DNA from: an archaeon
Lineage (GTDB): Archaea > Iainarchaeota > Iainarchaeia > Iainarchaeales > CSSED10-239
DNA length: 32,000 bases
Direction: 5' to 3'
Assembly: GCA_035400625.1 (NCBI GenBank)
Contig: DAOMZT010000003.1
Coordinates: 71,371-103,370, forward strand
Of this stretch, positions 1-32,000 are shown piece after piece. The first letter of the stretch is position 1; each line of letters starts with the position of its first letter. The notes beneath the pieces were generated by a model. It was not told where the DNA came from, made no database searches, and worked only from the letters and a program-made list of their open reading frames with translations. The position numbers and the translations under genes are program-made.

Positions 1-312
1 AGAGGAGTTAAGCCAGAAGAGTTTAGAAAAGCAGGCGGAAAAATAATAAGGGTTTGTTTACAAGATTTAGAGAAATTGGGACTTGTAAGTAAATCAGAAG
101 AAAAGAAAGGAAGAATAATAACTCCTGCAGGACAAAGTTATCTAGATAAGATAGCTGATAATATATTAAAAGACTATAGCAAATACAAGATTGTCAAGAA
201 AGAAAAAGATATTGCAATGACAAAAGACACAAAAGAAAAGTCTGTGTTTGATGTTGCAGAAAAGAAAGGAAAGAAAGATAATAATAAAAAGAAACAGGAG
301 GTTGAAGAATAA
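1..312 (+). CDS. rps19e: 30S ribosomal protein S19e (5' end cut by window edge) with Lys-rich C-terminal tail
   Basis: Frame 1 is open from nt 1. RGVKPEEFRKAGGKIIRVCLQDLEKLGLVSK...GRIITPAGQSYLDKIA resembles the conserved C-terminal core of eS19. Typical archaeal neighbours L39e/L31e/aIF6 follow, with a TAATG overlap to the next gene. Confidence 0.8.
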   Translation, partial: RGVKPEEFRKAGGKIIRVCLQDLEKLGLVSKSEEKKGRIITPAGQSYLDKIADNILKDYSKYKIVKKEKDIAMTKDTKEKSVFDVAEKKGKKDNNKKKQEVEE

Positions 313-626
313 TGGCAAAACAAAAAACAAGAGAAAAGAAAGAATTTCTAATTTCTCAGAGAGATAAAGTAGGTCCTGGTTATTTAAATACCCCTGTTTG
401 GATTATTCAAAAAGCAGGAAAAAGAATATGGAATAGAAAACAGAAAAGAAACTGGAAACAAACAGAATTCGGAGACGAATTTAGAAAATTACAACTTAAA
501 AAAGCAGATGCTGTTAAGAAAACAGCAAGAGTGAGCGGAAAGAAAGAAAAAACCGCAAGAAGAAAAGTAAGAAAGACAAGAAACACAGTAGTTGTAAGAA
601 ATCCAATAAAGAAGAAGAGGAAGTGA
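312..626 (+). CDS. rpl39e: 50S ribosomal protein L39e with about 50 aa Lys/Arg-rich C-terminal extension
   Basis: NTPVWIIQKAGKRIWNRKQKRNWKQTEF matches the L39e core (..VPVWVI.KT.R.v....rR.WRrtkL). AGGAGG lies about 11 nt upstream of the ATG. Operon context agrees. Confidence 0.8.
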   Translation: MAKQKTREKKEFLISQRDKVGPGYLNTPVWIIQKAGKRIWNRKQKRNWKQTEFGDEFRKLQLKKADAVKKTARVSGKKEKTARRKVRKTRNTVVVRNPIKKKRK

Positions 627-633
627 TTAAGAT

Positions 634-1125
634 ATGCCAAGTGAAAATTATGTAATACCTTTAAAAAAGGTTTATGATAACAAACCAAGAACAAGAAGAG
701 CAAATAATGCAATTGCTGAAATCTTTAGCTTTCTTAAAAAACATACAAGAATGGAAAAGAAAGATGTAATTATTTCAAAAGAGGTAAACGAATATATTTG
801 GAAAAATAGTATTCAAAATCCTCCAAGAAAAATTGCAATAAGCTTAAAGATTGATTCTGGTAAGGCTTATGTCTTCTTGAAAGATTCAAAGGAATTTAAA
901 GATTTTGGGAAGGCAACTCCTGAACCTAAGGAAAAGCCAAAATTTAAAGAAGCAGTACAAAAAGCAGTAAAGGAAGCTACCTCTCAAAAGAAAATGACAG
1001 CAAATACAGAAAAAAAGAAAACTGATAAAATTGCAAAGACAAGTGATAAGCCAGAAAAACCAGAAAAGAAGGCAAGTGATAAAACAGAAAAGAAAACTGC
1101 AGAGAAAGTGGAGTCAACAAACTGA
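634..1125 (+). CDS. rpl31e: 50S ribosomal protein L31e with Lys-rich C-terminal extension
   Basis: YVIPLKKVYDNKPRTRRANNAIAEIFSFLKKHTRMEKKDVIISKEVNEYIWKNSIQNPPRKIAISL matches the L31e core. Operon position lies between L39e and aIF6. Confidence 0.85.
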   Translation: MPSENYVIPLKKVYDNKPRTRRANNAIAEIFSFLKKHTRMEKKDVIISKEVNEYIWKNSIQNPPRKIAISLKIDSGKAYVFLKDSKEFKDFGKATPEPKEKPKFKEAVQKAVKEATSQKKMTANTEKKKTDKIAKTSDKPEKPEKKASDKTEKKTAEKVESTN

Positions 1126-1131
1126 AAAGCT

Positions 1132-1803
1132 ATGAAACTAGATAGATCAACAATTTATAATTCACCGTTTCTAAATATATATTCCTATTGTACAGAAAAG
1201 ATTTGCTTAGTTCCACACAGCATTCTTGCAAAAGAAGAAAGAAAGATTGAAGAGATTTTAGATGTTAAGGTCATAAAAACTTCAATTAATAGATCTGGTC
1301 TGTTAGGTGTATATCTTTCAGGAATTAATGAAAAGATAGTTGTTGAGAAAAACAGCATTCATTCAGAAGAATTGGCACACTTAGAAAAAGAAGGACTAAA
1401 GGTAAAGACAATAGCTGATGATAACAATGCTTTTGGAAATCTATTAGCAATCAATTCCAATTATGGGATTGCAAGCCCTCTTTTCCGACCAGAAACTGTT
1501 TCTGAGATTAAAAAATTCCTTAAGGTAGATATTGAACAGAAGAACTTTGCTGGGTTTGATCTCCCAGGAAGCTCAATCTTTGTATCTGATTCTTTGTTTT
1601 TGATTAACCCAACAATCGATATTAAAGAATTTAATTATTTTGTGAAAAAATTTAAAGTTCCTGGAAAAGCAACAACAGCAAATTATGGAGATGTATTTGT
1701 TGGTAATGATATTATGGGCAATAAAAATGGGATATTAGTTGGGGAAACAACAAGTAATATTGAGATGATAAAAATAGATGAGCTTGTTGTGGATTTAAAA
1801 TAA
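1132..1803 (+). CDS. eif6: Translation initiation factor 6 (aIF6)
   Basis: 223 aa, a typical length. The segments NNAFGNLLAINSNYGIASP and GKATTANYGDVFVGNDIMGNKNGILVGETTSNIEM parallel the conserved repeats of archaeal aIF6. Confidence 0.85.
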   Translation: MKLDRSTIYNSPFLNIYSYCTEKICLVPHSILAKEERKIEEILDVKVIKTSINRSGLLGVYLSGINEKIVVEKNSIHSEELAHLEKEGLKVKTIADDNNAFGNLLAINSNYGIASPLFRPETVSEIKKFLKVDIEQKNFAGFDLPGSSIFVSDSLFLINPTIDIKEFNYFVKKFKVPGKATTANYGDVFVGNDIMGNKNGILVGETTSNIEMIKIDELVVDLK

Positions 1804-1821
1804 AATGAGGGGGAATTAATT

Positions 1822-2298
1822 ATGGCAAAAGAAAATAAAGAAATCAAAACTGAAAAAACAATAACACTTGATAAGAACCAGACTATCCAATTATATCAAA
1901 ATAAAGAAAAAGAATTACAAGGTATATCTCAAAGAGTTGAACAAATAGATAGTATTTTACAAGAAATGCAGAAAGCAGAAGCCACATTAAAGCAAATAAA
2001 GAAATTAAAAAGTGAAGAAAAACTATTGGTAAATCTTGGCGCAGGGGTCTTAATGGAGTGTGAGGTTTCTAATAAATCATCAATTAAAGTTATGCTTCCT
2101 GGTCAGATAATGACAGAAAGAAGCATTGATGAAGTAATTGAAGATATAGACAAGAGAAATAAGGAATTGCAATCAGCAAAAGAAAAACTAATAAAATCAT
2201 ATAACCAGACATCACAAATGCTTGAACAAATATCTAATGTCTTTAGGGAGATGCAATTAAGGGAAGAGCAAAAGAAAAGATCAAGAGATATCAATTAA
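1822..2298 (+). CDS. pfdA: Prefoldin alpha subunit
   Basis: 158 aa with a coiled-coil / beta-hairpin / coiled-coil layout (LVNLGAGVLMECEVSNKSSIKVMLPGQIMTERSIDEVIEDIDKRNKEL). GGGGG Shine-Dalgarno-like motif upstream. Conserved position before ftsY. Confidence 0.8.
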   Translation: MAKENKEIKTEKTITLDKNQTIQLYQNKEKELQGISQRVEQIDSILQEMQKAEATLKQIKKLKSEEKLLVNLGAGVLMECEVSNKSSIKVMLPGQIMTERSIDEVIEDIDKRNKELQSAKEKLIKSYNQTSQMLEQISNVFREMQLREEQKKRSRDIN

Positions 2299-2320
2299 AT
2301 AAATAAAATGGGTTTTTGAG

Positions 2321-3775
2321 TTGTTTGATTTATTAAAAAACAAGTTTAAGAGCTTTACAGATAAGTTATTTGGAAAGGCCAAAGAAAAAGCAGAAGAAGA
2401 GCAAGTTGTCGAAACTAAACAAGAAATTGCTTTGCCACAAGAGCCCCAAATATCAACTCCTGAAGTTGCAGAATCCAAATCTGTTCAAGAGTTAACAAAA
2501 GATGCAGATAAGCTTGAGAAAGCCATAGATAGTCAGACCACAGAAGATGCGCTTATTCTTGGACAGCCAGAAGTTAAAGTCCCTGAACCTGTTTTAGAAG
2601 AGCCAGAGGTTAAGCCAGAGGTTAAGCAACCGGTTCTTGAAAAACCAGAAGTTAAGGTTTCAGAACCTGAAGTTAAGTACCCTGCTCCTGAAGTTCCAAA
2701 AAAAGATAAGCATTCTATTTTTGATATCTTTAAGCCAAAGCCTAAAGTTAAGCCAACAGAAGAAGAAATACCACAACCAACTTCTGTTGAGCCAGAACCT
2801 GTAGTTTCTGAGATTGAACAACCTACTCCAAAGCCACTATCTACAGAGCCACAAGAAGATTTGACAGTTAAGAAAACAACAGAAATAAAAAAATCATTTA
2901 TTACTTCTGTTAAAAGTATTTTTACAAGCAAAATCACACTTTCAGAAAAAGAGATTTCTGATTTTTTAGAGGAGTTTGAACTCTCGCTTCTTGAGGCGGA
3001 TGTTTCAATTGTTTCTGCTGAGAATATCTGTAAAGATCTAAAAGAAAAATTAATTTCTGCAAGCTTTTCAAAAGACAACCCTTTAGAAGACATAAAGCAA
3101 CACATAAGAGAGTCATTAAAAACGCAATTAGACATTGATTGCGATATTAATAACTATATAGAAAAAACAAGAAAGCCAGATTTGCCTTTTGTAATAATGT
3201 TTATTGGTCCAAATGGAGCAGGCAAGACAACTACAATTTCTAAGTTTGCTTATCACTATAAGAAAGAAAACAAATCTGTTGTCTTAGCATCAGGAGACAC
3301 CTTTAGAGCAGGAAGCATCGACCAACTTGAAAAACATGCAAATGCAATTGGTGTGAAAATTATTAAGCAAAACTATGGTTCAGACCCTGCTGCTGTTGCC
3401 TTTGATGCTGTAACTTCTGCAAAGGCAGGAAAGATAGACTATGTGTTTATTGATACTGCAGGAAGACAAGAAAACAATATCAACTTGATGCAGGAACTTA
3501 AGAAAATAAAAAAAGTAGTTAGCCCTAATCTAACAATTTATATTGGCGAAGCACAAGCTGGTCAAGCAATTGTTGATCAGGTTTTAGGGTTTGACAAAGA
3601 GATAGGTGTTGATGGAGTAATTCTAACAAAGATTGATACTGACCCTAAAGGTGGAGTTGCAATTTCTATTTTAAACGAACTTAAAAAGCCAATCTTTTTT
3701 GTTGGAACCGGCCAGACATATGATGACCTAGAAGCATTCTCTCCACAATTTATAATAGACAGGGTTGTTGTTTGA
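2321..3775 (+). CDS. ftsY: Signal recognition particle receptor FtsY with long acidic, PEVK-repeat N-terminal domain
   Basis: TTG start. C-terminal NG domain has GPNGAGKTTT (G1), DTAGR (G3), LTKIDTDPKGG (G4/G5) and FVGTGQTYDDLE. N-terminal 190 aa are low complexity. Confidence 0.95.
   Translation: MFDLLKNKFKSFTDKLFGKAKEKAEEEQVVETKQEIALPQEPQISTPEVAESKSVQELTKDADKLEKAIDSQTTEDALILGQPEVKVPEPVLEEPEVKPEVKQPVLEKPEVKVSEPEVKYPAPEVPKKDKHSIFDIFKPKPKVKPTEEEIPQPTSVEPEPVVSEIEQPTPKPLSTEPQEDLTVKKTTEIKKSFITSVKSIFTSKITLSEKEISDFLEEFELSLLEADVSIVSAENICKDLKEKLISASFSKDNPLEDIKQHIRESLKTQLDIDCDINNYIEKTRKPDLPFVIMFIGPNGAGKTTTISKFAYHYKKENKSVVLASGDTFRAGSIDQLEKHANAIGVKIIKQNYGSDPAAVAFDAVTSAKAGKIDYVFIDTAGRQENNINLMQELKKIKKVVSPNLTIYIGEAQAGQAIVDQVLGFDKEIGVDGVILTKIDTDPKGGVAISILNELKKPIFFVGTGQTYDDLEAFSPQFIIDRVVV
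3716..3775 (+). repeat. Direct repeat copy 1 (functional 3' end of ftsY), left boundary of the AbiE cassette
   Basis: 60 nt acatatgatgacctagaagcattctctccacaattTataatAgacagggttgttgtttGa recur at 5243-5302 with 3 substitutions, all silent or stop-to-stop. Confidence 0.9.
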
Positions 3776-3807
3776 AGATATATTTAAAAACTATTTGTGT
3801 CATCTCT

Positions 3808-3827
3808 ATATAACAATATTGTTATAT
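3808..3827. promoter_or_regulatory. Perfect 20-bp palindrome upstream of abiEi, candidate autoregulatory operator
   Basis: atataacaat|attgttatat lies about 43 nt upstream of the 3870 ATG. AbiEi-family antitoxins are known to autorepress through inverted repeats. Confidence 0.4.
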
Positions 3828-3869
3828 TGGAGTGACTATCTCGTCCAGATATTTATGGGGTTTTCATAG

Positions 3870-4454
3870 ATGAATTTATACGAAATAAAAGAATTAGCTA
3901 AAAAGTCAGGAAAAGCAGTGTATTCTACAAGGCAATTATCTAATCTTATTTCTAAGGATAAACTGTCTACTGCTGTGTATGTGTCTAGACTTATAAAAGG
4001 AAAATTTGCAAAAAAATTGCAAAAAGGCACGATAAGCTTTACAGATAATGATTTTGTTATTGCCACTCAATTATATGAACCTGCTTATGTTTCTTTGGAT
4101 TCTGCATTGTTATTTCACAATCTAATAACGCAAGTTCCAAAAGACATAGATTGTATAACTACAATCAATAGTAAATATTTTAAGTCGCATAATATTTATT
4201 ATCATAAAATAAGTCCAAAGTTGTTTTTTGGTTTTAAAAAATATAAATTAGATAATAGCTATGCTTTTATTGCAGAACCAGAGAAAGCCACACTAGATGG
4301 GTTATATTATAATAAATATTCCATAGCTGATTTAGAAGAATGGTTATCAAAACTTAATTATACAAGATTAAAGAAATATTCAAAACTTTATAATTCAAAA
4401 ATACAAAATATGATTGAGAATGTTAGAAAAAGAAGAACTAAAAGAAATAGCTAA
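3870..4454 (+). CDS. AbiEi-like antitoxin / transcriptional regulator (type IV TA)
   Basis: N-terminal wHTH-like region followed by YEPAYVSLDSALLFHNLITQVP, resembling the AbiEi_4 signature (..yIS.esAL..hgl..q.p). Directly upstream of and overlapping an AbiEii-type gene. Confidence 0.7.
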   Translation: MNLYEIKELAKKSGKAVYSTRQLSNLISKDKLSTAVYVSRLIKGKFAKKLQKGTISFTDNDFVIATQLYEPAYVSLDSALLFHNLITQVPKDIDCITTINSKYFKSHNIYYHKISPKLFFGFKKYKLDNSYAFIAEPEKATLDGLYYNKYSIADLEEWLSKLNYTRLKKYSKLYNSKIQNMIENVRKRRTKRNS

Positions 4455-5229
4455 ACTAAAAGGTTTAACTTTATATCAACAGGAAAAACATTATGTTCAG
4501 TCATCGATATTAAGTATATTGTCAGATTACCCTTTAATCTTTAAAGGTGGTACATATCTTTGGTTTTTTCATGGCCTAAACAGGTTTTCAACAGATTTAG
4601 ATTTCACTTTAGAGATAGATAGATCAACGCCAAAAACATATTTAGATGTTGATATTTTTTCTAAACATATAACAGATAAAGTTTGTCAATCTCTGTGGCT
4701 GTTTCAAGGAATAAAAGCAACAGGAAAAATACAAAACACAACAACAAACAGTTTTTCTTTTAAGATTGCAGCAGAAGGCCCATTATATACTACTCCTAAT
4801 AGTTTGTGTTATGTTGATGTGGACATAAGTTTAAGAGAAAAAATAATTAATGTCCCAAAGCCATATAATTTAAATTTTCCAGAATATAATTTTCCAATAA
4901 AAATAATAAAAGGGATGGATGTAGAGGAAGTTTTTGCAGAAAAGATAAGAGCAATAATTACAAGAAAACCAGTAACAAAAAGCGAAAGAGATATTTATGA
5001 TCTTTGGTTTTTAATGTCAAAATATAATTTAAAGATAAATAAAGAAACTTTAAAATTAATAAATAAAAAACTTTCCTTTTATAAAATGAAATTTGATAAA
5101 AATGTATTTGATAAAAAATTAATTGAAAAAAAATCTAGTTTTAAGGATCTAAGTAATTTGATTTTTGGAGAATTAAAGGATTTCAATTATTATTATAAAT
5201 ACATACTAAACAATATATATGAAAAATAG
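4420..5229 (+). CDS. AbiEii/AbiGii-family nucleotidyltransferase toxin
   Basis: LIFKGGTYLWFFHGLNRFSTDLDFTL matches the AbiEii NTase motif (KGGTAL...R.S.DLDF). Also has a C-terminal ..AEKIRAIITR...RDIYDLWFL motif. ATG at 4420 is preferred over the TTG at 4414. Confidence 0.8.
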   Translation: MLEKEELKEIAKLKGLTLYQQEKHYVQSSILSILSDYPLIFKGGTYLWFFHGLNRFSTDLDFTLEIDRSTPKTYLDVDIFSKHITDKVCQSLWLFQGIKATGKIQNTTTNSFSFKIAAEGPLYTTPNSLCYVDVDISLREKIINVPKPYNLNFPEYNFPIKIIKGMDVEEVFAEKIRAIITRKPVTKSERDIYDLWFLMSKYNLKINKETLKLINKKLSFYKMKFDKNVFDKKLIEKKSSFKDLSNLIFGELKDFNYYYKYILNNIYEK

Positions 5230-5242
5230 ACAATTTCTTCAT

Positions 5243-5302
5243 ACATATGATGACCTAGAAGCATTCTCTCCACAATTCATAATCGACAGGGTTGTTGTTT
5301 AA
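5243..5302 (+). repeat. Direct repeat copy 2: orphaned 3' end of ftsY (probable ancestral terminus)
   Basis: 57/60 identical to 3716-3775 and no longer attached to a gene. Followed immediately by the hairpin shared with the convergent SBP gene. Confidence 0.9.
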
Positions 5303-5315
5303 AATAAAAAAAGAA

Positions 5316-5338
5316 AAAGATCTTAATTAAAGATCTTT
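5316..5338. terminator. Bidirectional hairpin between displaced ftsY end and convergent SBP gene
   Basis: aaagatctt-aatta-aagatcttt forms a 9-bp stem, flanked by an A-run and a T-run. Confidence 0.4.
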
Positions 5339-6474
5339 ACAAATTTCCCATCTTGTACTTGTTTTAAAATTACTTTTTTTTGAACATCTCCGTTCTTGTC
5401 AAAAGAGAATATTCCACTAACGCCTTGATAGTTTTTTGTATTTTCTAGTTCTGCTTTGACTTTGTCTGTGTTTTCTCCTGCTTTTTCAATAGCTTTTGCA
5501 AGAACCATTATTGAATCATAAGAGTTTGCTGCTGTACTGTCAGGATATTCATTGTATTTTGCTTTATATTTTTCAATAAATGATTGTGCTTGTGAGTTTT
5601 TATTTTCTGTATCATAAATGTATGGATAAATCACACCATCAGAAACACTTTTGTAATCTGTAATTAATACATTTGTTTCTGCCCCATAGTGAGACAACCA
5701 TACAACGTTCATACCAAGCTCTTTCCCTTGCTTAATCATTGCTCCAACTAATGCTGAGAACTGCAAATCAAGAACTGCATCAACATTCTGTGATTTAAGA
5801 AAGGATAATTCAGCTCTTGTGTCTGTTGCTCCAGGAGTTATCTTCTGAGAAACAACAGTTCCTCCAAGTTTTTCAAAGCTTTCTGTAAAGTCATCTAGAT
5901 GTTCTTGGCTAAATGAGGTTCCAGGAAGTATAACTCCGACTTTTCTTAATTTTAAATCATTGTAAGCATAGTTTGCAAGAACTTCCATCATGTCTTTTGT
6001 TTTTGGAGCAAGCCTAAACAAGTAATCGTCTTTACTTACTTGGTCTAGATTAACGTTTGGTGCGACAACTATTACTTTCTTATCGTTTGTCATTTGCATA
6101 AAAGAAATTGTTGTGTCATTCCAACAATCTCCAACAATAAACTTAACTTTGTCTGTATTTACTAACTTATTTACTGCGTTAACTGCTTCTTTTGGAACAG
6201 ATTGTGAATCTTCGACTATCAGTTCTATTTTTTTGCCGTTTATGCCACCTTTTGCATTAATTTCTTCAACTGCCAGATTAACTGCTTTTATTTCTTGTTC
6301 TCCATGATATGCTCCAACACCTGTTTGTGTAGCGACAATTCCAATTTTAAGTGTTTCTGTTGGACCACCTAATGAAAGTAATCCTGTGCTACTAGAATTA
6401 AATCCAATTATTGCAATTACTAAAATTAGAATAACTATTGCAATTGAAACTATTAACCACGTTTTATTTTTCAT
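5323..6474 (-). CDS. ABC transporter substrate-binding protein, LivJ/LivK-like (Peripla_BP_6), paralog 1
   Basis: N-terminal membrane anchor MKNKTWLIVSIAIVILILVIAII, then LKIGIVATQTGVGAYHGEQEIKAVNLAVEEINAKGGINGKKIELIVEDSQS, typical of branched-chain amino acid binding proteins. The internal ATG at 6474 is preferred to the track start at 6492. Confidence 0.85.
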   Translation of the reverse strand: MKNKTWLIVSIAIVILILVIAIIGFNSSSTGLLSLGGPTETLKIGIVATQTGVGAYHGEQEIKAVNLAVEEINAKGGINGKKIELIVEDSQSVPKEAVNAVNKLVNTDKVKFIVGDCWNDTTISFMQMTNDKKVIVVAPNVNLDQVSKDDYLFRLAPKTKDMMEVLANYAYNDLKLRKVGVILPGTSFSQEHLDDFTESFEKLGGTVVSQKITPGATDTRAELSFLKSQNVDAVLDLQFSALVGAMIKQGKELGMNVVWLSHYGAETNVLITDYKSVSDGVIYPYIYDTENKNSQAQSFIEKYKAKYNEYPDSTAANSYDSIMVLAKAIEKAGENTDKVKAELENTKNYQGVSGIFSFDKNGDVQKKVILKQVQDGKFVKIFN

Positions 6475-6611
6475 ATATTTTACCATCTCCATTATTTTTA
6501 CTTTTTTATGTTAATAAATAACTTATCATTAAAGGGCGATATAAATATCTATTCTCCAATTTAGGAGGACAAAAACATAGTTATATATAATTAATTATTC
6601 CTGTAATATAT

Positions 6612-7343
6612 ATGGATTTACAAGTGTTAGAGGAGTTAGGCTTTACTTCTGGGGAAATTAAAGTATATGTATCTCTCCTTAAAACAGGCCCATCTCCAGC
6701 AGGAAAAATTATTTCTAAGGAGAATCTTCAAAACTCAGTATTCCATTTTAATATAAATAGATTAATAAACAAAGGGTTTGTTTCTTATACTCAAAAAGGC
6801 GGGAAAAAAATATATTTTGCAAAAGATCCTGAGAATATCTTTAGCTTTATTAAGGAAAAAGAAGCAAGGTTGGTGGGTGTTGTTTCTGATCTAAAAAGCC
6901 TACAAAACAAGATATCTGATGAATATGCAAATAGTTTTGAAATATTTGTGGGATTTCCAGGAATTACAACTTTCAATAACACAATAATTGCAAATGCAAA
7001 GAAAGGAGAAGAATATCTTTTTTATCCGGTTGATAACCCTCAATTGGAAACAAACAAAGAAATAGTAAAATATTATAAAAAATTTGATATTAGACGAAAA
7101 GTAAAGAAAATTCTTGCTAAAGCTATAATTCCAACATCTCAAAAGAAGTTGTTTTCACAAAGAACTTTCCTTAAAACAAAAGTTACAGATTCAGCAATTC
7201 CTTCAAATAAAGTGATTTGCGGAGATTATGTTGGTTTTATTGATTGGCAAGATGATATTCCAAGAGCGATATTAATTAGATCAAAACAGATTGCTAATGT
7301 TGAAAGGAAGTTTTTTAATTACCTTTGGAATACAATTAAATAA
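6612..7343 (+). CDS. TrmB-family-like transcriptional regulator, paralog 1
   Basis: N-terminal wHTH LEELGFTSGEIKVYVSLLKTGPSPAGKIISKENLQNSVFHFNINRLINKGFVSY..GGKKIYFAKDPENI resembles TrmB. Divergent from an SBP gene and upstream of the ATPase genes. Confidence 0.65.
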   Translation: MDLQVLEELGFTSGEIKVYVSLLKTGPSPAGKIISKENLQNSVFHFNINRLINKGFVSYTQKGGKKIYFAKDPENIFSFIKEKEARLVGVVSDLKSLQNKISDEYANSFEIFVGFPGITTFNNTIIANAKKGEEYLFYPVDNPQLETNKEIVKYYKKFDIRRKVKKILAKAIIPTSQKKLFSQRTFLKTKVTDSAIPSNKVICGDYVGFIDWQDDIPRAILIRSKQIANVERKFFNYLWNTIK

Positions 7344-7483
7344 TAATAGAGATACAAACAAAGAAAAAACACGTTAAAAATAAAAAATCTAATGTTGAAA
7401 GGAAGTTTTTTAATTACCTTTGGAATACAATTAAATAATAAAAGAGATATAAACAAAGAAAAAACATGTTAAAAATAAAAAAT
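7294..7483 (+). repeat. Tandem duplication (2 x 95 bp) of the trmB-like 3' end / livG-like 5' start junction
   Basis: Unit 1 (7294-7388) and unit 2 (7389-7483) differ at only a few positions. The future start codon reads ACG in unit 1 (about nt 7370) and ATG in unit 2 (7466). Confidence 0.9.
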
Positions 7484-8203
7484 CTAAATAAAAGTTATGG
7501 CGCAATTAAGGCTGCAGACAATTGTAGCTTTACAATTAAACCAAACAAGATAACAGGATTAATTGGCCCAAATGGAGCAGGAAAATCAACTATATTTAAT
7601 ATTGTCTCTGGCTTTGAGACAGAAGATTCAGGAACAATAATACTTAACAAAATAGATATTTCAAAATTCCCGCCATATAAGATTGCAAATTCAGGGATAT
7701 CAAGGGTTTTTCAAAAATCAAAGTTATTTGAAAATCTTTCAGTTTATGATAATTTATCTATTGCTATTCAAGAGGATAACACTAGTTTTTTCAAAAGCCT
7801 TTTTAAAACAAGTAAACTAACAGAAGAGCAAGAAAAAAGAATTACAGAAATATTAAAGCTTTTAAGAATCTACGATATCAAGGACAAGCAATGTAGAGAA
7901 CTAAGTTATGGTCAAAAAAGGCTAACAGAACTTGCAAGAGCCATAGTTAAAAAGCACAAGTTATTGATGCTTGATGAGCCTGTTGCTGGTGTTCATCCAA
8001 GTGTTAGAAACACAATTATGGATATTTTAAAATTACTAAAGGGAAACGGAGAAACTATTCTTCTAATAGAGCACGATATGTTCTTTACTCTTAAAGTTTG
8101 CGATGAGATAATTGTTATGGATGATGGCAAAGTAATAGCTCAAGGAACACCAAGCCAGATAAAGAACAATAAAAAAGTACTAGAAGCATATCTTGGAGAC
8201 TGA
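7466..8203 (+). CDS. livG: ABC transporter ATP-binding protein, LivG-like
   Basis: Walker A GPNGAGKST, signature LSYGQKRLTELARA, Walker B LLMLDEPVAGV, H-loop IEHDM. C-terminal VLEAYLG is typical of LivG. Confidence 0.9.
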   Translation: MLKIKNLNKSYGAIKAADNCSFTIKPNKITGLIGPNGAGKSTIFNIVSGFETEDSGTIILNKIDISKFPPYKIANSGISRVFQKSKLFENLSVYDNLSIAIQEDNTSFFKSLFKTSKLTEEQEKRITEILKLLRIYDIKDKQCRELSYGQKRLTELARAIVKKHKLLMLDEPVAGVHPSVRNTIMDILKLLKGNGETILLIEHDMFFTLKVCDEIIVMDDGKVIAQGTPSQIKNNKKVLEAYLGD

Positions 8204-8206
8204 AAT

Positions 8207-8917
8207 GTGATAGAAATACAAAATCTTAATGCAGGTTATGGAGAAAACCACGTTTTAAAGAACATAACTTTAAGAATAGAAGAGGGAACAATAGTTTCAA
8301 TAATTGGCCCAAATGGTGCAGGAAAGTCTACTCTTTTAAATTCTATATTTAATCTTTGTGATATTTATTCTGGAGACATTATTTTTAATAATAAAAAAAT
8401 AACCAAAATTGCAACACATAAGCTTATAAGTGAAGGCATAAATTATTGCCCTCAAAAGAACAGAATTTTTTCAGACATGACTGTTTATGAAAATCTAGAA
8501 CTTGGCCTTTTTCAATCAAAAGAACCAGAAAAGAAGAAAAAGGAAAAGATAGAAAAAATGTTAGAGGAATTTCCTGTATTAAAACAAAAAAAAGAGATGC
8601 TTGCAAACACACTTTCTGGTGGTCAGCAACAAATCCTTGCTATTGCTAGAGCGCTTCTTCGAGACCCAAAGGTTTTATTGCTTGATGAACCATCAATTGG
8701 CCTTGACCCAAAAACCATGAAAGATGTCTTTGGAATTATTAAAGACCTAAACATTAAAAAGAAAATAACAATGCTAATTGTTGAGCAAAATGCAAAGCAA
8801 TCTGCCGAAATCTCAGATAAGATTTATATTTTTGAAGACGGTAAGATTGCCTTAGAAGGAACAAAAGAAATCTTAAATGATAAGAAAATAAAAAACATCT
8901 ACTTTGGTGGAAGATGA
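8207..8917 (+). CDS. livF: ABC transporter ATP-binding protein, LivF-like
   Basis: GTG start 3 nt after the livG stop. Walker A GPNGAGKST, signature LSGGQQQILAIARAL, Walker B LLLDEPSIGL, VEQN H-loop region and C-terminal YFGG. Confidence 0.9.
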   Translation: MIEIQNLNAGYGENHVLKNITLRIEEGTIVSIIGPNGAGKSTLLNSIFNLCDIYSGDIIFNNKKITKIATHKLISEGINYCPQKNRIFSDMTVYENLELGLFQSKEPEKKKKEKIEKMLEEFPVLKQKKEMLANTLSGGQQQILAIARALLRDPKVLLLDEPSIGLDPKTMKDVFGIIKDLNIKKKITMLIVEQNAKQSAEISDKIYIFEDGKIALEGTKEILNDKKIKNIYFGGR

Positions 8918-9709
8918 TTATTCTTTAGCAACTTTCCATATTATATCAAAGTAGTCTTCAAATCCTTCTGCTGTATTTTTATTCTTAATAACTATGCCAA
9001 TCATTGATTCCCAAATAACTATTGCTGTTTTATCTCCATAAACCCATATTGCAAAAGGCAATTGATATCCTTTTGGCATGAACCTAATTTCAAAGTTGTG
9101 ATTTTTTTGTATTTTTAGTGGCCTTGATTTTCGTAAATTAGATGTGTATATAATTTTATAATTTATTTTATTTAGTCTTTTTGTAAATGAATTTACATAA
9201 GTAGGATAGTATTTTGAGAATTCCCCATCCCCACCAAAACACAACATATTTTTATTTTCTGCAATGATATCTTCAAATATGTTTTTTAAACTCAATTTTC
9301 CATCAAAGACTATAACCGATTCTTTTGTAGTTATTATGTTTGAAGAAACAAAACTAGGAAGTAGTTCTTTGTATCTTTTTCTAAATTTTGCAATTGTTTT
9401 TTCTTTATTATTTATAAGGTCTATTATTTTATTAGGGTTATCAGCATAATAAATTCTATTTTTGTTTTTTAGAATATAACCAATTAGTCCTTTTTCTGTT
9501 AGTTCATTTAATATATCATACATATAGCTTCTATTGATTCCTGTTTTTTTAACAATCTCAGGAAGATATAAAGAACCATATTTTAGAAATACTAGATAGA
9601 CTATGGCATGATTTTTTCTAAATCCTATTTCTTCAAAGTAGTTTATTAATTCTTGATCATCTGTAGTTATTTTTTCCAAAAGTGTATTATTTATATTTGT
9701 TCTTGTCAT
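8918..9709 (-). CDS. TrmB-family-like transcriptional regulator, paralog 2
   Basis: wHTH YFEEIGFRKNHAIVYLVFLKYGSLYLPEIVKKTGINRSYMYDILNELTEKGLIGY. The C-terminal domain ends GFEDYFDIIWKVAKE, almost identical to paralog 3. Internal ATG at 9709 (MTRTNINN) is preferred to 9760. Confidence 0.65.
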   Translation of the reverse strand: MTRTNINNTLLEKITTDDQELINYFEEIGFRKNHAIVYLVFLKYGSLYLPEIVKKTGINRSYMYDILNELTEKGLIGYILKNKNRIYYADNPNKIIDLINNKEKTIAKFRKRYKELLPSFVSSNIITTKESVIVFDGKLSLKNIFEDIIAENKNMLCFGGDGEFSKYYPTYVNSFTKRLNKINYKIIYTSNLRKSRPLKIQKNHNFEIRFMPKGYQLPFAIWVYGDKTAIVIWESMIGIVIKNKNTAEGFEDYFDIIWKVAKE

Positions 9710-9827
9710 ATATATGTTAAATATAGAAAGTTTTATATTGTTGTTGCAATAATACAACACAAAAATATAAATATAAAAAACAAGAAATATTTATTAATTA
9801 AATAAAATTAAAAAGAGGTAATGTTAT

Positions 9828-10943
9828 ATGAAAACAAAAAATAAAAATTGGCTTATAGCAATTGTAGCAATAGTTATAATTGCTTTAATATTGGTTATTG
9901 CGACTCATGCAACCAAAAAATCAGAACCACAAAAAATAAAGGTAGGTTTTATAACTGGAATAACAGGAACAACAAGTTATCTAGGAGTGCCAAATTCTAA
10001 AGCTGTATTTTTAGCAGAAAAGAAACTAAAAGAAATATATGGCGAAGAAGCGGTACAAATAATTGTTGAAGATTCCAAGTCTGATTCAAAAGAAGCAGCA
10101 AATGCAGCAAATAAGTTAATCAATGTAGATAATGTTGATGCTATATTTGTTGAATTTACAGGTCCATCAGGAGCTGTTGTTCCAATTGCAAAAGACAATG
10201 ATATAGCTGTACTTTATAGTGCATATACAACAGATCCTTTAACAAAATACGAATATTCATTAAAGACCTATAGAAATGCAGAAGCTGAGTGTACAATATA
10301 TGCAAAAATAGCAAAATCAAAAGGAATAGAAAAAATCGCAATACTTGATGCTGTTGGTGGAACTATGGGTGTTGATTGTCAAAAAGGGACATTAAACTAC
10401 TATACACCAGAAAATGTAAAAATAGAAAACTTAGCTGGTGTTCAAGATATAAAAACAGCAATACTTAAATTAAGTAATGAAGGATATAATGGGTTATTTT
10501 CTTATCTTTATGAAAATGCAACAATTTCAGTACTTGCTGCAAAATTAGATTATGGTCTAGATAATATGTTTTTCTTCGGGGATGCATCAAATACATATAC
10601 TGACAAAATAAAAGAAACAATAGGCACAAATAATCTAAATGGAACAATAATCAGCACATTAAAATATTCAGATAAATTTACAAATGATTATTATTTAGAA
10701 TATGGAAATACAGATGGGGTAACAGCAAATGCGCCAACAAACTATGATGGAATAATAAAGTTATATTCTGCAGTAAAGAAATGTGGAAAAGAAAACAAAG
10801 ATTGTATAGTGAATGCTGTGTTAAATGATAAATTAACAAGTACAGTAATAAACTACGGACCATCAATAGGCAGAGCATTAAATCCACATATAGAATACCA
10901 CATTATTGAAAATGGAGAGCCAGTTCTTTTGAATATTGAGTAA
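9828..10943 (+). CDS. ABC transporter substrate-binding protein (Peripla_BP_6-like), paralog 2, divergent
   Basis: Same N-terminal anchor style (MKTKNKNWLIAIVAIVIIALILVIA). IKVGFITGITGTTSYLGVPNSKAVFLAEKKL...IIVEDSKSDSKEAANAANKLI parallels paralogs 1 and 3. Confidence 0.7.
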   Translation: MKTKNKNWLIAIVAIVIIALILVIATHATKKSEPQKIKVGFITGITGTTSYLGVPNSKAVFLAEKKLKEIYGEEAVQIIVEDSKSDSKEAANAANKLINVDNVDAIFVEFTGPSGAVVPIAKDNDIAVLYSAYTTDPLTKYEYSLKTYRNAEAECTIYAKIAKSKGIEKIAILDAVGGTMGVDCQKGTLNYYTPENVKIENLAGVQDIKTAILKLSNEGYNGLFSYLYENATISVLAAKLDYGLDNMFFFGDASNTYTDKIKETIGTNNLNGTIISTLKYSDKFTNDYYLEYGNTDGVTANAPTNYDGIIKLYSAVKKCGKENKDCIVNAVLNDKLTSTVINYGPSIGRALNPHIEYHIIENGEPVLLNIE

Positions 10944-10968
10944 AAGATATCTTTATAGATATCTTTCT

Positions 10969-11730
10969 TTATTCTTTAGCAATCTTCCATATCACATCAA
11001 AGTAGTCTTCAAAGCCTTTTGCTGCACTTTGACTTTTTATAACTATTCCTATCTGTGATTTCCAAATTATAATTGATATTTTATCTGCATATATGTGCAT
11101 TGCAAAAGAATATGTATAATCTTTAGGCATGTATTTTATTTCTGTAACTCCTTTATGTACAGCAAGTGGTCCTCGTTTACGAAGTGCTTCTGAAAATATT
11201 AATTGATATTTTATTTTATTCTTCTTGCATCTTAGATTGAAAGTGGTTACAAAATCTTTATAGAAATCTGCAGGAAATCCTTCTCCAGCAAAGCATTTGA
11301 AATCTTTTCCTGTTTTTATAATGTCATCATATATATTTTTTATCCCTTTCTTTCCCTCATAAGAAAATATTTCATCTTTTTCTGTTTGGCTACTAATTGA
11401 CACCAAGGTTGGTAATATCTTTGTGTAATCTTCTTTTAAAATTTTAATTTCTTCTTCTCTTTTATTTATTAATTTAAGAAGTTTTTCTGGGTCATCTGCA
11501 AAAAACACTTTTGTGTTGTTTTTAGTATAGTTTCCAACAAGTCCTTTTTCTATTAGTTCATCTAAGATGTCATAAATATAGCTTCTAGATATTCCTGTTT
11601 TTTTTACAAGGTCTGAAATGCCAAGATGGCCAAATTTAAGTAGTGAGAAATACACCTTTGAATGGTTTTTCTTTATATCTATATTCTCCAATTTTTTTAA
11701 ATCCAATAATGGTAGAGTTTGCGAGTTCAT
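10969..11730 (-). CDS. TrmB-family-like transcriptional regulator, paralog 3
   Basis: wHTH KNHSKVYFSLLKFGHLGISDLVKKTGISRSYIYDILDELIEKGLVG. The 3' end is highly similar to the 8918-9709 gene at DNA level. Confidence 0.65.
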   Translation of the reverse strand: MNSQTLPLLDLKKLENIDIKKNHSKVYFSLLKFGHLGISDLVKKTGISRSYIYDILDELIEKGLVGNYTKNNTKVFFADDPEKLLKLINKREEEIKILKEDYTKILPTLVSISSQTEKDEIFSYEGKKGIKNIYDDIIKTGKDFKCFAGEGFPADFYKDFVTTFNLRCKKNKIKYQLIFSEALRKRGPLAVHKGVTEIKYMPKDYTYSFAMHIYADKISIIIWKSQIGIVIKSQSAAKGFEDYFDVIWKIAKE

Positions 11731-11899
11731 AAATATGATATGTATGGTAACTTTTATAAAGTCGTAATATTTTTACGACACACATATAACTAATTCTAAA
11801 ACAATACATATTTAGTAACTAAAACAAATGAACTCGTGAACAGTGGCAACACGAGGGATGCAAAAAAACAAATTGCCACAAATAAAGGGGGTAAAAAAT

Positions 11900-13075
11900 A
11901 TGAAAAAAATTAATTCAAAAAAAATTATATTTTCAGCTTTCGTTGTTTTAATTGTTTTGATAGTAGGAGTATTAGTTTTTACAAACTTAAGTAATAAAGA
12001 AAAGAATATACAAACAGATGTGTCTCCAATAACAGGTGATATAGTTCTTACAAATCCAAGTAATGAAGAAACCATAGAAATAGGTGCAATTTTGCCATTA
12101 ACAGGAACCACAGCATTTGCAGGAGAGGCATTAAAGAATGGTGCTCTATTGGCAGTTGATGAGATAAATGCAAAAGGCGGAATAGATGGCAAAATGGTTA
12201 AATTGATTATAGAAGATAGTAAAAGTGCTCCTGCAGAAGGAGTAAATGCTTTCAATAATCTTGAACTAAAAAAACCAGATGTAGTAATATCTGCAATGGC
12301 TTCAGTCTCAGCAGCAGTAATACCAATAGCAAACACAACAGAAACTCCAATAATAGCAACTGTTGCAACATCTCCACAATTAATAACAGACTACGACAAC
12401 GCTTATAGATATTTCCCAACAGCAAAGCAAGAGATCCCTCCAATCATAGAGATAGCAAATGAAAAGGGTATCAAGAAGATGGGCATTATATATTTAAATG
12501 ATGAATTCGGAGCAGCAATGTTTAGCACATTAACAGAAGAATTCGATGGAGAGGTAATTGGAGAGCCTTTTTTAATTTCAAATACAGATTACAGTACTTC
12601 AATACTTAAATTAAAAGAAGCAAAAGTAGATGGAATATTAGTTGTTGGTTTTAGTTCACACATCTCAAAATGTATTCAACAAATAAAAGAGTATAATTTG
12701 GATGTTGTAATCTTTGCACCATCAACCTCTGCATTTCCAGACATAAGGAACACATTAGGTTCTGAAGAGATATATGCAGGCATTCCAAGTTTCTACAACA
12801 CAGAATCATCAAACCCAGCAACAAAATTTAAAGAAGACTACAAAGCAAAATACGGTAAAGATGCAGACCATTATGCAGCAACAGGATATGATACAGTTAT
12901 GTTAATTAAAAAAGCAATAGAGGAAGGTTCAGCAAACAGAGAAGGAATAATCAACGGCTTAAATAAAATAAAGGTTTATTCAGGAATCTTTGGGGATGTA
13001 ACCAAAGATGGCAGAGAATTTGGGTTTAATCTTTACCCCGCAGAAGTATCTAAAGAAAAAATTTCTTTTGAATGA
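11900..13075 (+). CDS. ABC transporter substrate-binding protein, LivJ/LivK-like, paralog 3
   Basis: GGGGGT about 8 nt upstream of the ATG at 11900 (MKKINSKKIIFSAFVVLIVLIV). IEIGAILPLTGTTAFAGEALKNGALLAVDEINAKGGIDGKMVKLIIEDSKS is a classic Leu/Ile/Val-binding protein signature. Confidence 0.85.
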   Translation: MKKINSKKIIFSAFVVLIVLIVGVLVFTNLSNKEKNIQTDVSPITGDIVLTNPSNEETIEIGAILPLTGTTAFAGEALKNGALLAVDEINAKGGIDGKMVKLIIEDSKSAPAEGVNAFNNLELKKPDVVISAMASVSAAVIPIANTTETPIIATVATSPQLITDYDNAYRYFPTAKQEIPPIIEIANEKGIKKMGIIYLNDEFGAAMFSTLTEEFDGEVIGEPFLISNTDYSTSILKLKEAKVDGILVVGFSSHISKCIQQIKEYNLDVVIFAPSTSAFPDIRNTLGSEEIYAGIPSFYNTESSNPATKFKEDYKAKYGKDADHYAATGYDTVMLIKKAIEEGSANREGIINGLNKIKVYSGIFGDVTKDGREFGFNLYPAEVSKEKISFE

Positions 13076-13110
13076 TTTCAGTAATTGAAATCATTCTTTT
13101 TTTCTTTTTT
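13073..13110 (+). terminator. Hairpin plus T-tract after SBP paralog 3
   Basis: tgatttca-gtaat-tgaaatca (8-bp stem) overlaps the stop codon and is followed by ttcttttttttctttttt. Confidence 0.45.
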
Positions 13111-13182
13111 CTAATTGCTTTCCAATTACTTTATATATCTTTTTCTAAATATATATTTATTAATATAAATTAGGAAAAAAAG

Positions 13183-14055
13183 ATGTTTCTACAATTGCTA
13201 ATAAATGGTCTGATTGCTGGTGCTATCTATGCGTTAGTGGCTTGTGGTTTTTCTTTAATATATTCCACAAACAAGTTTGTCCATTTTGCTCATGGTGCAA
13301 TTATTGTTGCTTCTGGCTATCTTCTTTTTACTTTTTTTAATGTTATTGGAATTAATTTTTATCTTTCTATTTTTCTAACAATTATTGGTGGAGGCTTGCT
13401 TGGTTATCTTTCTAATCTTTTGATTTATGAGAGACTAAGAGAAAAGAAGGCTTCTGCATCAATTCTTCTTATTGCTAGTATTGCTTTATTAATCTTAATT
13501 GAATCCTTGATATTGATGATCTTTGGAGCAGACCTAAAAATAATATTGCCTTTTAGATATAATTCAATTTCTTTCTTGGGTGCAGTAATAACTCCCTTGC
13601 AAATAGCAATCATAGTTTCTTCTTTGGTTTTGTTTGCTCTTTTGTTTTTGCTTATGAAGAAAACAGAACTTGGTAAAAAACTAAGGGCTGTTTCAGAGTC
13701 AGGCACACTTGTTGAGATGCTTGGTATTTCTTCAAAGAAGTTATTTACATATAGTTTTGTTATTGGTTCAGCTCTTGGAGCAATAGCAGGTATCTTTGTT
13801 GCCTTAGAATATAATCTAGAGCCGACAATGGGTAGCAATCTTATGGTAAAAGGTTTTACTGGTGCGATAGTTGGGGGAATCACTTCTGTTCCAGGTTCAA
13901 TCTTGGGTTCTTTTCTTTTAGGCACAATTGAAAACTTTGGGGTTTGGTTTTTACCAAGTGGTTATAAAGATGCTATTGCCTTTATGCTATTGTTTGCATT
14001 TTTGTTATTTAGACCAAGCGGGATATTAGGTAAAAAAGCGAGTTGGAAAAAATGA
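13183..14055 (+). CDS. livH: Branched-chain amino acid ABC transporter permease, LivH-like
   Basis: 290 aa polytopic membrane protein. Starts MFLQLLINGLIAGAIYALVACGFSLIYSTNKFVHFAHG, the canonical LivH N-terminus. Ends FRPSGILGK. Confidence 0.9.
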   Translation: MFLQLLINGLIAGAIYALVACGFSLIYSTNKFVHFAHGAIIVASGYLLFTFFNVIGINFYLSIFLTIIGGGLLGYLSNLLIYERLREKKASASILLIASIALLILIESLILMIFGADLKIILPFRYNSISFLGAVITPLQIAIIVSSLVLFALLFLLMKKTELGKKLRAVSESGTLVEMLGISSKKLFTYSFVIGSALGAIAGIFVALEYNLEPTMGSNLMVKGFTGAIVGGITSVPGSILGSFLLGTIENFGVWFLPSGYKDAIAFMLLFAFLLFRPSGILGKKASWKK

Positions 14056-14924
14056 TTTTAGAATATCTAATATATTTAGTAATAATTGTTGCAATACAAA
14101 TTATTCTTTGCTTATCTTTACAGGTTGCTTTAGGTTACACTGGCTTATTTAACTTTGGGCATATTGCTTTCTTTGCAATAGGTGCTTACACATCTGCATT
14201 ATTAACAGTTAATGGTGTTCCTTTTCTAATTGCTTTTATATTGTCTGCAATTATCCCTTCTATCTTTGCATTTCTTTTATCTATTCCAACAAACAAACTT
14301 AAAGGAGACTATTTGGCATTATCAACTATGGCTTTTTCTTTTTTAGTTTATGCAGTTTTAGTCAATTGGATAACTCTAACAAGAGGGCCTTTTGGTATCT
14401 ATGGCATTCCAAAGCCAAATCTTTTTGGTTTAGTTCTTAATACGAATTTTCAGTTTTTGATTTTTACTTTAGTTATACTTGTTTTGAGTTATCTTGCAAT
14501 TAAAAGAATAGTAGAATCTAAGTTTGGCAAGGTTCTAGAAGCTACAAGAGATGATGAGCCATTAGCTCAGGCTCTTGGTAAAAACACATTTAAGATAAAA
14601 ACAATAGCATTAATGATTTCTGCTTTCTTTGCAGGGATTGCAGGTTCTCTTTATGCTCATTTTATTACTTTTATTGATCCTTCTTCTTTTACTTTCGTGG
14701 CATTAATCCCAGTCATATCAATATTAATGATAGGTGGGCTTGCAAGTCTTAAAGGAACAATCATAGCTACAATCATATTAACATTGATACCTGAAACACT
14801 TAGATTTGTTGGCTTGCCATCAAGCATTGTAGGGCCAGGTAGGCAGATTCTTTTTGCATTATTATTACTTGTAATACTAATATATTTCCCTAAGGGCTTC
14901 TTTGGCAAGATAAAGCTTGAATAA
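14052..14924 (+). CDS. livM: Branched-chain amino acid ABC transporter permease, LivM-like
   Basis: ATGA overlap with livH. GYTGLFNFGHIAFFAIGAYTSALL and EATRDDEPLAQALGKNTFKIK are LivM signatures. Confidence 0.9.
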   Translation: MILEYLIYLVIIVAIQIILCLSLQVALGYTGLFNFGHIAFFAIGAYTSALLTVNGVPFLIAFILSAIIPSIFAFLLSIPTNKLKGDYLALSTMAFSFLVYAVLVNWITLTRGPFGIYGIPKPNLFGLVLNTNFQFLIFTLVILVLSYLAIKRIVESKFGKVLEATRDDEPLAQALGKNTFKIKTIALMISAFFAGIAGSLYAHFITFIDPSSFTFVALIPVISILMIGGLASLKGTIIATIILTLIPETLRFVGLPSSIVGPGRQILFALLLLVILIYFPKGFFGKIKLE

Positions 14925-15006
14925 TTCGCTATTTTTTATTTTTTTTGTAATTAGATATTTTTAAAAAATGTAAGTAACTTAAATTATATATTAAAATATT
15001 AAAAAA

Positions 15007-15204
15007 ATGAACAAAAAATTAAAAATAATATTTTCAATATATTTAATAGTTGCTTTTGCAGTAGGTTTAGTTGTAATCTCTAATTTTTCAGAAACAGAAG
15101 ATAAATCAGAAATAGCAGATGCGACATTATTGTCTAATTCAAAAATACCAGGAACAGTATTTAAAACACGTGGTAGTCTAATTAGAATAATAATGCTAAA
15201 ATAA
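15007..15204 (+). CDS. Hypothetical small membrane-anchored protein
   Basis: The only long ORF in this gap, with an N-terminal hydrophobic helix. No recognisable motif and no clear RBS. Confidence 0.25.
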   Translation: MNKKLKIIFSIYLIVAFAVGLVVISNFSETEDKSEIADATLLSNSKIPGTVFKTRGSLIRIIMLK

Positions 15205-15275
15205 TTTTCTTAAATATATTTATATTCTATTTGTTTCTTTAAATATATACTAAAATATATTTTAATTGATTCAAT

Positions 15276-16691
15276 ATGGGACTAGGCGAAAAACTAAGAG
15301 ACGCTCTTGATAAAATCAAGAATTCAATGCATGTGGATAAAGAGCTTATTAAAGAGGTAATTAAGGAGATACAAAGGGCTTTAATATCCTCAGATGTAAA
15401 TATACAATTAGTTCTAAATATCTCAAAAGAAATAGAAGAAAATGCATTTAAAGATATTCCATCAGGAATTACAAGAAAAGAACATATTGTTAGGTTGTGC
15501 TATGAAACGCTTCTAAAATATATCGGAGGAGAAGTAAAGACATCTTTGCCTGAAAACCCAGAGACAATTCTTCTTTGCGGGTTGTTTGGATCAGGTAAAA
15601 CAACAACTGCTGCAAAGCTTTCTAAGTTCTATAAAAAAAGAGGGTTTAAGGTTGGTGTTATTTGTGCAGATACTTTTAGGCCTGCAGCTTATGAACAATT
15701 AAAACAACTTGCTGACATGGTTGGAGTAGCTTTCTATGGTAACCAAAATGAAAAATCTGCTCAAAAGGTTACAAAAGAAGGACTTGATTTTCATAAAAAA
15801 AATGGATGTAATCTAATAATTGTAGATTCTGCAGGAAGAAGTGCTCTAGATGATGAGCTTGTTAAAGAGATTAAAGAAATAGACTCTGTTTTAAATCCTA
15901 AATTTTCTTTACTTGTGATATCTGCAGATATCGGCCAGGCAGTTAAAGATCAAGCAACTGCTTTTAATAATGCTATTGGTGTTAATGGGGTTATCATCAC
16001 AAAACTAGATGGTTCTGCAAAAGGCGGAGGTGCATTAACTGCTTGTTATATTACAAAATCTCCAATCTACTTTATAGGAACTGGAGAAAAAGCAGACGAC
16101 TTTGAAATCTTTGATGCAAACAGATATCTTTCAAGAGTTCTAGGCTTTGGTGATCTTGAAAGCCTGATGGAAAAAATAGCAGATGCAACAACAGAAGAAG
16201 AAATGGCAAAGATGAAAGATATCAATCCAGAAGATATTATGAAAGGTAATGTTACTTTTGGTATTTTTAAACAACAGCTTGAATTTTCTAAAAAGCTTGG
16301 GCCATTTAGCAAAGTTATGGGTTTCTTGGGTATTGGTAACAAGATTACTAATGAGCAAAAAGAGCTTGGAGAAAAGAAGATGGCTAAATATAGGGCAATT
16401 CTTTCATCAATGACAAAAGAAGAACTAAATAATGGCCCTGATTTTTTAACACATTCTAGAATGACTAGAATCTCAAAAGGCTCAGGGACAAAGATAGAAG
16501 ATATTAAAGAATTATCTTCTCACATAAAAAAGATGAAGAAAATGTTTAGAGGAATGGACAGCAAGAAAATGGAAGGGCTAGCAAAGCAATTTGAGGGCAA
16601 AGACCCTGAAAACATTGATATGTCAAAAGTCGATATGTCTCAATTTGCAAATATGAAAGGAATGAAGAAGAAAAAATTAAGATTTAAATAA
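15276..16691 (+). CDS. srp54: Signal recognition particle protein SRP54
   Basis: NG domain with GLFGSGKTTTAAKL, DSAGR, ITKLDGSAKGGGAL and YFIGTGEKADDFE. Met-rich M domain (MKGMKKKK) at the C-terminus. Confidence 0.95.
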   Translation: MGLGEKLRDALDKIKNSMHVDKELIKEVIKEIQRALISSDVNIQLVLNISKEIEENAFKDIPSGITRKEHIVRLCYETLLKYIGGEVKTSLPENPETILLCGLFGSGKTTTAAKLSKFYKKRGFKVGVICADTFRPAAYEQLKQLADMVGVAFYGNQNEKSAQKVTKEGLDFHKKNGCNLIIVDSAGRSALDDELVKEIKEIDSVLNPKFSLLVISADIGQAVKDQATAFNNAIGVNGVIITKLDGSAKGGGALTACYITKSPIYFIGTGEKADDFEIFDANRYLSRVLGFGDLESLMEKIADATTEEEMAKMKDINPEDIMKGNVTFGIFKQQLEFSKKLGPFSKVMGFLGIGNKITNEQKELGEKKMAKYRAILSSMTKEELNNGPDFLTHSRMTRISKGSGTKIEDIKELSSHIKKMKKMFRGMDSKKMEGLAKQFEGKDPENIDMSKVDMSQFANMKGMKKKKLRFK

Positions 16692-17528
16692 GTGAAAATG
16701 ATGTTTGAGACTATTTTTGTAATTAGAATAATTCTGTTGTTAGTGGCAGTAGCTTTAGCAGCATATACTGACTATAAGACAGGATATATCTACGATTGGA
16801 TAAGTCTTCCTCTTATAGCTATTGGTCTGATCATAAATATCTTTACTTATCCTTTTAAAACTCTTATACCGATAATTCTAATTGCTGTAGGTATTTATCT
16901 TTTTGGATATTTTGCATATTATTTTGGAAAAATAGGTGGTGGCGACATAAAGCTGTTTATTGGAATACACTTGATTTTACCATATCTTAATAATCAATTA
17001 TTTATTTTTTGGGTAATTATTGTTTCTTCTTTACTATCAGTAATGTTTGTTTCAATTTCTTATGCAATTAAGCTTAATAAAAAAATAAAAATAAACAAAA
17101 GGCTTTTGAAAAAGAAAAAATCAAAGATCTTTAAATCTGTGATTTTATTTTTGGTGTTTTTAGTGTTTGTGATTTTTGCAACAAGTACTGGAGACATGCC
17201 AACAATTGTTCATATCACGATTCCTCCAATGTTTTTTGGTAGCATAATAATTATTTTTGAAGATGAGATTAAAAGGCATATTTACTTAAAGCAAAAACCA
17301 ATATCAAAACTTGAAGAAGGAGATGTCTTTGCTAGCGAGTTTGCAAAAAAAGAGCTAATTACAAAACTAAAATTAGGTAAAAGAACAGTTCTTGAAAAAG
17401 AAGACATAGCAAGAGCAAAATCATTAAAATTAAAAGCTCTTCCAATCTTTGATAATCTCCCAAGATTTGGGATATATATATTATTTGGAGTTTTGTGTGT
17501 TTTGATTTTTAGAAATTGGATATTTTAA
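16692..17528 (+). CDS. A24-family aspartic prepilin/preflagellin peptidase (PibD/FlaK/EppA-like)
   Basis: Polytopic membrane protein carrying both catalytic Asp motifs: AAYTDYKTGYIYDWISLPL and KIGGGDIKLF (GxGD). GTG start directly abuts the srp54 stop; in-frame ATGs at 16698 and 16701 are alternatives. Confidence 0.75.
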   Translation: MKMMFETIFVIRIILLLVAVALAAYTDYKTGYIYDWISLPLIAIGLIINIFTYPFKTLIPIILIAVGIYLFGYFAYYFGKIGGGDIKLFIGIHLILPYLNNQLFIFWVIIVSSLLSVMFVSISYAIKLNKKIKINKRLLKKKKSKIFKSVILFLVFLVFVIFATSTGDMPTIVHITIPPMFFGSIIIIFEDEIKRHIYLKQKPISKLEEGDVFASEFAKKELITKLKLGKRTVLEKEDIARAKSLKLKALPIFDNLPRFGIYILFGVLCVLIFRNWIF

Positions 17529-17562
17529 ACACTAAATCTTGGACGACTGAGGAACCAAAAAC

Positions 17563-17655
17563 ATGTATAAGATAACTAGTGAAACCAAAATATCTATATT
17601 TAAGTGCTATAAAGCACTAAAAACACATAAAAACTATGCTTTTACTACCAAATAG
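17563..17655 (+). pseudogene. Decayed duplicate of the tgt 5' end (30-codon ORF)
   Basis: atgtAtaagataactagtgaaaccaaaa (17563-17590) matches the tgt start atgtTtaagataactagtgaaaccaaaa (17750-17777) at 27/28 positions. A GAGGA motif precedes both copies. Confidence 0.6.
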
Positions 17656-17749
17656 CAAATAAATTTTATGTTGCCTAAATAGAAACGATTATGAGTTTTC
17701 TAAGTTAATGAAGTTAATTGTTTTAAAGAATTTAGAGGATAAATAAGAA

Positions 17750-18850
17750 ATGTTTAAGATAACTAGTGAAACCAAAACAGCACGCTGTGGCGAGTTTAAG
17801 ACACATCACGGAAAGATCAAGACTCCTTTCTATATGCCTGTAGTAACTAAAGGAGCAGGCAAGTTTCTAACTTTTGATGTTCTTAAAAATGCAAAAACAC
17901 AGTGCTTTATCTCTAATGCTTATCTTCTCTATTTAAAGCCAGGCCTTGAAACTATAAAAAGAGCAGGTGGCTATCATAATTTCATAAACTGGAAAAAGCC
18001 AATCTTTACAGACTCTGGTGGTTTTCAGTTGCTTGATCCTGAGTTTTTGATTTCTCTAAACGACAAAGGAGTAAAGTTTAGATCTCCATTTTCAGGAGAA
18101 CCTCATTTCATTTCTCCAGAAAAGCTAATGGAGAACCAAAACATTATTGGCTCAGACATTGCTATGGTTCTTGATCATGTTCTTGGTCCCGACCATACAA
18201 AAAAAGAATTTCAAGAAGCAACAACAAGGACAATTGCTTGGGCAAAGCGTTGTCTTGATAGCCACAAGAATAAAAATCAAAAAGTTTTTGGCATTGTCCA
18301 AGGTGGAACCTATAAAGACCTAAGAAAAGAATGTGCAGTTAAGATCAACGATATGGGCTTTGATGGGCTTGCTATTGGTGGTCTTGCTATAGGTGAAAGC
18401 AAAGAAAGAATGTTTCAAGCAATTGATTATTCTTTAGAGCATCTTGATTATGATAAGATAAAATATCTGATGGGTGTTGGCTCTCCTGAAGACATGGTTC
18501 TTTCAATAGGTAAGGGAGTAGACTGCTTTGATTCTATCTATCCAACAAAGATGGCAAGGCATGGCGTTATCTTTACAAGAAACGGAATATTAAAGATTGG
18601 CAAAAGTTATAATGCTCATCTTTTCAAGCCTATAGAAAAAGAATGCGATTGCTATGCTTGTAAAAACCATACAATCTCTTATCTTCATCATCTTTATAGG
18701 CTTGATGAGCCAGCAGCAAAGATTCTTTTGTCTGAGCACAATATTAGGTTTATTCATCGCTTGATGGAAGACTCAAGAAAACACATAGAAAAAGGAACCT
18801 TTGAGAAGTTCAAAAAAGATTTTTTAAAAAGTTATTTGAAAAATAAATAA
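17750..18850 (+). CDS. tgt: tRNA-guanine transglycosylase, short bacterial/eukaryotic-like (queuine-type) form without PUA domain
   Basis: KTPFYMPVVTKGA, LKPGLETIKRAGGYHNFINWKKPIFTDSGGFQ, FGIVQGGTYKDLR, YLMGVGSPEDM and Zn site CDCYACKNH...H. Motif spelling (DSGGFQ, MGVGSPED) follows bacterial Tgt rather than ArcTGT. Confidence 0.9.
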   Translation: MFKITSETKTARCGEFKTHHGKIKTPFYMPVVTKGAGKFLTFDVLKNAKTQCFISNAYLLYLKPGLETIKRAGGYHNFINWKKPIFTDSGGFQLLDPEFLISLNDKGVKFRSPFSGEPHFISPEKLMENQNIIGSDIAMVLDHVLGPDHTKKEFQEATTRTIAWAKRCLDSHKNKNQKVFGIVQGGTYKDLRKECAVKINDMGFDGLAIGGLAIGESKERMFQAIDYSLEHLDYDKIKYLMGVGSPEDMVLSIGKGVDCFDSIYPTKMARHGVIFTRNGILKIGKSYNAHLFKPIEKECDCYACKNHTISYLHHLYRLDEPAAKILLSEHNIRFIHRLMEDSRKHIEKGTFEKFKKDFLKSYLKNK

Positions 18851-18931
18851 TTAATACTGCAATTTCTTCAAATTCACAAAAAAGTCAAGCATTGCATTTT
18901 ATATACCATGAAATATTATATAATGATTTAA

Positions 18932-19102
18932 AAAATAGCACTCGTTTTTAAGATAGAGAAAATGTATTCTAATTTATGGAAATATAATTTATCAAATGGC
19001 TGGAGATTGACTTATACTATTCGTGGTGGAGAAATAGAAGTTATTTCTATAATTATTGAGTGGTTTTGCCATAAAAAGTATGAGAACAGATTTAAGTATT
19101 AA
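18932..19102 (+). pseudogene. N-terminally truncated RelE/ParE-like toxin remnant, paralog of the 31574-31924 gene
   Basis: Open frame FKIEKMYSNLWKYNLSNGWRLTYTIRGGEIEVISIIIEWFCHKKYENRFKY aligns with IKIPKEYISNYKINNLFRLELANYWRCLYSLVGENNKIEIIAFVIDCIDHNKYNKKFKY. It lacks about 65 N-terminal residues and has no partner antitoxin. Confidence 0.5.
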
Positions 19103-19508
19103 TTACTATTCTTAAAATTATTTCTTTACTACTAATTATTGTAACAATATTTTGAGATTCTAATTCTTTGTCATTACTCCAAAGAGGCGTTTTTAAAAAA
19201 TATGCAAGTGTAATAAAATCTATGTCATTTTTGTCTTTTATTTTATCTTCTGTATACTTAAAGAAATTTGAATATTTTTCTTTTGGGATAAATGAAACGA
19301 TTTTTTTAAGTAGATTTATTTGTTCATTAAATTCTTTTGTATTTATTTTTGTTTTTTTAATTATTTCTGATTTATATTTTAAAATCTCAGTAATTGCAAA
19401 TTCTGGAGAATAGATTTTAAATTGCTTAGATGTTATAATTTCTCTAGTCATTGAGTTTTTCCAAAAAAAAGAAAATAACACGTTAGTGTCTGCAACAATC
19501 TTTTTCAT
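19092..19508 (-). CDS. vapC: PIN-domain ribonuclease toxin (VapC-like)
   Basis: MKKIVADTNVLFSFF (first acidic PIN motif) and later SNDKEL. 138 aa. 4-nt overlap with the upstream small antitoxin gene. Confidence 0.8.
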   Translation of the reverse strand: MKKIVADTNVLFSFFWKNSMTREIITSKQFKIYSPEFAITEILKYKSEIIKKTKINTKEFNEQINLLKKIVSFIPKEKYSNFFKYTEDKIKDKNDIDFITLAYFLKTPLWSNDKELESQNIVTIISSKEIILRIVINT

Positions 19509-19741
19509 GAAATCAAACCTTCTTTTTTTAGTTGTTCGGCTCTATCTTTTCTAGATTTCTTTTGAAGATTGACCGCCCAATCACTAATTTCGCTTTCTTT
19601 TTCTAATAGTTGGTCTATTGCTTCTAATTTCTTTACTTTGTCAGCAATAGCTTTTCTAATAAATGATGACCAATTGATTTCATCGTATTTTTTCATTTTT
19701 TCTTTAATTTCTTTTGATACTGCTAAAGTTACACTTACCAT
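19505..19741 (-). CDS. vapB: VapB-like antitoxin (RHH/CopG-like N-terminus)
   Basis: MVSVTLAVSKEIKEKMKKYDEINWSSFIRKAIADKV resembles archaeal RHH antitoxins. ATGA-type overlap with the PIN gene. ATG at 19741 is preferred over 19813, because 19742-19809 contains a TATA-like tatataaa plus a cataatt direct repeat. Confidence 0.6.
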   Translation of the reverse strand: MVSVTLAVSKEIKEKMKKYDEINWSSFIRKAIADKVKKLEAIDQLLEKESEISDWAVNLQKKSRKDRAEQLKKEGLIS

Positions 19742-19809
19742 ATTTATCACATAATTGTGTTTATATACATAATTATGTTTAGATTGGTTTTTAATGATTT
19801 CTATTCCGC

Positions 19810-20505
19810 TCATAATAACTCCTTTTCTCTAAAGCTGAATATTTCTTTTTCTGAAATTATGACATGATCAATAAGTCGTATATCCATTAATTTTGCTGAT
19901 TTCTTTAATGCTTCTGTTGCCATCTTATCATCAATTGATGGCTCACATATGCCACTAGGGTGGTTATGAGCAATAATGATCCCATCTGCTCCGTGCCTCA
20001 TTGCCTCTAAGACAATATCTTTTGAAGAGATTAATGTTTGGTTGCTTGTTCCAGTTGTTATTGTTTTATAGTCTATGACATCGTTTCTTTGAGATAAGAA
20101 GATAGCTACAAGTTTTTCCTGTGTTATTCCAAAAAAAACATCAAACAAAAGATTATAGACATCTGTGGCAGAAATAATCTTTGTTTTCTCTTTTGGGCTG
20201 TTAAGTGTTTTCTTCTCAGAACTTAATATTCTTTTAGATATTTCAAAAACTGCTTTAATCTGGCAAGCTTTGACTTTTCCAATTCCCTTGATTTTCTCAA
20301 GTTCAGTTATTGGTATGTTTCCAATATCCTTAAGTGAGAATTTAGAAAATATTTCCTGACAGATGTCAATAACATTATTTTCTTTAGTCCCGGTCTTAAT
20401 AACAAGAGCCAGAAGCTCGGCTTGTGAAAGGCTTTCTGCTCCGCAATAGAGAAGTCTTTCAAGTGGCCTATTTTCGCAAGCCATTTCTTTTATTTTCATA
20501 GTCAT
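19810..20505 (-). CDS. radC: RadC-like JAB/MPN-domain protein
   Basis: N-terminal HhH-like region RPLERLLYCGAESLSQAELLALVIKTG. C-terminal JAMM motif IIAHNHPSGICEPSIDD. Confidence 0.9.
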   Translation of the reverse strand: MTMKIKEMACENRPLERLLYCGAESLSQAELLALVIKTGTKENNVIDICQEIFSKFSLKDIGNIPITELEKIKGIGKVKACQIKAVFEISKRILSSEKKTLNSPKEKTKIISATDVYNLLFDVFFGITQEKLVAIFLSQRNDVIDYKTITTGTSNQTLISSKDIVLEAMRHGADGIIIAHNHPSGICEPSIDDKMATEALKKSAKLMDIRLIDHVIISEKEIFSFREKELL

Positions 20506-20551
20506 TCACTTTTTATTTTTTTTATTTCTATAATTATTTGTCTTTGTTTAT

Positions 20552-20683
20552 GAAGCGGTCGAATTTCCCCGCTTTTAAATTGTGATTTATGATCATCAAT
20601 AATATATTGTTTCACAAAAGGGGGGTATTTTCGGGGGAGAGAGGGTAGCTGTCCAGTGCGAACTAGTCTGGACATCTACTCCC
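20552..20683. other. GC-rich structured island in the radC / nuclease divergent intergenic region (candidate small RNA or regulatory structure)
   Basis: Two strong hairpins in otherwise AT-rich DNA. One is gaagcgg-N10-ccgcttt (20552-20575). The other is about 15 bp and imperfect: gagggtagctgtccag-tgcgaactagt-ctggacatctactccc (20641-20683). It is preceded by G-runs and ends just before the TATA-like tatatata of the nuclease gene. Confidence 0.25.
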
Positions 20684-20719
20684 AAAAACTATATATATTC
20701 TTTTATTCTTAATTACTAT

Positions 20720-21934
20720 ATGCGATATTCACATTCAAGAATAGAAACTTACAAAAGTTGTCCAAAAAAATTCTATTACCAGTATATAGAAAAACCAGAG
20801 ATTGAGGAAAAAAAGGGCATAGAGGCATTCTTAGGTTCTATGGTGCATCTGGCTTTGGAAAAGCTCTATAAAGATTTAAAATTTACAAAGCTTAATTCCC
20901 TAGAAGAAATATTAGAGTACTATTCAGAAGAATGGGAAAAGAATTATGATTTAACAATAGAGATTGTTAGGCAAGATTACACTCCAAAACACTACAAAGA
21001 AATGGGCAAGAAATTTCTAACAGAATACTACGAGAAATATCATCCTTTTGATGAAGGAAAGACAATTGCCCTAGAAATGGAAATTACCTTAAGGTTTATT
21101 GATGATTATGGAACTGCCTATGATCTGATAGGTTATATAGATAGGCTAACAATGATAAATGAAGAGCATTTTGAAATACATGATTACAAAACCAACAATG
21201 CTTTAAAGACCCAAGAAGAAGTAGATAAAGACAAACAGCTTGCTCTTTACACAATAGCCATAAAAAGAATGTATCCAACAGTTAAAAGAGTAGATCTTGT
21301 CTGGCATTTTCTAGCATTTAATATGGAAATGCGCTCTTCAAGAAGTGATAAAGATCTTGAAGTTCTAGAAAAAGAAGTAATCAATGTAATTCAAGAGATA
21401 GAAAGAAAGCAAATAACTAATGACTTTCCAACAAAAGAATCTGCTCTTTGCGATTGGTGTGCTTTTAAGGAAATTTGTCCTGTTAAGTCTCATGCCTTTA
21501 AGCTAAAAAAGTTGCCTGCTAACGAGTATCTAAATGATGATGGCGTTAAATTAGTTTCTGAATATCTAAAACTAACTAATGAAAAAAAAGATGTTCTTAG
21601 TAAGCTTGATCCAAAGCTGGAAAAGCTAAAAGAGGCTCTTGTCAATTATTCCAAAGCCAACAATTCTGAAAGGGTGTATGGTAAAGATGGCAATTCCATT
21701 TTAGTAAAAGAATATGAAAACTATTCAATTCCTGAAAAAGATACAAAAGAAAGAGAAGTCTTTGAAAGGCTATTAAAAGAAAATCATGTGTGGGAGATGA
21801 TAGCTGAAGTCAATTCTTTTAATTTCTCAAAGGCAGTTAATGATGGCCTTTTCTCTAAAGATTTCCTGAAAAGGCTAGAGCCCTTAATTTCTAAAGGCAA
21901 AACCACAAGGCTTTACCCAAGTTCTAAAAGGTAA
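20720..21934 (+). CDS. PD-(D/E)XK nuclease with Cas4/AddB-type Fe-S cysteine cluster and about 150 aa C-terminal extension
   Basis: YSHSRIETYKSCPKKFYYQYIE (N-terminal Cys), GYIDRL, EIHDYKT (D/ExK), QLALY (QxxxY), CDWCAFKEICP (CX2CX5C). Confidence 0.8.
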   Translation: MRYSHSRIETYKSCPKKFYYQYIEKPEIEEKKGIEAFLGSMVHLALEKLYKDLKFTKLNSLEEILEYYSEEWEKNYDLTIEIVRQDYTPKHYKEMGKKFLTEYYEKYHPFDEGKTIALEMEITLRFIDDYGTAYDLIGYIDRLTMINEEHFEIHDYKTNNALKTQEEVDKDKQLALYTIAIKRMYPTVKRVDLVWHFLAFNMEMRSSRSDKDLEVLEKEVINVIQEIERKQITNDFPTKESALCDWCAFKEICPVKSHAFKLKKLPANEYLNDDGVKLVSEYLKLTNEKKDVLSKLDPKLEKLKEALVNYSKANNSERVYGKDGNSILVKEYENYSIPEKDTKEREVFERLLKENHVWEMIAEVNSFNFSKAVNDGLFSKDFLKRLEPLISKGKTTRLYPSSKR

Positions 21935-21995
21935 TGTTTATAAACTATTTTCTCTTTTATTTTTATTAATAATTACAAGTTCATATGGAAATAAA

Positions 21996-23114
21996 ATGAC
22001 AGACAAAAACCAAATCAATATTCTTTCTAGAAAGATAGATCCTTCAGAAGAGGACAATAGTAAAAAAGAGACTAGAAAAAGAACAAAAACCAAACTTGTA
22101 CAATTATCAGTATCTGGAAAAAAAGGAAAAGATATAACAAGAGTAAAAAAAGAGGTTAAAAAGAAATTAACCTTTAAGGATTTTATATTTAAAATATCTA
22201 AGATGATCAATAGCGTTCCTAATTTTTTCGCAAATTTTTTTAATACTTCTTTCAAGACTATTGCCTATACTATAGTAGGAACTATGCTAAGTTTTGGAGC
22301 AGCACTTCTTTTATTCCGTGAAAATGCTGGTTTGTTTTCTGTATTTTTCCTAACTATCTTTCTTGCGCCAATAGCAATGAAAGAAACAAACAGAAATGTT
22401 TTGTTAGCAGGAAGAACCCAAAAAGTTGAAGCAAAAGGAGTTTCTCTTACAAAGCTAAAAGTAAAGGAGCACAATAAATTTTACTTAAAAGACTTATATG
22501 AAGAAAATAAAAGAACAATTAATATTTACTTGTTTTTTTTCATAGGAATAATGCTTGTTGTTATTACTTTAATTACAGTTATGCCTGTTGATTTTTCTGC
22601 GAAATTATTTAGTGAGCAAGGTTGGAACACAGCACTCATGCCAAATAGAAGTATTGGTTTTGCAGGCTTAGAAAAAACAAGTATATTTTTTGATATCTTA
22701 AAGAATAATTTTTCAGTAATGATTGTTTGTTTTATCATTGCCTTAATTTTTCCATTAGGTGCTTTACTAATGATTGTTTGGAACGCAATGTATTGGGCAG
22801 TTTCTTTTAGTCAATATGCATTATTCTATAGTAAAGTATATAGTGTGAAATTACTATCTATTCTTTTCCCATTATTGCTTAGTGTTTCGTTACACACGAT
22901 TATAGAAGCATTATGTTATTTCTTTGCTGTAATTTCAGGGACAATGCTTGCTATGAGTATTAAATCTGAAAAGTTAGATTCTGACAGGTTTTTTTATCTT
23001 TTTAGATATTGTATAATATTACTTGCATTTGCAGTATTTTTCTTGATCTTAGGGTCTTTTGTTGAAGTTTACATGTTTGATGGCATAAAAAACTTCTTTT
23101 TTAGCTTATTTTAA
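21996..23114 (+). CDS. Polytopic membrane protein, possibly SpoIIM/DUF95-like, with Lys-rich cytoplasmic N-terminus
   Basis: Six or more hydrophobic helices. LKNNFSVMIVCFIIALIFPLGALLMIVWNAMYWAV and HTIIEALCYFFAVISG resemble SpoIIM-family motifs. The family call is weak. Confidence 0.45.
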   Translation: MTDKNQINILSRKIDPSEEDNSKKETRKRTKTKLVQLSVSGKKGKDITRVKKEVKKKLTFKDFIFKISKMINSVPNFFANFFNTSFKTIAYTIVGTMLSFGAALLLFRENAGLFSVFFLTIFLAPIAMKETNRNVLLAGRTQKVEAKGVSLTKLKVKEHNKFYLKDLYEENKRTINIYLFFFIGIMLVVITLITVMPVDFSAKLFSEQGWNTALMPNRSIGFAGLEKTSIFFDILKNNFSVMIVCFIIALIFPLGALLMIVWNAMYWAVSFSQYALFYSKVYSVKLLSILFPLLLSVSLHTIIEALCYFFAVISGTMLAMSIKSEKLDSDRFFYLFRYCIILLAFAVFFLILGSFVEVYMFDGIKNFFFSLF

Positions 23115-23204
23115 AAAGGCCTTTCTAAAAAAATACCTTTATATTTCTTTTTTAACCTAAATATATTAATAATTTATATTCTATTTATTTTGGAGGAAAA
23201 AAAC

Positions 23205-24056
23205 ATGGCTACAAATGATGATAAAGAAGAATCTATAATAAGTCCAAGACGCTCAAAAAAGAAAATATTTTTTTGGCAATTGATTTCTGCAGTTCTGTTT
23301 ATTGCTTTAATAATATCAGTATTATTTGCAATAACCAATAAGACAGAAACTAGCAATTCGCCAATGACTGGAAATATTGGATTAGTTGGTTCTACAGAAA
23401 CAAAAATAAACCAAAAGGTAGTTGATGATACTATTTCTTTTCTAAAAGAGGCTTTCCAATTACCAGAAGTTGTAGTTAAAGAAACAAAGATTGTTGATGG
23501 CCTTTATGAGATCACAATGACTATTGATGGCCAAGACATGCCAATCTATACCACAACAACAGGAGAGCATGTTGCTGTTCCTGGTATTGGGCTTGTAAAC
23601 AAAGAAGATGTCTTAAAGCAAATGGCTGAAGCAAAAGCACAAAAAAAAGCTTTAGAGGAAGAACAAGCAAAGGTAAAAGTTGCTGAAGACTACAGAATAA
23701 ACAAGGAAAGCACAATAGATGATTTCAAAGGAAAACCAGCAGTAATATTTTTTGTAGGAACATACTGCGGACATTGTCAGGCAACGATCCCTGAATTTAA
23801 AACACAGATATGGGATAACTACAAAGATTCTGCAAATTTATGGGTAAATGTAATAGATGATAAGCTCTTTGTTATAGACAATATCGCACAAGGGTATAAT
23901 ACAACTCTAGATTTTGACACCATAACTGGCGAATCTTGTAGCTACATACCTTCTTTTGTTGTTTTAGATGAAGAAGGCAAAGTGGTTTTAAAATCATGTG
24001 GTTCTGAAAAAGGCATCTCTGATATTACATCCACTTTAGATGAGTTATTAGGATAA
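23205..24056 (+). CDS. Membrane-anchored thioredoxin-fold thiol:disulfide oxidoreductase (TlpA/ResA-like)
   Basis: GGAGG 8 nt upstream of the ATG at 23205. TM anchor FFWQLISAVLFIALIISVLFAI. C-terminal GKPAVIFFVGTYCGHCQATIPEF carries the CxxC motif. Confidence 0.75.
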   Translation: MATNDDKEESIISPRRSKKKIFFWQLISAVLFIALIISVLFAITNKTETSNSPMTGNIGLVGSTETKINQKVVDDTISFLKEAFQLPEVVVKETKIVDGLYEITMTIDGQDMPIYTTTTGEHVAVPGIGLVNKEDVLKQMAEAKAQKKALEEEQAKVKVAEDYRINKESTIDDFKGKPAVIFFVGTYCGHCQATIPEFKTQIWDNYKDSANLWVNVIDDKLFVIDNIAQGYNTTLDFDTITGESCSYIPSFVVLDEEGKVVLKSCGSEKGISDITSTLDELLG

Positions 24057-24169
24057 TTGTTTAAAAGAAAACAATTATTTTCTTTTTCTTATTTTTCTCT
24101 TAAGGCTCTTACCAACACATTTTGTTAAAAACCACTCTATTTTTAAATTTGTGTTGGTATAACATATAT

Positions 24170-25045
24170 ATGGTTTCAGTAATAAAAAAGAAAAAAGGCA
24201 CGAAAAAAGCCTATTATCTACATATGACCTTAAGATCTAAAAAAGGCTATAAGAATCTTGACAAATATATAGGTATGGAGTTACCAACAGACCTTAGAAC
24301 ACAAAAATTAGATTTCTTTATTTCTTCTCAACAAGAACAGTTAGAGAAGATATCTGAACAAATATCTAAGCAAAATACTCAAAAATCAAAAATACCAAAA
24401 ACTGTTCAGGAAAATCAAATGTTTGATTTTGCTGTAAAATTTACATATAATACAAGCAGAATAGAAGGAAATACCCTAAGCCTAAAAGACTCTTATCTTT
24501 TGCTTAAAGATCAGATTTCTCCTCAAAAGCCTATGCGAGACATTAAGGAGATAGAATCTCATCAGAAGTTGTTTTTAGAACTTATTAAAAAAAGCCAAAA
24601 GATAAGTTATCAAAATCTAATAAATTGGCATTATTATTTATTTAAAGATACAAAAAAAGACATAGCAGGAAAGATCAGAAATTATCAAGTAGGTATATCT
24701 GGTTGTAAGTTTTTGCCTCCTAGCCCTGCAGAGCTTTCAGCAGAAATAAGTGATTTCTTTAAGTGGTATGATAAAAATAAATCAAAATACAATCCTGTTA
24801 TTCTTGCAGGATTAGTGCATTTAAGACTAGTTACGATACATCCTTTTGGTGATGGCAATGGCAGAATTACAAGATTATTAATGAACATTATTTTAAATAA
24901 CAACAATTGTCCTCTTTTTATTATTGATTATAAAAACAAAAAAAGCTATTATTCGGCATTAGAGAGATCACAAGTAAAAGAAGATGATTCTTATTTTTTA
25001 AGTTGGTTTCTTAAAAGCTATTTAGTTTTTATAAAACATAAATAA
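24170..25045 (+). CDS. fic: Fic-domain protein (probable AMPylase), class II-like with internal inhibitory motif
   Basis: Fic core HPFGDGNGRITR (HxFx[DE]GNGRxxR). Upstream TSRIEG matches [ST]xxxE[GN]. ATG at 24170 lies directly after tatata and may be leaderless. Confidence 0.9.
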   Translation: MVSVIKKKKGTKKAYYLHMTLRSKKGYKNLDKYIGMELPTDLRTQKLDFFISSQQEQLEKISEQISKQNTQKSKIPKTVQENQMFDFAVKFTYNTSRIEGNTLSLKDSYLLLKDQISPQKPMRDIKEIESHQKLFLELIKKSQKISYQNLINWHYYLFKDTKKDIAGKIRNYQVGISGCKFLPPSPAELSAEISDFFKWYDKNKSKYNPVILAGLVHLRLVTIHPFGDGNGRITRLLMNIILNNNNCPLFIIDYKNKKSYYSALERSQVKEDDSYFLSWFLKSYLVFIKHK

Positions 25046-25056
25046 CAAGTAAGCCG

Positions 25057-25092
25057 ATACCTAAACTTATATATTTTTGTAAGTTTCGGTAT
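25057..25092. terminator. Bidirectional hairpin between convergent fic and HD genes
   Basis: ataccTaaactta-N9-taagtttcggtat forms a 13-bp stem with one mismatch, with a T-tract in the loop and flank. Confidence 0.4.
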
Positions 25093-25656
25093 TTATTCAA
25101 GAACATAGTTTCTCTTTATTTCTTCTAAAGTAGCAGATACAAATTTTTCTATATCTATTCCTAGAGTTTTCTCACACAAATATATCTGTTCTCTATTGAC
25201 TGCTGCAGCGAAATATTTATCTTTTAGTTTCTTAAGAATAGACTTTGTTTCTGCTTTAGAGATGTCTTTGTCAGGTCTCATCAAGACACATGCTCTGATT
25301 ATACCTGTTAGCCCATCAAGAGAATATAGTGCATTTCTCAAGTCGCTATTTCTTTTGACACCTACTGCCTCATTATGGCTTTTGATATCCTCTATCAGTT
25401 CTTGGTTAATGCCTTTCTCTTGTAAAATCTTTTCAGTAACAAGAGTGTGCTTGTTTATGTCTTCTCCAAAGCATTCAAGGTCAAGATCATGAAGTAGCCC
25501 AAGCACAAAAGCATATTCTTGTTCTTTTTCTGGCAAGTTAAGAAGTTTAGAGATTCCAAGAAGCCCATAGCCGACAAGAAAAGAATGATCAAGATTAGCT
25601 TTTTCTTTAATATGTTCTTTAAGCAAAGAAATTGCTTGTGTTTTATTTGGTATCAT
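25093..25656 (-). CDS. HD-domain metal-dependent phosphohydrolase
   Basis: ANLDHSFLVG ... LGLLHDLD gives the H...HD motif. Length is 187 aa. Confidence 0.8.
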   Translation of the reverse strand: MIPNKTQAISLLKEHIKEKANLDHSFLVGYGLLGISKLLNLPEKEQEYAFVLGLLHDLDLECFGEDINKHTLVTEKILQEKGINQELIEDIKSHNEAVGVKRNSDLRNALYSLDGLTGIIRACVLMRPDKDISKAETKSILKKLKDKYFAAAVNREQIYLCEKTLGIDIEKFVSATLEEIKRNYVLE

Positions 25657-25680
25657 AAGTTATCACTTTTCTAGTTTGGG

Positions 25681-27582
25681 TCAATAATCTTGTAATTCTT
25701 CTAGATTACCTATATTATAAAATGTTTCAGGAGAACTTTGATTATTATATTCTGTTTTTATCCATTCTGCGCTTTTATTTTTATTTCTATATTGTATTTC
25801 GTCTAATACCCCATCCAAATTATATAACATATATCTTCTACCTATTTGATTAAAATATATTTTTGCAGGTGTTGTTGTGTTTGCTGTTGTTATTCCTATA
25901 TTTTCTCCATCTACATACACATTGAAATCTCTAATGTCTGTAATGCTTCTTTCTATATTTATTAGATGCCATCCTGTCTCATTCCCTCCATGATTCCACA
26001 CTAATGATTTATATCCTGTTCCATAATACATAAGCCAGGAAGAATCATTATCTAAATATCTGAACCCCCCATCTCCACTTCCTTGGCCTCCTATTATATA
26101 GTCAGCCCCACTTATTCCTTCGATTCCATTTATCCAAAAGCTCACAGATACAACTTCTACTGCATTTTTCATTACTGCATAATCATCTGTTCCATCGAAA
26201 TCCTGTGCATATCCGATTTTTCCAATTATTTGATTAGGCTCATTTGCTCCTTTTTTTGTCACATCGTTTTCAAATGCCGTACTATCTAACATTGTGCTAT
26301 TTGTTTTATCATTCATATGATATACTGCGTTGTAATCGCTATTCCAAACATCTTTATCATTGCTGTTGCTCTCAGTTTTATCCCCAAAATACATATAGAA
26401 GTTAGTGTCTGCTGTAGAGGAAAGTTCAGGTATCTTTACCCAAGCGACAAGCGTTCCTGTTTCTGAATTATAATCTTCAATTTCTCTTTTTAGTCTAGTA
26501 GTTCCATCAGAGAGTGTAAAATAAATATCGCTTCCATCGCTTTGTGCAAAACTAGTAAGATTAACATCTGTCAATTTAATTAATATTGGAAAATTTGTAA
26601 GTGTTGATTCAACTTTAGTGTGGTTAATTGTTATTTTTTTTCTAAATAAATTAATATCTGTAAAGCTTTCAATTTCTCTTTTTAGTCTTGTAGTGCCATC
26701 ACTAGATGTAAAATAAATATCAGACCCATCTTCTTTAGCAAGAGATACAAGGTTCTCATCTCTAATTGAGATTAATACAGGAAAATCAGTTAGATTGTCA
26801 TCTACTTTTTTATGATCAATAGTGATTTTTTTTCTATAAATGATTTGGATTAATTTAATATATTTTCTACTTGTGATTGCACTTTCTGCATAGCCATTAG
26901 CATAGCCTCTTGTTTTTATTGTTGCACTGTCTGTTATTGTGAATGGTCTGGTATATGGAATTGAACTTTCTGTTGGCTCACTGCCGTCAAGTGTGTAATA
27001 GATATTTGCATCTTCTGGTGTTGCATTTATCGTTATATTTAATTCGCCAATAAAAGTACTAATCTTAGGATTGATAGTAAAGTACACTTGCCCAAGATAT
27101 GGCGTGATAGAAACAACAGGGATGTTGTTAACTATGTCTATTATAGTTAATCTTAAGGGATAATTTCCATTTACTACAACTGTTTTTTCTAAAGTAACAA
27201 CGCCATCAAGATATAAAGTAAAAGTCATTAGTCCATTTGCTTTGATAATGGAAAGATTACCGATATTGCTGTCTTTAAAGTTTTTAAAAGTATTACTTGA
27301 TATTTTCTGCTTAATATAAACTGCGTTAGTTTTTTCATCAAAAACAATCTCATCTACAACATCAAGATTTAGGTTTTTAAAAGTATCAATGTCGTTAGTC
27401 TTTAATTCTGCAAATTCTTTGTTAATCAAAATCAGGTTTTCTTTATTCTGGTTAAATTTCATTTCTTCTCTTAGAGATGTAAAGAACGGCAAAACAAATC
27501 CAATAATAATTATCATTGCAGTAACAGACAACAGTATTATCATAATACTAGTAAAAATTACATTTGCACCTTTGCTATTCAT
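25681..27582 (-). CDS. Type IV pilin-like (class III signal peptide) surface protein: CHB_HEX_C-like domain + DUF2341-like repeats + ConA/LamG domain
   Basis: ATGA overlap with the upstream gene gives N-terminus MNSKG|ANVIFTSIMIILLSVTAMIIII. IYYTLDGSEPTESSIPYTRPFTITDSATIKTRGY is the chitobiase C-terminal-like motif. Two RKKITI.H.KV...DGSDIYFT.SDGTTRLKREIE units follow, ending VAWVKIPELSSTADTNFYMYFGD. LamG features: FDGTDDY, SFW, YVDG, GVLDEIQY, WIKTEYNNQSSPETFY. Confidence 0.75.
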   Translation of the reverse strand: MNSKGANVIFTSIMIILLSVTAMIIIIGFVLPFFTSLREEMKFNQNKENLILINKEFAELKTNDIDTFKNLNLDVVDEIVFDEKTNAVYIKQKISSNTFKNFKDSNIGNLSIIKANGLMTFTLYLDGVVTLEKTVVVNGNYPLRLTIIDIVNNIPVVSITPYLGQVYFTINPKISTFIGELNITINATPEDANIYYTLDGSEPTESSIPYTRPFTITDSATIKTRGYANGYAESAITSRKYIKLIQIIYRKKITIDHKKVDDNLTDFPVLISIRDENLVSLAKEDGSDIYFTSSDGTTRLKREIESFTDINLFRKKITINHTKVESTLTNFPILIKLTDVNLTSFAQSDGSDIYFTLSDGTTRLKREIEDYNSETGTLVAWVKIPELSSTADTNFYMYFGDKTESNSNDKDVWNSDYNAVYHMNDKTNSTMLDSTAFENDVTKKGANEPNQIIGKIGYAQDFDGTDDYAVMKNAVEVVSVSFWINGIEGISGADYIIGGQGSGDGGFRYLDNDSSWLMYYGTGYKSLVWNHGGNETGWHLINIERSITDIRDFNVYVDGENIGITTANTTTPAKIYFNQIGRRYMLYNLDGVLDEIQYRNKNKSAEWIKTEYNNQSSPETFYNIGNLEELQDY

Positions 27583-28082
27583 ATTCTGCACTCCACACAG
27601 TCTATGTTAATTAAAATCTGATCGTTTTCTTCAATATATTCTTGATATTTGATATTTAGTGTTGTTTTGTTAGATATAATAAAGTCATTACAATCAAGCA
27701 CTAGTCTTTTATATTTGTTTAGATTATATTCAAAATACATAATGTTATTGTTCTTATATGTTGCTATCTCATTAATCACAACAATTTCATCTTTATATTT
27801 GCCAAAGTAATCTATTTCTCCAGTTATAATGTTGTTATTACAATCAATTATTATTTCTCCTGGGCTTTTCACTACAAGCTCTATGTCCTTTTTATCATCT
27901 ACCACATCTTCTACTGTGCTTTTGATAGATGTTATGTTTTTAAGCATTATATCATAATTACTTTTTTCCTTAACATTGCCAAATAGTTCTGTTGCTGAAA
28001 GAGTAACAACTCCAAGTATAACTACTGCAATAAGTATGTAAATTAATGTGCTAATGACTGTTGATAATCCTTTTTGGTTCAT
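27579..28082 (-). CDS. Small archaeal type IV pilin-like protein
   Basis: MNQKG|LSTVISTLIYILIAVVILGVV is a near-consensus archaeal pilin N-terminus (short basic leader, G, then the hydrophobic S.VI.TL.. helix). 4-nt overlaps on both sides. Confidence 0.65.
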   Translation of the reverse strand: MNQKGLSTVISTLIYILIAVVILGVVTLSATELFGNVKEKSNYDIMLKNITSIKSTVEDVVDDKKDIELVVKSPGEIIIDCNNNIITGEIDYFGKYKDEIVVINEIATYKNNNIMYFEYNLNKYKRLVLDCNDFIISNKTTLNIKYQEYIEENDQILINIDCVECRI

Positions 28083-31054
28083 GATTTTTCTAAAACTCCA
28101 ATAGCTATATTTACATTATTTCCATCATTAATATTATGATTGCTAATATTAGCATCAGGGTTTCCAAAATACATATATATTCCGGTACTTGCATTAGTGG
28201 TTGTTTGTGTAGTATCAATAATCACATTAGCATCTGCCATCTCTCCAACAGAATAGAAGTTTTCAGGAGAGCTTTGATTATTATATTCTGTTTTTATCCA
28301 TGACTCTGAACGCAAAATATCAGAAATACGCACCTCATCTAATAGCCCATTAAAATACCCACCTTTTCCCATTTTTAGATAATAGGGGCTAGATACAGAT
28401 AATGGATCAGTTTCGCCAGTGCTAGTGCTTATATTTCTTACAACACCATTAGTATAGAGTTTTAAAGCATCAGCCCATGCTGTCTGATCACTATCATATG
28501 TAAAAGAATAATAATACCATGTATCTGTGTCTGAAAATGCGTTATAATGGGCTCCATATTTGTTATTTCCTATAGATAATAATAATCTATAATTATTAGT
28601 GTGTTGATTTAAAGCAAAGTTATTATTTGTCCAATATTGGGAACCTAAAATCTGATCTCCTGGCGAACCAGCTGCTTTTTTGAAGTTTACCCAAAAAGAA
28701 ATTGTTGCTTTAGTATAAGAAACATTAGTAATTGGTGTTGTAATTTCCCCCCTCTTATTCCCATTAAAATATTGTGCATAACCAATTTTTCCATTTATTT
28801 GAGTGGGTGGGTAATTTCCTGATTTTGTTGCATTTGCTAATCCTGTTTTACTTTCTTTTATAGAATTATCATTGTAATCATTATTGTGCCAAACCCCAAC
28901 ATAATTATCGTCCCAAACATCTGTGTCGTTGCTGTTGCTTTCATTTTCATCTCCAAAGTACACATAGATGTCTGTGTCTGCTGTAGAGGAAAGTTCCGGT
29001 ATCTTTACCCAAGCAACAAGATTAGTTGCTATATCTTCTAGAGCCCCAACAGAATAAAAGTCTTCAGGAGAGCTTTGATTATTATATTCTGTTTTTATCC
29101 AAGCATCTGATCGTAAAGTGGTAGATATTCTTAATTCGTCGATACCTCCTAAAAAATACTCATAACGTGTAGGAGGTTCACAACCATAACTTCTTCCTAA
29201 AAATAAATCACTATTGTCTATATCTGTTGTTCTAGAAACAGCAACAGATCTTTTAAAAACCCCGTCAATAAATAAATTTAGAGTGTTTTTATCATAAGTC
29301 CAAGTTACTAAGCTCCAATCATTCAATTTGAGATCATTACTTTTTGTAAAGTGAAATCCAGGAGAGGGGCTTCCCCCTCCTAAATACAAACCAAAATTAT
29401 TACCATTATAAATAACAATATAATTAGAAGAAATATTCCCTTTGCCTGTTCTTGTTGCTCTTCTTTGATTTGTAAAATTCTTATTTATCCAATGAGAATA
29501 TGTTATATAACCTCCAATAGTTGGTTGTTTTATTTGAATATAATCATTTATTCCATCTAAAAGAACCGAATTTCCTATTTTGCCAGAAACACCAGTATTT
29601 GAGTTTTCATCAAAACTGAAATTTTTTAATTGCCCAGTCATATTATTTATTGTGGAATCAAAAAATGCATTTGTATCATTTGTTTTTACATTTTCTGTGA
29701 AATGCATAACGGTTGCATAATTTACATCCCAAACATCTGTGTCGTTGCTGTTGCTCTCTGTTTTATCCCCAAAATATATATAGAAGTTAGTGTCTGCAGT
29801 TGAGGAAAGACTTGGTATCTTTACCCAAGCAACAAGTGTTCCTGTTTCTGAATTGTAATCTTCAATTTCTCTTTTGAGCTTTGGGTGTCCATTATCTATT
29901 GCAAAGTAAATATCTGATCCGTCTTCTTTTGCATATGTCGCAAGATCGCTATCAGTTATACTGATCAATACAGGAAAATCAACTAGATCTTCATCAACTT
30001 TTATATGATCAATAGTAATCTTCTTTCTAAATAAATTAATATCTGTAAAGCTTTCAATTTCTCTTTTTAGTCTTGTTGTTCCATCTGAGAGTGTAAAATA
30101 AATATCAGACCCGTCTTCTTTAGCAAGAGATACAAGGTTCTCATCTCTAATTGAGATTAATACAGGAAAATCAACTAGATCTCCATCAACTTTAGCATGA
30201 TTAATAGTAATCTTCTTTCTTGTCTTTTCTTCATAAGTATAAACATTAACATCTTTTCCAACATTAAAACTAGGAATTGTTAGTAAAACAGTAAGTTCTC
30301 CTGTCTCGTGATCATAATCTGTGATTTTCTTCTTAAGCTTAGTTACTCCATCAGAAAGAGTAAACAAAAGATCAGAGCCGTCATTGTTAGCAAAGTTTTT
30401 AAGATCTTCATCAGTTAATGTGATTGTTACAGGGACATTATTTAAATTTCCTAAGACATTACCACTATTAATCAATATCTTTTTTCTGTATTTCCAGTTT
30501 CCTGCATTTTCATCATAGATATATTCGTTCTTTTGTGTATACCAAGAAGCACTAGTTTCATTATCTACAGAAACAGAAATCTTATTTTCAGTAATCTTCT
30601 TAAAGACAAGCCTTGCCTGTTCTTTGTTATTAAGTGTAATGCTTCTTATCAAATCAATATTTTCAAAAGCAACTCCTGAACAAACCTTTTGTAATACCCT
30701 GTAAGAATATTTGTTATTATCTTCTTCTAATCTTTTACCATCTGCAAAAAATTTCAGATTTTTGCCAACAAAACAAACTTCTATAGTTTCAGTATCACTA
30801 TCAACTACCAGTTCAAGATTAGAAAGAGAGAAATTAATCTCTTTAGTTGCTTCAATTGGAGAATTATAGGTTTCCATAATTGCAGAAAAGACAAGATCTC
30901 TAACTTTAATAGAATTATCATAGTTTAGCTTTTCTTTGCTTTTGGAAAGTTGAGAGCTTACTCCTGTAATAATTATTCCAACAACAATTACCATAATAAG
31001 CATTATAATTATAGTACTAATTATCTCATTTACTGCTTTTTTGCTTTTTATCAT
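28079..31054 (-). CDS. Giant type IV pilin-like surface protein: 3 DUF2341-like units + LamG + orphan DUF2341 fragment + second LamG
   Basis: MIKSKKA|VNEIISTIIIMLIMVIVVGIII N-terminus. Repeated ..KKITI.H.KVD.DLVDFPVLISI.D..L...AKEDGSDIYF...G...LKREIE units. Two ConA/LamG-type modules each end in (D/I)E(L/V)RIS..LRS..WIKTEYNNQSSPE.FYSVG. Confidence 0.75.
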   Translation of the reverse strand: MIKSKKAVNEIISTIIIMLIMVIVVGIIITGVSSQLSKSKEKLNYDNSIKVRDLVFSAIMETYNSPIEATKEINFSLSNLELVVDSDTETIEVCFVGKNLKFFADGKRLEEDNNKYSYRVLQKVCSGVAFENIDLIRSITLNNKEQARLVFKKITENKISVSVDNETSASWYTQKNEYIYDENAGNWKYRKKILINSGNVLGNLNNVPVTITLTDEDLKNFANNDGSDLLFTLSDGVTKLKKKITDYDHETGELTVLLTIPSFNVGKDVNVYTYEEKTRKKITINHAKVDGDLVDFPVLISIRDENLVSLAKEDGSDIYFTLSDGTTRLKREIESFTDINLFRKKITIDHIKVDEDLVDFPVLISITDSDLATYAKEDGSDIYFAIDNGHPKLKREIEDYNSETGTLVAWVKIPSLSSTADTNFYIYFGDKTESNSNDTDVWDVNYATVMHFTENVKTNDTNAFFDSTINNMTGQLKNFSFDENSNTGVSGKIGNSVLLDGINDYIQIKQPTIGGYITYSHWINKNFTNQRRATRTGKGNISSNYIVIYNGNNFGLYLGGGSPSPGFHFTKSNDLKLNDWSLVTWTYDKNTLNLFIDGVFKRSVAVSRTTDIDNSDLFLGRSYGCEPPTRYEYFLGGIDELRISTTLRSDAWIKTEYNNQSSPEDFYSVGALEDIATNLVAWVKIPELSSTADTDIYVYFGDENESNSNDTDVWDDNYVGVWHNNDYNDNSIKESKTGLANATKSGNYPPTQINGKIGYAQYFNGNKRGEITTPITNVSYTKATISFWVNFKKAAGSPGDQILGSQYWTNNNFALNQHTNNYRLLLSIGNNKYGAHYNAFSDTDTWYYYSFTYDSDQTAWADALKLYTNGVVRNISTSTGETDPLSVSSPYYLKMGKGGYFNGLLDEVRISDILRSESWIKTEYNNQSSPENFYSVGEMADANVIIDTTQTTTNASTGIYMYFGNPDANISNHNINDGNNVNIAIGVLEKS

Positions 31055-31154
31055 TATTAATCTTTATTAAATATATTTTAGTCTATAATATATAATATAT
31101 TTAGTATTTTAAATGTTTTGTATATTAAGTTATATATTAAATAGTAAAATTTGT

Positions 31155-31227
31155 GGTCCGAATAGTGTAGTGGTTAGCATAGAGGACTGTGGATCCTCTG
31201 ACTCGGGTTCAAATCCCGGTTCGGACC
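31155..31227 (+). tRNA. tRNA-His (GTG) with genome-encoded G-1 pairing with C73; no encoded CCA
   Basis: Manual cloverleaf. G-1 + acceptor gtccgaa/ttcggac, D arm gtgt/gcat, anticodon arm gagga-ctGTGga-tcctc, T arm tcggg-ttcaaat-cccgg, discriminator C. Confidence 0.9.
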
Positions 31228-31311
31228 TTTTTTCTAAATCTCTAAAGTTTAGGATTTAAAAAAGGATTAGAGGAGATTTTTAAAAAACAAATATAATAAT
31301 CAGATAATATC

Positions 31312-31581
31312 ATGAGTAATAAAATAGGCACCAATGCTATAAATTTAATAGCTATAGAGAAAGAAATTAGAAAAGATTATGTTGGTATTATTCCAAAAGC
31401 AAAATTACGCTCAAAATTAAAAAACATAAAACTTTCTGATTTTAATAATATAATTAGATATTTAGAATTAAGCAATCAGATATATGTTAGTGAAAAAGGC
31501 ATTGTTTGGATACAAAATGATAATAAACAGTTAAGAACTATATTATCAGATTGTAAAAGAAAAGGAAGAATTTATGAATAA
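31312..31581 (+). CDS. Candidate antitoxin (small wHTH-like protein) paired with RelE/ParE-like toxin
   Basis: 89 aa. 8-nt overlap with the downstream toxin-like gene. No recognised family; the call rests on TA-like gene geometry. Confidence 0.45.
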   Translation: MSNKIGTNAINLIAIEKEIRKDYVGIIPKAKLRSKLKNIKLSDFNNIIRYLELSNQIYVSEKGIVWIQNDNKQLRTILSDCKRKGRIYE

Positions 31582-31924
31582 AAAAGTAGTAATTGTTTAT
31601 TCTAAAGATGTAGAAAAAACATTAGAATATTTAATTGCTACAAAAGAAAATAACAAGATAAACAAATCAATTTATAATTCTTTTATGTCTAAATTAGAAT
31701 TGATAAAGAACAACCCGACATGTGGTGATAAAATCCCTCAAATAAAGATACCAAAAGAGTATATTTCAAATTATAAGATAAATAATTTGTTTAGATTAGA
31801 ATTAGCAAACTATTGGAGATGTTTATATTCTCTTGTTGGCGAAAATAATAAAATTGAGATAATTGCTTTTGTAATTGATTGTATAGATCATAACAAATAC
31901 AATAAGAAATTCAAATACAAATAA
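31574..31924 (+). CDS. RelE/ParE-superfamily-like toxin
   Basis: C-terminal LFRLELANYWRCLYSLVGENNKIEIIAFVIDCIDHNKYNKKF follows the RelE/ParE pattern (l.e.r...yRliY.i.....i.il.i.hr..vY). Has a decayed paralog at 18932-19102. Confidence 0.55.
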   Translation: MNKKVVIVYSKDVEKTLEYLIATKENNKINKSIYNSFMSKLELIKNNPTCGDKIPQIKIPKEYISNYKINNLFRLELANYWRCLYSLVGENNKIEIIAFVIDCIDHNKYNKKFKYK

Positions 31925-31926
31925 AT

Positions 31927-32000
<74 letters not shown>

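Follow-up and report, generated by a model that had tools for sequence, protein, structure and literature searches.

A candidate archaeal operon of three paralogous pilin-like proteins with variable DUF2341 and LamG cargo

In the window analysed here (the whole stretch of DNA, 32,000 nucleotides, from a DPANN-type archaeon with a small genome), we identified an operon of three minus-strand genes, A, B and C, encoding the proteins P1, P2 and P3, that is probably a surface attachment device. The reading we prefer, to which we assign a probability of roughly 0.6, is that the trio consists of three paralogous type IV pilin-like proteins that form a heterotrimeric tip complex, or a membrane-rooted stalk, with variable cargo. 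The cargo is interchangeable between strains and species while the A-B-C order is constant. The trio resembles the modular pilins of bacteria and is not a wholly new system.

The genes of the operon, the gene that follows it and the prepilin peptidase gene of the window are as follows.

28079..31054, minus strand: gene A (P1, 991 aa), pilin module, linker, DUF2341 array and two LamG domains (ORF, Pfam, AF2)
27579..28082, minus strand: gene B (P2, 167 aa), pilin-like protein without cargo, leader MNQKG (ORF, ATGA overlap, AF2)
25681..27582, minus strand: gene C (P3, 633 aa counted from ATG), pilin module, CHB_HEX_C, DUF2341 half and full units, and LamG (ORF, Pfam)
25093..25656, minus strand: HD-domain gene, 24 nt downstream of gene C (Pfam HD, E = 8.7e-5)
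16692..17528, plus strand: A24 aspartyl prepilin peptidase (PibD/FlaK-like; Pfam Peptidase_A24, E = 2.2e-12; D27, GGGD at 82-85)

Genes A, B and C are joined by ATGA overlaps at 28082..28079 and 27582..27579, and direct reading of the sequence confirms the three coupled minus-strand reading frames, with both overlaps, that an earlier note on this DNA had described. We placed the start of gene C at the ATG at 27582 rather than at the listed GTG at 27591 because its homologues begin at MNSKG. The HD-domain gene, which may be co-transcribed with gene C, also follows gene C in the related loci L005, L006 and L017, and is absent from this position in L008 and L015. Elsewhere the window encodes several ABC substrate-binding proteins, and genes for GH130, mannose-phosphate isomerase and phosphomannomutase lie ~8 kb past the window end.

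All three proteins begin with a class III-type signal, with predicted cleavage sites (marked by a slash) at KA/VN in P1 (MIKSKKA/VNEIIS), KG/LS in P2 (MNQKG/LSTVIS) and KG/AN in P3 (MNSKG/ANVIF), and in each of them a hydrophobic stretch of ~20 residues directly follows the K-G/A pair. Alignment of the family shows K or R at position -2 and G, A or S at position -1 before the hydrophobic domain in 15/15 sequences, so that the trio agrees with the published description of archaeal prepilin processing, namely G/A/S at -1, a charged residue at -2 and a site ahead of the hydrophobic domain (PMC4371748). P1, P2 and P3 were the only real genes in the window with a K/R-G/A site and a hydrophobic domain in a six-frame scan, and this class III scan found no candidate major pilin in the window. 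The motif is of the archaeal type, the bacterial IPR012902 motif (G/FTLIE-type) being absent from P1, P2 and P3 on direct reading. The A24 peptidase encoded ~8 kb from the trio is a candidate for the enzyme that would remove the leaders. Among proteins combining DUF2341 and LamG, a pilin-type N-terminus is rare and most N-termini are Sec-type or other (approximate counts from regex scans, in which a loose class III expression also picks up ordinary Sec signals and a strict one misses members with Q in the helix); one bacterial match, P0037 (RG/FTILELL), combines the bacterial N-methylation motif with the same cargo. The earlier note had claimed class III N-termini for all three proteins, an A24 peptidase at 16692-17528 and a mostly non-pilin setting, in bacteria, for the DUF2341 and LamG pairing, and each of these claims stands, with the cleavage sites as quoted, both catalytic-type motifs present in the peptidase, and the regex counts in agreement. 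The Pilin_N profile (PF07790), which the note had named as a check, does not match P1, P2 or P3, either whole or as N-terminal fragments. Sub-threshold matches to Pilin_N or DUF7289 were found in relatives when isolated N-termini were searched against Pfam and NCBIfam, including Pilin_N on N-terminal fragments of P0016 (E = 0.013) and P0053 (E = 3e-4), and the precomputed Pfam annotation of the Methanomicrobiales proteins P0053 and P0056 lists Pilin_N (PF07790) together with DUF2341 and Laminin_G_3. For P2, the isolated N-terminus gave only a faint match to UpsA (E = 0.006-0.09, NCBIfam).

The N-terminal modules of P1 and P3 correspond in extent to the whole of P2 (module B).

30563..31054, minus strand: pilin module A of P1 (aa 1-164), leader MIKSKKA with predicted cleavage after A7, predicted helix 6-63 and β head 70-163
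27088..27582, minus strand: pilin module C of P3 (aa 1-165), leader MNSKG and hydrophobic helix, kept in the L005, L006, L008 and L015 orthologues

Judged by profile comparison, these three modules of ~165 aa are paralogues: hhalign aligns module B with module A over the full modules at a probability of 97.3% (E = 1.8e-11), and with module C, again over the full modules, at 95.3% (E = 2.3e-8), while the pilin modules of P1 and P3 are ~20% identical. AF2 models predict a pilin-like layout for P1 and P2, with a long N-terminal helix followed by a β head. In P1 the helix spans residues 6-63 and the strands residues 70-163, consistently across 5 models (pLDDT 79 overall, and about 77-94 across residues 11-160), and in P2 the predicted helix spans residues 3-63 and is followed by 10 strands (pLDDT 84 for the best model, with only 1/5 models confident). 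In both models the helix has ~58 residues and runs ~30 residues beyond the membrane-spanning part. P2 has four conserved cysteines and no Pfam match. Profile searches of PDB sequences returned 6 matches for module B, all weak (E = 0.13-1.7) and all to type IV pilins from mature residue 1-2, and noise for modules A and C, except for weak matches of A to PilE1 and a Pilin_N protein. A Foldseek search of the PDB with the P2 model returned no solved pilin (best E = 0.037, TM <0.2, with a faint Ig-like resemblance). P2 is labelled as a FlaF/FlaG-family protein by JGI; we rejected this assignment, as P2 has no Arch_flagellin Pfam match and no archaellum genes were found within ~52 kb. A profile search with the combined modules recovered at least 17 proteins, with large members missing, so that the size of the family is underestimated, probably through the word-index prefilter.

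The remainder of P1 and P3 is made up of cargo domains.

30497..30562, minus strand: P1 linker (aa 165-186), AF2 pLDDT <50 at 165-170, 172-178 and 181-184
29732..30496, minus strand: P1 DUF2341 array (aa 187-441), full unit 187-277, N-terminal half-unit 278-341, full unit 342-441
29027..29731, minus strand: P1 LamG domain 1 (aa 442-676), Laminin_G_3 with best stretch 500-653; Foldseek
28220..29026, minus strand: P1 orphan C-terminal half of DUF2341 (aa 677-716) and LamG domain 2 (717-945), second Laminin_G_3 stretch
28082..28219, minus strand: P1 C-terminal tail (aa 946-991), leftover DUF2341 strand (IYMYFGNPDANISN...VLEKS)
26860..27057, minus strand: P3 CHB_HEX_C_1 / Fn3_assoc (aa 176-241), Pfam
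25684..26838, minus strand: P3 cargo, DUF2341 half-unit 249-312, full unit 313-412, LamG 413-633

The identity of most of these domains follows from Pfam matches. P1 matches Laminin_G_3 (E = 7.5e-28, 98 bits, 2 stretches) and DUF2341 (E = 7.3e-14, 52.4 bits, 2 stretches), and P3 matches CHB_HEX_C_1 (E = 1e-14), Fn3_assoc (E = 1.5e-14) and DUF2341 (E = 4.9e-9, 37.0 bits), the gathering scores being 23.4 bits for DUF2341 (PF10102) and 27.6 bits for Laminin_G_3 (PF13385). The earlier assignments of DUF2341 to the first and third proteins and of a chitobiase C-terminal-like domain to the third thus hold. The assignment of LamG is secure in P1; in P3 the Laminin_G_3 score of 25.8 bits falls just below the cut-off, but the DUF2341-LamG cassette (P3 residues 250-630) aligns with P1 residues 279-675 at 48.6% identity (E = 7e-101). 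In the array of P1, the motif RKKI.I recurs at 189/279/342 and DGSD at 225/314/378, and further along we found LVAWVKIP at 679, IYVYFG at 696 and TEYNNQSSPE at 922. At the DNA level, DUF2341 segments of P3 (26341-26835) and P1 (29726-30220) are 78-86% identical. The 305-aa homologue P0204 ends in a P1-type tail directly after one DUF2341 unit, which suggests that the cargo cassettes of P1 are later insertions into a short protein that was ancestral to it. The LamG fold of P1 matches neurexin/laminin LG (LNS) domains (E = 1e-10), neurotoxin Hc domains and domain 4 of AbnA (TM 0.78) in Foldseek searches, and these matches include both protein-binding and glycan-binding domains, to which the jelly roll is common. 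By its fold, the cargo matches ligand-binding jelly rolls. No Pfam match to the C-terminal PilY1 β-propeller (IPR008707) was found in P1, P2 or P3.

The order A-B-C was kept in every related locus examined, and each of the modules occurs either bare or loaded with cargo, with lengths of 181–999 aa for A, 167–1113 aa for B and 183–1807 aa for C. Three loci illustrate the range.

L015: A 181 aa, B 176 aa, C 327 aa
L008: A 847 aa, B 619 aa, C 183 aa
L006: A 831 aa, B 1113 aa, C 1807 aa

The orthologues of gene B in L006 and L008 are loaded with DUF2341/LamG cargo, the homologues of gene A (305-999 aa) share the P1-type N-terminal module, and the gene C product of one relative has 1716 aa with NHL repeats. 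Bare orthologues define the boundary of the pilin module, and the existence of bare versions of all three modules indicates that the module stands as an independent domain, not a mere anchor for cargo. Variation was also observed between strains: in contigs with identical P2, P3 has 569, 633 or 877 aa. We considered whether these length variants might be assembly artefacts and rejected this explanation, as the 877-aa form has a unique junction that is absent from the 633-aa form; collapse of repeats is unlikely, since the repeats differ from one another (74-86% identity). An exact-DNA search in species-representative genomes gave no match. The paralogy of the modules, the conserved order and the swapping of cargo go beyond what the earlier note had observed.

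Genes for pilus assembly were sought around the trio. The earlier note had reported no assembly ATPase or platform protein in the window, and we likewise found no ATPase or platform gene of the T2SSE/T2SSF type in the window or in ~10 kb past either end (~52 kb). The region read thus represents ~52 kb of the 813 kb in Ga0116249_10000002, the longest contig that carries this locus. Around seven related loci, neither a gene for a pilus ATPase nor one for a TadC/PilC platform was found within 10 kb of the trio, and ATPase and TadC genes were also missing near the trio in L005, L006, L008, L015 and L017.

Under the preferred reading, of pilin-like paralogues with variable cargo, a leader of 5-7 residues ending in K-G/A would be removed by the A24 peptidase of the genome, and its removal would expose a long hydrophobic N-terminal helix bearing a small β head. 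The three helices could then bundle into a heterotrimeric minor-pilin complex, located at a filament tip, with the machinery and major pilin of the filament encoded elsewhere, or in a short membrane-rooted stalk. From modules A and C of this operon, flexible linkers would suspend the cargo (DUF2341 β-sandwiches, LamG jelly rolls and CHB_HEX_C), the ligands of which may be glycans or proteins of a host cell or of some other surface. Recombination between repeated DUF2341 segments would add, remove and exchange cargo cassettes, so that the carrier trio would stay constant while binding specificity would diversify from strain to strain. A narrower version of this scheme, which we put forward tentatively as possible but rather doubtful, makes the trio the archaeal counterpart of the bacterial minor-pilin tip complex. 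In this version a conserved heterotrimer of pilin paralogues, priming or capping a type IV filament, would double as a universal adaptor to which DPANN-type archaea attach rapidly evolving recognition cassettes (DUF2341/LamG, CHB_HEX_C, NHL propellers) through recombination, so that each strain would have its own specificity for a host or surface.

The absence of pilus machinery from the ~52-kb region and from the vicinity of every related trio examined also fits a rival model in which P1, P2 and P3 are surface adhesins or binding proteins tethered to the membrane, do not become part of any filament, and use the class III-type N-terminus, whether or not it is cleaved, as an anchor. Such proteins would act singly or as a short surface assembly, with the sugar-binding proteins of the Sulfolobus bindosome and FlaF/FlaG as analogues. 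The JGI label of P2 and the failure of its model to match a solved pilin structure in Foldseek point the same way, as do class III signals documented on archaeal substrate-binding proteins that form no filament (PMC4371748; 2026 preprint). However, an ordered, conserved trio of long-helix paralogues would be expected of pilins that assemble together more than of lone anchors, stand-alone pilin operons distant from the machinery are common in archaea (PMC4858521), and the Arch_flagellin match is missing; we consider tethering an unlikely reading. Ordinary uncleaved signal-anchor helices, with a coincidental likeness to pilins in three neighbouring surface proteins of the DUF2341/LamG type, would account for the lack of a significant match of the window proteins to Pilin_N or any pilin family and for the Sec-type or other N-termini of most DUF2341+LamG proteins. 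They would not be expected, however, to keep the K/R-G/A/S pair in an invariant place ahead of the hydrophobic stretch throughout the 15 aligned sequences, to have a predicted helix that extends well beyond the membrane span, to exist bare in all three cases, or to yield PDB profile matches for module B that are pilins without exception, and we regard this explanation as highly improbable.

The cargo itself raises the question of whether the operon encodes an apparatus for the capture or degradation of nutritional polysaccharides, with LamG and CHB_HEX_C as carbohydrate-binding modules that would keep polymeric substrate at the cell surface, and not a device for attachment to a host. CHB_HEX_C_1 and Fn3_assoc are typical of accessory regions of glycoside hydrolases, the top structural match at the level of single domains is to the GH43 arabinanase AbnA, namely its carbohydrate-binding domain 4, and the sugar-metabolism genes past the window end and the ABC substrate-binding proteins within the window would fit such a role. 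On the other hand, P1, P2 and P3 contain no catalytic glycoside-hydrolase domain detectable by Pfam, relatives carry NHL β-propeller arrays instead, which are not CBM-like, and the turnover of cargo between strains fits variable partners better than one fixed polymer, so that a nutritional role appears improbable.

Contrary to the earlier note, which knew of no characterised system with such an architecture, precedents exist, among them the Pilin_N proteins P0053 and P0056 and several published systems (PMC4858521, PMC10133366, PMC5498576, PMC9934059, PMC8179133). A modular type IV pilin has been defined as a pilin module joined by a short linker to a domain without a specific role in the pilus (PMC8179133), and in both P1 and P3 we found an N-terminal pilin module followed by a domain that is not pilus-specific, with a linker of low pLDDT in P1. 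The published catalogue of such pilins is defined by the bacterial IPR012902 motif, which P1, P2 and P3 lack. Among the closest known systems is PilA-PilB-PilC of Streptococcus sanguinis, an experimentally characterised three-pilin tip complex with a ConA-like lectin module (PMC9934059, PMC8179133). It, too, consists of three minor pilins, one small (PilA, comparable to P2) and two large and modular, in which a linker joins the cargo to a short pilin module, one cargo belongs to the ConA-like lectin/LamG superfamily, and the proposed role is adhesion displayed at the tip. PilA-PilB-PilC, however, come from a bacterium, bear Glu5 and the IPR012902 N-methylation motif, and are encoded alongside ATPase and platform genes in a complete pil locus. 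They have no reported mutual paralogy or strain-level swapping of cargo, and are proven by experiment, whereas the archaeal trio is predicted. GspI-GspJ-GspK/HIJK of bacterial type 4 filaments (PMC9934059) likewise comprise a few conserved minor pilins that are encoded together and are believed to start and cap the filament, with one subunit enlarged by an extra domain, but they have no detectable sequence relationship to the trio, their subunits are not obvious paralogues, and their cargo is not hypervariable.

Among archaea, a 2016 study described large DUF2341 proteins in type IV pilus loci and predicted that they act as adhesins at the tip (PMC4858521), and a DUF2341 protein of the epd locus of M. 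maripaludis, MMJJ_08210, was found in a transformation screen (PMC10133366). Compared by description, these Methanococcus Epd proteins (MJ1470-type, arCOG03508) share with the trio the archaeal origin, the DUF2341 domain and a predicted place at the pilus tip. They differ in being encoded within the locus of the pilus machinery, whereas the trio lies in a region of at least ~52 kb without machinery, so that its DUF2341 domains stand outside a pilus locus, unlike those on whose location the published MJ1470-type prediction was based (PMC4858521); moreover, they were proposed to be non-pilin adhesins resembling PilY1, with the minor pilins as separate proteins, whereas the cargo of the trio is fused to pilin modules. 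The Sulfolobus bindosome also has large archaeal sugar-binding proteins with a prepilin-type N-terminus processed by PibD, but its cargo has the ABC-type solute-binding fold, it includes no conserved trio, and it has a dedicated ATPase/platform pair. In DPANN archaea, expansions of LamG proteins were linked to pilus loci in 2017 (PMC5498576); the account of Mia14 in that paper, again compared by description, resembles ours in that LamG jelly-roll proteins, some of them beside pilus genes, were proposed to act in host interaction, and differs in describing neither fusions to pilins, nor carrier modules that are paralogues, nor the swapping of cassettes.

As far as we are aware, the means by which DPANN-type archaea recognise and hold hosts or surfaces are largely unknown, a characterised tip complex of an archaeal pilus has yet to be described, and catalogues of modular pilins have so far been limited to bacteria. 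Within the family, naturally occurring bare and loaded forms mark the exact domain boundaries of each module. If the trio indeed carries swappable binding modules, its genes, concrete and simple to locate, would be candidate determinants of specificity, suited to comparison between strains and to pairing with hosts, and the trio would provide an archaeal test case for the modular pilin principle.

The operon consists of three minus-strand genes, A, B and C, encoding the proteins P1, P2 and P3, and a prepilin peptidase gene lies on the plus strand of the same window:

28079-31054, minus strand: gene A, ORF for P1, 991 aa
27579-28082, minus strand: gene B, ORF for P2, 167 aa
25681-27582, minus strand: gene C, ORF for P3, 633 aa
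16692-17528, plus strand: Peptidase_A24 gene (Pfam E 2.2e-12; D27 and a GGGD motif at residues 82-85)

Direct reading of the sequence places the ATGA stop/start overlaps of P1/P2 and P2/P3 at 28082..28079 and 27582..27579, and together with the ORF calls this shows that the overlapping genes described in the earlier note are real. We take the start of P3 to be the ATG at 27582, not the GTG at 27591 offered by the ORF lister, because the orthologues begin MNSKG. The matching A24 prepilin peptidase of that note is upheld as well; its D27 and GGGD fit the two-aspartate active site of the A24 family (PibD/FlaK). A six-frame scan of the whole window identified no other real gene, besides the trio A-B-C, in which a hydrophobic domain comes after a K/R-G/A site. 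On the same strand, an HD-domain gene (187 aa, 25093-25656) begins 24 nt past gene C; it also comes after gene C in the related loci L005, L006 and L017, and does not do so in L008 or L015.

According to published criteria, archaeal prepilin processing sites have G, A or S at −1 and a charged residue at −2, and precede the hydrophobic domain (PMC4371748). The sites of P1 (KA|VN), P2 (KG|LS) and P3 (KG|AN) all agree with this pattern (3/3), and the K/R-G/A/S pair lines up across 15/15 aligned family sequences, in line with the class III signals originally proposed for all three proteins. In AlphaFold2 models of P1, a helix (6-63) is followed by a β head (70-163), with block pLDDT of ~77-94 over residues 11-160, and the five models agree (mean pLDDT 76-79); P2 is predicted as a helix (3-63) plus ten strands, with a pLDDT of 84 for the best model, the other four being poor. 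Comparison of a profile of the pilin-like N-terminal part of P2 (module B) to all PDB sequences gave only six matches, all of them type IV pilins, which are weak (E 0.13-1.7) and each align from mature residue 1-2. A Foldseek search with the P2 model found no solved structure resembling it. In Pfam, none of P1, P2 or P3 itself reached a Pilin_N score; relatives with the same motif gave sub-threshold matches (E 0.013 and 3e-4), and precomputed annotation combines Pilin_N, DUF2341 and Laminin_G_3 in two Methanomicrobiales homologues, P0053 and P0056. Support for P1-P3 being pilin-like is thus good but not conclusive. P2 contains four cysteines (C81, C131, C162 and C165), of which C81 and C131 are invariant across all module-B orthologues and the C-terminal CxxC is limited to bare versions; the pattern suggests that the head domain forms disulfides or binds metal.

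Modules A, B and C, the N-terminal ~165 residues of the three proteins, are mutually homologous over their full length (hhalign, B vs. A: probability 97.3%, E 1.8e-11, 174 columns; B vs. C: probability 95.3%, E 2.3e-8, 152 columns). Each module has recognisable orthologues on related contigs, and all loci examined share the gene order A-B-C. The family comprises at least 17 proteins in a profile search and occurs in at least 2 of 185,579 species-representative genomes in a pattern-limited scan; as judged from these lower bounds, it seems narrow.

The domains C-terminal of the modules (the cargo) proved to be those named in the earlier note, DUF2341, LamG and a chitobiase-C-type domain. Pfam identified Laminin_G_3 (E 7.5e-28, in two stretches) and DUF2341 (E 7.3e-14) in P1, and CHB_HEX_C_1 (E 1e-14), Fn3_assoc (E 1.5e-14) and DUF2341 (E 4.9e-9) in P3. 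Laminin_G_3 of P3 scores slightly below the cut-off (25.8 vs. 27.6 bits), but residues 250-630 align with the DUF2341-LamG cassette of P1 (279-675; 48.6% identity, E 7e-101). The Pfam search gave no match for P2 and detected no catalytic domain in P1, P2 or P3. The cargo is exchangeable between loci:

Protein lengths of the trio in the window and in related loci
Window: A 991 aa, B 167 aa, C 633 aa
L001: A 991 aa, B 167 aa, C 877 aa as called (later start codon)
L004: A 991 aa, B 167 aa, C 569 aa
L005: A partial, B 171 aa, C 1716 aa
L017: A 999 aa, B up to 200 aa, C ~1720 aa
L006: A 831 aa, B 1113 aa, C 1807 aa
L008: A 847 aa, B 619 aa, C 183 aa
L015: A 181 aa, B 176 aa, C 327 aa

Bare and loaded forms are found for each of the three modules, and therefore the module is an autonomous domain and the cargo an add-on. 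The P2-type module of L006 and L008 passes directly into the DUF2341 unit start W-x-x-R-x-K-I, and two short A-type proteins carry one DUF2341 unit with the same tail as P1 (P0204, 305 aa) or one DUF2341 and one LamG (P0253, 490 aa). NHL-repeat arrays plus LamG replace DUF2341+LamG in gene C of L005 (1418-6568) and L006 (15884-21307). These arrays are very long, with LamG-like sequence on both sides, and appear to be inserted within a LamG-like domain.

Three DUF2341 N-terminal parts begin in P1 at residues 189, 279 and 342; the first and last belong to full units and that at 279 is a half-unit lacking the C-terminal strands. Two more C-terminal pieces stand alone, one at 677-716 and the other in the closing tail (959). 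These split halves (aa 278-341, 677-716 and 946-991; window 28082-30223) may be recombination scars or, alternatively, nested domain insertions that complement each other in three dimensions. P3 has one half-unit and one full unit. Between P1 and P3, the DNA identity is 78-86% in DUF2341 (26341-26835 vs. 29726-30220), compared to a protein identity of only ~20% in the pilin modules. The 569-aa P3 allele lacks exactly one half-unit, and the 877-aa allele has an additional tail-plus-LamG unit with a unique junction sequence, which argues against a simple assembly error. The pattern fits gain, loss and exchange of cassettes via repeated segments.

The DUF2341+LamG cassette (P1 ~342-676) is very common, with matches in 21,006 cluster representatives (E <= 0.001), 2,297 of them at E <= 1e-30, and up to 27 matched stretches per protein, in proteins of >7,000 aa. 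Of the top representatives, essentially only members of the trio family have a pilin-type N-terminus; in the closer match list it occurs in near relatives, two Methanomicrobiales proteins and one bacterial protein. The last, P0037 (1587 aa), pairs a canonical prepilin N-terminus (RG|FTILELL) with DUF2341 and LamG, so bacterial pilins have acquired such cargo independently. Foldseek matched the P1 model to jelly-roll folds that bind ligands, among them neurexin LNS, laminin LG and clostridial neurotoxin receptor-binding domains, and to carbohydrate-binding domain 4 of AbnA (TM 0.78); judging from the model, binding of a glycan or protein ligand is plausible.

The window (G+C ~30%) carries archaeal housekeeping genes (L31e, eIF-6, prefoldin, SRP54, FtsY, archaeosine TGT), P2 is identical on 13 (database count) to 23 (contig look-up) contigs, the longest of 813 kb, and the source is likely a DPANN-type small genome. 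The operon adjoins tRNA-His (31155-31228) and tRNA-Thr (31927-32000). Two small plus-strand genes between them (31312-31581 and 31574-31924; 89 and 116 aa, 8-nt overlap), kept in all strain contigs and without a Pfam match, resemble a toxin-antitoxin pair in layout. Beyond tRNA-Thr the strains diverge (L001-L004, L012-L014), most having a ResIII helicase and an N6_N4 methyltransferase, a combination suggestive of type III restriction-modification; GCA_029563035.1 carries an extra phage-integrase island, and in L015 an integrase lies immediately upstream of the trio. The tRNA region looks like an integration hotspot. Defence- or mobile-type genes cluster around the operon (19092-20505, 20720-21934, 24122-25045), namely a PIN + RHH pair, RadC, a PD-(D/E)XK/Cas4-like nuclease and Fic; AbiEii-like genes are located at 4414-5229.

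Genes for a PilB/FlaI-type ATPase or a TadC/FlaJ platform are absent from the window, as had been noted before, from the 10 kb flanking it on each side and from the surroundings of every related trio. Pilin genes standing alone, distant from the machinery, are common in archaea (PMC4858521), and type IV pilus systems are frequent in DPANN genomes (PMC5498576; 10.64898/2026.04.22.720090). Because the search spans ~52 kb of the genome, filament display is something we infer. The preproteins of A, B and C would reach the membrane via Sec/SRP, the A24 peptidase would cut off the leader after K-G/A, and the three long helices could then form a heterotrimeric minor-pilin bundle. This bundle would sit at a filament tip, with the major pilin encoded at another locus, or be a stalk rooted in the membrane. 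A role as bulk filament subunit is unlikely, because module B in L006 bears >900 residues of cargo. Cargo on flexible linkers would bind ligands of a host cell or surface, and would be diversified through recombination of DUF2341 repeats.

The closest functional analogue of the trio is S. sanguinis PilA/PilB/PilC, which comprises a small minor pilin and two modular ones, with a ConA-like lectin on one of them, and is modelled as a tip complex (PMC9934059, PMC8179133); the catalogue of modular pilins was built on a bacterial motif and covers no archaea (PMC8179133). In Methanococcus pilus loci, large DUF2341 proteins are predicted to be PilY1-like tip adhesins (PMC4858521), one such protein sits in the epd locus and was scored in a transformation screen (PMC10133366), and the DPANN archaeon Mia14 has LamG expansions near pilus loci (PMC5498576). 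Given these precedents, it is not correct that no comparable system is known, as the earlier note implied; the observation of that note stands, and its interpretation is supported in part. What appears to be new is a paralogous, order-conserved carrier trio, a carrier module outside any existing family model, and the plug-in and strain-level variation of cargo documented here.
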